IMG/VR virus record: IMGVR_UViG_3300048587_001100
Span: 1 to 52,940 of that record
Source of the DNA: a virus
Lineage: Duplodnaviria; Caudoviricetes
Length of the DNA stretch: 52,940 bases
Direction: 5' to 3' (one strand)
Part shown: positions 1-52,940 of the stretch, piece after piece
Numbering within the stretch: position 1 is the stretch's first letter
Layout of the letters: the number at the start of each line of letters is the position of its first letter
Translations under genes and position numbers: made by a program
The notes under the pieces: generated by a model
Seen by the model: only the letters and a program-made list of their open reading frames with translations
Told to the model about the DNA's origin: nothing
Database searches by the model: none

Positions 1-2097
1 TCAGGCCTCAGTCGTCTTTGTCTGAGGCTCATCAGGGGTAGCCAAAAGAGAACGATCGACTTGACCCATGGAATCGCTCGGAGGGGTTGCGTCGGCCAAC
101 GACCCCATGACACACCCTGCGTCACCGTTCGCAGCAGCAATCTCGGATGTGGACGCCTTAACTGATTCGAGCCCAGCAAACATCACCGGGGCCTCAATGG
201 GCCTGCTCAATACCTCCGTGACTTCGGGGTCGGGCTGTGGCTCCACGGACGAGAGCTTGCGATGCAGATTGAACGTTCGTCCATGGGCACGACGTAGGAT
301 TGTGTTGTAATCGAGGGGTGTGATCTTTATGTTTGTGCCTATTGCCGTCTCAATGGCGGTGCGTCCAACGGTGCTGCCTAATACATACACCGCGAATTCA
401 GTGTCCTTCATCACCGCGTTGCCGGCTTGAAGCTCGAGCGGATAGCGTTGCCCCTGAACAACCTCGTCATGCGTCAATTGAGAGCCCCCGCGCTTTAGCT
501 CGATTACGAGGACTTTTCTGACTCCGATGACCTCTCCATCCTCGAACTGGTCGGCAGCGTAGACGCTCACTGAGCGATCAGGCAGGACCACGAAATCAGC
601 CCTACGAACACTCAGTTCGGCATCTGTTCCACCTAAAAGTTGGCCGACCGTTGTCGCCATCTGCCTGTTTGAGGTGAACTCGACGGAATCATACTCCGGG
701 CCGAAGATCCATAGTCCCCGCCCAAACAGCGGTTGAAGTTGGTGAAGCTCGTCCGTCTTCCTGTCGTTTACGAGTTCCTGGAGCTCAGCAATCAGATCAA
801 GGCGTCGTTTCAGTTCGGAAAGGACCACCTCCGCAGCGGAGGCAGTCCATTGTTCCATGATCTGGTTCCATGTATCGAGGTCTTCGGGTGACGCGGCGGC
901 GAGCTTGTGCAGGAGGTCGTAGCCGGTCCGAGCCTTCTCCATTTTCGTGAAGACGTCGACGGTCTTTGTCAACTCAGCATCAGTGAGTAGCGGGCAACTG
1001 CGCTGCACTTGGTCGACAAAATCACCGATGGCCCGTTGAGAAATGCGCGGGAGTTCCTCTAGGGCCTGCCGCTGCTGACTGAGGGCCTCAATCTTCCTCT
1101 CGCGTCTGGAGTCTGCGAGAATGCCATCGAGTTCCCTCGTTACGTGGTCGTGGACTGCATGTTGAACGGCTATGCTTCTGTGGCTCTCGTAGAAGCCCGT
1201 CCAATCGGGTTTCACATCTAGCTTTAGAACATCGGCCTCGACGATGAAACTGTATCGTTTTGCGGCTTGGGTGCGGCCATCGAGGATGGCACCGCGCTCG
1301 CTAAATCCTTCCCACGATGGCTGACCGACCATCTTTTTATTCACCCACCAAGTGACGCCACGCAACTTGATCGTCCGATCTTGGGATGGCGCATCAATGC
1401 GGTGGACGACAATGTTGCCAATATCCGGTACCGTCACCGCCTTCGAAGTTGCATAATGCAAGCCGATGAGTTGCAGCGGTTTCTTGTTGAAGGTCACTGA
1501 GAACGATGGGTCAACAATGAACTTTGAGCCTATCGCATCCACCAACGTCTCCTCTGCAAGGAGGTGACGTCGAACGGATCCAAAGACTCTGGTGCCGTGC
1601 CCGGGCTTGGCACTAGATTCGATCTGGGTAAAACGGAACGGAGCGTGGTGGTCACTGGTCAGATCAACGCGGGCAGTTATGCTCTTGCCCTCGCGCCACG
1701 TTTCTACATGGTACACGCTGTCGAAGCAGAAGGCAGAATGTCGACCCTTACCACTTTGGCCGAAGGCGGTGCGGGTTCCTTTGGCCCGATTGCCTTTCGG
1801 GATTTCGACCCGCGATCCTTGTTCGGCCAGCCGATTGTAAGAGAGGGTCCGCCAACGGCGTGCGAATTGATCTGGTGTCATGCCTTCGCCGTTGTCGCGG
1901 ACCTCGAAAGCTCCTCCATGTTCGGCTGGCCATTGAACGTGGACATCGGTGGCACCCGCGTCATAAGCATTGGCGACGAGCTCTACAATAGCGATTTTGG
2001 GATCACTGATCAGTTGGCCAGCGTGATCGGCCATGAAGTGCTGGCCGAACGCGAACGAGTCGTCTGAAAACAATCCCGTTTTCTGCTTCTCCGTCAC
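1..2097 (-). CDS. GHKL (HSP90/MORC-like) ATPase fused to a C-terminal PD-(D/E)XK nuclease-like domain; candidate defence protein
   Basis: GHKL motifs ELVANAYDA (N box), DNGEGM (G1), FGQSGKG (G2), HGT (G3). C-terminal RADFVV...VLVIELKRGG...QRY fits a restriction-endonuclease-like D...ExK. Visibly more AT-rich than the phage genes. Confidence 0.75.
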   Translation of the reverse strand: MTEKQKTGLFSDDSFAFGQHFMADHAGQLISDPKIAIVELVANAYDAGATDVHVQWPAEHGGAFEVRDNGEGMTPDQFARRWRTLSYNRLAEQGSRVEIPKGNRAKGTRTAFGQSGKGRHSAFCFDSVYHVETWREGKSITARVDLTSDHHAPFRFTQIESSAKPGHGTRVFGSVRRHLLAEETLVDAIGSKFIVDPSFSVTFNKKPLQLIGLHYATSKAVTVPDIGNIVVHRIDAPSQDRTIKLRGVTWWVNKKMVGQPSWEGFSERGAILDGRTQAAKRYSFIVEADVLKLDVKPDWTGFYESHRSIAVQHAVHDHVTRELDGILADSRRERKIEALSQQRQALEELPRISQRAIGDFVDQVQRSCPLLTDAELTKTVDVFTKMEKARTGYDLLHKLAAASPEDLDTWNQIMEQWTASAAEVVLSELKRRLDLIAELQELVNDRKTDELHQLQPLFGRGLWIFGPEYDSVEFTSNRQMATTVGQLLGGTDAELSVRRADFVVLPDRSVSVYAADQFEDGEVIGVRKVLVIELKRGGSQLTHDEVVQGQRYPLELQAGNAVMKDTEFAVYVLGSTVGRTAIETAIGTNIKITPLDYNTILRRAHGRTFNLHRKLSSVEPQPDPEVTEVLSRPIEAPVMFAGLESVKASTSEIAAANGDAGCVMGSLADATPPSDSMGQVDRSLLATPDEPQTKTTEA

Positions 2098-2203
2098 TGG
2101 CTGGTTCCCCCGACAATTGCATGAGATACGACCGAGGTTCAGCTAGTTTATCGTGTCAGCAGTAAGGAGCCAACTCTACCGGGGCGGTGGGTAACAGCTA
2201 CCT

Positions 2204-2665
2204 CTAGAGCGACCACGGCATCTGCGGCAGCGCCGTGCCAGGGTGCAGAACGGCGAACGCAAAACCACCATGGTGATTATCCCGGTGGTCGTGGACTCTG
2301 ATGCCCAAGTCATCATCCCCGCCCGCAGGCGACATGAACACATAGGCGGGCTCACCATCGGCACCACGGCCCATCAGGAACAGCCGGACGATGGTGCCCG
2401 GTCGAATGCCCACCCGCCCATTGGCTTCGTAGGCGTTGCCACCACGGGCCCTGTAGTCGGGCACGAACTCGCCCTTGCCGTCGGGATCGACGCGAATCCA
2501 ACTGTAAACGTGCCCGTTCAAGTCCATCCCCGTCAGCTTTGCCCACAGGGAGGGCTCCACCTGCTCAGCCCGTCGGCGCGGCGCGGTCAGGTCGTGCGAC
2601 AATGACTCGGTGACCCGCACTGAGCGGCGGATGCGTTCGACGGCGGCGGTGGTGAAGGTGGGCAT
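2204..2665 (-). CDS. Phage protein, last gene of the tail operon (possible tail tip component)
   Basis: 153 aa ORF 6 bp after the preceding tail gene; function inferred from position only. Confidence 0.6.
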   Translation of the reverse strand: MPTFTTAAVERIRRSVRVTESLSHDLTAPRRRAEQVEPSLWAKLTGMDLNGHVYSWIRVDPDGKGEFVPDYRARGGNAYEANGRVGIRPGTIVRLFLMGRGADGEPAYVFMSPAGGDDDLGIRVHDHRDNHHGGFAFAVLHPGTALPQMPWSL

Positions 2666-2671
2666 GGTCGA

Positions 2672-3613
2672 TCACTCCAGGGCCAGCGGCGTCCAGTCCA
2701 CCAGCGGATCAATCTGGAACTGCAGGATGGCCGGCGGCTCATGGGCCTGTTCCTTGGCGTGCCCCTCCCCATCGAGCGGGTACGGATGGATGGGCAGGGT
2801 GCCGTCGGGCAGGACGATTTTGCGCTGCGCAAAAGTGCCAGGGGTGGTCGAGTTCTCTACCAGTTCATGCCGGCCCCGGTCCTCCAGCGACAGCTTCCAG
2901 CCCCGGATGTTCTTCTGGAGTTCATACGTCACACGCCAATAGCTGACGGTCACCACGCTGCCGGCTTCGGTGGTGTAGGTGGCTTCATGTGGGCCATCGG
3001 CGGTGATGTTCCCCATCCTGAGCGTACCGGGCACGTAGGTGATCCCTCGGATGGTCACGGGGGCGGCGCTGACGGTGCCCTTGTACGCCTCGGCCCCCAG
3101 GTCGTTGTAGTCGGTCTCGTTGCGGGTGATGGTAAGCGTGCCCAGTACCCGCTCACGCTGGGGCTGCTCGTCAAACAGTTCATCGGCGCTGTTGACGATG
3201 GGCTTGCCCTGCCACTCGCCCTGCGCCTCCTCATCCCAATCACCCGGCTGGGGTGAGGTGTCGAAGAACACGGGCTCCGTCACGGCGCTGCCGCCGTAGC
3301 TGTACGTAGGCGGGGCTTCCAGTGGGTTGGTGCCGCTGGCTTGGGTGGAGGTGCCGCCGCTGCTTTCGCTGTACTCGACGGTGACCAGGTAAGTGGTCAG
3401 GTCGTCCTGGTGGCTGGCCGCCTGGATGCTCTTGACCTTCATCGCCGACGCACCGGGGAAGCTGTCGCCGTAGCTGGGCAGGCCCGGTGCCAGGCGGGCG
3501 GTCTCGCTGTTGTCGCCGGCCTGGACCTCCACCACATAGACGCGGGTGGCGGTGAGCTTGCCGTCGGAGATGCCCGACTCCTGACTCTTGATGTTGACCG
3601 ACTGAACTGCCAT
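2672..3613 (-). CDS. Putative distal tail/hub protein
   Basis: 313 aa, T/S/G-rich, coupled (TGATG) to the tape measure gene. Confidence 0.6.
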   Translation of the reverse strand: MAVQSVNIKSQESGISDGKLTATRVYVVEVQAGDNSETARLAPGLPSYGDSFPGASAMKVKSIQAASHQDDLTTYLVTVEYSESSGGTSTQASGTNPLEAPPTYSYGGSAVTEPVFFDTSPQPGDWDEEAQGEWQGKPIVNSADELFDEQPQRERVLGTLTITRNETDYNDLGAEAYKGTVSAAPVTIRGITYVPGTLRMGNITADGPHEATYTTEAGSVVTVSYWRVTYELQKNIRGWKLSLEDRGRHELVENSTTPGTFAQRKIVLPDGTLPIHPYPLDGEGHAKEQAHEPPAILQFQIDPLVDWTPLALE

Positions 3614-5388
3614 CAGATATCCACCTCCTCAGCCGCCGACGAGGCCGGGGCCTGGATCTTCCGTTCGATGACCTCCAGGGACTTGGCCATCCGCTCCTGG
3701 GTCTGCAGTTGCTTCCTGGGCGTGTCGTCCTTCCTGGGCTGGATGCCCCGTGTGGACGCGAAGGCGATCCGCTGGGCCTCGGCGCTGCCGGCGGTGATGA
3801 GCGAGGGCGCGTCGGCCTTGCCGGACTTTTCCAGTTCCTCACGTGCCTGCCGCACCGCCCGGCCGTAGGTGTCCCAGTCAAGCACACCCTCGTTGAGCAT
3901 CTCACCCAACCGCTCGATGGTGGTGTTGTACTTCTCCAGCGGAGTCCTGGTGCTGTCGAAGATGGACTTGGCCTCCGACTGCATGGCCTTCAGGGCCTCC
4001 TGCCGCTGCTGCAGTTGCTCGAGCTGGTCCAGCATGGCGTGGGCGTCGGCAAGCTGCTCAGGTGAGGCCCCCAGCGCCCGCAGGTCGATGAGCATCTTCT
4101 GTCCCTCGCCCATGCCGAAGGTGTCCACCTGCCGCCGCAGGTCGGTGAGGATGTCGCCGATCTTCTTGTGTGCCTCCTCGGCGGCCTTGAGCTTTTGCTC
4201 CCAGTCTTCGGTGGCGGCGGCCACGCCCTGGGTCTTGCTGACGCTGTCGGCTACGGCCTGGGCGGCGTCATGGGCGCCGGCCCGGATGTCGGCGAAGGTC
4301 TTGGCGATGGCGGCGGAGTTGGCACCACTGTTGAACCGGTCCCATGAGGCCTGGGCCTTGCCGGCGGATTCATCGATCGACCGCAGCAGTTCATCGCTCA
4401 TCATGCTGAACGTGTCGGTCCACTCGACGTGAACACCTGGCAGCAGGTTGAGCAGCTTGACCAGGCCCGTGCCGGCCATGTCGATGCTCTTCACCACGCC
4501 CCACACGGCGGCGGTGGCTCCGGACTGGAGCATGTAGAAGCCCGCCCGCAGCAACTCCAGCCAGTCGGCGGCGCTGCCGATCGCCCTGAGCACCCACTCG
4601 AACGCCCCGATGATGCGCGTGCCCACGCCTTCACCGCTGGTGGCCAGTTCCATGAACCTGGTCGATGCCGTGGTGATCCACGGCGCAAGCTGCACCGCGA
4701 TGGTGTTGGCCGCGCCCTGGAACACGGCCTTGGCGCGGCTCATGGCGTCGTTGGCTGCTTCGATCTTGGCGGCGTCCACCCGGCTGATCGACAGGCCCAG
4801 CTTGTCGGCTTCCTCACCTGCGGCGATCAGGCCGACCTTGCCCTGTGAGAGCACGTTGACCATCGCCACGCCTTCTTTTCCGAAGAGTTGGTAGGCCAGG
4901 CGGGCCCGGTCGGTGGCGCTGGGCACCTTGGTGATGGCGTCGGCGATGTCACGGAAGGCTGCATCGGGCGTGGACGACGCTAGGGCTGCGGCATCAAGGC
5001 CAAGCTCGGCAATGGCACCCCGAGCCGATCCGGTGCCCTGTGCGGCGTCGGCGAGGTTGAGGACCATCTTCTGGAGGCTCTTGTCGAATTGTTCGTTCCC
5101 CACGCCGGCCAAGTCGGCGGCGTAGCGCAGGCGGGCCAGGTTGTCGGTGGTGAGGCCCAGCTTGTCGGCCGTCTTGGCCAGGGCGTCGATGGTGCTGTAA
5201 GAGGATTGCACCAGCAGCGCCATGCCGCCCCCGGTCGCGGCGGCGGCGATGGCGGCGCTTAGCCCCACGACCTTGCTCTGAGCGCTCGACACGAACTCCC
5301 CCGTGGCCTTGCGGGCGCGGGCCAGGGCGGCCACATAGGTGGCGGTGTTCAGGGTGAGCTTCGAACTAATTGCCGCGATGGTCGCCAT
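3613..5388 (-). CDS. Tail tape measure protein
   Basis: 591 aa, Ala-rich helical; MATIAAISSKLTLNT start; follows the chaperone pair; C-terminal TRTPLEKYN...DWDTYGRA. Confidence 0.85.
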   Translation of the reverse strand: MATIAAISSKLTLNTATYVAALARARKATGEFVSSAQSKVVGLSAAIAAAATGGGMALLVQSSYSTIDALAKTADKLGLTTDNLARLRYAADLAGVGNEQFDKSLQKMVLNLADAAQGTGSARGAIAELGLDAAALASSTPDAAFRDIADAITKVPSATDRARLAYQLFGKEGVAMVNVLSQGKVGLIAAGEEADKLGLSISRVDAAKIEAANDAMSRAKAVFQGAANTIAVQLAPWITTASTRFMELATSGEGVGTRIIGAFEWVLRAIGSAADWLELLRAGFYMLQSGATAAVWGVVKSIDMAGTGLVKLLNLLPGVHVEWTDTFSMMSDELLRSIDESAGKAQASWDRFNSGANSAAIAKTFADIRAGAHDAAQAVADSVSKTQGVAAATEDWEQKLKAAEEAHKKIGDILTDLRRQVDTFGMGEGQKMLIDLRALGASPEQLADAHAMLDQLEQLQQRQEALKAMQSEAKSIFDSTRTPLEKYNTTIERLGEMLNEGVLDWDTYGRAVRQAREELEKSGKADAPSLITAGSAEAQRIAFASTRGIQPRKDDTPRKQLQTQERMAKSLEVIERKIQAPASSAAEEVDI

Positions 5389-5727
5389 CTATCTGCCTCG
5401 TCGTTGTGCGCCCATGCCTTGGGCATACGCCTGGAACTTCGCCCGCGTTTCTTCTGCCGACAGCCTGCGTGACCCGCCGAACCGGGGGATGAAGTCCGCC
5501 GGCCTGGCCCCACCCTTCGACCCCAGGGCGCTGTTCGCCACCACGGTGCAGGCGATCCCGTGGCGAATGTCGGCCCGGTCCTCGCCGAAGGGCTCGACGT
5601 TGGCGTACGCGATCCACTCCGACAGCTCGCGCGAGTCGATCGACTCCAGCATCTGCCGGACGGTCATGCCGAGGGCGAGGGCGAGTCGGAAGTAGAAGCG
5701 CCGCTCTGGGCGGCTCCTGAGTTTCCC
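5389..5727 (-). CDS. Tail assembly chaperone, gpT-like segment expressed by -1 frameshift
   Basis: Frame GKLRSRPERRFYFRLALALGMTVRQML...ELSEWIAY...EPFGEDRAD begins at the slippery site; lambda G/GT arrangement. Confidence 0.8.
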   Translation of the reverse strand, partial: GKLRSRPERRFYFRLALALGMTVRQMLESIDSRELSEWIAYANVEPFGEDRADIRHGIACTVVANSALGSKGGARPADFIPRFGGSRRLSAEETRAKFQAYAQGMGAQRRGR

Positions 5728-6053
5728 TCGAGTTCCTTGACATCCCTGGTACCGATGCCGTTCAACCGGGTGCCGACTTCCCACACGCGATCCAGGTCGG
5801 CGGCTGACAGGTTCCCCAGTGTGGCCGCGTCGGCGTCGGTGAACAGCCGCTTGCCCTGTTCGTCACACAAGACGCGGGCGGCGAAGGAACCCCGCACGTT
5901 GAGCCTGCCGGTCTTGCGGGTATCAAGCTGGGCTTGCTCCCAGCTATCACGCTCAGTGCCGCTCATGGTTCGAACGAACACGGTGCCGCCGAAGGCCTGC
6001 ACCGGCTCGACCGGCAGGCGGGTCTGTTTCAGGATGTCGTCACGGGTCAGCAT
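5664..6053 (-). CDS. Tail assembly chaperone (gpG-like)
   Basis: MLTRDDIL...GGTVFVRTMSGTERDSWE...CDEQGKRLFTD; lies between tail tube and tape measure. Confidence 0.85.
   Translation of the reverse strand: MLTRDDILKQTRLPVEPVQAFGGTVFVRTMSGTERDSWEQAQLDTRKTGRLNVRGSFAARVLCDEQGKRLFTDADAATLGNLSAADLDRVWEVGTRLNGIGTRDVKELEGNSGAAQSGASTSDSPSPSA
5721..5727 (-). other. Programmed -1 ribosomal frameshift heptamer G GGA AAC
   Basis: X XXY YYZ in the frame of the chaperone (E-G-N); the -1 frame reads G-K-L and stays open to 5389. Confidence 0.8.
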
Positions 6054-6081
6054 GTCATCACCTCCTCATCATTCAGACGGA

Positions 6082-6507
6082 TCAGGTGCCCACCCCCTCG
6101 CCGGCGGCGAAGGTGGGCACGCCTGAGAGCTTGACGGTCAACTCGACCGTCGTCAGGCCCTCGCGCTCCACCGGGGTGCCGATGGTCTTGACGTAGCCTT
6201 TGCTGGTGAAGCTGCTGCCATCCAGGAACTCGACCTTCCAGTCTTCCACCGTCCGGGCGGCACGAAGCCCGTACAGAGCGCCGACGATGGCCGGGTCAAA
6301 GTGCATCGTGACGGACATTTCGCCAGGCTCCAGCCAGCCGGGCTTGTAGGTTTTGGCCCGGCCGGGGCTGCCCATGTGCGAAGTCTCCACGTCGTCCATG
6401 TCGCCGTCGGGTGGCTCCACTTCGAGCACGCCCACCAGTTCGTCTTCTCCGTGGTAGACCCTGACGCCGTAGCCTTCCAATACGTTGACTTCAGTCTCTT
6501 CAGCCAT
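6082..6507 (-). CDS. Major tail (tube) protein, lambda-like
   Basis: VETSHMGSPG...KPGWLEPGE...TVKLSGVP; AGGAGG SD upstream of ATG 6507. Confidence 0.8.
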   Translation of the reverse strand: MAEETEVNVLEGYGVRVYHGEDELVGVLEVEPPDGDMDDVETSHMGSPGRAKTYKPGWLEPGEMSVTMHFDPAIVGALYGLRAARTVEDWKVEFLDGSSFTSKGYVKTIGTPVEREGLTTVELTVKLSGVPTFAAGEGVGT

Positions 6508-6509
6508 AC

Positions 6510-6926
6510 TCAATCCTCCTGAGTTGTTTTGGTCATGAATCGAAGATCGACAAGAACTCCATGCACATCGGGGATGGCTTCTCCCTCCCGCACGTTGTGG
6601 GGGATGGTCTGCTCATCGCCTACGACGATGAACGCGAAGCTCACCGGCCCCGCCTGGCCCCGGAAGCCGTTGATGGTCTGTCGCACAGCCTGGGCCAGGT
6701 CGCTGGCACCGCCGGGCGTGGTGGCAAGGCAGTTGATGCGGGCGATGCCGGTGGCGTAGGGGGCTGGGCCCCGCATGGTGTGGCCGTGTTCGGCGCTGAT
6801 GAGCTGCAGCACGATGGCCGGCAGCGGCGAGCCCTGCGGCAGGTGGTCATAGTGGATGCGTCCTTGGACCGTCGTGGCGATGGCGGGGGCACCGGTCAGC
6901 AGGTTGTACATCCCCTCAGTAATCAC
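6510..6926 (-). CDS. Tail terminator/completion protein (DUF3168-like)
   Basis: GRIHYDHLPQGSPLPAIV motif; position just before the tail tube. Confidence 0.75.
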   Translation of the reverse strand: MITEGMYNLLTGAPAIATTVQGRIHYDHLPQGSPLPAIVLQLISAEHGHTMRGPAPYATGIARINCLATTPGGASDLAQAVRQTINGFRGQAGPVSFAFIVVGDEQTIPHNVREGEAIPDVHGVLVDLRFMTKTTQED

Positions 6927-7372
6927 AGCCGGTCCGCCTCTCGTTTGATTTCGCTCTCCAGCTTGGCCCTGACCGCCGCCTGAGCTTGCTCGCGCGTCGA
7001 TTCACTGGCACGCTTCACGAAGGGATTGCCCGGCGTGAAGCTGCCATCCGCGTTGATGTGGCCAAGCTCGATCAGGTGCAGGTAGTTGGCGGGCCGGCGG
7101 GTCTGGCCGTTGAACTCACCCACCACATCGCGCCGGGCACCGACGATCGCGTAAGCGTTCCCCGTGTCGCCGAAGGCCTTGATCTTGCGGCCGATCGACT
7201 TGGCCAGCAGGCCCGATTCCTGCGGGGCACCCGCGCGGGTGGCCTTCACGATCGGCGCTGACCCGGCGGTGACAGCCTTGCGGCTCACGCGCTTGGCCAC
7301 ACGTTCGCCCAGCAGCTTGAGTGCTCGGCGATGGTCTCGGGCGTCGATGTCAAAGCCAGGTCGCGGCATCAT
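6923..7372 (-). CDS. HK97 gp10-family tail completion protein
   Basis: APQESGLLAKSI...YLHLIELGH...PGNPF. Confidence 0.8.
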   Translation of the reverse strand: MMPRPGFDIDARDHRRALKLLGERVAKRVSRKAVTAGSAPIVKATRAGAPQESGLLAKSIGRKIKAFGDTGNAYAIVGARRDVVGEFNGQTRRPANYLHLIELGHINADGSFTPGNPFVKRASESTREQAQAAVRAKLESEIKREADRL

Positions 7373-7704
7373 TCGTGCTCCACGCAGGTGAGTTCCAGGG
7401 CCTCACGCTGCTGGTACTTGTCGATCAGGGCGACGATGGACAGCGTGTGGACGTGGTAGCCGTCGTCGTACTCGATGCGGTCCTTGGTGGTGATGTCGGG
7501 CCTCCAACGCAGCGTGACGGTCCAGGTGGTCTTGCTGGTCGTCTGCATGCTCTCCACCGCCTCGGTGCTACTCACCATCTCCACCTTGGCCCAAGGCCTG
7601 CCCACCGTCTGCCACTGGCGCCGGTCCTGCCCGCGCTCATCCTTGGTCAGCACGAGCCGCTGGAGCCTGACACGCTGCTTGAGGCTGCCGGCGGTCAACA
7701 TCAT
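7369..7704 (-). CDS. Head closure / head-tail adaptor
   Basis: AGSLKQRVRLQR...WAKV...TLRWRPDI...LELTC. Confidence 0.85.
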   Translation of the reverse strand: MMLTAGSLKQRVRLQRLVLTKDERGQDRRQWQTVGRPWAKVEMVSSTEAVESMQTTSKTTWTVTLRWRPDITTKDRIEYDDGYHVHTLSIVALIDKYQQREALELTCVEHE

Positions 7705-7997
7705 GAAGGCTCCACGACGCGGAACTGGTCAATGATTCGCTGGACACCCATGGGCACCTCACGCAGTTGCAGCGGGCTGGTGGCTTCGCGGTTGGTGAAC
7801 CAATGCCCCACCAGCAGCAGCACCGCGGCGCGGATGAGCTTGGGCGTCGGCACGGTGTTCACCCAGTCGGTGCCTGTCTCGTTGCTCAGGTACTCGACAG
7901 CCGCCTCGATCAACTGGGTGATGAGGTGATTCTCATCGTCGTGTTCGACACGAAGATGGGATTTCAGCTCGTCAAGCGTGGCGATGACCTGCGGCAC
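7701..7997 (-). CDS. Head-tail connector (HK97 gp6-like)
   Basis: TLDELKSHLRV...AVLLLVGHWFTNREA. Confidence 0.9.
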   Translation of the reverse strand: MPQVIATLDELKSHLRVEHDDENHLITQLIEAAVEYLSNETGTDWVNTVPTPKLIRAAVLLLVGHWFTNREATSPLQLREVPMGVQRIIDQFRVVEPS

Positions 7998-8000
7998 GAT

Positions 8001-8219
8001 TCAATCTCCTGCCCTGCGCCGCCGGCGTGGCTTGGTGGTGCGCGTCTCGACGGGCACCGCCGCCGGATCGGTGGCCCGCTCCAACTCTTCATTGAGGACG
8101 GGCAAGGCGTAGCCGGCGGCGATGAGCCGGTGTGCTTCGCCGTCGGGCTTGTCGATGATGTCGCCGGGGGACAACGAGAAGCCCTTGCCCGCCATGCCGA
8201 CTTTCAACCTGATACGCAT
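8001..8219 (-). CDS. Small phage protein downstream of the capsid gene
   Basis: PGDIID...EAHRLIAAGYA with a basic tail; GAGG SD; typical post-capsid position. Confidence 0.7.
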   Translation of the reverse strand: MRIRLKVGMAGKGFSLSPGDIIDKPDGEAHRLIAAGYALPVLNEELERATDPAAVPVETRTTKPRRRRRAGD

Positions 8220-8232
8220 TGACTTACCTCAG

Positions 8233-8269
8233 AAAAAAGGCCGGGCAGGGACGGAGCCCCTGCCCGGCC
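8233..8269 (-). terminator. Rho-independent terminator after the major capsid gene
   Basis: 12-bp stem GGCCGGGCAGGG/CCCTGCCCGGCC followed by U6 on the - strand. Confidence 0.85.
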
Positions 8270-8314
8270 CGGAGAGCCGCCCCCACTAGGAGCGACTAGA
8301 GAGAAAGACCTGGA

Positions 8315-9574
8315 TCAGGTGCCGGGGGCCATCTCCAGCACGGCGACGGCCTTGGCATCGGTGAGGCGACCATCGGCACGCTGGGCGATGTAGAAGCCCA
8401 CCTGACGCCGGGTGGCGTAGGCCTCCTCCAGACGACGGACGAACGGGTTGGCCACGAAGCGGACGCGGTAGCGGCTGAAGTCGCCGAAGGCGATGGGCTT
8501 CTTGCCCGCCGCGATGTCATCCATGGCGGGGTTGACCACGTAGTCGTAGCCCAGCACCTGGTTGGGTGACCCGGCACTTCCGGGGGTGAAGATGTAGCGG
8601 TTGTCGCCGTCCTTGAGCTTGCGGATGGCGGCCAAGGTCTGATCGTTGAACTGCCAGCGGCCACCCCGGCGACGGTACGGGGCCGGCACCGAGTGCAGCA
8701 GGTCCAGCAGTTCGTCGTAGGTGATGGCGGTGGCTGATGCGGCGTCCTTGCCGACCGTGGCACCGGTCACGAAGCCCTGGGGCTGGCCGGTGCCGCTGCC
8801 CAGGGTGGTCCGCTTGTTCAGCTTCGCGCCGATACGCTCAGACGCCAGCGCCAGAATCTCAGCGGCGAGATCCACCTCGCTGTCTTGGAGCAGCTCGATC
8901 GGCACGAGCACGACACCGCTGTCGTAGGTGAATGCGCCGAGTTCCTTGTTGCCGAAGTCGGGATCGACATCATCGTCAGCTGGGGCGTTCTCGGCCTGCT
9001 CGTCGCTGCCTTCGTTCGCGGTGTCATCCACGGTCAGCATGCTCATGGGGTTGCCGGTGGCGGTGGTGATGACCCGAGCGCCCGCATCGAGCACGCCCGT
9101 GAAATCACGCAGCGACTTCACCAACTCATTGGAGAAATCGCGGGTGCCGACGACACCGATGCCGGCGGTGGTCAGGGCCCGCTGTTCATCGCCTTCGATG
9201 GGCAGGTGTCCGGTGACCAGGAGACTGCGCTGCTCGGCGTCCAGGCCGGACATGCCGCCCCGCAGGTAGGCGTCAAAGGCCTGGTTGCGGCGCTCGTTCA
9301 GGCGCTGCCGATCGGTTTGCTGTCCGCTGCGGCCGTCCACATCTTCACGGCCGGGCTGCCGCTGGCGCTGCTCGCCCTCCAGCGCCACCATCTGCTCGTA
9401 GCGATCGACCTGGGCCTTGATCGCCTCGGCGCGGGTGTTCAGGTCGTCGAACTTGGCGGACTCTTCGGCGGTGAGGTCGCGCTTGTCGGTCTCCGCCGCC
9501 ACCAGGATGCCCCGCATCTCACGCAGCACGTCGCCGCGTTGCTCGTTCAGTCGCTTGATCTGTTGCCAACTCAT
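8315..9574 (-). CDS. Major capsid protein, HK97 family
   Basis: N-terminal coiled-coil delta domain; GSGTGQPQG, IRKLKDGDNRYIF, IAFGDFS, RADG. Confidence 0.92.
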   Translation of the reverse strand: MSWQQIKRLNEQRGDVLREMRGILVAAETDKRDLTAEESAKFDDLNTRAEAIKAQVDRYEQMVALEGEQRQRQPGREDVDGRSGQQTDRQRLNERRNQAFDAYLRGGMSGLDAEQRSLLVTGHLPIEGDEQRALTTAGIGVVGTRDFSNELVKSLRDFTGVLDAGARVITTATGNPMSMLTVDDTANEGSDEQAENAPADDDVDPDFGNKELGAFTYDSGVVLVPIELLQDSEVDLAAEILALASERIGAKLNKRTTLGSGTGQPQGFVTGATVGKDAASATAITYDELLDLLHSVPAPYRRRGGRWQFNDQTLAAIRKLKDGDNRYIFTPGSAGSPNQVLGYDYVVNPAMDDIAAGKKPIAFGDFSRYRVRFVANPFVRRLEEAYATRRQVGFYIAQRADGRLTDAKAVAVLEMAPGT

Positions 9575-9688
9575 TTGGTTGCTCTTTCGCTTGCTGTTGC
9601 TGTTCAAAGGACGCCAACACTTGGCGTCTCACTCATGGCCCCCGACTGGTCCGCGACAGCGCCGCAGGTCGGATAGTGGCCGGTCTGT

Positions 9689-10285
9689 CTACATCGCCGC
9701 CTGGGCCTGCCGCAGCTTCTGCTGGGCGGTGTGCAGGCGGGTTTGGTCGGTCAGGGCTGCCGCTGCGGCGATCGCTTCGGGATCGACACGCAACGACAGG
9801 GATGTCTCGGCATAGGCCGGCACGCTGGTGACGGTGACCTCGCGCAGGTCAATCTCGCTCAGGGTCCGCAGTGTGCCGGCGGGTGTGCGGCTGAAGGCCT
9901 GACCATTCCGGGGGACCAAAAAGCCGAAGCTCATGCCCCGGATATCGCCGCGACGGACCAGGGCGATCGCGTCACGGCCATGGCTGGTGTCCGCGTTGAC
10001 GTCGATCTCCACACGCAGGCCTTTGGCATCTTCGGCAAGGCGAAGTGTGCCGTTGCCGCTGGTGCCCAGCAGCTTGGCCGGGTCGTGTTCGAAGAGAGCG
10101 CGGACCTGCCGACCACTCTGGAGCGAGCGGCCGAAGGCACCCGGGACGATCAGCTCACGGAACTTCCCAAGGTCCACCTCGGCATTGAAGACGGCGGCGT
10201 AACCGACAAGGGTGTTGCCCTGGCCGGCTTCACCGTCCCGAACCTCCAGAGCCTCAAATTGGACGTATCGTGTTTCCATGCTCAT
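9689..10285 (-). CDS. Prohead protease, HK97 family
   Basis: GYAAVFN, ALFEHD, GMSFGF, EVTVTSVPAY. Confidence 0.92.
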   Translation of the reverse strand: MSMETRYVQFEALEVRDGEAGQGNTLVGYAAVFNAEVDLGKFRELIVPGAFGRSLQSGRQVRALFEHDPAKLLGTSGNGTLRLAEDAKGLRVEIDVNADTSHGRDAIALVRRGDIRGMSFGFLVPRNGQAFSRTPAGTLRTLSEIDLREVTVTSVPAYAETSLSLRVDPEAIAAAAALTDQTRLHTAQQKLRQAQAAM

Positions 10286-10340
10286 CTGTTGATACTGTCA
10301 CGATGCTGATGACTTCACTCAGTCGTCATCAAAAAATCTT

Positions 10341-11861
10341 TCAGCAGGTCAGGGCGCGGACAATCTGCTCAGCCCGGCCCGACCCCCACTGGGCCAGCAG
10401 TGCATCCATGGTGCCAGTCTCAAAAGCCTCCACGACGGCGGCACGGGCGTCCTCGCAATGGATGGCTGGGTAATCGTGTCGGTTCAACGGGGCGGCCAGA
10501 ACCTGCTCCACGTGGCCGGCATGGTCGGTGAACCACTCATCCGCCCAGCGCCGGAACCCGGCGGCATCGCCTGCGTGCTTCCTGGCGGCGCGGGCGACGG
10601 CGTTGATTTCTTTCGTGGTGATGGTCCTGGCGGCGTTGAGCAGCAGGGCGCGGGCGGGCTCGTCGTTGCGCTGGGATGCGGGGGCGCTGTTGAGCGGGCT
10701 GAGCACCTCATCCCCGCCGGTGATTGGCGGCAAGCCCTCCAGCTTGCGGGCTTCGTTCACGGTCATGAAGGGCCCGCCGACGGCGGTCTGGTGGGCGGCG
10801 TACCGATCGCGCAGGCTGGCCCGCACCAGGGCGTCGAGGTTGAACCGGATTTGCAGACGCTGCCGCTCGTCCTCGCGCAACAGCTTGCGGTTCAACTCCT
10901 GCTCAATCTTGATCGCCCAGGGCTGGATGGTCTCGGTCCTGAACTCTTCCGTTGCGTGCTCGACATTGTTGTAATGCGCCTGGTCATACAGCCCCAGCTT
11001 GTGGGGTGGGCAGCGGTAGATACCGGCGATCTCCAGCGTCTGGTGCTTTCGACTTTCCAAGGCCTGGGCCTCTTCTGGCGACACACCCATGCGGTGGACC
11101 TTGAGACCCGGCGCGGCGGCGACCTTATGGGCGCCGCCCAGACCGGTGTATTCGGCGCGCCACTTTTCCATGAAGAGGTTGAATGACTCGCGGCTCATGG
11201 GTGGCAGTTCCACCACGGAGCCGATGTTGCAGCCATTTGCGAAGAACCTCGCTGAGAACTGCTCCAGGGCGACCGAGAGCCCGATGGTGTTTCGTGCGAC
11301 TTGGATCGGCGACAGGCCGACGATGCCGTCGAGGGTCACGTTGGGGGTGTGGATGATGTCCTGCGGCCTGAGCGCCTGCCCCGTGCCCGCCAGCCCGGTC
11401 TGGTAGAGCAGGTCGCCGTTGCGGCGCAGGGGTGCGGTAGAGCCGGCCCGGAGCGGGTACAGGCCGATGGGGGTGTAGGTGTCGTCACGCTCAATGAAGG
11501 CGTAGCCGTTGCCCCACAGCAGGAGGTTCATCGCGAAGGCCTCCACGAACACCGCCGGGGTCATGTACGGGTTGGGTGAATCGAGCAGCGCCCGCACCGG
11601 GTGGTCATAGACCTTGCCCCCGTCGCGGCGGTCGATGATGTGGATCGGCAACGAGGCCAGGGCGTTGGCGATGACCGTCACGCAGGAGTACACCGCACGA
11701 CAGGCGAGGGCTGACTCGTGCGTGATGTTGACGCCCGCATCCGAGGGGCCCGCGACGTAGGGCCCGAACAGGGTCAACGGCGACAGCAGCAGATCGCCGC
11801 TGCGGTGCTCGACCGGGGCGGGTGGTGCGGAGCGACGAAATAGACTGGCAATGAATCCCAT
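10341..11861 (-). CDS. Portal protein, HK97 family
   Basis: AVYSCVTVIA, LLLWGNGY, GLSPIQ, IAGIYRCPPH, MTVNEAR; about 100 extra C-terminal residues. Confidence 0.92.
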   Translation of the reverse strand: MGFIASLFRRSAPPAPVEHRSGDLLLSPLTLFGPYVAGPSDAGVNITHESALACRAVYSCVTVIANALASLPIHIIDRRDGGKVYDHPVRALLDSPNPYMTPAVFVEAFAMNLLLWGNGYAFIERDDTYTPIGLYPLRAGSTAPLRRNGDLLYQTGLAGTGQALRPQDIIHTPNVTLDGIVGLSPIQVARNTIGLSVALEQFSARFFANGCNIGSVVELPPMSRESFNLFMEKWRAEYTGLGGAHKVAAAPGLKVHRMGVSPEEAQALESRKHQTLEIAGIYRCPPHKLGLYDQAHYNNVEHATEEFRTETIQPWAIKIEQELNRKLLREDERQRLQIRFNLDALVRASLRDRYAAHQTAVGGPFMTVNEARKLEGLPPITGGDEVLSPLNSAPASQRNDEPARALLLNAARTITTKEINAVARAARKHAGDAAGFRRWADEWFTDHAGHVEQVLAAPLNRHDYPAIHCEDARAAVVEAFETGTMDALLAQWGSGRAEQIVRALTC

Positions 11862-11882
11862 GGTGTTCCTAACTCCCCCCGA

Positions 11883-13565
11883 TCACACGAACGCGAACGG
11901 GAAATCTTGATAAAAGGTCGGCTCGTCATCCCTGGCCGCGCGGATGTCGTTGCCCAGGGCGAAGCTCAGGGCGTCGATTCCGTCAATCTTGCGTGTGTCC
12001 TTGGGTTTCACCGTCTTGATGAGCCCGTCCGCGTCCTCGTGGACCTCCACGTTGGAGGCCATCCAATTCAAGATTGGGTGATTGCCGTGCCGCAATCGAC
12101 GCTCCAGCACCAGCCGCTCCAGGTGCCGCAGGACTGGATTGGTCATCGTGCGGCGTTGCCAAAACTCAAAGACCGTGAAGCCGTCGCCCTGCAACTGACT
12201 GGCGATCTGCTGAGCAAATTTCGGGTCATAAGCCAGCTCCGTGATCCTGTAACGCTGGCCCAGTTCCACGATGCGCCGGCGGATGTGGTCATAGTCGATG
12301 TAGTCGCCGGGGGTGGTTTCGAGGTAACCATCCTGGACCCACTGGCGATAGGGCACGCCGGCTTTCTTCTCATGGTCCAGCACCGTGTCGGCAGGGATCC
12401 AAAAATACGGCAGCACATCGCGGGTGCCGTCCACGTTGGGGAAGACGAGCACCAGGGCGGTGACGTCGTTGGTGCCCGACAGGTCCAGCCCCGCCCAGCA
12501 CTCCCGCCCCTCGTAGTCGGCGGGGTCGATGTCGGCGGCACACTCGAGCCACCGATCGAAGGGCAGCCATTGCGAGATGCTGCCCACCCATTGGTTCAGG
12601 CGGAACCGGCGGAAGTTGTTTTGCAGGGTAGGTGAGTCTTTGGCCTTCATCGCTTCGGCGCGAACCTCATCCTCCATGATGGTCACGCCCAGTGACGGAT
12701 TCGCGGCACGCCATGCGGCGGGGTCGGTGATGTCGCAGCCGTCCGGTGCGGCGGCGATGCAGGCGAACGTGTAGGGGTCGTCAATGGCACCGCTGATGAT
12801 CTTGGCGGCCCGGTCGTGCAGTTCCCACCCGATGGAGTCGCGGTCCTCGCCGGCGGTCGTGATGGTCATGGTGAGCGGCTGACGACGGGCGGCACCAGCA
12901 TATTGGAGGGTGTTCCAAAGCTGGCGGCTCCGGCCCTTCAAGCGGTGGGCTTCGTCGATGACGATGCCGCTGGCGTTCACGCCGTCGGCGCTGTCACCGT
13001 CACTGGAAAGAGCCTGATAGAAGCCCGACGTGCGATGGACCACCAGGCGCTTGGTGTGCTCCTTGATGTCGATGAGTCGCTGGAGTGCCGGCGACTTGCG
13101 GACCATCTTGGCGGCTTCCTGGAAGATGATGCCCGCCTGGGTGCGGGTGGTGGCGGCGCTGTAGAGCTGGGGCTCGGGCTCACCATCGGCGATGAGCAGG
13201 TAGAGCGTGATCGCGGCGGCGAGGGTGGATTTGGAATTCTTTTTGGCCACCTCGATGTAAGCCTGCCTGAACCGACGCGAACCATCCGCCCGACGCCAGC
13301 CGAAGATGTGACCACACACCTCGCGTTGCCAGGGCATGAGCCTCATGGGGATGGTGCCCGCCGCGTCGGCCTCGGGCGTGGGATGGCTGGGTGCGATGCG
13401 GATGAACCGCTCGCAGAACTGGGCGAACCGATCGGCGGCGGCCTGGTCGAAGTAGCAGCCCGCCAGCAAGGCGCTGTGGTCGATGCGGCCACGCACCCAG
13501 TGCGCCCAGCCTTCGCGACGGGCGCGGGCGAGCGCGGCCTCGAGTTGTCCGGCAGGTGCGATCAT
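11883..13565 (-). CDS. Terminase large subunit
   Basis: LMPWQ adenine motif, Walker A AKKNSKST, Walker B IVIDEAH, ITTAG, nuclease GLDLS...KIDGID. Confidence 0.92.
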   Translation of the reverse strand: MIAPAGQLEAALARARREGWAHWVRGRIDHSALLAGCYFDQAAADRFAQFCERFIRIAPSHPTPEADAAGTIPMRLMPWQREVCGHIFGWRRADGSRRFRQAYIEVAKKNSKSTLAAAITLYLLIADGEPEPQLYSAATTRTQAGIIFQEAAKMVRKSPALQRLIDIKEHTKRLVVHRTSGFYQALSSDGDSADGVNASGIVIDEAHRLKGRSRQLWNTLQYAGAARRQPLTMTITTAGEDRDSIGWELHDRAAKIISGAIDDPYTFACIAAAPDGCDITDPAAWRAANPSLGVTIMEDEVRAEAMKAKDSPTLQNNFRRFRLNQWVGSISQWLPFDRWLECAADIDPADYEGRECWAGLDLSGTNDVTALVLVFPNVDGTRDVLPYFWIPADTVLDHEKKAGVPYRQWVQDGYLETTPGDYIDYDHIRRRIVELGQRYRITELAYDPKFAQQIASQLQGDGFTVFEFWQRRTMTNPVLRHLERLVLERRLRHGNHPILNWMASNVEVHEDADGLIKTVKPKDTRKIDGIDALSFALGNDIRAARDDEPTFYQDFPFAFV

Positions 13566-14035
13566 GATCGAAGAAACTGCTCCAACTCATCGTGTGCGGG
13601 TGTTGGTGCTACGTTGATCCGGCTGCGAGCGGACGGGCACATACCAAAGCCCTGCTCCAGGCGGTATAGCTGGTCGGCGAGTGAACGAGCGATGCTGACG
13701 TAGGGCGACGGCTGCAGGAATTTCACTTTGCCCGACTCGTCGCGGATGGGCACCACCTCGCCCGTGCGCTGGATCATCGCCTCCGCCTGACGCCACCTGA
13801 CCCACAACACGCAGTAGCGGGCCAGGGCGTTACGGTCGATGCGACCGGCCAGCCCGGCGGCGATGAGGCTGGGCACGATGCGCTGCCATTCCTGCTTGGC
13901 TTCCTTGGACATCCAGGTCGGACAGACCGGCTTGCCCTCGGCGGCGGCCTCGTTGATCGGGGCGCGGTCCGGGCGGTAAGTGCCCTCCAGCACCTTGGCC
14001 GCTGTCGGTTTGGGTTGTGGCCCCCGCAGGCCCAT
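13562..14035 (-). CDS. Terminase small subunit, P27 family
   Basis: MGLRGPQPKPTAAKVLEG...CPTWMS...FGMCPSARSRI. Confidence 0.9.
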   Translation of the reverse strand: MGLRGPQPKPTAAKVLEGTYRPDRAPINEAAAEGKPVCPTWMSKEAKQEWQRIVPSLIAAGLAGRIDRNALARYCVLWVRWRQAEAMIQRTGEVVPIRDESGKVKFLQPSPYVSIARSLADQLYRLEQGFGMCPSARSRINVAPTPAHDELEQFLRS

Positions 14036-15102
14036 CAGGCTGCCTCCTGTCGTGACGACATGCCCAGTAGGTTGTCGCGGATGTGTTGCGCGATCGACCG
14101 CATGAGCAGCGGCGGCACGCTGTTGCCGATGCGTCCGACCTGTTGCTCATACGTTCCTACGAACTTGAACTCATCGGGGAACGAGCCGAAGCGGGCGAAC
14201 TCACGCACGGTGAAGCGCCGGCGCTCAGCCCAGTGCATCGCCCCGTGCATGCCCAGCACGCCGTCGTTCTTCCTGATCGTGTTGGCGGGTCTGTCGGGGT
14301 GGAACTTGAGGCAGTTGAACCCAGCAAGTCCGAGGTAAGCGTGCCGGTTCTTGCCCACTGGCACAAGGTGCCAGTCCTTGAAGCTTCCATGCCTTTGACC
14401 TGCGGCCAGGAGCATCGCCACTTCCGCAGGATCATTCACCACATCGGCGATGGCCTCACGCGTCGGGATGACTCGTGACCATGGCTTGGGGTGTGATGGC
14501 TCCACGCCCAGGTCATCACGTACACCGATGAAGATCAAGCGCTCACGGGCCTGGGGGACGCCGAAGTATTTGGCGTTCAGGACGCGGGTGCGGACGCGGT
14601 AGCCGCTGGCCTTTAGCTCGCGAAGGCAGTCGGCGAACACCAGCTTCATCTTGCCGGCGACCATGCCCTTCACGTTTTCCATCACGAGTGCCCTGGGCTT
14701 GAGCCCCCGCAGCAGCCGCACGTAATCGCGGAACAACTGGTTCCGCTGGTCGGCAAAGTCGCGGCGTCCGGCGGTGGAGAAGCCCTGACAGGGTGGTGAG
14801 CCGTCGAAGACGTCAAGCTCACCTGGCTGCAGTCCCGTGCGTGCCAGCACTTCATCCACAGAGAGCTTGGTGATGTCACCAGCAACGTCCACGTCGGGGA
14901 AGTTCGCCTTGAAGGTGTTGATCGCTGCCTCGTCATACTCGACCGCGAACAACTCGCGAAAGCCCGCCATGCTGTACCCAAGAGAAGATCCACCGCACCC
15001 CGCAAAGGTGCTGATCACCGTCAGGGCATTGGCTGCGCGTGGGGCAAGATGAGCCTGCCAAGCTGCGGCAAGGGAGCGTGAGTAGGGAGTTGATTGGATC
15101 AC
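14035..15102 (-). CDS. DNA (cytosine-5)-methyltransferase
   Basis: Motif I FAGCGG, IV GSPPCQGFS, VI ENV, VIII QARER, X GNSV; GTG start overlaps the upstream stop. Confidence 0.92.
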   Translation of the reverse strand: MIQSTPYSRSLAAAWQAHLAPRAANALTVISTFAGCGGSSLGYSMAGFRELFAVEYDEAAINTFKANFPDVDVAGDITKLSVDEVLARTGLQPGELDVFDGSPPCQGFSTAGRRDFADQRNQLFRDYVRLLRGLKPRALVMENVKGMVAGKMKLVFADCLRELKASGYRVRTRVLNAKYFGVPQARERLIFIGVRDDLGVEPSHPKPWSRVIPTREAIADVVNDPAEVAMLLAAGQRHGSFKDWHLVPVGKNRHAYLGLAGFNCLKFHPDRPANTIRKNDGVLGMHGAMHWAERRRFTVREFARFGSFPDEFKFVGTYEQQVGRIGNSVPPLLMRSIAQHIRDNLLGMSSRQEAA

Positions 15103-15656
15103 AGCGGCACCACGCCTCCACAGTGTGGACAGGTCACCGTCTCGACATCGTCGGCGCACGACTCGTCAATCTCTTTGCCTGCCGCGTCGTCGGGCAGTGA
15201 TGGTCGCCCCCGCGCCTCACTGATCAGGGCGGCGATTTCGTCGGGGGTCCAGCCGGTGGCGAAGGCGGCCTCGGCGTTCTCCACCTGCAGTGACTCAAGC
15301 TGGCGGGCCAGGGCCTCACGATCCCACTCGGCCAGTTCCGCCGCGCGGTTATCCGCGATCGCGTAGGCCGTCGCCTCTGCGCCCACCAGGTCGGAGCGGC
15401 TGACGGCGATGTGGGTCCAGCCCAGTTCGCGGGCGGCGGCAAGTGTGCCGTTGCCTGCGATGATCACACCATTAGCGTCGGCAAGAATCGGCCGCTGCTG
15501 ACCGAAGCGCCGCAGGCTCCCCTTGATGGCCTCGAGGTTGCGCACGGGGTGAAGCCGCACGTTCGAAGGGTCAAGGGTCAACCCCTCGATTGGCTCGGCC
15601 AGGCTGCGCAGCGCTGGGCTGATGTGGTTCAGGTTGACGTTTGAGGTTTTGGACAT
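15099..15656 (-). CDS. ParB/Srx N-terminal domain protein with a C-terminal CPxCG knuckle
   Basis: SLRRFGQQRPIL...IIAGNG...IADNR; TCPHCG. Confidence 0.85.
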   Translation of the reverse strand: MSKTSNVNLNHISPALRSLAEPIEGLTLDPSNVRLHPVRNLEAIKGSLRRFGQQRPILADANGVIIAGNGTLAAARELGWTHIAVSRSDLVGAEATAYAIADNRAAELAEWDREALARQLESLQVENAEAAFATGWTPDEIAALISEARGRPSLPDDAAGKEIDESCADDVETVTCPHCGGVVPL

Positions 15657-15850
15657 TGGCATGGGCTCCATGGACGACTTCTGGGGCGTCGGATACGGGG
15701 GACTACCGCTCGGAAGGGCTTCGGCCTGGCGGCTCCATGTGGGGCGTACTGGCGGGGTTTCTGCTGGTTCTGGTGGATCAGGCCAGCCGAACCCCCACCC
15801 CCCGAAACCTGCCGGCGCGCGCAAAAGGCGGGGCGATGGGTCTCCAGCGG

Positions 15851-16192
15851 CTACCCTCCCATCCTCGGATGCCCCCTCCCCCTGCGCCTCATCCATCGCC
15901 CTGTCATGCGTCCGACCAAGGCACGCACCAGCGCCAGCGGCCAGCCTCGAACGCGATGGATGATGATGTGGCGGTTGGGTAGTGGCGCGAACTCGCAGCG
16001 CCCGCCCTCCAGCGGCTGATAGAGCGTGACCGGGCCGAACTGCAATGCGATCACCCAGTCTGTTGGCCTGGACTGATGGCTCTCGGTGGTCAGGAAGTGA
16101 AGACGATCGAGCAGTCGCACGGGCTCCATCGCAGCGCACGCTGCGGCGAACTCCTGGAGAGCGGCGGCGTAGTGGTCGCTTGTGTGATTCAT
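15851..16192 (-). CDS. Hypothetical protein
   Basis: ATGA-coupled to the upstream ORF; no recognised motif. Confidence 0.5.
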   Translation of the reverse strand: MNHTSDHYAAALQEFAAACAAMEPVRLLDRLHFLTTESHQSRPTDWVIALQFGPVTLYQPLEGGRCEFAPLPNRHIIIHRVRGWPLALVRALVGRMTGRWMRRRGRGHPRMGG

Positions 16193-16407
16193 TGTTTTGC
16201 CCCCCGCGCCGGCGAGGGCACGCCGTTGAGATCGAACGTTGCCTCCATCTCATCCAGGCGCTTTGCGGGGAGGAGGATCAACTCCTCGATGCGGCGGTCG
16301 ATGAGCTCGATGAGGGTCCGCTCGGCGTCGGCTTCGTCCGTGTCAAGATAGAACCGCTTGTTGATGTGGTGCGCCAAATCGATGGCCAATGGGCTGGGCA
16401 TAGTCAT
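16189..16407 (-). CDS. Hypothetical protein
   Basis: ATGA-coupled at both ends; AGGAG SD. Confidence 0.6.
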   Translation of the reverse strand: MTMPSPLAIDLAHHINKRFYLDTDEADAERTLIELIDRRIEELILLPAKRLDEMEATFDLNGVPSPARGAKQ

Positions 16408-17018
16408 TCTCCTGTATGGTCAGTGATGTCAGCTACGACGCTGACGAAAGATCGGATGAGTGTGCACCTGGCCCCGCCCGCCAGAGTCGCCTGCACGTCG
16501 AAACGCATGGACCGACGGCCGGCGGGTAGCGTGCCGGTCAACACGCTGGACAATTCAAACGCGATTGAGGCCGGACCAGTGCTGGTGGTCGTGGGTTTGA
16601 TCACCTGGCCCGCGTTGCCGTCGATGATGCGATCACCCGTCGCTGTCGATGCGGCGCTGAGGCGAATGGTTGCGCTGGTGAGGTCGGGCCAGTGGTCGCT
16701 GGCGAATGTCAACTGACGGCCGACGGCGAACAGGTAGTCGTCGCCTCGGATCAGTGTGATTTCGCCTGCCTCCACCTCGGGGGTAATCACACGCACGATG
16801 CCCGCGCCGATGGCGTTCAGGCGGGTGGTGATGGTCGCCAGGCTCTCCACGAGGTTGGAGGGGATGCCGCCGCTGTCGAAGTTCTCCAGGGCGGTCGTCA
16901 ATGCGTTGATGGCGTCGAGCAGGCCCTCTGGCACCTGACCCCCGCCCATGCCCTGCACCTCGGCGGCGACAGCGGCATGGATGTCCTGCATTGAAATCAG
17001 CAGAATGGGACCGCTCAT
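16404..17018 (-). CDS. Hypothetical protein, helical N-terminus plus beta-sandwich (virion-accessory-like) C-terminus
   Basis: ITLIRGDDY...WPDLTSATI...FDVQATL...TL resembles Ig-like/BppU-N-like domains of phage structural proteins (by eye). Confidence 0.55.
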   Translation of the reverse strand: MSGPILLISMQDIHAAVAAEVQGMGGGQVPEGLLDAINALTTALENFDSGGIPSNLVESLATITTRLNAIGAGIVRVITPEVEAGEITLIRGDDYLFAVGRQLTFASDHWPDLTSATIRLSAASTATGDRIIDGNAGQVIKPTTTSTGPASIAFELSSVLTGTLPAGRRSMRFDVQATLAGGARCTLIRSFVSVVADITDHTGE

Positions 17019-17311
17019 TCACCACCCCCGGCATGAAGCTCATGATGGCAGCCGACGCACACGGCCATGAGGTTGGCAGGGTCGAGCCGGCGCTCAGGTG
17101 CTTGGCTGATGGGGACACGATGATGAACATCGATGGCGGGTGTGGTCCGGCCTTGCCCGTCGCATCGCTCGCACAGGGGGTGCAGTGCCAGGTGCTCGAC
17201 CCGCAGCCGACGCCAGGCACCGTCATACCCTCGCGCTGCCGATGATGGCTTGCGAGTGAGCTCGCGGCGGCGTGGGCGGCGAAGGATCAGGTGTGGGGGT
17301 TTCGTCGGCAT
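17015..17311 (-). CDS. HNH endonuclease (HK97 gp74-like terminase cofactor)
   Basis: RGYDGAW, LCERC, VHH, NL..CVGCH..LH. Confidence 0.9.
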   Translation of the reverse strand: MPTKPPHLILRRPRRRELTRKPSSAARGYDGAWRRLRVEHLALHPLCERCDGQGRTTPAIDVHHRVPISQAPERRLDPANLMAVCVGCHHELHAGGGE

Positions 17312-17374
17312 ATTGAGCATTTGGAGAATCGGCGCCCGTCACCATGAGGGGCTCGATAGTTGATACTGCGAAGC

Positions 17375-18154
17375 TCAGGTCGGATTCACGAGCCGCACCC
17401 GAGAAAATGTGAATCCTTTGGTCGGCCGCCGGCGGCTCATGGCCTCGCTGATCGACGCAGCAGATACGCCCGTGGCCTTGCTGGCCTGCTTCGCCGTAGG
17501 CCACCGTCCGACCTCTTGGCCATCGCGATGGGCGATGATGATGGTGGTGGTGGACCGTCTCGCTGTTGACCGCCTGCGCAGGCGCTTCATCGCTCCGTGA
17601 ATGGTGGTGGGTGTGATGCCTGCCATGGTGGACGCCTCGTCGTGCGTCAGGCCCAGCAGCAGCAGCGGGACGATCGCCCTGACGTGGCCGCTGTATCCGG
17701 GGCGTGGCTCGGATGCGTCGAAGACCTGACCCGCCGCAAGCTCCACATCCTCCCGACGGATGACCTCCTGCAGCGGGGTGGTGGTGAATTGGAGCCGACG
17801 ATCGGCGGGCTGATCATGGTCATGCTGATCGACATGGCGCATGAGCAAATGGAGCCCCGCCCGGCGGCGGAACCGCGTTATCAGGGTTGACCAGCGGCGA
17901 CGACATACGACGCGGGCCAGCGCCCCGAAGTCACCCACGCACCCGCCCCGCACCCACGCCCGCAGTGCCGTCACCAGCAGCGCCGCCCGCAGCTCCTGCA
18001 GGAGGTCATCGCGGGGCAGGTCAGGGACATCACGCCGGCTGGCATCGCTCAGGATGTGGCGGCACTGATCAAGCAGCAGCGCCGCGGCGTCCTTGTCACC
18101 GGCGGCGGCGCGCTGAGCGGTGGTGTTGATTTCGGCGTCGGATGGCCAGCGCAT
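17375..18154 (-). CDS. Sigma-70/ECF-like factor with a C-terminal NUMOD1-like HTH
   Basis: Region 2-like AAAGDKDAA...DDLLQE; region 4-like GLTHDEASTMAGITPTTIHGAMKRLRR; NUMOD1-like GQEVGRWPTAKQASKATGVSAASISEA...KGFTF. Confidence 0.6.
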   Translation of the reverse strand: MRWPSDAEINTTAQRAAAGDKDAAALLLDQCRHILSDASRRDVPDLPRDDLLQELRAALLVTALRAWVRGGCVGDFGALARVVCRRRWSTLITRFRRRAGLHLLMRHVDQHDHDQPADRRLQFTTTPLQEVIRREDVELAAGQVFDASEPRPGYSGHVRAIVPLLLLGLTHDEASTMAGITPTTIHGAMKRLRRRSTARRSTTTIIIAHRDGQEVGRWPTAKQASKATGVSAASISEAMSRRRPTKGFTFSRVRLVNPT

Positions 18155-18293
18155 AGCGCCGCTGGAACTCGGCGCTGTCGGGGTCGAGTTCGCCGGCGAG
18201 GGCTGCCCAGCAGGCCCACACGAAAAACTCCCGGTCCTGGCTCCAGGCGCGGATGTGCTCGGAGGTGAGTCGATCAAGGGCTGCACTGGTCAT
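18096..18293 (-). CDS. Small hypothetical protein
   Basis: 65 aa with AGGA SD, between the two sigma-like genes and overlapping both. Confidence 0.45.
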   Translation of the reverse strand: MTSAALDRLTSEHIRAWSQDREFFVWACWAALAGELDPDSAEFQRRYALAIRRRNQHHRSARRRR

Positions 18294-19494
18294 GTCCTAT
18301 CACCTCGATGATCTTGCGCCGCAGCCTGCGCAGGGTGATCGACACGCTCGGCGATACCACGCCCCATTGCCGTGCCAGCGCCGCTGTCGTCAGACCACGG
18401 TTGTTGAGCGCGGCCTCGAACAGCTCTCGCTCCCGCCGGCTCAGCCTGGCGACGATGCGGCGGGTAAGGTCGAACGACAGGATGGCTGGATCGATGCCCA
18501 GCTTGTCGATCAGCGGGCGCAATGATGATGGTGGGCGGGTGCGCCGTGCCGGCACCTTACGCCGGCTGTCTAACTCCATGATCCGGTCGCGGATGCTGAC
18601 CAGGGTCTCGTGCATCGCGCCAGAGGTAAGGCCCAGAGGCCGGCCGACGGTCACCAGTTCGGCGATGGGTTGCCGCAGCACGGCGCGGAATACCTCGATC
18701 TGTCGCCCCGAAATCACCCGCTCGATCTGCCGACGCCTGACCATCGCTTCGGCCATGGTGATGCCCAGCGTCCGCTGGAATGCGGCGGCATCGCGGGGGC
18801 GGCGGTATGAGCGGGCGAACGGCTGGAAATTCTCGATGTCGATCTGTGCCACCGTCACCCTGGCCCGCCGCATGGCCTCGCTCAGCGAACTGAGCCGTTC
18901 ATACCCGACCAGGTGGGCAACCTCGGTCCTGCTCTGGTCGCTTGATCGAGTGGCCTTGATGGCCTTGGCCGCCGCCTGGCCAAGGTATCGCTCAGGCTCC
19001 TGGATGATGTGCTGGGCGATCTGCTCGACCCTGGCGTCCAGGTAGTGCGGCGGGGCTGGGTCGATGACATCCTGACCCACCAGGGCCTCGTGGCGGTGCC
19101 GTTCCGCGCGGATGGCCTGACGTGTGTGGCTCTTGACGACTTCGCCGATGAGCCGGGCAATGGACGCATACAGGAGCGTCGTCAACTTACAGCCTCGAAA
19201 CGCATCAAATCGGGGCAAGACATAGACCCACAAACGCAACGCCACATGCTGGTAGGCGTCCTCCAGGTCATGCCGTTGCGCCCTGGGCAGCCGGCGATGG
19301 AGCTGCTGCCAGATCATCCGGTCCACACCACGCAGGATTACATCGGCCTCAGCCCTGATCAGCGGGACATCTTCCGTTTCGTGCCCCGGGCGGGGCCGAT
19401 AGGGGTACTGCTCATGGGCCCGGGCGCTGTAGGCGGCGGGGCCGATGCGGGCGGCGTGGCGGGGCAGGTCGGTCGGGGGGCTGGCGGTGGTCAT
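18274..19494 (-). CDS. Sigma-70-like protein with region 2 and up to three HTH (region 4-like) modules
   Basis: DLEDAYQHV...LPRFDAFRGCKLTTLLYASI (region 2); HTH-like SRTEVAHLVG, SGRQIEVF...LGLTSGAM, LSRRERELF...LTTAALARQWGV. Confidence 0.6.
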   Translation of the reverse strand: MTTASPPTDLPRHAARIGPAAYSARAHEQYPYRPRPGHETEDVPLIRAEADVILRGVDRMIWQQLHRRLPRAQRHDLEDAYQHVALRLWVYVLPRFDAFRGCKLTTLLYASIARLIGEVVKSHTRQAIRAERHRHEALVGQDVIDPAPPHYLDARVEQIAQHIIQEPERYLGQAAAKAIKATRSSDQSRTEVAHLVGYERLSSLSEAMRRARVTVAQIDIENFQPFARSYRRPRDAAAFQRTLGITMAEAMVRRRQIERVISGRQIEVFRAVLRQPIAELVTVGRPLGLTSGAMHETLVSIRDRIMELDSRRKVPARRTRPPSSLRPLIDKLGIDPAILSFDLTRRIVARLSRRERELFEAALNNRGLTTAALARQWGVVSPSVSITLRRLRRKIIEVIGHDQCSP

Positions 19495-19590
19495 CTCAGA
19501 GGATGATTGGCCGCCGCCGCATCGGCTTAGCCATTTCCGAGGGGGGTCTCGGTCATCAGCCCCAGCCCACCGCTCACGACGGACGCATGC

Positions 19591-19692
19591 CTAGTTTCCT
19601 GTGGGACATGTCCTGTAGGAAACTAGTGTCCTGTAGGAAACGAGTAGTTGTATTTAGTTTCCTGTAGGAAACTAGTGTTCTGTGGGAAACTA
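19591..19692. repeat. Array of five pseudo-palindromic repeats of about 18 bp (core TCCTGTAGGAAACTAG); putative origin iterons or operator array
   Basis: Copies at 19591, 19609, 19627, 19655 (TAGTTTCCT-GT-AGGAAACTA) and 19676; AT-rich spacer at 19645-19654. Confidence 0.85.
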
Positions 19693-19817
19693 TAGGAGTT
19701 GCCGGGCGGTCGTGACGATCTGATCTAGGATACTTCCGATGGAGTCCTAAAGGATGTCCCAAAGGACATTAAGCGAAGTTGGTGCATTCGGTCGGCGCGG
19801 ACCTTCCCCACAGAGAT

Positions 19818-21470
19818 TCAGGCAGAATCTCGCACGAAATGCCGATCAAGTGGGTTGAACTGCGGCTTCATAGATACAACTGAGCTTTGGAGGTTGCCCA
19901 CGGGAAGTGTGAACAAAGAGGCATGTCCTCTATACTCTTCAGTAAGAGAATTGATGTGTGCTGTGGATGTGGCCCCGCCCCGGTCAACGGTAGCGTCTCG
20001 ATCTTCCCCCATATTGTCTTGATCCTCGCTTCTGCCACTCAAGAAGGGCAAGCGGCTGAGCATCCTGCCCAGGCTGAACTTGCGGCATTGACCCTTGACC
20101 CACGTGGCGACCGTGGCGGTGATCGCGCCAACCTGCTGTAGCAACTGCATTGCCAGACGGACGCTGGTGCCATTCGCGCGGATGCCGAACCAGTTCAGCA
20201 TCCGCCTGACGGACATGGCCGGAACCTGGCCGTCGCTGGTGGCGACGTTCTTTGCGATCGTGCAGGCGGTGATCGCAAGGGTGTGGTAGCTGAGGCGGCA
20301 CCCGCTGAGAGCTTTGCGGTGTTGCTCGTTTAGGGTCCGTATCGCATTGGCGGGGATGGTTCCCCGAAGGCGCCGCTCTGCCAGTTGGAGGTCGGCTTCG
20401 TCGAACCAGACACGCTGTGATCCTGCCCTAGATGGATCGCGCGAGGTGATGTACCACTTGGCGATGTTCCTCATGGCCCGATCGCGGGCGGCGTCGCGTT
20501 CACCACCGTTCAGGCCTGCGGCTTCGTAAAGTTTGTTGGCGTGGTCGACGATGTGGGTATGGTCGGCATCATCGCCCAACTCACGGACTGCGGCGATGAC
20601 GCACTGCACGCGGTTACGGTGCTTGTCGCCCGTATCTTTGATCTTGCGCGGTGTGCGGCGTGGGGATCGCTTCTGTGGTTTGGCGGGTACGGGCGCTGCG
20701 GGGGTAGGCTGAGGAATTGCGGGTGGGGAGCCTTCAATGATCGCCGAGACCTGCGACCCATTAAAACTCGACGCTAGTAGCGCGTCTACATCCTCATCCC
20801 TAGGGCAGCGGGGGAGCTTACCCATGGTGCCGCGCCGCACTACCTCACGGCGTGTGCCGTCGATGGAACGGCCTGTGATGGTGTGCTTTCCCTGCACCTC
20901 CACCGTAACGTTAAATCGCTGCTCCAAGTGTGATCTCAGTGCTACCTGCAGCGTCTCGATGGACCGGTTTGTGTTCCATTTCGACGGATAGACGGGCTGC
21001 CCCTGCGGGTCGATGCCAATCTGTGGCAACTCAATGGTGAGCCATGCAGCAGCGCCGCGTGTCGTGGACTCGATGTAGAGGCGGCCAGCGAGGTAGGTGT
21101 TGCTCAACCATTGCAGCGCCGCCAGCGTGTCAGCCTGCTGCTGGCCGTCCTGGTGAGCGTCCGCGTCGATGCGCAGGGTCGCGTACTGCTTCTCGCCAGG
21201 CCGCTGTCGCCGAGGGACGGCATGGTATGTTGCTGCGCTGTGACGATGAAGGGCCAACTCCGTCGATGAAAGGTGGCGGGCCTTACTCGCCCAATCTTTG
21301 GGGTCTGCCTGCAGGTGCCGGTCTAGTGCAGCCGTTGAGGTTCGGGAAATGTCACCGCCGCTGCGAGTGGTGCCAAAGTCGGCAAGATCGTAATGGTGCC
21401 TCACCCACGCGACGTATCGTCGGTGGGCGGCCGTGCGGGTCTTGATGCCCAACCTCTTGGCCAACGCCAT
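19818..21470 (-). CDS. Putative replication protein with a divergent archaeo-eukaryotic primase (AEP)-like N-terminal domain
   Basis: LRIDADAH (hhhDxD), YIESTTRG (motif II-like, His absent), TVEVQG, KLP; Pro-rich linker; C-terminal wHTH-like; purine-rich SD before ATG 21470 (frame open to 21692). Confidence 0.5.
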   Translation of the reverse strand: MALAKRLGIKTRTAAHRRYVAWVRHHYDLADFGTTRSGGDISRTSTAALDRHLQADPKDWASKARHLSSTELALHRHSAATYHAVPRRQRPGEKQYATLRIDADAHQDGQQQADTLAALQWLSNTYLAGRLYIESTTRGAAAWLTIELPQIGIDPQGQPVYPSKWNTNRSIETLQVALRSHLEQRFNVTVEVQGKHTITGRSIDGTRREVVRRGTMGKLPRCPRDEDVDALLASSFNGSQVSAIIEGSPPAIPQPTPAAPVPAKPQKRSPRRTPRKIKDTGDKHRNRVQCVIAAVRELGDDADHTHIVDHANKLYEAAGLNGGERDAARDRAMRNIAKWYITSRDPSRAGSQRVWFDEADLQLAERRLRGTIPANAIRTLNEQHRKALSGCRLSYHTLAITACTIAKNVATSDGQVPAMSVRRMLNWFGIRANGTSVRLAMQLLQQVGAITATVATWVKGQCRKFSLGRMLSRLPFLSGRSEDQDNMGEDRDATVDRGGATSTAHINSLTEEYRGHASLFTLPVGNLQSSVVSMKPQFNPLDRHFVRDSA

Positions 21471-21665
21471 TGGCCTCTCTCCGAAGGGGGAACCCGGTGG
21501 CGTTGGTGTGGTGAATGATGGTGTGGGTGGTGGTGTTGCCGGCGGCGGGGCGTAGGTGACAGCCGGGCCTTCCGGGAAGACGGTGCCGTCAAGAAAGACG
21601 CCGCCGAAGCTGATTAGCCTCGACAGTGCGTCGCTGGTCCTTGCTGGCTCCTGACCCCTCGCCAT

Positions 21666-21698
21666 AAAAAACCCTGGGTGTCTCGCACACACCCAGGG
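21666..21698 (-). terminator. Rho-independent terminator/attenuator upstream of the Rep-like gene
   Basis: 10-bp stem CCCTGGGTGT/ACACCCAGGG followed by a U-tract on the - strand. Confidence 0.75.
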
Positions 21699-22058
21699 CT
21701 TAAATGCCCTTCACCGGGCAGATGGCTATGTTGGGCGGGTGCGAGCCGCAATGTCTGCCAGATAATACGGCCCTACCGCCGCACTATTCGCCAGACCGAT
21801 CGCCAGCCAAATTTCCATTCAATTTTTGGAACTGACGTTGTGAGTGGGTAATGTACCAGATGACAATCGTGGATGCAAGCGCAATCCCCTGTTTTTGCTG
21901 AACTTGTGAACATGGTTGTGTGCCGGCGATCGCCAAGCCGCAACTGTAGGAATCTCAAAGGATTGCTAGTATTGGTGCCACTATGTACGCGCTCCCTGAT
22001 GGGCAAATAGAAGACCCCGCCGGCGTCTCTGCCGGACCTCCGCCAGAGGTCTCGCATG

Positions 22059-22083
22059 AAAAACCCCGCCGGTGGGGCGGGGT
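22059..22083 (-). terminator. Rho-independent terminator with an alternative pairing partner
   Basis: ACCCCGCC/GGCGGGGT stem followed by a U-tract on the - strand. Confidence 0.6.
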
Positions 22084-22445
22084 CTGGGTGGTGGTGCTGC
22101 CGGGTGGTTATCGTCGCCGGCGGTGCCGCTGGCCGTAGGCCTCCATCTCCAGGGCCAGCCGCTCCACCTCACCCGCCCACACACGGACCTCGGCGAGGTT
22201 CGACTTCAGGCCTGCTGATGCGCAAGCTGGTGGGCATAGGCAAGCCCGGAATTCTAAGGCTACGGCGCGACTCTGGCGAGGCCGCTGGGCGCTCTTTGCG
22301 CCGCCGTGGGCAAGTTGCTGGAGCTAGCCCCGTGGTCAACAGAATGCCCACAGACCGTGGCCGTCGACCGCCATGAGTTTTGAGGGAATTGCCTCGTTGT
22401 CATGCCGCGTGAAGGAGGAGCGGGGGTTCTACACGGGCTGCCAGT

Positions 22446-22622
22446 CTATTTGGAGCATCCAATGCAAAGGGAGAACAGGACAAGTATCACGCCGATAATA
22501 ATGGCAGCAATATTGCCCTGTGCAACACCGTCGACAATTTTATCAAGCGATGCACCTGGACCGTCTGCTCGTACCTCAGTTGAGGCAATTGCTAACACAA
22601 GAAGCAAGGTTAAGACTCGCAT
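22446..22622 (-). CDS. Small membrane protein (signal-peptide-like N-terminus, C-terminal TM helix)
   Basis: MRVLTLLLVLAIASTEVRA...IAAIIIGVILVLFSLCIG; AAGGAG SD. Confidence 0.55.
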   Translation of the reverse strand: MRVLTLLLVLAIASTEVRADGPGASLDKIVDGVAQGNIAAIIIGVILVLFSLCIGCSK

Positions 22623-23014
22623 GGGCGTCTCCTTATTCGCTGTACCAGTACTCGCACCAATCGATTCAGGAAGCACCTGCCGGTCGCCATTGTTCCGGCG
22701 GCAGACGGCAAAAATGACGCAGTGGCTTTTACTGCTAGAAGCGGATCATTTGCTGCAAGTGAAAAAAGCAGGCACGTAGTGAGCGTTATGCCGAACATCA
22801 CAACCAAGATCTGAAACAGGTTGTGGGTTGCAGATCCTCTGTCTCGGATGACGTGGGCAACGCTCACAATTGCTATGGAACCAGCTAAGGAGATCGGTAC
22901 CAGCCACAGCAAAAATGAGGCCATTGCCACTGCATTCTGAGATGATTTGACGTATCGCCGAATGGCTTGAGCGCCCGGAGACCGTCCCCAGGCCGGTCGG
23001 AAGCAATATCTCAC
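22610..23014 (-). CDS. Putative multi-pass membrane protein (cargo)
   Basis: Two to three hydrophobic segments; AT-richer DNA; start uncertain. Confidence 0.4.
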   Translation of the reverse strand: MRYCFRPAWGRSPGAQAIRRYVKSSQNAVAMASFLLWLVPISLAGSIAIVSVAHVIRDRGSATHNLFQILVVMFGITLTTCLLFSLAANDPLLAVKATASFLPSAAGTMATGRCFLNRLVRVLVQRIRRRPCES

Positions 23015-23218
23015 AACTGGTACGGCGTGTCAATGAATAAAACACAAAACGCTCGTGTTAACGCGAGTAAGTTCTGCCGCGAACTCTTCTCAAATGCCCA
23101 AGTCCATCCAGTGTTAGCGATGCATCCTGACGATAAGGCTTGATGCGGCCTCAATTAGCAACGTGCATCGGAGTGCCGGCGGGGGATATGAAGCACGGCG
23201 GCTGCGGAGTCGGCATCG

Positions 23219-24577
23219 TCATCTGAACTGCTGGCCCAGCCACGCCACCGCCTTGTCGAGAAGGCCCTGATCACCCCTCGTGTAGTGCCGTTCGGCGATT
23301 GTGGTTGGTGCGTGGCCGAGATAGAGCGTCACCACGGCCTTGAAGCCATTCTCTTGCTCCAGCAGGTTGGCCCCTGTCGCGCGCAAGAGTTTGAAGCTCC
23401 CATCGATCCGCACATGCTTATGTTCGGCCTCGCCATTCACCAATTTGTTGACCTTTTCCAGGAGCCGGCGGAAGGCTAGCCGTACCGTGTCCACCTTGGC
23501 AGGGGAGCCATCATCACCAGTCCATTCCCGCACCAGTGGCTCACCATTCTCGGTCAGCAGCGCCAAGTCGCCGCTCGTCTGGGCAAACGTTTTCAATAGC
23601 TTCTTTGTGGCGGGCCAAAGCTGATACGTGACAACCGGCACGCCGGCATGCTTGTGCGTCTTGGATCTCTTCCGGGTGATGGTGCCCGCCTTAATGTCCA
23701 CCTCATCACGCCGGAGGTCTGCCAGATCGCGCTGTGTCATGCCGCAATTCAGAGCGAGCAGGAGATAGAGCCGCATCCGATCCGAGGCGGCATCGAGTAG
23801 CCGCTGAACCTCGTCAATCTCCCAGACGTCGACAGTCTTGGCTGGGACGGTAAAGGTCAGATTGCGGCTGTCGATGTTCCGAGGCAAGCCACACAACTCG
23901 CGCTCCCAAGCCCAGCGGATGAACTGCCGCACCGCACCCAGGGCATCACGAGCGGTGTAGGCACTGATTGCCTTGTCAGCGAGTTGATTTGAAAGCCCGT
24001 CATGGAACTCGGCCAACATGGCGGCGCATATCTCGCTGATGGGGCGGTCGCCCGTGGTACTGCCCTGATCAGGTCGCCAATCACGGAAGCGGTAGAGGTG
24101 TGCCCGCAATGCCGAGCGGCGGGCATGGCTGCGGTCGTCAAGTTTGACCTTCGTGTCGAATCCCGACAGAAACCGCTCGATGTGGGCCTTGATCGTCTGT
24201 GGGCCATCGCTACCCGGCAGCCGGAAGTCAGGATGGTCCTGTACGCCGTGGCTGATCACGATCGCTTCGGCCAGGAGGCGTTGCACCCTGTTGGTCGGGT
24301 CTTGACGAGCACCTTCGACGGCTTCGAGAGCGTCGGCATGCTCATCGCGAATCTTGTCCAGCCGGTTACGCTCGGCTTGTTGATCCTGTTTCGCTTGGCG
24401 GGTGACAAGCTGTCCCTCAATCCGTTCCCAGTCCCGCAGGGCTTCTTCATATGCCTCTCTGTCGGTCTTGTTGACACCGCTGCGGCCGAGGTAAAAGTAG
24501 CGGTCTTTGCCGTCAATCTTCCTTTTCTTGCGCCACTGTCGGCGGGCCTTGTGGTAGGTGAGTTGGACTTGGGTCAT
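23219..24577 (-). CDS. int: Tyrosine recombinase/integrase (element 1)
   Basis: N-terminal arm-binding-like WRKK...YFYLG; LLLALNCGMT, RSKT, FKLLRAT, YLGH, RHY; adjacent to a tRNA att remnant. Confidence 0.88.
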   Translation of the reverse strand: MTQVQLTYHKARRQWRKKRKIDGKDRYFYLGRSGVNKTDREAYEEALRDWERIEGQLVTRQAKQDQQAERNRLDKIRDEHADALEAVEGARQDPTNRVQRLLAEAIVISHGVQDHPDFRLPGSDGPQTIKAHIERFLSGFDTKVKLDDRSHARRSALRAHLYRFRDWRPDQGSTTGDRPISEICAAMLAEFHDGLSNQLADKAISAYTARDALGAVRQFIRWAWERELCGLPRNIDSRNLTFTVPAKTVDVWEIDEVQRLLDAASDRMRLYLLLALNCGMTQRDLADLRRDEVDIKAGTITRKRSKTHKHAGVPVVTYQLWPATKKLLKTFAQTSGDLALLTENGEPLVREWTGDDGSPAKVDTVRLAFRRLLEKVNKLVNGEAEHKHVRIDGSFKLLRATGANLLEQENGFKAVVTLYLGHAPTTIAERHYTRGDQGLLDKAVAWLGQQFR

Positions 24578-24588
24578 GTGAGACCTCC

Positions 24589-24700
24589 TGTACCCCCTCC
24601 AGCAGGCGGCTTTTCTGTACCCCCTGCGGGACGAAGAGGTCTATCTTGTACCCCCTCGTGTACCCCCGGTAAAGCGGAAAGTCGGCAAAAAAGGGGTACA
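24589..24700. repeat. Integrase arm-type binding sites TGTACCCC (four direct, one inverted)
   Basis: TGTACCCCCT at 24589, 24616 and 24647; TGTACCCCCG at 24659; inverted AAGGGGTACA at 24691. Confidence 0.8.
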
Positions 24701-24734
24701 AAACCTCGTTTTTGGCTCAAAAAACGGGGTTGCA

Positions 24735-24781
24735 TTCGTTCGGGACGAAGAGGCCGCAGGTTCAAATCCTGTCACCCCGAC
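24735..24781 (+). pseudogene. 3' fragment of tRNA-Pro(CGG); attachment site (attR-like for element 1, also the junction of element 2)
   Basis: Anticodon arm TTCG-TTCGGGA-CGAA, T arm GCAGG-TTCAAAT-CCTGT, acceptor 3' strand CACCCCG-A-C; no D arm upstream. Confidence 0.9.
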
Positions 24782-26267
24782 TTTGCTTCAAAATAGGCCC
24801 TTCGGCGAGCACGTCGAAGGGCTTTCTCTTTTCAGTGACAAGACTTGTGGCGAACAATGTCTTGTTCAATAAAATCGCGTCCAATAGCGCACGGCGATCG
24901 TCTTTGTTTGAAACGCGCCATCGATCTGCCGCTTCCTGGGCCAAATCGAACGCCTTTACTGCCTGTTCAATTCCAGCCAGTGGCTTGGCCTTGCTGGTCT
25001 GCAACTCGGCGTCCACTCGCTCCATCTCCTGCTTGTGGAGCGTCGTCTTGGCCGTGAGCGTGTTTTTATCCACAGCCCCGGCCAGGTAGGCGTCCAACAG
25101 CCGCTGCTGCATCGACTCCAGGTCGGCCCGTCGCCGGCGGAGGTTCTTGATCCGGTCTTCTCGCAGCCGGACGTCGTCCTTGCAGGAGTCCACCAGCTTG
25201 CTGCGGAACCAAGCCCGGTCCTCTTCGTTGCTGATCCGCAGCGACTGCAGGTCGGTCAGGATGGCCTCTTCCAGTTGTTCTTCGCGCCAGCGGACCGTTG
25301 GGTGGTCCTTGTCGGGGTAGACGCTGGCACAGCGGTAGTAGACGTATTGGCGTTGGACGCCCCTCTTGTTGGCCCGGCGAACGCGTTCGGCGGTGATGCC
25401 GAAGCCACAGTGGCCGCAGACGAACATGTTGGCCGCCAGGTAGTGGTTGACCTTGTTGGTGCGGCGGTTCTTGCGTTTCAGGAGGCGCTGGCAGTGCTCG
25501 TAGGTGGCCTTGTCGACGATTGGCTCGTGCTTGCCCACGAAGTACTCGCCGCGGAACTGGACCAGGCCGGTGTAGTACGGGTTGTTGAGGATGTACGAGA
25601 CGGCGTTGCGGTGGAACCGGGGCTGGCTGGAGCGGTAGACGAAGCCTTCTCGCTCCATCTGGTCGCCGACCTGCTCGAAGGTCATGGTACCCGTGGCGTA
25701 CAACTCGAAGATGCGCCGCACCGCCGTTGTCTTCTCCGGGTGCGGCTGGACCGGTTGGTCGCGGTCGCTGGGCACGTTCATGTAGCCGTAGGCGGCCAGC
25801 CCGGGTGTCCAGCCCTGGCGGACGCGCTCCTCGATGCCCTTGAGCACCTCCTGGCGGAGGTTGTCCGAGTAGTACTGGGCGACGGCGGCCATGATGTTGA
25901 ACGACAGGGCGCCGGCGGCACCGGGCCCGAACTGGTTCTCCACGAAGGCCAGCTTGATGCCGTGGTTGTCCTCGAGCTCCTGCATGCGGACGGCGTCGCG
26001 CATGTTGCGGCAGATGCGGTCGAGCTTGTGGGCCAGGATGATGGCGATCTTGTGCTTGCGGGCGTTGGCGACGACCCACTTGAGCATCTGATTGAACACG
26101 ACGCGTTCAGCGCCGCGCTTAGCCGACTCGGCCACCACGAACTCGCGGACGACGTCCCATTGCTCGCGCTGGGCTTTCTCGCGAGTGATGCGGAGCTGGG
26201 CGTCGATCGAGTAGCCTTCCCGCTGCTCGCGCGACGATACCCGTGCCCAGATGACGCAGTTGGTCAT
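24762..26267 (-). CDS. Large serine recombinase (integrase of element 2)
   Basis: Catalytic WARVSS, KLDRICR; recombinase domain ILNNPYYTG...GKHEPIV; Zn ribbon CGHCG...YYRC; coiled coil; likely start ATG 26267. Confidence 0.92.
   Translation of the reverse strand: MTNCVIWARVSSREQREGYSIDAQLRITREKAQREQWDVVREFVVAESAKRGAERVVFNQMLKWVVANARKHKIAIILAHKLDRICRNMRDAVRMQELEDNHGIKLAFVENQFGPGAAGALSFNIMAAVAQYYSDNLRQEVLKGIEERVRQGWTPGLAAYGYMNVPSDRDQPVQPHPEKTTAVRRIFELYATGTMTFEQVGDQMEREGFVYRSSQPRFHRNAVSYILNNPYYTGLVQFRGEYFVGKHEPIVDKATYEHCQRLLKRKNRRTNKVNHYLAANMFVCGHCGFGITAERVRRANKRGVQRQYVYYRCASVYPDKDHPTVRWREEQLEEAILTDLQSLRISNEEDRAWFRSKLVDSCKDDVRLREDRIKNLRRRRADLESMQQRLLDAYLAGAVDKNTLTAKTTLHKQEMERVDAELQTSKAKPLAGIEQAVKAFDLAQEAADRWRVSNKDDRRALLDAILLNKTLFATSLVTEKRKPFDVLAEGPILKQSRGDRI
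24797..24832 (+). terminator. Terminator-like hairpin downstream of the tRNA 3' end, inside the recombinase CDS (antisense)
   Basis: GCCCTTCGGCG-AGCA-CGTCGAAGGGC followed by TTTCTCTTTT. Confidence 0.7.
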
Positions 26268-26530
26268 GGGTTCTGGCCTCCTTTCCAAAGCACCTGTGCC
26301 AATCGCTTGACGTTCATGAGAATCTCCACGGCCTCGGCGTCGGACAGGTCGCGTCCGTAGCGTGGCGACCAGTGTCGCCGCGTGTCCTGGACCATCGCCT
26401 CGGTGATCCATGCCGCCCCGGGCACGTTGCGGGCGGCTGCGGCGGTGGCGGACGGGACCGGCACCGGGGGCCGGTCACACCCTTGCTCATTCACCAACAC
26501 ATGTCCAGTCGAATCTTGGCCCGTTCGCAT
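26264..26530 (-). CDS. Small protein coupled to the serine recombinase (candidate directionality factor)
   Basis: AAGGAG SD; WITEAMVQDTRRHWSPRYGRDLSDAEAVEILMNV; ATGA overlap with the recombinase start. Confidence 0.7.
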   Translation of the reverse strand: MRTGQDSTGHVLVNEQGCDRPPVPVPSATAAAARNVPGAAWITEAMVQDTRRHWSPRYGRDLSDAEAVEILMNVKRLAQVLWKGGQNP

Positions 26531-26546
26531 GGGGTTCTCCTTGGAT

Positions 26547-27101
26547 TCAGGCGTGGTCCCGCTCATCGAAGTTGGGGTCGATCCAGGCCTCGAGGCCGGC
26601 ATCGGCGAAGACGCGTCGGATGCGCAAGATGGCCCGCGAGACGGTGTCGCGGCAGCAGCCCAGCTTGGCGGCGATGTCCTTGACGGTCAGGCCATGGCTC
26701 AGGCCGTCGCAGATGGCGCGGTCGCGTTCCGACAGCCGCTGCATGGCCGCGGCCAGGTCCATGCGCAGATCGACCGGCTCGGGCTGAGAGACGTGGTCGG
26801 GCCAGTTGTGACGGGCTGTGGCGGGCCGGCGCATCTGCTGCAGGTGCTCGATGTGGTTTTCGTATCGGCCCTTGGCTCGGAGGTAGGCGCAGATCTGGCG
26901 ATCGACCACGCTGGTGAGCACGGTGTTGCGTGAGGCGCCGTTGGAGCGGGCGGCGTCGAACTGGAACGCCGCGAGCTTGGGCACGATCTCCTGCTGCAGG
27001 TCATGAATCTCGTCGCTGCTGACGCGAAGCCGGCGAGCACGGCTCACGACGAGTCGCGACACGTTCTGGTCCACGATTCCGGCGTAGCTGTTCACGAGCA
27101 T
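26547..27101 (-). CDS. Sigma-70 (ECF-like) family factor
   Basis: HDLQQE...FDAARSNGASRNT (region 2); LSERDRAIC...GLTVKDIAAKLGCCRDTVSR (region 4). Confidence 0.8.
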   Translation of the reverse strand: MLVNSYAGIVDQNVSRLVVSRARRLRVSSDEIHDLQQEIVPKLAAFQFDAARSNGASRNTVLTSVVDRQICAYLRAKGRYENHIEHLQQMRRPATARHNWPDHVSQPEPVDLRMDLAAAMQRLSERDRAICDGLSHGLTVKDIAAKLGCCRDTVSRAILRIRRVFADAGLEAWIDPNFDERDHA

Positions 27102-27102
27102 G

Positions 27103-27293
27103 GCAGAGCCTTTCGAGTAAAGGGCCGCTGTTCCGTCGAGGCGCACATGCGGACTCGACGTGATGGCGGCCATGCTCTGCGCGGTACTGGGTCATGTATG
27201 TAGGCTCGGCGCTGCGCCGCGAACTTCATCTGCGCCACAGATGCGCCGCATTAGTGGGTCACGCTGCGCAGCGCCCAGCCCATATGTGGCGCA
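27103..27293. promoter_or_regulatory. Divergent control region: structured leader over the sigma RBS plus TGCGCC(A/G)C repeats
   Basis: Nested inverted repeats at 27103-27180; TGCGCCRC at 27213, 27231, 27242 and inverted at 27286. Confidence 0.5.
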
Positions 27294-27421
27294 TGTGTGT
27301 TTTCGGGGTCACATCTTTCTGACCGAGCAACTTCCGGGGGCAGCGGCAAACAACGGGGCAACCGCGTCGCGATCACGCCTGATCGGCGTCGCCGTGACAC
27401 ACACCCGTTGGAGAGCCACTG

Positions 27422-27748
27422 ATGCACGCCCCGTCCCAACCCGACGATCCAGCCCAACTCGATCAGGTCACAGACGAAGCCGACGACGCCAGCCAGGCCG
27501 TGTCGCAACGGCAGGTCTGTCTGCTGGAGGTGTGGAAGGCGCCGGGCCGCACCGCGGCCGAGATCGCTGTGACCGCAGGCCTGAAGCGTCACGTGCCGTC
27601 GCGGCGACTGCCTGAACTGCGGAAGGCGCGGCAGGTGAAGACCGGTCCGATTCGACTCTGCAGCGTCACCGGCAATCCCAGCATGACCTGGCTGCCCGTC
27701 GCCGGCGCTAGCGCCCACCTTGACCCGGAAATGGAGGTGGCGAAGTGA
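27422..27748 (+). CDS. Winged-HTH DNA-binding protein
   Basis: PGRTAAEIA...RHVPSRRLPEL...G..R.CSVTG...TW. Confidence 0.75.
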   Translation: MHAPSQPDDPAQLDQVTDEADDASQAVSQRQVCLLEVWKAPGRTAAEIAVTAGLKRHVPSRRLPELRKARQVKTGPIRLCSVTGNPSMTWLPVAGASAHLDPEMEVAK

Positions 27749-28569
27749 TTCCCACCAACCTCCCCATGCAGTTCATCTTCGAACCGGCCGAGACGTACCA
27801 CGCGGCGGCCGCGGACCACCTCAGCAGCCATCGCCTGGCCGACTTCCGGCGCTCGCCTCGGCTCTACCAGTGGAAGCAGATGGGTTGGGCCAAGGATCAG
27901 GACTGCAAGGCCTTCCAGTTGGGCCGCGCCACGCACACGCTGATCCTGGAGGGGCGCGAGAAATTCCTGGCTGAGTACGCCATCGGCGACGGTCCCATCA
28001 ACAAGACCACGGGCAAGCCGTTCAAGAGCGATTCCCAGGCGTATCAGCAGTGGGCGGAGGCGCAGGGCAAGCCGGTGCTCAGTGAGAAGGAAGCGCAGCA
28101 GATTGAGCAGCTCGCGGCCGGCGTGCTGTCGCACGATCTGGCCCGGGAGCTTCTGGTGCTCGGCGTTGCCGAAGCGGTACTGCGAGCGCGCTGGCACCAG
28201 GTGGATTGCCAGATCCGCGTCGATTGGTTCACGCACATGCCAGGGGCTTGCATCGTCGATCTGAAGACGACCGACCATCTGGACTACTTCGAGGTCGACG
28301 CCCGCAAGTTCGGCTACGTGCATCAGCTCGCCTTCTACCGCTCGATCGCAGCGACCGCGGCGGCCGTTGACCCGCGTGATCTGCCCGTGCACCTGATCGC
28401 CGTCGAGAAGCAGGTGCCTTACCGCTGCGGCGTGTGGCGCATGGGCGAGGACGTCCTGGCAGTGGCCCAAAAGGAAAACGAGGAGGCCGTCAAGCGGTTG
28501 CGCGATTGCCGCGCCCGCGACGTGTGGCCGACCGGCTACGAGGAGCTGCGCACCTTCGATTGGCTGTGA
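27745..28569 (+). CDS. RecE/exodeoxyribonuclease VIII-like PD-(D/E)XK nuclease
   Basis: YHA...LSS, G...H..ILE, RVDW, IVDLKT, YVHQLAFY. Confidence 0.88.
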   Translation: MIPTNLPMQFIFEPAETYHAAAADHLSSHRLADFRRSPRLYQWKQMGWAKDQDCKAFQLGRATHTLILEGREKFLAEYAIGDGPINKTTGKPFKSDSQAYQQWAEAQGKPVLSEKEAQQIEQLAAGVLSHDLARELLVLGVAEAVLRARWHQVDCQIRVDWFTHMPGACIVDLKTTDHLDYFEVDARKFGYVHQLAFYRSIAATAAAVDPRDLPVHLIAVEKQVPYRCGVWRMGEDVLAVAQKENEEAVKRLRDCRARDVWPTGYEELRTFDWL

Positions 28570-28691
28570 CTGCCTCTCCCGGGGGCTGGGGCCGGTGAAC
28601 GGCGTAAGCCCATGAACTGGTCCGCCGAGCTTCGCTTAGCCCCAGCCCCCATTCATGCACGACACACCACGATTTCAAGGAGCACACGAAC

Positions 28692-29492
28692 ATGAGCCTG
28701 CTATCGCAACTGCAAGTCGGTAAGCGCCCGGCCCCGCGACGCTGCATGGTCCACGGCGTCCAGGGGGTGGGCAAGAGCACCTTCGGCGCCAGCGCCCGCA
28801 ACCCTGTCTTCGTCCAGACCGAGGACGGACTGGGTGAGATCGACTGCATCAAGTTCCCCGTAGCCCAGTCGTTCAGCGACGTGATGAACGCGCTGACCGA
28901 GTTGCGGGCGCAGCCCCACGACTTTGAGACCGTGGTGCTCGATTCGCTGGACTGGCTCGAGCGGCTGATCTGGCAGGACGTCTGCGTCCGCAAGAACGTC
29001 AAGAACATCGAGGACATCGGGTTCCAGAAGGGCTACGTGTTCGCTCTGGACGAATGGCGGCAGTTCATCGCGGGGCTCGATGCCCTGCGCCGCGAACGCG
29101 GCATGGCCATCATCCTGATCGCCCACACCAAGATCGAGAAGTTCCAGACGCCCGAGGACTCGGCCTTCGACCGCTTCACCCCACGACTGCACAAGCTGGC
29201 CGCGGCCGTGGTGATGGAGTGGTGCGACGAGGTCTTGTTCGCCACCTACACCACCACCACCGATCCCAAGAAGGTGCGGAACATCACCGCGCCCGAGCGG
29301 GTGATGCGGACCTGCGAGGGTCCGACCCACGTGGCCAAGAACCGATTGGGCATGCCGTACGAGCTGCCGCTGGAGTGGGCGGCGTACGACTACTTCACCC
29401 GCCAAGCCCACCCCCGCCCCCGGGATCAGGGCAGCGAGCCCAGTGACACCGCGCCGTCGATGCCCGGGTCCGACACCCACCCTTCGAACTGA
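28692..29492 (+). CDS. AAA_24 ATPase (Sak4-like recombinase)
   Basis: GVQGVGKST, TVVLDSLDWLE, AKNR. Confidence 0.88.
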   Translation: MSLLSQLQVGKRPAPRRCMVHGVQGVGKSTFGASARNPVFVQTEDGLGEIDCIKFPVAQSFSDVMNALTELRAQPHDFETVVLDSLDWLERLIWQDVCVRKNVKNIEDIGFQKGYVFALDEWRQFIAGLDALRRERGMAIILIAHTKIEKFQTPEDSAFDRFTPRLHKLAAAVVMEWCDEVLFATYTTTTDPKKVRNITAPERVMRTCEGPTHVAKNRLGMPYELPLEWAAYDYFTRQAHPRPRDQGSEPSDTAPSMPGSDTHPSN

Positions 29493-29522
29493 CACACGCC
29501 TTTTGAACAAGGAGATTCGTTC

Positions 29523-29981
29523 ATGGCCAATCTCGATGGATTCAACGCAGCCCAGGTCGAACCGTCTCAGGATTTCGAGCCGATCCCCGCGGGCAAGTAC
29601 CTGGCGGTGATCACCGAGTCGGAGAAGAAGCCCACCAAGAGCGGCGATGGTCAGTACCTGCAGTTCACCTTCCAGGTGCTCGAGGGCCCGTACAAGGGTC
29701 GCCTGGTGTGGGCCCGGTTGAATCTCAACCACCCCAACCCCACCACGGTGCAGATCTCCCGCCAGCAGTTGTCGGCGATCTGCCGCGCCGTCGGCGTCAT
29801 GCAGCCCGGGGACAGCGTCGACCTGCACAACATCCCGTTGGTCATCACAGTCAAGCTCAAGCAGCGCAAAGACACCGGTGACCTGACCAACGAGATCCGT
29901 GGCTTCGCCAAGCGCGAGGGTGCGCCCAGCAGCGCCCAGCCCGCGCAGGCCACGAATCCCACGCCGCCCTGGCGGCGCTGA
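29523..29981 (+). CDS. DUF669 family protein (phage SSB-like)
   Basis: FEPIPAGKY...LSAICRAVG...NEIRGF...PPW. Confidence 0.88.
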   Translation: MANLDGFNAAQVEPSQDFEPIPAGKYLAVITESEKKPTKSGDGQYLQFTFQVLEGPYKGRLVWARLNLNHPNPTTVQISRQQLSAICRAVGVMQPGDSVDLHNIPLVITVKLKQRKDTGDLTNEIRGFAKREGAPSSAQPAQATNPTPPWRR

Positions 29982-30054
29982 TCGTGACGGTCCGATTCTG
30001 CGGGCCTCCCGCCGGCGCTTGCCGTCCGGCGGGAGGCCTTGCCGGACACAGCTG

Positions 30055-30402
30055 ATGCTGCAGGTCGAGCTGCCATTCCCGCCGTCGGTGAACCACTACT
30101 GGCGTTTGTGGCGCGGGCGGATCGTCATCAGCAATGAGGGCCGGGAGTACCGCAAGACCGTGGCCAGGCTGCTGCGTGACCGAAACGTCAAGCCCATGAC
30201 CGGGCAACTCGCCGTGGCTATCGCGGTCTTTCCGCCGGATCGGCGAAGGCGCGATCTCGACAACCTTTTGAAGAGCGTGAACGACTCGCTTCAGCACGGC
30301 GGCGCCTTTCCGGACGACAGCCAGATCGTCTGGCTGCTCATCAAGAAGGCCACTGTCGTTCCGGGCGGCATGGTCGTGATACGCATCAGGGAGAGACGAT
30401 GA
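30055..30402 (+). CDS. rusA: RusA-family Holliday junction resolvase
   Basis: LPFPPSVNHYWR, PDRRRRDLDNLLK..ND, DDSQI. Confidence 0.92.
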   Translation: MLQVELPFPPSVNHYWRLWRGRIVISNEGREYRKTVARLLRDRNVKPMTGQLAVAIAVFPPDRRRRDLDNLLKSVNDSLQHGGAFPDDSQIVWLLIKKATVVPGGMVVIRIRERR

Positions 30403-30656
30403 TTCAGGCCACGCAAGACAACTCGAAGGTTTCGCAGGCGGATCTGCTTGGCGCTGCCCTGCGGTACTGCGCGGTCGCCGATTGGTTTGAGTCACATCCT
30501 GCGGCGTGGCAGCGGCACATGACCCTGGCCGAGGCCATGGACGTGTTCAACCAGGCAGAAGCGGAGCTTCGCGCTCTGGGCTCGAAGGCCATGCGCCAGC
30601 ACGGGCACCGTGACCTGGTCCTGCAGGCGGTGGGTATCGCCGAGGAGGCGCGGTGA
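30399..30656 (+). CDS. Hypothetical protein
   Basis: 85 aa, translationally coupled at both ends. Confidence 0.6.
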   Translation: MIQATQDNSKVSQADLLGAALRYCAVADWFESHPAAWQRHMTLAEAMDVFNQAEAELRALGSKAMRQHGHRDLVLQAVGIAEEAR

Positions 30657-32437
30657 ACCTGTTCGCTCCCGAAGCGCCTGCCCAGAAACCGCTGACCCTG
30701 CGTCCGTACCAGGTGGCGGCGGTGGAGTCGGTCTACCGTCATCTGCGCGAACGGGATGACAACCCGTGCGTGGTGCTGCCCACGGCGGCGGGCAAGACCC
30801 CGGTCATGGCCACCATCTGCCGGGACACGGTCGCGCAATGGGGCGGTCGCATTCTCATCCTCGCGCACGTGAAGGAACTGCTCGAACAGGCGGTGGACAA
30901 GCTCCAACTCATGGCGCCGGACCTGTGCACTCCCCGAAACCAGATCGGCGTCTACTCGGCCGGGTTGCGCAGCCGCGACACCGAGCACCCCATCATCGTG
31001 GCCGGCATCCAGTCGGTGTATCGCCGCGCAGCCGAGCTCGACCGCTTCGATCTGATCTTGATCGACGAAGCGCACATGATCCCGCCCGACGGCGACGGGA
31101 TGTACCAGACCTTTCTGCGCGACGCCAAGGTCATCAATCCCCATCTCCGGGTGATTGGGCTGACGGCGACCCCGTTCCGCATGGCGTCGGGCCCGATCTG
31201 CGCGCCGCCCCCGCATGGCATTCTCAACAGCATCTGCTACGAGATCGGCGTCCGCGAACTAATCCGTGAGGGCTACCTGTCGCCCCTCAAATCCAAGAGC
31301 GGCCGGTACAAGCCCGACTTCCAAAACCTGCATGTGCGCGCCGGCGAATTTGTTCCGGGCGAAGTTGAGCAGCTGATGGATCAAGACCTGCTGGTCCAAT
31401 CGGCCTGCCGCGAGATTGTGGATGCCGTCCAGGGTGGTGGCCGGCGCTCATGCCTGGTCTTCGCCTCCGGCGTCGAACACGGCAAGCATGTCACTCGCGT
31501 CATTGAGCAGATGGCCAGGGCCGGCGCCGGAGGCACGGGCGAATGTGGCTTCATCGACGGCCAGACGCCCACGCTCTACCGCGACCATCTGATCCGGCGC
31601 TTCCGCGAGCGCGACCTGACCTATCTGGTCAATGTCAACGTGCTGACCACGGGCTTCGATGCCCCCAACGTGGACTGCGTGGCGTTGCTGCGGCCGACCA
31701 TGTCGCCCGGGCTGTATTACCAGATGGTGGGACGTGGCTTTCGGCTGTGCGAAGGCAAGACCGATTGCCTGGTGCTCGACTTCGGCGGCAACGTGCTGCG
31801 GCACGGCCCCGTCGATGCCATTCGCATCACGGAAGCGCCCGACCGGGGCAGCGGTGAAGCGCCGGCCAAGGAATGTCCCGAGTGCCAGGCCCTGATCGCC
31901 ACCGGGTACGCCACGTGTCCAGAGTGCGGCCACGTGTTCCCGCCACCCGATCGGCGCCGGCACGAGCCCAGCGCTGACACCACCGGCGTTCTTAGCGGAC
32001 AGGTCACCATCAGCGAGTACGAAGTGCGCCGCGTCTACTACAGCGTCCACGTGAAGCGCAACGCGCCCCCGGACGCGCCGCGGTCGATGCGCGTCGATTA
32101 CCAGATCGGATTCCACCAGACGCGCTCCGAGTGGGTATGCATCGAACACGGCGGTTACGCCCGGCAGAAGGCCGAAGCGTGGTGGCGCCTTCGATCGTGC
32201 CTGCCGCTGCCCGACAACGTGGAAGAGGCGGTGGAGTTGGCCAACGCCGGCGCCCTGGCCGAGACGCTGTCGATCAAGGTGCGCTCAGTCGCCGGCGAGA
32301 AGTACGACCGGATCGTGGACTGCGAGCTGGGTGCCAAGCCCGACCCGGCGGACCTAGCCCTGCCCGAGCCGCGGCATGTGGCCGCCGATGCCGATCTCGA
32401 GCCCTTGACCCTAGCGGACGACGAAATCCCGTTTTAG
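30653..32437 (+). CDS. SF2 DEAH helicase with Zn finger (RadD/YejH-like)
   Basis: LRPYQ, PTAAGKT, DEAH, TATP, LTTGFD, QMVGRGFR, CPEC...CPECG. Confidence 0.92.
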   Translation: MNLFAPEAPAQKPLTLRPYQVAAVESVYRHLRERDDNPCVVLPTAAGKTPVMATICRDTVAQWGGRILILAHVKELLEQAVDKLQLMAPDLCTPRNQIGVYSAGLRSRDTEHPIIVAGIQSVYRRAAELDRFDLILIDEAHMIPPDGDGMYQTFLRDAKVINPHLRVIGLTATPFRMASGPICAPPPHGILNSICYEIGVRELIREGYLSPLKSKSGRYKPDFQNLHVRAGEFVPGEVEQLMDQDLLVQSACREIVDAVQGGGRRSCLVFASGVEHGKHVTRVIEQMARAGAGGTGECGFIDGQTPTLYRDHLIRRFRERDLTYLVNVNVLTTGFDAPNVDCVALLRPTMSPGLYYQMVGRGFRLCEGKTDCLVLDFGGNVLRHGPVDAIRITEAPDRGSGEAPAKECPECQALIATGYATCPECGHVFPPPDRRRHEPSADTTGVLSGQVTISEYEVRRVYYSVHVKRNAPPDAPRSMRVDYQIGFHQTRSEWVCIEHGGYARQKAEAWWRLRSCLPLPDNVEEAVELANAGALAETLSIKVRSVAGEKYDRIVDCELGAKPDPADLALPEPRHVAADADLEPLTLADDEIPF

Positions 32438-32451
32438 CAGGAGACGAACGG

Positions 32452-32781
32452 ATGAACCAAAGATCGAGTCGAGCCATCAACCGCTCGTTGGCTGCCGCGA
32501 TCAAAACGTGCGCTGCGTGCGGACGTCTGATCAAGCAAGCGCAAGCACTGTCCCGAAAGGACGGCAATGCCGGCGCTTGGTTTGAAACGTGGCTGCAATG
32601 TTCGAAAGAGTACCGCGAGAAGCGGCTGCTGTTCCTGCTCATCTACGCCGAGGACATCGCGCGTGTGGCGCGGCAGGTGGGAATCAAGTGTGACGCGGAC
32701 CAGGTGACCCGCGAGCCATTCGACATCGCTATCAAGATCGACAAGGTGCTTCGGCGTCTCTCGATCTACTACCTCGCATGA
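32452..32781 (+). CDS. Hypothetical protein
   Basis: AGGAG SD; 109 aa; ATGA-coupled to the primase. Confidence 0.6.
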   Translation: MNQRSSRAINRSLAAAIKTCAACGRLIKQAQALSRKDGNAGAWFETWLQCSKEYREKRLLFLLIYAEDIARVARQVGIKCDADQVTREPFDIAIKIDKVLRRLSIYYLA

Positions 32782-34871
32782 GCAGTGACGTTGTCAAAGG
32801 TCAGTCCATGCGCGACGCGGCTACGCAATACCTGAGCAGCGGCTTGTGCGTGCTGCCGGCTGTCCTGCAGGAGAAGCGGCCGGCTTTGCCCGCGTGGCGA
32901 TCCTTTCAGAATACTCGGCCCTCCGCCGAGCAGGTTCGCCTGTGGTTCGAGTCGGGTGCCCAGGCCCTGTGCCTGGTCTGTGGCGCAGTATCGGGCCATC
33001 TAGAGACCATCGACTTCGACGGCGGTGGCGATCGGTTCGACGCGTGGTGCAAGCGGATTCCACCGTCGCTATTGAGCCGGGTGGTCATCGAGCGAACGCC
33101 GTCCCGCGGATTTCACGTCAGCTACCAGTCCGAGGTGCCTGTCTGCGGCAACCTGAAGCTGGCCCAGCGCCAGCACTTCGTCGCGCCTGAGGACATTCAG
33201 GTCGATGCCGCCGGGGCGGCAACGGTGCAACTGCATGGGAAGCGCTACCTGGTCCGCACGGACGCGGCAGGTCGCAGGTACGTCATCCTGACCCTGATCG
33301 AGACCCGTGGCGAAGGCGGACTGTTCCTATGCGCGCCCACGCCCGGTTACGAGTTGATCCAGGGCGACTATTCCCATCTGCCCGTGCTGACCGAGGCCGA
33401 ACGCGACACGCTGCTGCAGGCGGCATGGGAACTCAATGAGTACGTCCCGCCGGTCATCGACGGTGCCAAGGCTCCACCTGCCCATGACACGACCGAGCGG
33501 CCCGGCGATCAGTTCAACCGGCGCGGCGACCCCCGGAAGATTCTCGAGCAGCACGGGTGGACACGGGTCAAGGGTGGCCAGAACGAATACTGGCGCCGGC
33601 CCGGGAAGGACCATGGCTGGTCCGCCACGCTCAAGGACGGCGTGTTCTACGTCTTCAGCGTCAATGCCGCGCCGTTCGAGTCGGACCGTGCCTATTCGCC
33701 CTTCGCGGTCTACAGCCTGCTGGAGCACGGCGGCGATTGGTCCAGAGCCGCGGCGGCACTGCGGCTGCAGGGCTACGGTCCGCCGCCCAACTCCATGGCT
33801 CACACGCCCGCAGGCACCACGAACCCGCCTGAAACGCCCGTGGCAGCGATGCAGCCGCTGACGGTGCGCGACTTGATGGTCAAGTACCCCGACCTGCGCA
33901 AGCCGGTCATCCATGGGCTGCTGCGTGAGGGCGAGACGATGAACGTCATCGCTCCGCCCAAGTACCGCAAGAGCTGGCTTGTGATGGACCTTGCCCTGTC
34001 CGTTGCCACCGGCCGGGAGTGGCTGGGGCACTTCATGTGCGAGCGCGGTGAAGTGCTGATCCTCGACAACGAACTGCACGGCGAGACCAGCGCCAACCGA
34101 ATCCCCAAGGTCGCCCATGCCCGCAGTGTGCCGACCGACGCCTACGCCGACCACGTCTGGGTCATGAACCTGCGCGGCTACCTGCAGGACGTGTTCTCGC
34201 TGGGCGAGTTCTTCCGCGGTCTGCAGCCGGGGCGATTCAAGGTGGTGATCCTCGACGCCTTCTACCGCTTCATGCCGCGCGATATGGACGAGAACGACAA
34301 CGGCACCATGGCGTCGCTCTACAACCACATCGATCGGTACGCGGATTTGCTGGGCTGCTGCTTCGTGCTGATCCACCACACGACCAAGGGCAGCCAATCG
34401 GGCAAGAGTGTCACCGATGTCGGGGCCGGCGCCGGCAGCCAGAGCCGGGCCACCGACACGCACATGATCCTCCGCGCCCATGAGGAAGACGACACCGTCG
34501 TCCTGGACGCGGCGGTTCGCTCGTGGCCGCCGGTGGCGCCTCGCTGCCTGCGCTGGTCGTACCCGGTCTGGTCGCCGGCAGATGACCTCGATCCAGCCCA
34601 ACTGCGAACCGAGAGCGGCAAGAAGCGCGGCGAGAAGAAGGACGAGTGGACGGTCGAGACCTTCGTGCAGGCGTTCGTGGGACCACGGCCAGCCACGCGT
34701 TCCAGCATCCTCGACAAGGCGATCGAGGCGGGACTGTCGCATTGGCTGGCTGACCGGCTGCTGCGGTCGGCAGACGATGACGGTCTGGTGACACGTCAAG
34801 GCGAGGGCAAGCGCAACGACCCCTACACCTATCAGCTGGCGGTCACCACCCACGAGGAGAACGGCCAATGA
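32778..34871 (+). CDS. Bifunctional primase/polymerase fused to an AAA_25 (RepA-like) helicase
   Basis: CGAVSG.LETIDFD, ERTPSRGFH, IETRGEGG...APT; WRRPGK; Walker A APPKYRKS, VILD, LIHHTTK. Confidence 0.88.
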   Translation: MSSDVVKGQSMRDAATQYLSSGLCVLPAVLQEKRPALPAWRSFQNTRPSAEQVRLWFESGAQALCLVCGAVSGHLETIDFDGGGDRFDAWCKRIPPSLLSRVVIERTPSRGFHVSYQSEVPVCGNLKLAQRQHFVAPEDIQVDAAGAATVQLHGKRYLVRTDAAGRRYVILTLIETRGEGGLFLCAPTPGYELIQGDYSHLPVLTEAERDTLLQAAWELNEYVPPVIDGAKAPPAHDTTERPGDQFNRRGDPRKILEQHGWTRVKGGQNEYWRRPGKDHGWSATLKDGVFYVFSVNAAPFESDRAYSPFAVYSLLEHGGDWSRAAAALRLQGYGPPPNSMAHTPAGTTNPPETPVAAMQPLTVRDLMVKYPDLRKPVIHGLLREGETMNVIAPPKYRKSWLVMDLALSVATGREWLGHFMCERGEVLILDNELHGETSANRIPKVAHARSVPTDAYADHVWVMNLRGYLQDVFSLGEFFRGLQPGRFKVVILDAFYRFMPRDMDENDNGTMASLYNHIDRYADLLGCCFVLIHHTTKGSQSGKSVTDVGAGAGSQSRATDTHMILRAHEEDDTVVLDAAVRSWPPVAPRCLRWSYPVWSPADDLDPAQLRTESGKKRGEKKDEWTVETFVQAFVGPRPATRSSILDKAIEAGLSHWLADRLLRSADDDGLVTRQGEGKRNDPYTYQLAVTTHEENGQ

Positions 34872-34872
34872 G

Positions 34873-35078
34873 GTTTCGTTTTGTGATTCATTTTGTGCGC
34901 ACAAAACAAGTGCTCTGGCATTTCGTTTGGCGTTTCGTTTTGTGCGCACAAAACAATAGCCGCACGCCGGGTCTCGTTTCGTTTTGTGCGCCCCTAAAGG
35001 GGCGCACACAAAACGAAACGGACCCAGCCCGGCGTGCCCCGCGATCAGAACAAGACCAAACACAACACAAAACGAATC
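34873..35078. repeat. Putative phage replication origin: GTTTCGTTTTGTG iterons and palindromes
   Basis: Direct copies at 34873, 34932 and 34976; inverted copies ending at 35019 and 35078; palindrome TTTTGTGCGCACAAAA at 34891 and 34938; GCGCCCC-TAAA-GGGGCGC centre. Confidence 0.8.
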
Positions 35079-35205
35079 GCCCCCCGGCCCCCGGGTCGCC
35101 CACGGTCGCGCCTGTCGCGTCCGGCAAGAACGGTTGGAGGGCGAGCCGTCCGATCGCCCCGACGCGACACGGGCCAACGTGGGCCAACCGGGGCGAGGCT
35201 CGGAG

Positions 35206-35214
35206 TTATCCACA
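35206..35214 (+). promoter_or_regulatory. Perfect DnaA box TTATCCACA
   Basis: Exact 9-mer consensus about 130 bp from the iteron cluster. Confidence 0.4.
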
Positions 35215-35345
35215 AGCCGCCAGGTTGGCAGTGGGGAACTGGGGCCACGGCGGTCAAGGCCATGGTTCCCCCCTGGCCAAAGCGGCAGGAGATGGCCGTG
35301 GGAACGCCAACGCTACATGACTGACCTTCGTTCGTGAGAAAATCC

Positions 35346-35975
35346 ATGGAACCCGAAACCTACGAACGAGTCTGCAGGGTCTGCGGTCGTGTGTTCCTGG
35401 CATCACACGGCTCCATGCGACTCTGCGGCGAGGCCTGCAGACGCGAGCGTAATCGCTACCACCTGGCCAAGTGCCTGGCCACGCTGAGACCCGGTCCGGC
35501 GCGAAAGCAGTGCGTGATCTGTGGTACGGCCTTCTTGGCTGGCAAGACCGAGGCTCGACCCCGCCAATCCAAGACCTGCTCGGCGAAGTGCCAAGTCGCC
35601 CTGGTGGCACGTCATGCGGCCCAGAGATGGCTGAAGACCAAGGCCGGTCGCACGCGCATCTGCGTCGAATGCGGTGCGCCATTCCGGGCGACTGATCGCC
35701 CTCAACTGAAGACATGCTCAGAGAGCTGCGCGCAGCACCGCCGCCGCGATCAGATCTGGCGACACCAACAAGTGCAGAAACACAACGGCCAGAGGGCCAT
35801 GTATGAGGCTCGCCGTCGCGCCAGCGGCTACATGAAGCAGTACAAGCGGCAATGGCGAATACGGTGTGCTGAAGACCAGCTTCAGTCGGAGTTCGCGGTT
35901 CTGAAACTCACGCTGGCGACCGTGCCAGACTCATGGAAAGGAGACCTTCATGGTGACCGCAGTGGAACGAGTTGA
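35346..35975 (+). CDS. Protein with three tandem CxxCG-xn-CxxxC zinc-finger repeats
   Basis: CRVCG...CGEAC, CVICG...CSAKC, CVECG...CSESC. Confidence 0.7.
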   Translation: MEPETYERVCRVCGRVFLASHGSMRLCGEACRRERNRYHLAKCLATLRPGPARKQCVICGTAFLAGKTEARPRQSKTCSAKCQVALVARHAAQRWLKTKAGRTRICVECGAPFRATDRPQLKTCSESCAQHRRRDQIWRHQQVQKHNGQRAMYEARRRASGYMKQYKRQWRIRCAEDQLQSEFAVLKLTLATVPDSWKGDLHGDRSGTS

Positions 35976-36573
35976 GTATGTCCCGTCCAAGTGGCATTCG
36001 TTGCAGCGCCAGCTCAAGACGATGTCGGAAGCTGAACTCCGGTCGTATCTGGCCGAGCGGCTCCAGTTCACGGCCGAGAACCTGATGCAAATGGCCCTGG
36101 TGATCCGGGAGTTTGACGAACGCAGCATCGACCTGTCGGACCTTCGGTTCTCCCTGTTGGTGTACCTGAGGCGGATTGCCTATGGGCAGACGCTACCGCA
36201 GGTCGTGGCGCTGCTCGCCGGTCGTCGAGATCTGCTGCAGCGGGTGGCATTCCTGCCCTTGCCCGAGCAGGAGCGGTGTATCAGCGACAGGGGCCTGTCC
36301 GTGGTGACCGGTGAATCCGCCAATGGTGAGCTGGATACGCGTCGTCGGCAGTTGCTTGATCTGGAGCACTGGGAGGTGCGTCAGGTCTTCGGTCCCAACG
36401 GCCTGCGAAACGAAATGCAACAGGCCGTGTGGCTCAAGGGGCAGGCCGTGCGGGCGGCGCAGCAGCCCAAGATTGAGCGTCCCACCTACGTGATCGAGAA
36501 GAACGCACTGATCATTCATCGTCCCACCCGGCTCACCAAGCGGGAACTGGCCAAGATTCTCGCCGCCATGTGA
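35950..36573 (+). CDS. Hypothetical phage protein
   Basis: AAGGAG SD; 207 aa, helical. Confidence 0.7.
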   Translation: MVTAVERVEYVPSKWHSLQRQLKTMSEAELRSYLAERLQFTAENLMQMALVIREFDERSIDLSDLRFSLLVYLRRIAYGQTLPQVVALLAGRRDLLQRVAFLPLPEQERCISDRGLSVVTGESANGELDTRRRQLLDLEHWEVRQVFGPNGLRNEMQQAVWLKGQAVRAAQQPKIERPTYVIEKNALIIHRPTRLTKRELAKILAAM

Positions 36574-36595
36574 GGCCAACTGAAAGGAGACTGCC

Positions 36596-37990
36596 TTGAA
36601 GATTGAGCTTTTGCCCATCGACCAGGTCAAGCCTTACCCAGGGAACCCGCGTCAGAACGACGATGCGGTGGCCGCGGTGGCGGCGAGCCTGAAGGAGTTC
36701 GGGTTCCGCCAGCCGATCGTGGTGGACCCTGATGGTGTCATCATCGTCGGCCACACCCGTTGGAAGGCAGCCAAGAAGCTGGCCCTGGCCAAGGTGCCCG
36801 TTCACGTCGCCACCGATCTGTCCGAAGCGCAGGTCAAGGCGTATCGACTCGCTGACAACCAGACGGCGACCATTGCCGAGTGGGACTACGAGCTGCTGCC
36901 CATCGAGCTGTCGGCCCTGCGCGAGATGAACTACGACCTGGATCTGCTGGGCTTCGACCAGGAGGAACTGACCCGCCTGATGAGCGGCGATGTGCAGCAG
37001 GGCCTGACCGATCCCGACGAGGTGCCGGCGCCGCCGGACGAGGCGACCACGCAGCCCGGCGACATTTGGCTGCTGGGCAACCATCGACTGATGTGCGGCG
37101 ATAGCGCGAACCCGCTCGACGTGGACCGACTGCTGGACGGTACCCCAATCCACCTGGTCAATACCGACCCGCCGTACAACGTGAAGGTCGAACCGCGCAG
37201 CAACAACGCCATCGCCGCCGGCTTGTCGTCGTTTCAGGCGACCAACACCAAGCCGCAGAATCACCACCAGTCATTCGATGCCGCGCGTGGTGCCTTCAAT
37301 CCGAACAAGGTGAGCAAGAAGCTGCGCCCCAAGGACCGGCCGCTGGCCAACGACTTCGTGAGCGACGAAGCGTTCGATCAGATGCTCGACGCGTGGTTCG
37401 GCAATATGGCCCGCGTGCTGCTGCCCGGTCACGGGTTCTACATTTGGGGCGGGTACGCCAACCTGGGCAATTACCCGCCGTATCTCAAGAAGCACGAACT
37501 GTACTTCAGCCAGGGCATCGTGTGGGACAAGCAGCACCCGGTGCTCACGCGGAAGGATTTCATGGGCGCGTTTGAGATTGCGTTCTACGGGTGGCGTGAA
37601 GGCGCGGCGCACCGCTATTTCGGCCCGAACAACGCGACCGACCTGTGGCACGTCAAGAAGGTGAACCCGCAGTCGATGGTTCACTTGACGGAGAAGCCGG
37701 TGGAGCTGGCGCTGCGGGCGATGCAGTACTCATCGCTGGTCGGCGAGAACGTGCTGGACCTGTTCGGCGGCAGCGGCTCCACGCTCATCGCTGCCGAGCA
37801 GACGGGGCGCCACGCGTACCTGATGGAACTGGACCCGCTCTACTGCGACGTGATCGTGCAGCGATGGGAGAAGTTTTCCGGGCGGAAGGCTGAACGCCAG
37901 ACTGAGAAAGCCCTCGCGCCCGCTTCCGGGTGCGGGGGCGAGGGCGTGGGCGACGGCGAGGGTGGAAAGCCCAAGCGAGGTGTGGCGTGA
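36596..37990 (+). CDS. ParB-like domain fused to an N6-adenine/N4-cytosine DNA methyltransferase
   Basis: EFGFRQPI...GHTR...ADN; TDPPYN, EKP, LDLFGGSGST (beta-class motif order). Confidence 0.92.
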   Translation: MKIELLPIDQVKPYPGNPRQNDDAVAAVAASLKEFGFRQPIVVDPDGVIIVGHTRWKAAKKLALAKVPVHVATDLSEAQVKAYRLADNQTATIAEWDYELLPIELSALREMNYDLDLLGFDQEELTRLMSGDVQQGLTDPDEVPAPPDEATTQPGDIWLLGNHRLMCGDSANPLDVDRLLDGTPIHLVNTDPPYNVKVEPRSNNAIAAGLSSFQATNTKPQNHHQSFDAARGAFNPNKVSKKLRPKDRPLANDFVSDEAFDQMLDAWFGNMARVLLPGHGFYIWGGYANLGNYPPYLKKHELYFSQGIVWDKQHPVLTRKDFMGAFEIAFYGWREGAAHRYFGPNNATDLWHVKKVNPQSMVHLTEKPVELALRAMQYSSLVGENVLDLFGGSGSTLIAAEQTGRHAYLMELDPLYCDVIVQRWEKFSGRKAERQTEKALAPASGCGGEGVGDGEGGKPKRGVA

Positions 37991-38001
37991 TCGAAGGCGA
38001 G

Positions 38002-38532
38002 TCACTCAACCTTGGCGGCGGTGAAGCGGCCGCGGTCGACCTTGACGAAGCGGGCGCTCTGCCCCTTGGTCTGGATCTCGCGGATCATCGCCGCGTAGAT
38101 GGTGGCATGCGGCGTGGCACCGCTGGTCTTCCAGAGGTTCTCGTCGAGCATCTTCTGGACGATCTCGCGGCAGGACATGGGCTGCGAGGATTGGGTGAGC
38201 ACCTTGAAGGCGACGTCCAGGCCGCTGGCCTTCTTGGCTTTCTCGGGCTTGGCGACGGCGGCTGTCGAAGCCTTGGGCTTGGGCTGCTTGGTCTTGGGCT
38301 CTCTGGGTTCCGGCGAGTCCGCCTTCAGGGGCGCGGTGGACTGGCTCTTAGTACCGGCGTTGACTTCGCCTCGGAGTCGTTGCGGGCTCTTGATGCGGAG
38401 CCGCTTGTTCGTCGCCAGGTTGGTGGCGTCCCACCCACCATGTCGGCTCTCGGCCTCGATGCGAATGGGCACGACCCGCTCGCTGACCTTGGCCAGATAG
38501 GTCCCGCCGATCTTGACTTCGTTCTTCTTCAT
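38002..38532 (-). CDS. Basic protein with a C-terminal HARE-HTH-like winged helix
   Basis: SGLDVAFKVL...PMSCREIV...W.TSGATPHATIYAAMIREI. Confidence 0.75.
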   Translation of the reverse strand: MKKNEVKIGGTYLAKVSERVVPIRIEAESRHGGWDATNLATNKRLRIKSPQRLRGEVNAGTKSQSTAPLKADSPEPREPKTKQPKPKASTAAVAKPEKAKKASGLDVAFKVLTQSSQPMSCREIVQKMLDENLWKTSGATPHATIYAAMIREIQTKGQSARFVKVDRGRFTAAKVE

Positions 38533-38598
38533 GACGCGATCTCCTGTGGCCGTATTGGGTTCCGGGCACTCCGGGGGGCTGGCCAGGCCTCTTGGGTC

Positions 38599-38880
38599 TC
38601 ACTCGGTGAAGCGGTAGAGCTCTTGGGCGTACGCGTGGATGTCGCTGTTGGTCCCGCGGAAGCCTTCAGTGCGCTGGTGGAGGATTTCCGCCAGGTCGAT
38701 GATGGTGGCATCGTCGCTGCGGGCCTCGATCTCCCAGGTCTTCCAGGCGAGCTGGTCTCGATTGGGATCTCGGATGATCGAGTCGATGCGAATGACGCTG
38801 CTGCGTTTCGCGTCACGGCGGTCGCGCTCGATGGTGAGCGTGCCGGCCTGGCCTTCGATCTCGATGCGCTTCGTCTGCAT
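38599..38880 (-). CDS. Hypothetical protein
   Basis: GGGAG SD; 93 aa. Confidence 0.7.
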   Translation of the reverse strand: MQTKRIEIEGQAGTLTIERDRRDAKRSSVIRIDSIIRDPNRDQLAWKTWEIEARSDDATIIDLAEILHQRTEGFRGTNSDIHAYAQELYRFTE

Positions 38881-38910
38881 GGTGTGCTCCCTGTAGGTGG
38901 TGGGCGCTGG

Positions 38911-39234
38911 TCAGCGTGCAGCCTTGATGGCGCGGCGCAGGCGTCGCCACTCGACGCTGGTGACCATCTGGTTGTCATGGGCTTCGAGCAGGGCCTGGGC
39001 GGCGGCGAGGACCTCGTCCATGGCGGCGCTGCGCTTGGCAGCCCGGCGCTGGGCGTGGTCCTGGCCCGCGTCGAAGGCGGCGGTCAAGGCGTCGCAGACG
39101 CCCCACACCGACACCTCGTGGAAGTCCAGTCCGTCCATCCGGCGCGTCTCGAGCGTCTCAATGTGCAGGTGTTTGCTGGCGATCTCGGCGAGCGTCTCGC
39201 CGGTGGTCTTGGCTGTGGGCTTCTGGCTGCTCAT
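38911..39234 (-). CDS. DUF6900-like hypothetical protein
   Basis: IASKHLHIETLETRRMDGLDFHEVSVWGV..AL.AAF.AG. Confidence 0.8.
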   Translation of the reverse strand: MSSQKPTAKTTGETLAEIASKHLHIETLETRRMDGLDFHEVSVWGVCDALTAAFDAGQDHAQRRAAKRSAAMDEVLAAAQALLEAHDNQMVTSVEWRRLRRAIKAAR

Positions 39235-39264
39235 GGCGTGCTCCTGGGATTGGGTGCAGCGTCC

Positions 39265-39465
39265 TCAGCGAAGGTCGATGATTTCGTCAGCCTTCGTGGG
39301 GACGGTGTAGCGCAACTGTTCCATGGTGAGGTCGCCGTTGTAGTAGCGCATGGCGGCGATGGCCTCATCGAGCGTCCAACCATGGACCCGCTGCAGGTAA
39401 GCGACGTGCTGGAAGATTTCTCGCGCTCGCTGGCTCTCGTTGGCGTTCTTCGGGAAGCGGCTCAT
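39265..39465 (-). CDS. Hypothetical protein
   Basis: AAGGAG SD; 66 aa. Confidence 0.65.
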   Translation of the reverse strand: MSRFPKNANESQRAREIFQHVAYLQRVHGWTLDEAIAAMRYYNGDLTMEQLRYTVPTKADEIIDLR

Positions 39466-39495
39466 GGCGATCTCCTTCAAGGTGGTGCGTGGTGT

Positions 39496-39726
39496 TCAGG
39501 CCTGGCCGGGGGCGGGGGCGGCGGCGGGCACGAACAGGTCGCCGGCGTGCCAGACCTCCTGGCCCGTGGCGGTTTCGATCAGGTAGGACCAGGCGGCGGT
39601 GCCGTTGCGGCGAAAGGTGTTGACCTCCACCACCCGGCCCGGCTCGCCGTCGGTCTTGGAAACCACCAGGGTGCCGGGCTTGAGGTTCTGGCCTCCCGGG
39701 TTGGCGTTGGTCTTGGTCGTCGTCAT
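39496..39726 (-). CDS. Hypothetical protein (SH3-like beta pattern)
   Basis: AAGGAG SD; LKPGTLVV...DGEPGRVV...SYLIET. Confidence 0.65.
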   Translation of the reverse strand: MTTTKTNANPGGQNLKPGTLVVSKTDGEPGRVVEVNTFRRNGTAAWSYLIETATGQEVWHAGDLFVPAAAPAPGQA

Positions 39727-39859
39727 TTCGCATCTCCTTGTGGTGGCCTGCGTTACATGCACATTGAGCCGGGACGGGCCAAAGACATCAAGGCGATCCG
39801 GCGAGATGTGGGGAACTTTCCGGCGGTCACATCTGGCGATGACGTTGGAGGTTGCGGCG

Positions 39860-40111
39860 ATGTCTGAGAAGACCCCCAAGATTCCGGCCAACCCAGGCGC
39901 TCAGAGCGCGGGTGTCACGCCGCCGGTGGTCAATCCCATGTCGCTTTCCGTAGAGGAAGTGTCACGGATGCTGTCGGCCGCTGGCGGCAAGCGGATCACG
40001 CCACAGCAGGTCCAGGCGGACCTTGATGCCGGGGCGCCCGTGGGACCTGACGGTCGCATCAACTTGGTGAACTACACGGCATGGCTGGTGAGGGAGGTCC
40101 AGGCCCGTTGA
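39860..40111 (+). CDS. Putative terminase small subunit-like HTH protein
   Basis: GGAGG SD; immediately upstream of and coupled to the large terminase; DGRINLVNYTAWL. Confidence 0.6.
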   Translation: MSEKTPKIPANPGAQSAGVTPPVVNPMSLSVEEVSRMLSAAGGKRITPQQVQADLDAGAPVGPDGRINLVNYTAWLVREVQAR

Positions 40112-42408
40112 AGTTTGACCCACGCCAACTTCGTGTCGCTGAACTCGTGCGGCTCCTGAACGCCACGCCGCTGGGCGAGGTGGTGCAGCCGCATGTGGTC
40201 TACCGGCATCTGAACCGTGCCGCCTACAAGATCGGTGACGGCCGTCGCATCGACCTGGTGCGGTACGCCGCGTGGCTGTTCCACGCTCGCCAGGAGCTGT
40301 TCGAGCCGGGTTGGACGGAGGGCGATCCGGCCAACTACGCCCGGCACAAGGAATCGGTCAATGCACGTGGCCGCGCGATGAGCGAATCGTCGCGCGACAT
40401 CTCTGCTGAAGGCTGGGTCCACGCGCCGGTCAATCCAGCCCGCAAGGACTCCTGCCGCCAGAGTTTCCGGGGGTTCTGTGAGCAGTACTTTCCGCAGACG
40501 TTTCATTTGCCCTGGTCGCAAGACCACCTGACGGTCATCGCGAAGATCGAGCATGCGGTGCTGGAAGGCGGACTCTTCGCCATGGCCATGCCTCGTGGCA
40601 GCGGCAAGACAAGCCTCTGCGAGACAGCATGCCTGTGGGCATTGCTTTACGGCCATCGTGAGTTCGTGGCGCTCATCGGCAGCGACGAAGAACACGCCGC
40701 CGACATGCTCGATTCGATCAAGAGCGAGCTTGAGAACAACGACCTGCTCGATGAGGACTTCGCGGAAGTGACGGGCCCGATCCGCGCCTTGGAGGGGATT
40801 CATCAACGTGCTACGGGTCAGCTCTACCGCGGCGCTCGCACCCATGTGGGCTGGACGGCGCGGGAGATCATCTTGCCCACGATCGAAGCATCGGCCGCGG
40901 CAGGCGGGATCATCAAGGTCGCGGGCATCACTGGTCGCATCCGCGGCATGAAGCACAAACGCGCCGATGGCAAGACGACGCGTCCGTCGTTGGTGCTACT
41001 CGATGATCCGCAGACCGACGAATCAGCGCGGTCGCCGGCCCAGTGCGCCACGCGCGAGCAGATCCTCTCCGGCGCGATTCTGGGTCTTGCCGGACCTGGT
41101 CGCAAGATCGCGGGGCTGATGACGCTCACCGTGGTTCGGCCCGATGACATGGCGGACCGCATCCTGGACCGGGAGAAACACCCGCAGTGGCAGGGGCAGC
41201 GCACCAAGATGGTCTACCAGTTCCCGGCCGCGGGAAGTGACGGTGAAAAACTGTGGGCTCGCTACGCCCAACTGCGGGCCGAAGGCCAGCGGAACGATCG
41301 CGGCACCCAAGAGGCGACCAACTTCTACCGTGATCATCGGGTCGAGATGGACACCGGCGTCGTGGTGGCCTGGCCGCAGCGCTACAACCCCGATGAACTG
41401 AGCGCCATCCAGCACGCGATGAACCTCAAGCTCGACCACGGCGAAGCCGCCTTTTGGGCCGAATACCAGAACGAGCCCCCGGAAGTGGACCAGGGCGACG
41501 ACGTTCTCGATCCGCAGGTCATCGCCGCCAAGACCAACGGGATGAAGCGGGGCGAGGTGCCCATGGGCGTCAATCACCTGACGATGTTCATCGACGTTCA
41601 GGGAACGGCATTGTTCTGGATGACCTGCGGCTGGGAAGAGGATTTCACGGGCTACGTGCTGGACTACGGGACCTACCCCGATCAGAAGCGGGGGTACTTC
41701 ACGCTGCGCGACATTCGCCGCACGTTGCTTTCGGTTCACCCGGGCAGCGGTGCCGAGGGCAGCATCTACGCCGGGCTGCAGACGCTGCTCGAGCAACGTC
41801 TCACGCGGCGATGGCGACGTGACGACGGGGCGGAGATGGCGATCGATCGCTGCCTGATCGACGCCAACTGGGGCAACTCCACGGACGTGGTGTACCAGTT
41901 CTGCCGGCAGAGCCCACACGTCGCGGTTCTCATGCCCAGCCATGGCCGCTACGTGGGCGCGTCGAGCGTTCCGTTCGCCGACTACAAGCCCAAGCGGGGC
42001 GATCGTGTCGGCCTGCATTGGCGCGTGCCCAACGTCCAGGGACGCCGGGCGGTGCGCTATGCCCTCATCGATACGAACTACTGGAAGAGTTTTGTGCACG
42101 CCCGGCTGAGCGTCCCTATGGGCGATACGGGTTGTTTGTCGCTGTTCATGCCGGGCAGTGGAAGCGATCACCGTTTGTTGTCGGAGCACCTGACCGCGGA
42201 GTACCGGGTGCGGACGGAGGGCCGGGGTCGGCAGATCGATGAGTGGAAGCTTCGCACCCCCGGCAGAGACAACCACTGGCTGGACTGCCTGGTGGGCTGT
42301 GCGGTGGGCGCCAGCATGCAGGGCTGCGTGGTGTTCGGGACCGACACCAAGCGCGACCTGCACCGGCCACGCCTCAAGCTCTCGGCTCTGCAGAGGAGGA
42401 AGCGATGA
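40108..42408 (+). CDS. Terminase large subunit (GpA-type)
   Basis: MPRGSGKT, LVLLDDPQ, MFIDVQ, DNHWLDC; TTG start overlapping the upstream stop. Confidence 0.9.
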   Translation: MKFDPRQLRVAELVRLLNATPLGEVVQPHVVYRHLNRAAYKIGDGRRIDLVRYAAWLFHARQELFEPGWTEGDPANYARHKESVNARGRAMSESSRDISAEGWVHAPVNPARKDSCRQSFRGFCEQYFPQTFHLPWSQDHLTVIAKIEHAVLEGGLFAMAMPRGSGKTSLCETACLWALLYGHREFVALIGSDEEHAADMLDSIKSELENNDLLDEDFAEVTGPIRALEGIHQRATGQLYRGARTHVGWTAREIILPTIEASAAAGGIIKVAGITGRIRGMKHKRADGKTTRPSLVLLDDPQTDESARSPAQCATREQILSGAILGLAGPGRKIAGLMTLTVVRPDDMADRILDREKHPQWQGQRTKMVYQFPAAGSDGEKLWARYAQLRAEGQRNDRGTQEATNFYRDHRVEMDTGVVVAWPQRYNPDELSAIQHAMNLKLDHGEAAFWAEYQNEPPEVDQGDDVLDPQVIAAKTNGMKRGEVPMGVNHLTMFIDVQGTALFWMTCGWEEDFTGYVLDYGTYPDQKRGYFTLRDIRRTLLSVHPGSGAEGSIYAGLQTLLEQRLTRRWRRDDGAEMAIDRCLIDANWGNSTDVVYQFCRQSPHVAVLMPSHGRYVGASSVPFADYKPKRGDRVGLHWRVPNVQGRRAVRYALIDTNYWKSFVHARLSVPMGDTGCLSLFMPGSGSDHRLLSEHLTAEYRVRTEGRGRQIDEWKLRTPGRDNHWLDCLVGCAVGASMQGCVVFGTDTKRDLHRPRLKLSALQRRKR

Positions 42409-42638
42409 CCCCCGCCCCCGGAAGCCCCACCCCCGCCCCCGGAACCTCCGGAAGCCCCGGTGAGCAATCGGCTGGCTTTGAGTGCCGCCGCTGTGGCTGT
42501 TGTCACTTCCACGTGGTTTACACACGACCGCTGGAGCGCGGCATCACGCGCGTGAGGGCCTGCCGTCATTGCGGGATGCGGATCGTCACCCGCGAAACCC
42601 TGCTCGGCGAGCCGTCACGGGGTCAGTACCGGCGCTGA
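42405..42638 (+). CDS. Small zinc-ribbon protein (NrdR-N/Ogr-like)
   Basis: CRRCG...VVYTR...RVRACRHCG...TRE; GAGGAGG SD. Confidence 0.75.
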   Translation: MTPAPGSPTPAPGTSGSPGEQSAGFECRRCGCCHFHVVYTRPLERGITRVRACRHCGMRIVTRETLLGEPSRGQYRR

Positions 42639-42717
42639 AGTACACCGGTGTAACAAACCTCTTCATTCCGTTGTGCCCGCGCGGCATGAACCGCTCGGTG
42701 CTGACACATCTTCAGTG

Positions 42718-42933
42718 ATGCCGCTGCCACTACCCATCGTGCCGAAGACGGGTCCTCTGCTCACGGAGTTGCGCTTCGTGAAGCCGCAGGACCGTGACGA
42801 TGCCGTCCAGGAAGCCTGGCTGGCCCACTTGGAAGGGCGGAACCCTGCCCGCGCTGTGGCCACGTATGCCCAGCGCTTACGACGGGACCGTCAGCGCACG
42901 GTGGTGAGTTCGGCAGTGACGGACCTGATCTGA
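42718..42933 (+). CDS. Small protein with a sigma region-2-like motif
   Basis: DRDDAVQEAWLAHLE; TGATG-coupled to the next gene. Confidence 0.5.
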   Translation: MPLPLPIVPKTGPLLTELRFVKPQDRDDAVQEAWLAHLEGRNPARAVATYAQRLRRDRQRTVVSSAVTDLI

Positions 42934-43130
42934 TGTCCGAACCACTGGACGAGGCGATCAAGCAGAACGCTCAGGGCCCCAAGCGGGCCAAGGGCGATAG
43001 CTCCGAGATGGAGCAGCACTCGCTGCAGGACCAGATCGCCGCTGACCGCTACCTCGCCAGCAAGGGCGCCACCAAGCGCAAGGGCTTGGGGGCCATCTTC
43101 AAGAAGCTCATCCCGCCGGGAACCGTTTGA
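42933..43130 (+). CDS. Head-completion protein (lambda gpW position)
   Basis: 65 aa directly before the portal; GPKRAKGD...EQHSL.DQIAADRYL. Confidence 0.75.
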   Translation: MSEPLDEAIKQNAQGPKRAKGDSSEMEQHSLQDQIAADRYLASKGATKRKGLGAIFKKLIPPGTV

Positions 43131-44638
43131 TGTTTCGTTGGCTGCGCAACCTCGCTTCGACCACTCAACCCCAGCGGGCCCCGCGCCCGTCGGGTGTTGC
43201 GGGATTGCGGATTGTGCGTGCCGGTTCCACTCGGTCGCTCAAGGCGCGTTACGACGCGGCCGTGACCAACAGCGACAACCGCCGTCACTGGTCCAACGCC
43301 GACGGCCTTTCCGCCAACGCCGCCAACAGCCCCGAGGTGCGGCGCGTGCTGCGCAACCGGGCGCGATACGAGGTGGCGAACAACTCGTATGCCCGCGGCA
43401 TCGTGCTGACCCTGGCCAACGATGTGATCGGCACCGGGCCGCGGCTGCAGATGCTGACCCCCGACCCCACGGCGAATCGCACCGTTGAACTGGCATTTGC
43501 CGAATGGTCCGACGCCGTGGGGCTTGCCTCCAAACTCCGGACGATGCGCATGGCTCGCGCTGACTCCGGTGAAGCATTCGGCATCCTGACCAGCAACCCC
43601 GGTGTGTCATCGCCTGTGCAACTGGACCTGCGGCTGGTCGAGGCGGACCAAGTCGCCTCGCCGCTGGGATTGGCACGTCTGGGACAGCCGGTAGACGGCA
43701 TCGTGTTCGATCGCTTCGGCAACCCGGTCGAGTACCACGTCCTGCGTCAGCACCCCGGTGACGGCGCCTCGCTGTCCCGATCGGCCGCCGACTTCGACCG
43801 CATCCCCGCACCGGGGGTGCTGCACTATTTCCGGGGGGATCGGCCTGGGCAGGCGCGGGGCATCCCCGACATCACGCCTGCTCTACCCCTGTTCGCGCAA
43901 CTGCGGCGCTACACGCTGGCGGTGATCGCCGCGGCCGAGACTGCCGCCGACTTCGCGGCTGTGCTCTACACCGACGCGCCGGCCAACGGCGAAGCCGACC
44001 CCGTCGAGCCGATGGACCTGGTCGAACTCGAGCACCGCATGGCCACCGTGCTGCCCGGCGGTTGGAAGCTGGGCCAGGTGACGGCCGAGCAGCCGGCGAC
44101 CACGTATGGGGAGTTCAAGCGCGAGATCCTCAACGAGATCGCCCGCTGCCTGAACATGCCCTACAACATCGCCGCAGGCAATTCCTCGGGCTACAACTAC
44201 GCCTCCGGACGGCTCGATCACCAGACCTACTACAAAGCCATTCGCGTCGAGCAGCACCACCTGCAGACCACGGTGCTGGACCGCCTCCTGCGGGCCTGGC
44301 TGGACGAGGCCACGCTGGTGGAGGGCCTGCTGCCGCAGTCGATGCGGACCCGCGACGCCGGCGCCCTGCACTTCGCCCACACCTGGTTCTGGGACGGCCA
44401 CGAGCATGTGGACCCGGCCAAGGAGGCCAGCGCTCAGGCCACGCGCCTGTCGAACCACACCACGACCCTGGCCGTCGAGTACGCCCGCCAAGGACGTGAC
44501 TGGGAAGAGCAGTTGCGTCAGCGTGCCGCCGAGGTGGCGCTCATGCGCGAGCTCGGCCTGAGCCTGGCCGATGCGCAACCCCAAGTCGATCCCAATGAGG
44601 AGGAGGACTCCGATGTCCCGACCCGTCAAGCCGCTTGA
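43130..44638 (+). CDS. Portal protein, lambda family
   Basis: YDAA, LRNRARYE..NN, RPGQARGIP, NYASGR, HVDPAKE. Confidence 0.92.
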   Translation: MFRWLRNLASTTQPQRAPRPSGVAGLRIVRAGSTRSLKARYDAAVTNSDNRRHWSNADGLSANAANSPEVRRVLRNRARYEVANNSYARGIVLTLANDVIGTGPRLQMLTPDPTANRTVELAFAEWSDAVGLASKLRTMRMARADSGEAFGILTSNPGVSSPVQLDLRLVEADQVASPLGLARLGQPVDGIVFDRFGNPVEYHVLRQHPGDGASLSRSAADFDRIPAPGVLHYFRGDRPGQARGIPDITPALPLFAQLRRYTLAVIAAAETAADFAAVLYTDAPANGEADPVEPMDLVELEHRMATVLPGGWKLGQVTAEQPATTYGEFKREILNEIARCLNMPYNIAAGNSSGYNYASGRLDHQTYYKAIRVEQHHLQTTVLDRLLRAWLDEATLVEGLLPQSMRTRDAGALHFAHTWFWDGHEHVDPAKEASAQATRLSNHTTTLAVEYARQGRDWEEQLRQRAAEVALMRELGLSLADAQPQVDPNEEEDSDVPTRQAA

Positions 44639-46631
44639 TGATGCCCAGCGCACCCTGGCCTTGTCGGCCGAAGCTCGCATCGAGTTGGAAGCCGGCGGCG
44701 ATGGTGCCGATGCCCAGCCCCGCATCCCGCGCTTCCGCATGGTGGCGTACACCGGCGTGCCCATGCGCATTGCCGCCTGGCGATACCCGGTGATCGTGGA
44801 TTTGGCGGGCCTGCACATCCCGTCGCAGGCCCGGCCGATCCGGTTCAGCCACGACCCCGGCGCCGGCATCGGCCATACCGACAGCATCCGCATCGAGTCC
44901 GGCCAGCTCGTCGCCACCGGCCTGGTCTCGCGTGACACGGCCATTGCCCGCGAGATCGTCGCCTCGGCCAAGAACGGATTCCCGTGGCAGGCCTCCATCG
45001 GCAGCAGCGTGGAAGAGTTCGAGTTCGTCAAGGACGGGCAGAACGTCCTGGTCAACGGCCAGAGCTTCAAGGGTCCGCTCAACGTGGTGCGGAAGGCCAC
45101 GCTGGGCGAGATCAGCTTCGTGGACCTGGGCGCCGACGGCGCCACCACCGCCAGCATCGCCGCGCAACAGCGGCAGGAGTCTACTGACATGAGCGTTGCC
45201 AACGACAACAGCAAGGTTCAGGACCAAGTTACCGCTGCCGCGGCTGACCCTGCAAGGGTGGAGGCCGCCGCCCCTGTGACCGCCACGACTGACGATCCCG
45301 TTGCCCAGATGCGTACCCAAGCGGCTGCCGAGTCGGCCCGCATCGCCGCGGTGCGGAAGCTGTGCGTCAAGCACCCCGACGTGGAAGCCACGGCCATCGC
45401 CGAAGGCTGGGACATCAACCGCACCGAACTGGAGGTGCTGCGTGCGTCGCGTCCGGCGGTGCCGCACATGATCACCGGCGCCTCGACCGCCAGCGCGATG
45501 AACGGCGGCGCCACCAGCCAGATGCTGGAGGCGGCCTGCATGCTCACGGCCGGCCTGGGCAACCTCGACAAGCTGTTCGACGAGCAGACGCTGGACGCCG
45601 CGTCGAAGCGGTTCCGCGGCGGGATCGGGCTGCAGGAACTGCTGCTCGAAGCGGCCTGGGCCAACGGCTACAGCGGCCGCAACTTCCGCGATAACCGATC
45701 CGTGCTGCGCTTCGCCTTCGGCCACGACATTGCCGCTGCTGCGTCCACCATCGACATCGGCGGCATCCTGTCCAACGTGGCCAACAAATTCCTGCTGGAG
45801 GGTTTCTTCAGCGTCGAGCGCACCTGGCGGAACATCACCGCCGTCCGCAATGTGTCCGACTTCAAGACCGTGACCAGCTACCGGCTGATCGGCAAGGACC
45901 AGTACGAGAAGGTGCTGCCCGGCGGCGAGCTCAAGCACGGCACGCTGGGCGAGCAGAGCTACAGCAACAAGGCCGACACCTACGGCCTGCTGCTGAGCAT
46001 CGACCGCCGCGACGTGATCAACGATGACCTCGGAGCCATCACCACCGGGCCCCGGAAGCTGGGGCGGGGTTCGGGCCTGAAGATCAACGACGTCTTCTGG
46101 GCCGAGTTTCTCGCGAACTCGAACTTCTTCAAGACCGCCAACAAGAACTACCTCGAGGGCGCCGACACTGCCCTGGGCATCGACGGCCTGACCAAGGCAG
46201 AGGTGGCGTTCCTGGACCAGGTCGATCCCGACGGCAAGCCGATCGGCGTCATGCCCGCGATCGTCTTGGTGCCCACGGCGCTCAGCGCCATCGGCACGCA
46301 GCTCTACAAGTCGTTGGAGCTGCGAGAGACCACCAGCAACGCCAAGTACCCGGTGGCCAACCCGCACCAGGGCAAGTTCCGCGTCGAGGTCAGCCGCTAC
46401 CTGGCCAACGCGCTCTACACCGGCAACTCGGCGAAGGCCTGGTACCTGCTGGCCGACCCCAACGACCTGCCCGTGATCGAGGTGGCGTTCCTCAATGGCC
46501 AGGAGTCGCCCACCATCGAAACCGCCGAGGCGGATTTCAATGTGCTGGGCGTGCAGATGCGGGGCTACCACGACTTCGGTGTGGCCCTGCAGGAACCCCG
46601 AGGTGGCGTGAAGGCCAAGGGCGAAGCGTAA
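44613..46631 (+). CDS. Prohead protease-scaffold-major capsid fusion (Mu gpT-like capsid)
   Basis: Protease AYTG...H...WQASIG...EISFV.LGAD; capsid VSDFK, GELKHG, AFLNGQESP, HDFG. Confidence 0.88.
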   Translation: MSRPVKPLDDAQRTLALSAEARIELEAGGDGADAQPRIPRFRMVAYTGVPMRIAAWRYPVIVDLAGLHIPSQARPIRFSHDPGAGIGHTDSIRIESGQLVATGLVSRDTAIAREIVASAKNGFPWQASIGSSVEEFEFVKDGQNVLVNGQSFKGPLNVVRKATLGEISFVDLGADGATTASIAAQQRQESTDMSVANDNSKVQDQVTAAAADPARVEAAAPVTATTDDPVAQMRTQAAAESARIAAVRKLCVKHPDVEATAIAEGWDINRTELEVLRASRPAVPHMITGASTASAMNGGATSQMLEAACMLTAGLGNLDKLFDEQTLDAASKRFRGGIGLQELLLEAAWANGYSGRNFRDNRSVLRFAFGHDIAAAASTIDIGGILSNVANKFLLEGFFSVERTWRNITAVRNVSDFKTVTSYRLIGKDQYEKVLPGGELKHGTLGEQSYSNKADTYGLLLSIDRRDVINDDLGAITTGPRKLGRGSGLKINDVFWAEFLANSNFFKTANKNYLEGADTALGIDGLTKAEVAFLDQVDPDGKPIGVMPAIVLVPTALSAIGTQLYKSLELRETTSNAKYPVANPHQGKFRVEVSRYLANALYTGNSAKAWYLLADPNDLPVIEVAFLNGQESPTIETAEADFNVLGVQMRGYHDFGVALQEPRGGVKAKGEA

Positions 46632-46694
46632 TCGCCCTCGCCTGATACGACGCGTTCGCATCTCCCACACTGGCATTCACGAAGGATTCTTCCC

Positions 46695-47027
46695 ATGCCC
46701 GCAATGTTTGTTCAAGACGGCCGCTTCATCGACCACACCCCCGACACCGATCTGATGGCCGGTGCCGTTGTCGTGCAAGGCGATCTGGTTGGCGTCACCG
46801 TGCGCCCAATCCCGGCCAACACCGGTGGCAGCCTAGTCCTTGAGGGAATCTTCGACTTCCCCAAGGCGGCCGGCGCCGGCTCGGCGATCGCCAAGGGCGT
46901 CAACGTCTACTGGCACGCCGACACCCAAACCGCCAACACCACCGCGTCCGGCGGCAAGCTGATCGGCAAGTCCGTTCAGCCGACAACCGATGCCGACACC
47001 ACTGTTCGTGCCCGGCTCTCGCAGTAA
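46695..47027 (+). CDS. DUF2190 capsid cement/decoration protein
   Basis: FVQDG..IDHTP...AG.VVVQG.LVGV...GIFDFPK. Confidence 0.85.
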   Translation: MPAMFVQDGRFIDHTPDTDLMAGAVVVQGDLVGVTVRPIPANTGGSLVLEGIFDFPKAAGAGSAIAKGVNVYWHADTQTANTTASGGKLIGKSVQPTTDADTTVRARLSQ

Positions 47028-47043
47028 TCAAGGATGCGCTGTC

Positions 47044-47430
47044 GTGGCCGATCTGCTCGCCCAAGGCAATGCCTGGCTCGAGGACCAGCGGCATCGCTAC
47101 CTCACCCTGACGGTGACGTACCGCCGCGGCGACCAGAGCGTGCAAGTGCAGGCCACGATCGGGCGCACCATCTTCCGACTCGATGCACCCAGTGACGGGT
47201 TCGGCGTCACGACCCGGTACGTCAGTCGCGACTACCTGGTCCGGGCCACGGACCTGGTGCTCAACGGTGAGCAGACGCTGCCGCAACGTGGTGACCAGAT
47301 CGTGGAGGCTTCCGGGGGCGGAACAGTGCATGAGGTGATGGGCCCGGGCGGCGGCGAGCCGGACTGGCGCTTCAGCGACCCGCAGCGATTGACGCTGCGG
47401 ATTCACACCAAGGAGATCCCAGGGCCATGA
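47044..47430 (+). CDS. Head-tail joining protein
   Basis: VTYRRG...ATIGRT...PQRGDQI...RIHTK; position. Confidence 0.7.
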   Translation: MADLLAQGNAWLEDQRHRYLTLTVTYRRGDQSVQVQATIGRTIFRLDAPSDGFGVTTRYVSRDYLVRATDLVLNGEQTLPQRGDQIVEASGGGTVHEVMGPGGGEPDWRFSDPQRLTLRIHTKEIPGP

Positions 47431-47678
47431 GCGACGACGAGAAGAAGCGCTGGAGCGTGGCCCTGGTGGGTCTGCTGCTGACCTGGTCGGCCACGATCGT
47501 CGGGGCGGTATGGGCCGCGTCCGCTGATCGCACCAGCCTGGTGCGGCAGGTCGATGCCACTGCCGCGCGGGTCGATGACCACGAGGCCCGGCTCCGCGCC
47601 ATTGAGAAGCAGACCTCCGAGATCGCGGCCGATGTCCGGTGGATTCGCAACAACCTGCCTGGCCGGAGCAACCCGTGA
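47427..47678 (+). CDS. Small membrane protein (TM helix plus coiled coil; holin-like)
   Basis: One hydrophobic helix followed by RVDDHEARLRAIE. Confidence 0.6.
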   Translation: MSDDEKKRWSVALVGLLLTWSATIVGAVWAASADRTSLVRQVDATAARVDDHEARLRAIEKQTSEIAADVRWIRNNLPGRSNP

Positions 47679-48118
47679 GCGTGATCACGGACATCGCCGA
47701 CGCGGTGGTGGCGGATTTGAACGTCGCCGCCCCCACACTGATCCCGGGCGGTTTCGTGGCCGAGCGCCACTACCGACCGGTGGTGGACCTGCGGGAGTTG
47801 GCGGAACTCAAGGTCACGGTCGTCCCACGCGGGGTGACCATCACGCCGGCGAATCGAGCAGGCAATCAGCACGACGTGCAGATCGACGTGGCGGTGCAGC
47901 AGAAGGTCAACGACGCGGATCAGGCGAGCTTGGATGCGTTAATGACGCTGGTCGAGCGGATCGGGCAGTTCTTCTCGCGCCGGCGACTGAGCGGCGTCCA
48001 GGCTGTCTGGACGAAGACGGAGAACAAGCCCATCTACTCGGCTGAGCACTTGGAGCAGTTCCGCACGTTCACCAGTGTCATCACCCTCACCTGGAGGACC
48101 CCCGGGGTAGCCCAATGA
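47675..48118 (+). CDS. Putative tail terminator/neck protein
   Basis: GTG start coupled to the upstream gene; position; IDVAVQQK...FTSVITLT. Confidence 0.65.
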   Translation: MSVITDIADAVVADLNVAAPTLIPGGFVAERHYRPVVDLRELAELKVTVVPRGVTITPANRAGNQHDVQIDVAVQQKVNDADQASLDALMTLVERIGQFFSRRRLSGVQAVWTKTENKPIYSAEHLEQFRTFTSVITLTWRTPGVAQ

Positions 48119-48375
48119 ACAACGTCATTCTTCGCAAGGTGGTGGTGACCACGGCGTGGCAGCCGCTCTCGGCGAGCAAGCTGGTGGCCTCGGTGACGAT
48201 CAGCACGCCGCCGACGAATGCGGCCACCGTGCTGTTCCGCACCAAGGCGGAACCGGCGCATGAGGTGCCGTGGGTGCCCGGCGAGTGGCACGATTTTCAA
48301 CGGGTGAACCTCGCGAACATCGAGGTCAAGGGCGCGGCGAACGATCTGGTCACGCTCACGGGTGGAACTTGGTGA
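48115..48375 (+). CDS. Small beta-rich virion protein
   Basis: 86 aa, coupled within the structural operon. Confidence 0.65.
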   Translation: MNNVILRKVVVTTAWQPLSASKLVASVTISTPPTNAATVLFRTKAEPAHEVPWVPGEWHDFQRVNLANIEVKGAANDLVTLTGGTW

Positions 48376-48378
48376 ACC

Positions 48379-48630
48379 ATGGGCTACTACGGCAGTGGAT
48401 CGACAGGCGGTGGCACTGACCACACGCACCCCAACAAGGCGGTGCTGGACCAGTTGACCAGTGCCGGCAGCGGCCAGGTGATCACCGAAATTGAGCGGCA
48501 GGCCATCGGGCGCTTCGCCGCAGGCGAGACAAACACCTGGTCCGGCACGGTGCCGACCACCACGGATGAGGCGATCGAGCGGATCGCCCGGTTACTGAAG
48601 CAACACCTCGGGATGCAGATCCCCGAGTAA
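48379..48630 (+). CDS. Small virion/fibre-associated protein
   Basis: HTHPNKAVLDQL fibre-type motif. Confidence 0.65.
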   Translation: MGYYGSGSTGGGTDHTHPNKAVLDQLTSAGSGQVITEIERQAIGRFAAGETNTWSGTVPTTTDEAIERIARLLKQHLGMQIPE

Positions 48631-48648
48631 CGAACGGAGTGAAAAGTC

Positions 48649-50229
48649 ATGGCGGATCGCAAGGCACTCATCGGCGAAGTTCTGGATGGCGTCGTCCTGC
48701 ACGAACAGGACCAGTGGACCCCCGGCAGTGATCGGCTGGCCGACCCCGAGGGTCGCGTGCTGGCGCTGCTGACGGAGATCCCGGCGGAAGGCGGCGGTTC
48801 GGGGGGCGGCATTCCCGCGACCCGCACCATCCATGTCGATCCCGATCGCACCGACACCTACACCGCCGACGGGTCGGTCAGCCTGCCGTTCAAGACCGCC
48901 CAGGCCGGCCTCGACGCCCTCATGGCACTGACCGCCGTCAGCAGCGAAGTCAACGGCGTGCTGCGCTTCGCTCCGTCTCGGGCCTATGTCACCGAGACCA
49001 GCCAACTGGTCATGACGCTGCCGACCGACGCCTCGGCCGCCCGTCGCCTGGCCATCGTGGGCGACTCGGTCAGCGCGGCGAACACCGTCATCCTGCCGCC
49101 GCTGCGGATCGACGCCCCCGGCAACGGGTCTGTCAACTTCATCGCCATGCGCGGCCTGTGCTTCGCCGGTATCACCGGCGGCGCGGCCCAGGTGCTGCAC
49201 GTGCAGGGCCACGCCAGCTTCACCGGCCAGATCCGGATGTATCTCAGCGACATGCAGTTCCACACCAACAGCAAGGCGACCGACGCCTTCTACGTGGACG
49301 CGGTGGGCGGCGGCTCGTTTGGCCTGTACGGCGTGGGCCACACCAATTTCGTCGTGCACTCTTCCGGGACGGGCCACGCCATACGCATGGAGCGCGGCTG
49401 GATGAACCTCCGCGGTGCCAACGTCTGGGGCGGCTCGGCGGCGGCCATCAACCTGTCCGGCAGCGCGTCCGTCACGCTCTGGAGCGGCGAACTCACCGTC
49501 GCCGGCGGCACCGACACGAACCTGGTCACCCTGGCCGGCACCGCCGGTCTGCACCTGAACACGGTCTACGCCAACCCGCGCGGCAATGGCCACATCGTGA
49601 CGCACAGCGGCACGGGCGTGATCAGCCTGCGCGACGTGAACACGGGCCAGCTCCCTGGCGGAGGTACCGGCGGCATTGACGCCGCGGCGGGTGCAACGGC
49701 GCTGCTGGGCGTGGTGACCAAGGCGGACGGCTCGCCGGTGCCGGTCACCGTGGCCAGCGCCGCGTTGCTGGGCCGCGTTGTGCCCTCGGCCCAAGTGGGT
49801 TACGTCAACACGACCTCGGGCTTGACCGCGGTCACGGCGCAGGCGGCCATCGATGAACTGGCGGCCGACCTCAGCGCCATGGCTGCGGATGGCGTCAGCT
49901 TCGACAACACCGCCAGCGGCCTGACCGCCACGGATGTGCAGGCCGCGATTGATGAGTTGAAGGGTCAGATCGCGGCGCAGCCTGCGTTCGAAGTGGTCGC
50001 CGGCGCTGGTTTGGCCGCCGATGGCTCGACCTGGAGCGTGGCGGTCGATGACACCACGATCGAGATCAACGGTTCGGGCCTCGTGGCGCTCAAGCCCTAC
50101 CTGGATGGCTCCAGCGACGGTGCCTCGGGCAGCGCCTGGGCCACCTCGGCACCCGCGAGCCTAAAGGCCGCCATCGACCGGTTGGCCACTCAGCTTGCCG
50201 CGCACCTGGGCGGCGCGATCCCCGCGTAA
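48649..50229 (+). CDS. Head/neck fibre or spike protein with a beta-helix-like core
   Basis: HVD...DGS...PFKT.Q beta-helix cap; G/T/A-rich; two SGLTAxxxQAAIDEL repeats; VDDTTIEING. Confidence 0.7.
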   Translation: MADRKALIGEVLDGVVLHEQDQWTPGSDRLADPEGRVLALLTEIPAEGGGSGGGIPATRTIHVDPDRTDTYTADGSVSLPFKTAQAGLDALMALTAVSSEVNGVLRFAPSRAYVTETSQLVMTLPTDASAARRLAIVGDSVSAANTVILPPLRIDAPGNGSVNFIAMRGLCFAGITGGAAQVLHVQGHASFTGQIRMYLSDMQFHTNSKATDAFYVDAVGGGSFGLYGVGHTNFVVHSSGTGHAIRMERGWMNLRGANVWGGSAAAINLSGSASVTLWSGELTVAGGTDTNLVTLAGTAGLHLNTVYANPRGNGHIVTHSGTGVISLRDVNTGQLPGGGTGGIDAAAGATALLGVVTKADGSPVPVTVASAALLGRVVPSAQVGYVNTTSGLTAVTAQAAIDELAADLSAMAADGVSFDNTASGLTATDVQAAIDELKGQIAAQPAFEVVAGAGLAADGSTWSVAVDDTTIEINGSGLVALKPYLDGSSDGASGSAWATSAPASLKAAIDRLATQLAAHLGGAIPA

Positions 50230-50243
50230 TCGAGGTAGCGGTC

Positions 50244-50648
50244 ATGGTCGAAATGAAGGTCAAGCTGAAGCCGCGTGAGGGTCTGAACGCCAAGCGCGTG
50301 AAATGGTCGGCGGACCGCTCCACCTTCAAGAACCTCGGCCACGCCGGTGCCGCGATCCGGCTCACCGCCAAACGCAGCATACGTAAGAGCAAAAAGGCGT
50401 CAACACCGGGGGCACCGCCGCACACGAGGCAGGGTCAGCTCAAGCGGGCGGTGGTCTACGCGGTGGAGAAGAGCAAGCAGAAGGTCGTCATCGGCCCCAC
50501 GCACGAGTTGGTCGGGCCGTCGGCCATGGCCCACGAGTTCGGCGGACGGTTCCGGGGCGACCAGTACCCCAAGCGCCCACTGATGGGGCCGGCACTGGAA
50601 AAGAACCTCGACCGATTGCCCAAGTTCTGGGCGGGGTCGGTTCGCTGA
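50244..50648 (+). CDS. Tail completion / virion morphogenesis protein
   Basis: STPGAPPHTRQGQLK...HEFGG...YPKRP.MGPAL. Confidence 0.75.
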   Translation: MVEMKVKLKPREGLNAKRVKWSADRSTFKNLGHAGAAIRLTAKRSIRKSKKASTPGAPPHTRQGQLKRAVVYAVEKSKQKVVIGPTHELVGPSAMAHEFGGRFRGDQYPKRPLMGPALEKNLDRLPKFWAGSVR

Positions 50649-50680
50649 CCTCAATCTTCCGGGGGAAGGAGTAGATCGTC

Positions 50681-51109
50681 ATGGGCATCAAGCTCGGTTC
50701 GGAATGCAAGCTCTACCACGGTCCGGCAGGCACGACCGCCGACACCGTGATGGGCAACGTCAGGGACCTGACGCTCAACCTGGAAAAGGGCGAGGCGGAT
50801 GTGACCACCCGCGCCAACCAGGGCTGGCGCGCCATCGTGGCCACGCTCAAGAGCGGCACCGTCGAGTTCGAGATGGTCTGGGATACGGATGACGCCGGCT
50901 TCACGGCCCTGAAGAACGCGTACTTCAACAACACCGCCATCGCTCTGGCCATCCTCGACGGCGAGAACGGCGAGGGTTTGGACGCTGACTTCAGCGTGAC
51001 CAACTTCAGCCGCAGCGAGCCGCTGGAGGAAGCGGTGACCGTCAGCGTGACGGTGAAACCCACGTACTCAACCCGCGCTCCGGCCTGGATTGAAGGAGGT
51101 ACGCCCTGA
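50681..51109 (+). CDS. Major tail tube protein
   Basis: VRDLTL...EADVTTR...FSRSEPLEE; precedes the chaperone. Confidence 0.8.
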   Translation: MGIKLGSECKLYHGPAGTTADTVMGNVRDLTLNLEKGEADVTTRANQGWRAIVATLKSGTVEFEMVWDTDDAGFTALKNAYFNNTAIALAILDGENGEGLDADFSVTNFSRSEPLEEAVTVSVTVKPTYSTRAPAWIEGGTP

Positions 51110-51654
51110 TGAAGACGTTCATTGACAACGCCGGCCGCACCTGGACCGTGGCCATCAACGTCAACGCCATCAAGCGGGTCAAGGGCCTCACGGGCGTGAA
51201 CCTGCTGGACGTGGTGAACGGTGATGCCGACCCGCGCGATGGCGGCCTCCTGGGCAAGCTGAGCAGCGACCCCATTCTGCTCTGCGACATTCTGTACGCA
51301 GTGTGCAAGCCCGAAGCCGACCCCCGGAACGTGAGCGATGAGGATTTCGGGCGGGCCATGGCCGGTGACGCCATCGACGCGGGCACGACCGCGCTGCTGG
51401 AGGAGCTGGTGGATTTTTTCCCGCAGGCGAAGCGCCGCGTGCTCGACAAGGCGCTTCGCAAACTGCGGTCGCTGGAGGCCCGGGTGATCGACCTGGCGGA
51501 GCGCCGGATGGACAGCCCGCAGATCGATCGGGCGATGGATCAAGCCATGGCCGACCTCGACCCCCCGGAAGCAGGGGCAGAACTTCCAGGGTCGACGCCG
51601 CCAGACTCATCGCCGAGCTCGCCGGGATCGCCGCGGTTGACCCTGGTCCGCTGA
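51109..51654 (+). CDS. Tail assembly chaperone
   Basis: MKTFIDNAGRTW...LLEELVDFFP; follows the tail tube. Confidence 0.75.
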   Translation: MKTFIDNAGRTWTVAINVNAIKRVKGLTGVNLLDVVNGDADPRDGGLLGKLSSDPILLCDILYAVCKPEADPRNVSDEDFGRAMAGDAIDAGTTALLEELVDFFPQAKRRVLDKALRKLRSLEARVIDLAERRMDSPQIDRAMDQAMADLDPPEAGAELPGSTPPDSSPSSPGSPRLTLVR

Positions 51655-51923
51655 CCCTCCGCGAGTTGGTCTGGATGGCCGAGGCCCGCCAGCGCGAAGC
51701 GTGGAGCCGGACCTCCACACTGTTGGCCATGATCGCCAACGTCGCCCGCGCGATGGGCGGCAAGTCCAGTTCGACTTCAACCAAGACGTTTAAGCCATCG
51801 GATTTCGACCCGTTCGAGCAGCGGAAGCAGGCCGAGGCGGAAGCGCTGCCGGGCAGCATTCGCCTGCTCAAGGACGTGTTCGTCAAGCCCAATCCGGGTG
51901 TTCCCAAAGGGAGCAAGCCATGA
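51414..51923 (+). CDS. Frameshift-extended chaperone segment (gpT/E'-like); start depends on the shift site
   Basis: The -1 frame is open from 51369 to 51923 and reads ...ELAGIAAVDPGPLTLRELVWMAEAR...PSDFDPF; candidate heptamers T TTT TTC (51414) and C CCC CCG (51561). Confidence 0.6.
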   Translation, partial: FFPAGEAPRARQGASQTAVAGGPGDRPGGAPDGQPADRSGDGSSHGRPRPPGSRGRTSRVDAARLIAELAGIAAVDPGPLTLRELVWMAEARQREAWSRTSTLLAMIANVARAMGGKSSSTSTKTFKPSDFDPFEQRKQAEAEALPGSIRLLKDVFVKPNPGVPKGSKP

Positions 51924-52480
51924 AGCTGAGCACGTGGTTCATCATCGCGGCGGTGGTGGTGGCACTGGTGAGTTGCTCAGGCTGTGTTCAAGCCGGCCGC
52001 ATCGTCACCGAAACCTATGACCCCGCCCCCGGACGGGGCCTGATCCGTCGCGTGATCGTCGAGCAGCCGGGTAAGGCGGTCGAGCCCGCGACGCTGCAGC
52101 AGGTGGATCGCACTGAGCCGATGGTGCCGATCATCCACGCCTCCACCGGCGCTCGTCAGCCGATCGATCACGCCGCGGTGAAGCGGTCCGGCATCATTAC
52201 GTGGTCGGGCGTGGCGCTGTGCGTGCTCGGGGCCGGCCTGTTGGTGGTGCGCTCGTGGGTGCCGGTGGTCCCGATCGGCGCGAGTCTGGCGGCCATGGGC
52301 GTGGGCCTGGTGCTGCTGTGGCTGCCCACGTTGTTTGAGCAGTACAGCTGGTTGTTCCTGGCCCTGATCGGCGGCGTGGCGCTCCTGTACCTCACCAGCG
52401 GCATCGACAACATCGTGAAGCTGCGGGCCAACAAGCCGAGTGGTGCGGACTCGCGAGCGCCGCCTGTCATCCAGTCTTGA
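51920..52480 (+). CDS. Lipoprotein-signal membrane protein with about three C-terminal TM helices
   Basis: MKLSTWFIIAAVVVALVSCSGC lipobox-like signal; hydrophobic C-terminal half. Confidence 0.65.
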   Translation: MKLSTWFIIAAVVVALVSCSGCVQAGRIVTETYDPAPGRGLIRRVIVEQPGKAVEPATLQQVDRTEPMVPIIHASTGARQPIDHAAVKRSGIITWSGVALCVLGAGLLVVRSWVPVVPIGASLAAMGVGLVLLWLPTLFEQYSWLFLALIGGVALLYLTSGIDNIVKLRANKPSGADSRAPPVIQS

Positions 52481-52538
52481 GCCGCGCGTGACGTCGTGTT
52501 CCCTGCCCAATCACCTTCCTTTTCTGGAGGATTTCAAC

Positions 52539-52940
52539 ATGACCGACGCTGTTCTGGACCACCCCGTGATCGAATCCCTGCCTTCGGGCAAGCACATGGT
52601 CGTGGTCGGGCTGTACTGCGGTGACGCCCAGCACACCGACCTGACCGACGCCGGCAGCGCCGAGGGCGAAGCCCTCATCCTGGCCGAGCTGACCAAAGCC
52701 ATCGAAGCGACCAAGCCGATCGTATCCAATCGCCCCGGCAGCCTGATCGCCACCGTCAGTGTCGGTGAGCACGACCAGACCATCGATGTGCACGACTGGA
52801 TCGGCTACGCCGACCTGCAGGTGCAACTCTTCGCCGCCTGGCAGCGCATCGCCCGCACCGCCGCGGTGGCCAACGCCATCGGCGACAAGGCGACGGTCGC
52901 CCCTCACGCGCAGAAGGTGGCCGAGTTCTTTCGCCGCTGA
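52539..52940 (+). CDS. Hypothetical protein
   Basis: GGAGG SD before ATG 52539; 133 aa. Confidence 0.65.
   Translation: MTDAVLDHPVIESLPSGKHMVVVGLYCGDAQHTDLTDAGSAEGEALILAELTKAIEATKPIVSNRPGSLIATVSVGEHDQTIDVHDWIGYADLQVQLFAAWQRIARTAAVANAIGDKATVAPHAQKVAEFFRR

Follow-up and report, generated by a model that had tools for sequence, protein, structure and literature searches.

What does it mean for a phage when the gene of its integrase ends in the antisense of a tRNA? The question is raised by the window analysed here, a stretch of 52,940 nt taken from the Caudoviricetes record IMGVR_UViG_3300048587_001100. A prediction made from its letters (the original prediction) held that a serine integrase takes its last codons and stop from a tRNA, that the preceding codons encode, on the other strand, a terminator for that tRNA, and that the att site lies in the gene, so that integrated and excised phages may encode different C-termini. 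We followed it up with homologue searches, comparison of the loci of relatives and structure models; the features are collected in Table 1.

Table 1. Features at and around the tRNA fragment of the window
Feature	Position	Strand	Basis
Left prophage, or part of it	1-24734	-	Pfam domains, head genes
Tyrosine integrase of left prophage	23219-24577	-	PF00589, E = 5e-10
TGTACCCCC repeats, four direct copies and one inverted with 1 mismatch	24589-24700		repeat search of window
3' fragment of tRNA-Pro(CGG), 46 nt	24735-24780	+	partial Rfam match, tRNA-Pro contigs of other organisms
Large serine integrase, prophage (short) form, 501 aa	24762-26267	-	Pfam domains, start set by homologue alignment
Putatively tRNA-derived part of integrase ORF (last base of Arg codon, Gly-Asp-Arg-Ile, TGA)	24762-24777	-	attP-/attL-type homology ends here
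Predicted crossover core, CGA on plus strand, TCG in integrase sense	24778-24780		only sequence common to four G007 site types
Putative phage-borne tRNA trailer, 15 nt, antisense to part of ..PILKQS	24781-24795	+	variable across family
Right prophage, running off the window	24781-52940	+	Pfam domains, head genes
Intrinsic-terminator-like element	24796-24832	+	fold, pattern scan, covariation, strand asymmetry

A serine integrase gene that ends in a tRNA fragment

The mechanical ORF of the serine integrase (24762-26411, minus strand) extends upstream of the Met start of its homologues, which the alignment places at 26265-26267. Its product matched the Pfam domains PF00239 Resolvase (2.7e-21), PF07508 Recombinase (1.3e-14) and PF13408 Zn_ribbon_recom (4e-08). 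The catalytic resolvase domain of a large serine recombinase is present, with WARVSSREQ invariant in the family alignment, and the AlphaFold model has a long helical hairpin at residues 330-466. Among 8000 candidates scored, 1091 homologues were found at E<=1e-3, the best 120 of which are 54-83% identical and mostly 499-502 aa long; the enzyme belongs to a large planctomycete family. A scan of viral_contigs for close relatives with the single integrase sequence gave no match, so that an alignment-based scan was needed.

The ORF ends in ...KRKPFDVLAEGPILKQSRGDRI-TGA. The stop codon is complementary to the T-loop triplet TCA at 24762-24764, within GGTTCAAATCC (24759-24769), and the codons G-D-R-I correspond, in antisense, to the T stem and the acceptor 3' strand. 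The tail KRKPFDVxAEGxxLKxSRGD[RW]I was conserved in an alignment of 32 homologues, and the antisense signature of the T loop was found at the C-terminus in 52 of the 108 full-length representatives at 50% identity.

The original prediction spoke of a tRNA at this place; the integrase end is antisense to it as claimed, but what the window holds is a 3' fragment rather than a whole tRNA. ARAGORN reported 0 tRNAs in the window and Rfam at its gathering threshold none; in E-value mode the Rfam tRNA model matched 24725-24780 with 19.4 bits (cut-off 29) and with the D arm deleted, and the match of the tRNA-Pro contigs of other organisms is confined to about 24735-24784. The fragment comprises the anticodon arm (anticodon 24741-24743), the variable loop, the T arm, the acceptor 3' strand and the discriminator; the 5' acceptor strand and the D arm are missing. 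A complete cloverleaf is thus lacking in the window and was found in the loci of 65 relatives.

tRNA overlap in the loci of relatives

A survey of homologues for ends overlapping tRNAs, as proposed in the original prediction, was made on 80 genome loci and 55 viral loci. A tblastn match was obtained in 130, and 90 were informative, i.e., the 3' end of the integrase gene was reached with at least 60 nt beyond it. An intact antisense tRNA overlapped this end in the same register in 65 of the 90 (64 tRNA-Pro, of which 31 with anticodon CGG, 17 with TGG and 16 with GGG, and one tRNA-Gln), only a 3' fragment of a tRNA was present in 11, and another tail in 14. The Arg codon was followed by 4 codons in 50 loci and by 16 codons in 13 loci; the 16-codon tails continue through the tRNA antisense beyond the T loop (..SRGDRIRTCDLL..).

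The overlap could be incidental, the tRNA fragment being the att site of the tyrosine integrase and the serine integrase recombining elsewhere, with an ORF that happens to run into the fragment. Indeed, the tyrosine integrase and the TGTACCCCC repeats adjoin the other side of the fragment, and the sites reported for serine integrases are usually protein-coding genes (available sections of PMC8092301). Against this stand the 65 loci with an intact tRNA in register (none of L002-L136 has a homologue of this tyrosine integrase) and, at the tRNA end itself, two attL/attR pairs, an empty attB, attP-type junctions and a 5-bp motif shift that suits a serine-integrase site (see below). We regard an incidental overlap as very improbable.

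In relatives, the crossover site lies within the integrase gene

The crossover was mapped with attL and attR from two relatives, an empty attB from one and attP-type junctions from twelve. The attP-type locus L123 and the attL-type locus L005 are 91% identical over 3.8 kb, and this identity ends about 4 nt into the tRNA. The complete genome G001 has an orphan copy of the C-terminal extension at a distance of 68 kb from the integrase gene and in the same orientation (98% identity, in an open frame of only 64 aa); the homology of this copy to the attP-type locus begins at AGTCGG, in frame, and the core of this genome, AGTCGGGA, includes TCG. The second attL/attR pair comes from the MAG G007, the host flank of which carries a native terminator hairpin, and in the empty site of the relative G011 a flank of the G007 type adjoins tRNA-Pro(CGG). 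TCG alone is common to attL, attR, attP-type and attB in the G007 set. In the window this core corresponds to the last two bases of the acceptor stem and the discriminator A of the tRNA, and it falls within the Ser-Arg codons of the integrase, four codons ahead of the prophage stop.

The sites behave like those of serine integrases. In G007 and G001 there is no long identity between attP and attB, and a search of the expected strand within 100 kb of the G001 prophage gave no 13-22-nt repeat of the tRNA end, which is consistent with the short core of the serine type. The motif GAAC follows the Arg codon at +14 in 64 of the 65 half-sites on the tRNA side; among the 16 attP-type or attR half-sites it is at +19, 5 bp farther out, in 12, and the other 4 have no GAAC at +19. 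Simple att sites with a very short common core (3-8 nt) are a trait shared with the serine integrases of other phages, and for these the available part of PMC3783163 describes a 5-bp shift between half-sites, the motif of the zinc-ribbon domain lying 5 bp further inward in attB than in attP. On these junctions, the view that att lies within the integrase gene holds in the relatives, with exchange in the TCG core; a crossover outside the coding sequence, which would have spoken against the original prediction, was not what they indicated.

Some attP-type junctions are located within long host contigs, two of them (L048 and L036) 63 kb apart on one contig, and may represent boundaries between tandem prophages instead of free phage DNA.

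The right prophage continues past the end of the window, and a 59-nt pattern taken from that end had no exact match in metagenome_contigs. A protein scan of the same collection returned one close relative, L141 (82% aa identity), an attL with an intact tRNA-Pro(GGG). Neither a joint nor an attP of the window's phage was obtained from sequencing runs, the best of which contained a fraction of 0.32 of the sampled words. The contigs from these runs belong to relatives (one contig of 7 kb shows 58 differences over 24797-26500 and stops in the hairpin described below), and the assemblies also gave tRNA-Pro genes of other organisms.

A probable terminator opposite the integrase codons

The 11-bp hairpin with a U-rich tract that the original prediction placed 15 nt after the tRNA end was recovered: 24796-24806 pairs with 24813-24823, including two G.U pairs, TTCTCTTTT follows (24824-24832), and the distance is counted from the last tRNA base, 24780. 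The antisense of the element encodes E-K-R-K-P-F-D-V-L-A-E-G. The G+C-rich hairpin and U tract of an intrinsic terminator are thus present, the tract being broken by two C in the window. Taken singly, the window's sequence is a modest guide: a terminator-pattern scan gave 2 sites vs 1.5 expected, which is not significant alone, and the z-score of the fold is only -2.5.

Comparison across the family is far more telling. In 105 distinct homologous segments, 99.0% of the 1155 cells are paired, compared with 91.4% in shuffles (0 of 500 reach the observed value, although the segments are related by kinship and the shuffle control therefore overstates their independence) and 21-54% in slid controls. 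Two-sided changes occur in 5 of the 11 pairs, e.g., GC in 63 segments vs CG in 38 at one pair, and CG 79, UA 20 and UG 6 at another. The changes are coupled across codons: Pro CCG goes with Arg CGG in 61 segments and Pro CCC with Gly GGG in 38, so that the amino-acid swaps E/K and G/R compensate synonymous changes of the Pro and Phe codons in the helix. As 166 cells are G.U pairs, the integrase-sense strand pairs in only 85.1%, and a nearly invariant T-rich run follows the hairpin on the tRNA-sense strand only.

These data bear on the alternative that the inverted repeat is a protein-binding site at the DNA level (part of attP, or an operator) or a structure of the integrase mRNA. At 15-44 nt from the crossover, the repeat may have its near arm in the attP half-site; however, the sequence varies while the pairing stays, the helix is complete and followed by the T-rich run on the tRNA-sense strand only, and the native attB flanks bear a hairpin of their own at the same place. 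We consider this alternative unlikely. Covariation and strand asymmetry strongly favour the terminator on the tRNA strand that had been predicted, and we infer that the hairpin terminates transcription of the tRNA.

Proposed course of integration

It is highly probable, in our assessment, that 24735-24832 is the integrase-proximal attL of a serine-integrase prophage at the extreme 3' end of tRNA-Pro, formed by exchange in TCG, provided with a substitute terminator, accompanied by a swap of integrase isoforms and later joined by a tyrosine-integrase prophage. The serine integrase would insert the prophage at the 3' tip of the host tRNA-Pro with strand exchange in TCG (24778-24780), and because this exchange concerns the last two acceptor bases and the discriminator, the sequence of the mature tRNA would be unchanged. 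Integration would sever the tRNA from its own trailer and terminator, and the phage would bring a substitute, the hairpin and U tract opposite the integrase codons E-K-R-K-P-F-D-x-x-A-E/K-G/R. Since attP lies within the integrase ORF, the prophage integrase would end in ..SR followed by GDRI-stop read from the tRNA antisense, and the copy of the excised phage would continue into the other phage arm for 15-48 more codons. [quoted passage not shown]

About 70 bp would thus hold four overlapping functions, namely the tRNA end, the crossover site, the C-terminal codons of the integrase and the terminator of the opposite strand. The overlap asserted by the original prediction stands, with the tRNA as a 3' fragment and the att site mapped from relatives. 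The base-pairing of the putative terminator dictates residues of the integrase (E or K, G or R), i.e., an RNA structure would constrain a protein sequence, and the arrangement would show a serine-integrase phage using a tRNA gene without harming it.

Two forms of the integrase

In the relatives, the attP-type (excised) form of the gene continues for 15-48 further codons beyond the crossover of the prophage form. The expectation that integrated and excised forms differ in their C-termini is borne out there; attP-type junctions give a longer tail and do not restore an identical C-terminus. The swapped tail lies past the last folded strand and helix, and the catalytic and DNA-binding domains are all retained. 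The representatives at 50% identity added no further long isoforms, since at that level the family is reduced to few clusters. The own attR and attP of the window's phage lie outside the window, so that the isoform claim is carried over to it from relatives that are 53-82% identical, and 13 extension peptides searched against it by tblastn matched at chance level only (best E about 0.03); by analogy with these relatives, the phage would carry such an extension too.

Whether the extension matters to the enzyme is a separate question. The tail swap may be a neutral by-product: since the phage must carry a tRNA trailer and terminator beside the crossover, attP would come to lie in the 3' end of the integrase gene, and the extra 15-48 codons would be read-through with no role, the isoforms being alike. 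Their number is close to that of a chance open frame in DNA of 65% G+C, and extensions from different clades do not align. In the AlphaFold2 model of the long isoform (mean pLDDT 75.5), the core is confident and the extension below 60; residues 493-505 and 519-545 are below 50 and do not dock. On the other hand, pN/pS of the whole extension is 0.04-0.40 in 9 of 9 pairs, the orphan attR copies included, which indicates purifying selection, although some of the conservation may act on the DNA, as the first 8-9 extension codons overlap the attP half-site (GAAC +19). A late ..[IVL]-x-E-L-[MW].. stretch is common to three otherwise dissimilar extensions. Hydrophobic-Ala ends were found in 10 of the 22 tails (5 of the 15 lineages) vs 4.2% of 1786 background ORFs, a pattern that was picked post hoc; a third of the lineages thus have tails that end like an ssrA-type degron (..LAA, ..IAA, ..VA). 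We give the neutral explanation close to an even chance.

That the two isoforms differ in activity or stability is plausible, though we lean somewhat against it. Still more tentative is the idea that integration works as a built-in isoform switch, in which the long tail would limit the lifetime of the enzyme or tune synapsis and the swap for four tRNA-coded residues would yield a possibly stable, excision-poised enzyme, in a design that may mark a large unrecognised clade of tRNA-targeting serine integrases beyond planctomycete phages. The wider serine-integrase clade numbers 4151 clusters at E<=1e-30. In either case, the locus offers a testable instance of a recombination-dependent change of the recombinase itself.

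Comparison with known systems

In its domains (resolvase, recombinase, and zinc ribbon with coiled coil), the enzyme is like the serine integrases of the Bxb1, phiC31 and A118/LI type. Unlike the Bxb1/phiC31/A118 type, it targets a tRNA gene, at the 3' end, instead of a protein-coding gene, and attP would lie within the integrase's own ORF, with an arm encoding a terminator for the opposite strand. The main text of a large survey (PMC10083194) has 0 occurrences of 'tRNA', and the accessible part of another paper reports a Paracoccus phage with a serine recombinase at tRNA-Met (PMC6536676). A literature search limited to the papers available found no description of the present arrangement of integrase, tRNA and terminator.

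Mycobacteriophage BPs provides a parallel in that its attP lies in an ORF, its viral and prophage C-termini differ and attL supplies the stop; as in the relatives studied here, integration changes the C-terminus. According to the available sections on the BPs group (PMC3694055, PMC8092301), the prophage product is shorter by 20-35 residues (15-48 here, before the 4 tRNA-coded residues) and the viral forms often end in ssrA-like ..AA tags. Truncation with loss of a degradation tag, as in the BPs-type repressor, does not describe the present family, where tag-like ends occur in 5 of the 15 lineages only. Moreover, it is the repressor that is truncated in BPs, which integrates by a tyrosine recombinase, whereas here the serine integrase is itself truncated.

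SSV1 integrates into a tRNA gene. In the SSV-type ('suicidal') integrases of archaea, the recombination site also lies within the integrase ORF (available part of PMC7253208), but there the gene of a tyrosine recombinase is split in two, whereas here a serine enzyme would exchange its tail only. With the tyrosine-integrase elements of tRNA genes, in which attP contains the 3' part of the tRNA, the phage has in common that the element restores what integration takes from the tRNA locus; unlike them, it would restore only 1-3 nt of the tRNA together with trailer and terminator, and without a long block of identity. Serine integrases are common tools of genome engineering, and a family that targets tRNAs, whose att sites are mapped and which has two natural isoforms, could be of use. 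The T arm and acceptor sequences that it targets are highly conserved.

Two prophages at one tRNA

Two distinct sets of head genes and two integrases flank the tRNA fragment. The left prophage carries an HK97-type large terminase (11883-13565), a portal (10341-11861), a capsid (8315-9607), a C5 methylase and the tyrosine integrase. The right prophage carries, besides the serine integrase, an HTH regulator, PDDEXK, AAA_24, a helicase and a primase-polymerase, followed by a head-gene set with gpA-type terminase (40081-42408), lambda-type portal (43127-44638) and capsid (44571-46631). All four exact TGTACCCCC copies of the window (direct copies starting at 24589, 24616, 24647 and 24659) sit in the interval that separates the tyrosine integrase gene from the tRNA fragment, and the inverted copy is at 24692-24700; they may serve the left prophage as arm-type sites. 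No relatives of the tyrosine integrase were found in viral_contigs or in the loci L002-L136, so that the att site of the left prophage is placed from the anatomy of the locus, which resembles that of an ordinary tyrosine-integrase tRNA element with its boundary at the anticodon arm. We infer that this prophage was the later of the two to insert. In L090, one of the loci with a tRNA fragment only, a tyrosine integrase is likewise located just past the fragment.

Overlap of the integrase gene with a tRNA

The 3' end of the serine integrase ORF reads ...EKRKPFDVLAEGPILKQSRGDRI-TGA, in which the stop is complementary to TCA (24762-24764, within GGTTCAAATCC) and the opposite strand of the codons G-D-R-I forms the acceptor 3' strand and the T stem. 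The original prediction, that the C-terminus and stop of the integrase are antisense to the acceptor and T arm of a tRNA, is confirmed by the sequence at 24762-24780, except that the tRNA is not whole: only the 46 nt at the 3' end of a tRNA-Pro (anticodon CGG) are present, and no whole tRNA was found in the window by ARAGORN (0 calls) or by Rfam at the gathering threshold (in E-value mode, the tRNA model scored 19.4 bits vs a cut-off of 29, with the D arm deleted). The tRNA-Pro contigs of other organisms match the window only at about 24735-24784.

Features of the window around the tRNA fragment and at its left end
Feature	Position	Strand	Description
Serine integrase ORF	24762-26411	minus	Large serine recombinase; resolvase, recombinase and zinc-ribbon domains
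Left phage	Left of tRNA fragment	minus	HK97-type terminase, portal, capsid; tyrosine integrase 23219-24577
Right phage	Right of tRNA fragment		Serine integrase, replication module, second, lambda-type terminase, portal, capsid
TCG core	24778-24780		Predicted crossover core (integrase sense)
Helix	24796-24806 with 24813-24823		11 bp
CGGGGTTG	24725-24732		Just left of tRNA fragment
ORF with HATPase_c_3 domain	1-2097	minus	Runs off left end; low-G+C stretch (0.56)

Among 8000 candidates scored, 1091 homologues were found at E<=1e-3, the named ones being planctomycete; the tail KRKPFDVxAEGxxLKxSRGD[RW]I is kept in homologues down to 54% identity. Homologues of 499-502 aa have their first residue at the Met of 26265-26267. 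Loci were collected from species-representative genomes (80 loci; 227 stretches matched) and viral contigs (55 loci). From the 130 loci with a tblastn match, 14 short of the integrase 3' end, 25 on contigs ending <=60 nt past it and one distant relative were removed, leaving 90 informative for the tRNA overlap. An intact opposite-strand tRNA in the same register was present in 65 of them (64 tRNA-Pro, with anticodon CGG in 31, TGG in 17 and GGG in 16, and one tRNA-Gln), only a tRNA 3' fragment in 11, and a different tail in 14; two more loci, of shorter alignment, overlap with tRNA-Gln and tRNA-Val. Past the Arg codon of the tail, 4 codons follow in 50 loci and 16 in 13 loci, the 16-codon tails continuing through the tRNA antisense (..SRGDRIRTCDLL..). 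The overlap read from the window is a property of the family.

Contigs stopping <=60 nt past the integrase Arg codon make up 9 of 80 genome and 16 of 50 viral loci (L006, L007, L015, L034, L054, L061 and L073 among them); the stops of viral records are trimming at the tRNA, and those of MAG contigs may be assembly breaks at a mixture of integrated and excised forms or of several copies of tRNA-Pro. In the wider clade, 108 of the best 150 representatives at 50% identity (P0121-P0270) are at least 470 aa long, and a T-loop-antisense signature (e.g., ..DSNP.., ..IRT.., ..FEP.., ..xxI-end) occurs in the last 35 residues of 52 of these 108 (control windows: 1/108 and 3/108); beneath the integrase tail of a 24%-identical relative lies a partial antisense tRNA (L131:9619-9679; 20.9 bits). 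Integrase genes of this wider clade may commonly run on into a tRNA. In four loci (L003, L085, L086, L115) an unusually long tRNA-Met(CAT), 78-93 nt, was called on the complementary strand, within the prophage and about 5.4 kb upstream of where the integrase ends.

The crossover lies within the coding sequence in relatives

No tRNA is present at locus L123, whose integrase tail is long. The locus shares 91% identity over 3.8 kb with L005, a locus at tRNA-Pro, ending about 4 nt into the tRNA, and past the crossover 87% identity over 4.6 kb with the far prophage end in the MAG of L005; matching both the integrase side and the far end, it therefore joins the two phage arms (attP-type junction). 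In G001, a complete genome under the title Planctomicrobium sp. SH661, a search with 40 residues of the tail turned up an orphan copy, 98% identical and on the same strand, 68 kb from the integrase. Its open frame spans only 64 aa, and its homology to an attP-type locus begins exactly at AGTCGG and continues in frame. Genome G007 provides a second attL/attR pair, with a strong native hairpin and T runs in the host flank, and G011 the empty site, with the host flank of G007 directly against the same tRNA-Pro(CGG). Only TCG is shared by attL, attR, attP-type and attB of the G007 set, and it is contained in the G001 core AGTCGGGA; in the window it falls within the Ser-Arg codons, four codons ahead of the stop. 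The excised form of the relatives continues 15-48 codons past the crossover, and in none of them did attP restore an identical C-terminus or the crossover lie outside the CDS. The relatives support, as had been proposed, an att site inside the integrase gene, which would give the integrated and excised forms different C-termini.

The motif GAAC, in tRNA-side half-sites the T-loop antisense, starts +14 nt from the Arg codon in 64 of 65 such half-sites and +19 nt in 12 of 16 attP-type or attR half-sites. These positions are consistent with serine-integrase site geometry, the zinc-ribbon-domain motif being placed 5 bp nearer the centre in attB than in attP in a passage of Rutherford et al. (PMC3783163). 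The conserved residues P-[IL]-E-[LF] or F-E-P of the extensions (the extra C-terminal codons of the excised form) are half-site motif bases read as codons.

Long host contigs hold some of the attP-type junctions, complete with a full-length long integrase (L029, in a 657-kb contig); L048 and L036 lie on one contig, 63 kb apart, and 63 kb downstream of one attP-type junction there is a second integrase, 74% identical, that adjoins tRNA-Pro. They look like tandem prophages joined arm to arm, which are not an expected direct product of serine integrases. The far arm adjoining the attachment site in the closest clade (L123:12742-18243; L140 on contig C171 of G007) encodes a radical SAM protein, a DUF6375 protein and a NACHT/AAA-like protein of >1400 aa, possibly a defence or accessory cassette.

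A conserved hairpin on the tRNA-sense strand

The 11-bp hairpin with a U-rich tract that had been predicted past the tRNA is present: the helix starts 15 nt past the last tRNA base (24780) and is followed by TTCTCTTTT. Among 105 distinct 75-nt segments (ungapped alignment), 99.0% of 1155 cells pair, vs 91.4% in shuffles (0/500 at the observed value) and 21-54% in slid controls, and 5 of the 11 pairs show changes on both sides (e.g., one is GC in 63 segments and CG in 38, another CG in 79, UA in 20 and UG in 6), counts that are not independent events because the segments are related. On the integrase-sense strand only 85.1% pair because of 166 G.U cells, so the selected structure belongs to the tRNA-sense transcript, where a nearly invariant T-rich run lies 3' of the helix; we regard it as a putative terminator. 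The combination of Pro CCG and Arg CGG occurs in 61 segments and that of Pro CCC and Gly GGG in 38; Phe TTT is accompanied by Lys AAA. The pairing links protein residues to synonymous sites, the choice of Pro and Phe codons tracking the Arg, Gly and Lys codons.

Does the long isoform have a role?

Over the extension, pN/pS was 0.04-0.40 in all nine pairs, which come from two clades and include the orphan attR copies. Hydrophobic-Ala ends (..LAA, ..IAA, ..VA) occur in 10 of 22 tails and 5 of 15 lineages (grouped by eye), against a background of 4.2% among 1786 long ORFs of the same loci (binomial P 2.8e-4, for a pattern chosen post hoc from the same data); ssrA-like ..AA ends are described, in passages of two papers, as degradation tags in integration-dependent systems of mycobacteriophages (PMC8092301, PMC3694055). 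Against a meaning of the extensions count their lengths, near chance for GC-rich DNA, the lack of alignable similarity between clades, the acidic residues in which they end in the clade nearest to the window, and AlphaFold, which did not place the extension confidently. That the change of tail is a functional switch is possible but somewhat doubtful.

Comparison with known systems

Its domain content and the geometry of its sites make the enzyme one of the large serine integrases. The arrangement operates in the same way as the BPs-type integration-dependent truncation, except that here the integrase itself is truncated and there the repressor. It shares with SSV-type integrases a site within their own ORF (PMC7253208), but those are tyrosine enzymes, split apart by integration. 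The sites usually reported for serine integrases, according to part of one article, lie within protein-coding genes (PMC8092301), a serine-recombinase phage at tRNA-Met is mentioned in another (PMC6536676), and in the main text of a large survey of these enzymes 'tRNA' has 0 occurrences (PMC10083194). In the article texts searched, we found no description of a serine integrase gene that contains attP at the end of a tRNA.

Two prophages in one record

The window, a single IMG/VR 'provirus' record rated 100% complete, is a chimera of two different, unrelated prophages set back to back. Both have a terminase, portal, capsid and integrase of their own, and the right-hand one continues past the end of the record. 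Between the tyrosine integrase and the tRNA fragment, TGTACCCCC occurs in four exact copies, the only exact ones in the window, and in one inverted copy; these look like arm-type sites. We infer that the phage with the tyrosine integrase used the same tRNA, entering at the anticodon arm and displacing the 3' part of the tRNA, and likewise the order of the two insertions. The 'fragment only' state recurs at 11 of the 90 informative relatives' loci; immediately beyond the fragment of L090, the only one inspected, is a tyrosine integrase that has an arm-binding domain.

The potential of CGGGGTTG to pair with the acceptor 3' strand gives a D-armless cloverleaf in the fold and the Rfam alignment; this pairing probably arose by chance in the arm of the left phage, the alternative being a tRNA-like attP arm. 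The ORF with the HATPase_c_3 domain may be either host DNA or a defence-type gene that lies at the end of the left phage.

Follow-up and report, generated by a model that had tools for sequence, protein, structure and literature searches.

The window, the whole 52,940-nt stretch of viral DNA analysed here, is an entire IMG/VR provirus record (IMGVR_UViG_3300048587_001100) in which a tyrosine integrase gene and a large serine recombinase (LSR) gene stand on either side of a short piece of tRNA. The locus raises the question of whether a single tRNA gene can serve as the attachment point of two elements that use two recombinase classes at different sub-sites, as a first-pass annotation had proposed for a 47-bp segment at 24735-24781. 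We consider it very likely that two unrelated prophages lie here in tandem at one tRNA-Pro(CGG), with the tyrosine and the serine integrase acting at separate sub-sites. The features on which the argument rests are collected in Table 1.

Positions 24735-24780 (+) correspond to the 46 nt at the 3′ end of tRNA-Pro(CGG), beginning with the anticodon stem and closing with the discriminator base. The fragment reads TTCG/TTCGGGA/CGAA(G), followed by a short variable region, the T arm GCAGG-TTCAAAT-CCTGT and then CACCCCG-A, with CCA not encoded. This 46-mer occurs once in the window and in none of 100 shuffles. In a sample of 401 genomes from one planctomycete class, 25 contain it with at most two mismatches (seven exact matches were listed). 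At all 20 printed loci it forms the 3′ part of an intact tRNA-Pro(CGG) gene, the 5′ part of which is CGGGGTGTAGCTCAGCTTGGTAGAGCGC. Against these intact genes, the identity of the window begins exactly at 24735, the preceding base being A instead of C. The alignment, together with the PF00589 match of the neighbouring gene, confirms the earlier statement that tRNA identity starts at the anticodon stem with a tyrosine integrase on its left. The 47-bp segment is likewise a piece of tRNA-Pro(CGG), as had been claimed, except for its last base: the tRNA ends at 24780, and 24781 is the first base past its 3′ end. Contigs from four other, unrelated public runs match the window only at 24735-24781, with tRNA 5′ halves upstream of the match and unrelated sequence downstream. 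ARAGORN and Rfam found no intact tRNA in the whole 52.9-kb window; Rfam at E ≤ 1 misses partial tRNAs, the window's fragment included, and fragments were therefore found by motif and by eye.

The DNA on the two sides of the fragment belongs to different phages. Separate terminase, portal and capsid sets on opposite strands identify two prophages, the packaging and head genes (terminase, capsid) being of different families; prophage 1 is siphovirus-like, and the two are unrelated. Both are incomplete. The record was cut at gene ends on both sides, inside both phages, with a stop codon at its start and another at its end; neither outer end is present, and the phage 1 attL and the phage 2 attR both lie outside it. 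In the prophage 2 part of the window, tail genes, an attR and a P-arm-like site were all not found. An exact search for the left end of the window in metagenome contigs gave 0 matches. None of the public sequencing runs contained more than 0.14 of the sampled words, and four runs yielded no contig bridging the tRNA/LSR junction under a 31-letter rule, and no joints.

Table 1 Features of the window and their coordinates
Feature	Position	Strand	Basis or remark
Prophage 1 body, incomplete	1-23218	-	PHROG matches; gene list by GC3
Prophage 1 tail gene	1-2097	-	PHROG
Prophage 1 tape measure	3613-5388	-	PHROG
Prophage 1 major head	8315-9607	-	PHROG
Prophage 1 portal	10341-11861	-	PHROG
Prophage 1 large terminase	11883-13565	-	PHROG
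Prophage 1 DNA methyltransferase	14035-15159	-	PHROG
Tyrosine integrase Int1 of prophage 1	23219-24577	-	PF00589 E 5e-10, profile positions 6-168 of 172
P arm of prophage 1 attR	24578-24734 (157 bp)	+	arm-type repeats
Anticodon stem 5′ strand	24735-24738	+	
Anticodon loop	24739-24745	+	probable overlap region of Int1
Anticodon CGG	24741-24743	+	
T arm	24756-24772	+	
Acceptor 3′ strand	24773-24779	+	
CCGA, probable LSR crossover region	24777-24780	+	analogy with G011 and G015, empty site in G416
Discriminator A	24780	+	
P′ arm of phage 2	24781-24836	+	terminator scan, fold
Large serine recombinase of prophage 2, 501 aa from MTNCVIWARVSS...	24762-26267	-	PF00239 2.7e-21, PF07508 1.3e-14, PF13408 4e-08
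HTH / sigma-70 region 4-like gene, directly upstream of LSR	26547-27173	-	same neighbour in L043
Prophage 2 body, incomplete	27422-52940	+	PHROG matches
Prophage 2 exonuclease	from 27745	+	PHROG
Prophage 2 Sak4-like protein	from 28692	+	PHROG
Prophage 2 helicase	from 30653	+	PHROG
Prophage 2 primase	from 32778	+	PHROG
Prophage 2 ParB-methyltransferase	from 36596	+	PHROG
Prophage 2 large terminase	from 40081	+	PHROG
Prophage 2 protease-capsid fusion	from 44571	+	PHROG

On the left side, the P arm between the tyrosine integrase (Int1) and the fragment carries four direct copies of TGTACCCCC (at 24589, 24616, 24647 and 24659) and one inverted copy (24692-24700). These putative arm-type repeats span 112 bp and have no other exact copy in the 52.9 kb. 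The same arm contains a 13-nt copy of the tRNA anticodon region (CGGGACGAAGAGG, 24627-24639), the 13-mer being found twice against 0.18 expected. Relatives of Int1 came from an alignment-based scan of metagenome contigs (117 relatives, of which 80 were kept); in viral contigs, neither the single Int1 protein nor the Int1 alignment detected any. We counted the 54 loci in which the sequence reaches at least 250 nt beyond the integrase start on its upstream side. In 23 of them a T-loop motif, oriented as in the window, lies 130-450 nt upstream with no intact tRNA; five have an intact tRNA (Pro-CGG 2, Pro-GGG 2, Ser 1), and the other 26 have neither a fragment nor an intact tRNA within 700 nt. By eye, each of the 18 printed fragments (of the 23) starts within or at the anticodon loop; five are Pro-CGG and two Pro-GGG, the rest being Val or Cys with one unclear case. 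Given these 18 starts and the start of tRNA identity in the window at 24735, the anticodon loop is the probable overlap region of Int1. The closest relative among those kept (L211, 42% identity) adjoins a tRNA-Pro(CGG) fragment and has a GTACCCC/GGGGTAC motif in the same place as the window's P arm; its fragment is followed by a native-looking terminator, with no LSR. An earlier, first sample had an intact tRNA near only three of nine genome matches, and these were Gly and Lys, not Pro. Identity from the anticodon stem, arm-type repeats by the core and a displaced 3′ fragment are the pattern of tRNA-targeting tyrosine integrases, among which the Int1 side is ordinary except that the adjacent element uses a serine enzyme at another sub-site of this fragment. 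A protein identical to Int1 has been recorded from a contig of 165,823 nt.

On the right side, the LSR has an N-terminal resolvase catalytic domain, with WARVSSREQ invariant across 40 aligned members, and a Recombinase domain (PF07508) plus a zinc ribbon domain (PF13408), the architecture of large serine recombinases. Its last six codons (SRGDRI) and the TGA stop lie in tRNA DNA: SRGDRI is read from the strand opposite the acceptor strand and T stem, and the TGA from the complement of 24762-24764 within the T loop. The first reading of a serine recombinase gene running into the T arm from the right was therefore correct. A protein search in which 8000 candidates were scored gave 1227 LSR homologues at E ≤ 0.001, and those that are named are almost all from Planctomycetota. 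Among the 120 homologues listed, 100 end exactly 21 aa past a conserved KPF anchor; of the other 20, five read on through a tRNA (…IRTxDL…), nine have other longer tails, five are shorter and one is without the anchor.

This overlap between integrase gene and tRNA extends across the family. Loci were taken from viral contigs (54) and from genome contigs (the best 80 of 304), a scan of viral contigs with the single LSR protein having found no relatives; 94 loci, the window counted, have at least 110 nt past the anchor and represent 91 distinct sequences. An intact tRNA lies on the opposite strand in 67 of the 94 (Pro-CGG 29, Pro-GGG 18, Pro-TGG 17, Gln-CTG 2, Val-TAC 1), with its 3′ end at +46 from the anchor in 56 of these 67. 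Thirteen loci hold a tRNA 3′ fragment, which is broken at the anticodon stem or loop in seven (the window included), at the T loop or T stem in five, and has lost the anticodon loop in the remaining one. Twelve have no tRNA and a different reading-frame continuation (P-P′ forms), and the last two are distant relatives with neither tRNA nor P-P′ continuation. The window's LSR belongs to a large Planctomycetota family that regularly uses the tRNA 3′ end.

Where such an enzyme crosses over can be read from two other genomes. In the complete genome of Planctomicrobium sp. SH661 (G011), the LSR overlaps an intact tRNA-Pro(CGG), and the non-tRNA continuation of another family locus (L117) recurs 68 kb upstream on the same strand, at 91% identity over 215 nt. 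The attL and attR of G011 and the P-P′ junction of L117 have only AGTCGGGA in common (8 nt; TCCCGACT in tRNA orientation). Around this core, the LSR gene adjoins attL on one side and the foreign tail adjoins attR on the other. The empty site is found in a relative (G416), in which the host flank of the G011 attR is directly joined to tRNA-Pro(CGG) with the same spacing. In the second genome (G015), attL and attR are 68.4 kb apart and share only CCGA. The two common cores and the empty site confine the exchange to the terminal four bases of the tRNA. Identity to the window's LSR is only 53% for the LSR of G011 and 57% for that of G015 (best tblastn segment), and by analogy the window's LSR would also cross over in CCGA. 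The claim that the serine recombinase has a sub-site of its own, different from the tyrosine one, thus held, whereas the T arm is not the crossover, which in these genomes is CCGA; the gene reads into the T arm because its frame continues in host tRNA DNA after integration, until the T-loop TGA. No long repeats of the tRNA region were found at the far ends of the LSR prophages in G001 or G010, as expected since the core is only 4-8 nt.

The spacing of the T loop fits known site geometry. A T-loop-type heptamer ([TA]TNG[AG]AC in LSR orientation) stands at +61 from the anchor in 65 of the 67 intact-tRNA loci and in 12 of the 13 fragment loci. In the P-P′ forms a T-loop-type motif stands at +66 in ten of twelve; the eleventh has GTTGAAC at +66 and the twelfth is without the motif. 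According to the available text of Rutherford et al. (PMC3783163), the zinc-ribbon motif of the Listeria LI integrase lies 5 bp further out in attP than in attB, and the shift from +61 to +66 matches this rule, as expected. The tRNA T loop would then be the zinc-ribbon motif of attB and, since every tRNA has a T loop, an occasional change of target to Gln or Val would be accounted for. We dropped the reading of the P-P′ forms as free-phage attP sites, since at least one of them (L117) is a hybrid junction of two tandem LSR prophages. In one metagenome-assembled genome (G446), bases 2,484-67,370 of a contig match the G011 prophage colinearly, in 15 blocks with identities of 72-91%. An LSR and tRNA-Pro(CGG) close this stretch, which is preceded by another LSR, the tail of which is this phage's P arm; these are two tandem serine-integrase prophages, so that an occupied site was used again. 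An apparent second LSR prophage in G015 proved to be only a 34-residue 3′ LSR remnant with a 30-nt tRNA piece, which is the scar of an older insertion. In G012, two P-P′ type junctions lie 15 kb apart in a 657-kb contig, one LSR gene being truncated, and no tRNA was found within 100 kb of them.

The P′ arm that follows the tRNA has two readings, one on each strand. In tRNA orientation it contains a hairpin (24795-24824) and then a T-rich run; the opposite strand encodes ...EKRKPFDVLAEGP of the LSR, the family form being …KRKPFDxxAEG…. In the family, 87 of 92 loci have a hairpin dG at or below -8 kcal/mol, and 88 of 92 have at least seven T in the 12 nt after it. The anchor Arg codon is AGA in 81 of 92 loci despite high G+C, a preference that makes constraint at the nucleotide level visible. 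The predicted terminator is placed 14 nt after the tRNA, and the P′ arm would act as a phage-supplied terminator replacing the tRNA's own.

On the other side of the crossover, the P arm extends the LSR frame by 13-47 codons. One tail type (type B) is represented by five copies with a constant 41 codons, pN/pS of 0.04-0.59 and Ala at every end; one of the five is the orphan at the G011 attR, and an orphan tail is also present at the G015 attR. Constant length and this pN/pS range identify the tail as a conserved coding part of the phage-form LSR. By these reading frames, integration replaces the conserved phage-encoded tail with six tRNA-encoded residues, leaving a ...GDRI end. C-terminal Ala is found in about half of the LSR tails; several phage-form tails end in LAA, IAA, RAA or NAA, and many others do not end in AA. 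The phage-form tail might conceivably act as a degradation tag. A word-based search with one tail (P0058) returned only P0058 itself.

Together, the LSR family loci and the Int1-family fragments support the proposal of one tRNA-Pro(CGG) as the attachment point of two elements with different recombinase classes and sub-sites. The same tandem is seen at L010, L089 and L101, where an anticodon-broken tRNA-Pro(GGG) fragment lies between a P4-like tyrosine integrase and an LSR, so that tyrosine integrases unrelated to Int1 take part in the arrangement as well. Use of exactly these positions by the two phages of the window is probable by extension from the relatives, and any order of insertion or activity is likewise presumed. 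Five LSR loci count against the model: the T-loop/T-stem-cut remnants have no account under two prophages, and in two of them ordinary host genes follow (PSP1 in L083, FTHFS in L102). Also against it are the 26 of 54 Int1-family loci with neither fragment nor intact tRNA, the first sample with its Gly and Lys tRNAs, and the two P-P′ type junctions of G012.

In the scheme we propose, Int1 would exchange strands in the anticodon loop, with the stem arms as core sites. Phage 1's own copy of the tRNA 3′ part would restore the gene at the far end, and the original 3′ 46 nt would stay by the integrase as part of attR. The LSR would recognise the stretch from the T loop to the 3′ end (about 24760-24780, roughly 21 bp) as a B half-site and cut in CCGA. 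The P′ arm, located inside the LSR 3′ end, would bring a hairpin and T-run that take over tRNA termination. After integration the LSR frame would run into the tRNA and stop at the T-loop TGA, and the phage-encoded tail would stay at the prophage's other end. The fragment would represent the core and B′ of phage 1 attR, while the ~21 nt at its 3′ end would be the phage 2 attL B half-site. Either order of insertion would give the same product. If phage 1 were excised, the two parts of the tRNA would come together again ahead of the LSR, which is the usual family layout, and the tRNA and the LSR would once more be transcribed convergently; if phage 2 were excised, the fragment would regain its native downstream sequence and the LSR its tail. 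The sub-sites do not overlap and are ~35 bp apart (anticodon stem-loop at 24735-24750, LSR half-site at about 24760-24782), so each element could leave without destroying the sites of the other.

Other explanations of the locus can be weighed against the same evidence. If the LSR were a mere neighbour, with the fragment belonging to the tyrosine element alone and the LSR element attached elsewhere, the window by itself would not object: it holds no LSR att mark, and LSR sites share too little to show as repeats. The family loci do object. In 100 of the 120 homologues listed the LSR reading frame stops within the tRNA, an intact tRNA stands at a fixed distance in 67 of 94 loci, and there are two attL/attR reconstructions and an empty site. 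All this already contradicts the reading and makes a neighbour without a site here very improbable. It could instead be that the LSR phage carried the 46-nt tRNA piece in its attP and crosses at the anticodon loop, Int1 being irrelevant to the site, and fragments that start at the anticodon loop do adjoin an LSR in seven loci. This account is highly unlikely, because the P-P′ junctions contain no more than ~16 nt resembling a tRNA and have 5 bp inserted ahead of the T-loop-like motif, attL and attR share cores of just 8 and 4 nt, and Int1 relatives have equal fragments without an LSR (L211). In addition, a tyrosine integrase lies beyond the fragment in three of the six other anticodon-broken loci (L010, L089, L101); of the other three, L124 has a sulfatase there and L014 a radical-SAM gene, and L151 gave no Pfam match.

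A decayed fragment deserves more attention, although we still judge it unlikely: prophage 1 would no longer be, or never have been, bounded by the tRNA piece, and the integrase would be adjacent by chance or rearrangement. The attL of phage 1 is not in the record, the second anticodon-region copy in the P arm hints at earlier events, and remnant scars do occur in the family (G015). Against decay, the arm-type repeats occur only in the 157-bp interval that separates Int1 from the fragment, L211 agrees with the window in spacing, orientation and arm motif and likewise has a tRNA-Pro(CGG) fragment, and the layout is common to 23 of 54 homologous Int1 loci. The remaining explanation, under which the two elements form one unit that is excised or packaged together, draws on their physical adjacency and on the single-provirus status of the record in IMG/VR with its estimated completeness of 100%. 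The outer junctions would in that case be B-core-P′1 and P2-CCGA-B′, which have at most the last few tRNA bases in common; these are no core for the tyrosine enzyme, and for the LSR they amount to an attL-like site paired with an attR of a different element. The two terminases also differ. One unit is thus extremely improbable, and the joint excision or packaging suggested at first finds no support, as the outer junctions (attL of phage 1, attR of phage 2) offer no site that either enzyme could pair. The preferred reading remains two independent prophages, each with its own sub-site in one tRNA-Pro(CGG).

A tandem is nothing out of the ordinary at a tRNA hotspot, and what makes the locus interesting is the serine-integrase family. 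Integration sites in tRNA genes reportedly fall into sub-location classes, as described by Williams in 2002. In the integration-dependent immunity of mycobacteriophages, attP lies in the repressor gene, the integrase is of the tyrosine class, and integration removes a C-terminal degradation tag. The LSR family is alike in that an attP in frame swaps a C-terminus, but it alters the serine integrase itself, not a repressor. The Ccr recombinases of SCCmec are LSRs that insert at the extreme 3′ end of rlmH without inactivating it. Insertion at the 3′ end of a housekeeping gene without inactivation is shared with the family described here, whereas the Ccr target is a protein gene and the element is non-phage; we know of no reading-frame fusion of the recombinase in the Ccr case.

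Compared with the A118/LI, Bxb1 and phiC31 serine integrases, the window's LSR has the same three-domain architecture. Further likenesses of the family to phage serine integrases are a very short common core, 4-8 nt here, and an attB outer motif 5 bp nearer the centre than in attP, as given in the available part of PMC3783163. Unlike the A118/LI, Bxb1 and phiC31 type, the family targets a tRNA gene 3′ end, not a protein-coding gene; its attP lies inside the integrase's own frame, so that the C-terminus is changed on integration; and its P′ arm doubles as a tRNA terminator, the attB outer motif being the universal T loop, as far as the fold and motif comparisons indicate. For M. abscessus, the accessible text of PMC8092301 places all three Int-S sites in reading frames, with cores of 5-8 bp. 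It also describes XXXAA tags on Int and Rep, which the LAA/IAA/RAA/NAA ends of several LSR tails resemble; many LSR tails differ from them.

The earlier remark that tRNA targeting by serine integrases is little documented is borne out by the sources available in part or in full. Paracoccus phage vB_PamS_Pami6, a serine-recombinase phage with a predicted tRNA-Met site, is the only such case among 16 serine-recombinase prophages in the consulted part of PMC6536676. Its tRNA and host phylum differ from those of the family, and that part of the article describes no gene/tRNA overlap, sub-site or family. A large LSR survey does not use the word "tRNA" in its main text (PMC10083194). In Prochlorococcus, an LSR is present in 27 of 937 tycheposons and cryptic elements, and the portion of that preprint at hand does not state that these LSRs target tRNAs (10.1101/2020.12.28.424599). 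In the literature outside subscription journals and supplementary files, we found no description of this planctomycete LSR family or of a gene-internal attP in a serine integrase.

Genome engineering values serine integrases as tools, and the natural targets catalogued for them are nearly all protein-coding genes. From this family, dozens of natural attB/attP pairs can be taken straight out of genome sequences; its target is conserved across a phylum and not inactivated by insertion, and its site geometry is comparable with the structural model of attP/attB discrimination. Its gene-internal attP raises the question of whether integration remodels a serine integrase, changing its stability or directionality. 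A fuller synthesis, which we put forward only tentatively and hold to be rather doubtful as a whole, is that the T loop is the attB outer motif, CCGA the crossover and attP internal to the gene, making integration a protein switch in which the tail possibly acts as a degron or in directionality control, and that the tRNA half-site dominates recognition, which would give a reusable site, tandem stacks and easy retargeting.

Finally, the locus bears on how such records are read. IMG/VR treats the window as one provirus with an estimated completeness of 100%, but this estimate is the sum of two half phages, and the record is a splice, not one genome. Provirus callers can thus splice two half-prophages at a tRNA hotspot into a single record that is scored complete.

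The provirus record, which IMG/VR scores as 100% complete, consists of two partial prophages spliced at a tRNA fragment (window 1–52,940). Many related IMG/VR proviruses end 0–6 nt from the stop codon of the large serine recombinase (LSR) and, because the records are cut there, the LSR-adjacent tRNA has been trimmed off many of them. Among the related loci, 32 had too little sequence downstream of the LSR.

The 3′ end of the LSR gene carries a hairpin with T-rich tracts after it in either direction (window 24795–24845 and the family consensus). In the direction of the LSR, a T run often follows about 10 codons ahead of the stop; therefore, the LSR message itself might end at the T run, without a stop codon. 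At the other end of the gene, a reading frame resembling a helix-turn-helix (HTH) or sigma-70 region 4 protein adjoined the LSR in both loci inspected (2/2; the window and the related locus L043). Its product may be a regulator or a directionality factor.

Coordinates of neighbouring genes, tRNA-like copies and small reading frames
Feature	Locus	Position (nt)	Strand	Remark
Leftmost phage 1 gene	window	1–2097		698 aa; PHROG 6203, function unknown
HTH/sigma-70 region 4-like gene	window	26547–27173	−	directly upstream of LSR
HTH/sigma-70 region 4-like gene	L043	9078–9737		directly upstream of LSR
tRNA-like copies	L067 (G010)	90–730
tRNA-like copies	L008	~11,520–11,600
tRNA-like copies	G015 C40	73,960–74,020
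Small GIY-YIG-like frame	L067 (G010)	~290–560
Small GIY-YIG-like frame	G015 C40	~73,720–73,968

At five related loci (L083, L102, L110, L149 and L097), the LSR lies beside only ~15–23 nt of a tRNA 3′ end, the break falling in either the T loop or the T stem. Ordinary host genes lie beyond the remnant in L083 (PSP1) and L102 (formate-tetrahydrofolate ligase). These short-remnant loci could be secondary sites that mimic the half-site, or scars of other elements. In genome G012, contig C1 (657 kb) contains two LSR 3′ ends of the P–P′ type, in which the reading frame has a non-tRNA continuation, 15 kb apart (37,400–54,000). The second LSR lacks residues 1–190, a third LSR-like gene is located at the contig start, and no tRNA was found in the first 100 kb; the 37,400–54,000 region is probably a decayed tandem array. 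In the complete genome of Planctomicrobium sp. SH661, a ~490-nt repeat (5,338,199–5,338,690) opens the host flank beside attR. It is present in nine copies, eight at 100% identity and one at 96%, and is probably an insertion sequence end.

The tRNA-like copies form tandem repeats adjoining tRNA-Pro and carry a different short hairpin in place of the anticodon arm (for example, TCCCGA-TCTTAA-TCGGGA); ARAGORN made no call on them. At the same hotspot, small frames judged by eye from their translation to be GIY-YIG-like begin directly after, or within, the tRNA or tRNA-like copies.

The 13-nt sequence CGGGACGAAGAGG of the tRNA anticodon-loop region (24741–24753) has a copy in the P arm of phage 1, the left prophage (24627–24639), flanked by two arm repeats; it thus occurs twice in the window against 0.18 occurrences expected. 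The P-arm copy may be either an additional core-type site or what an older insertion left behind. The G+C content of the leftmost gene is markedly lower than that of the rest of phage 1 (56% versus ~65%); such deviating, low G+C is common in exchanged tail-fibre genes.
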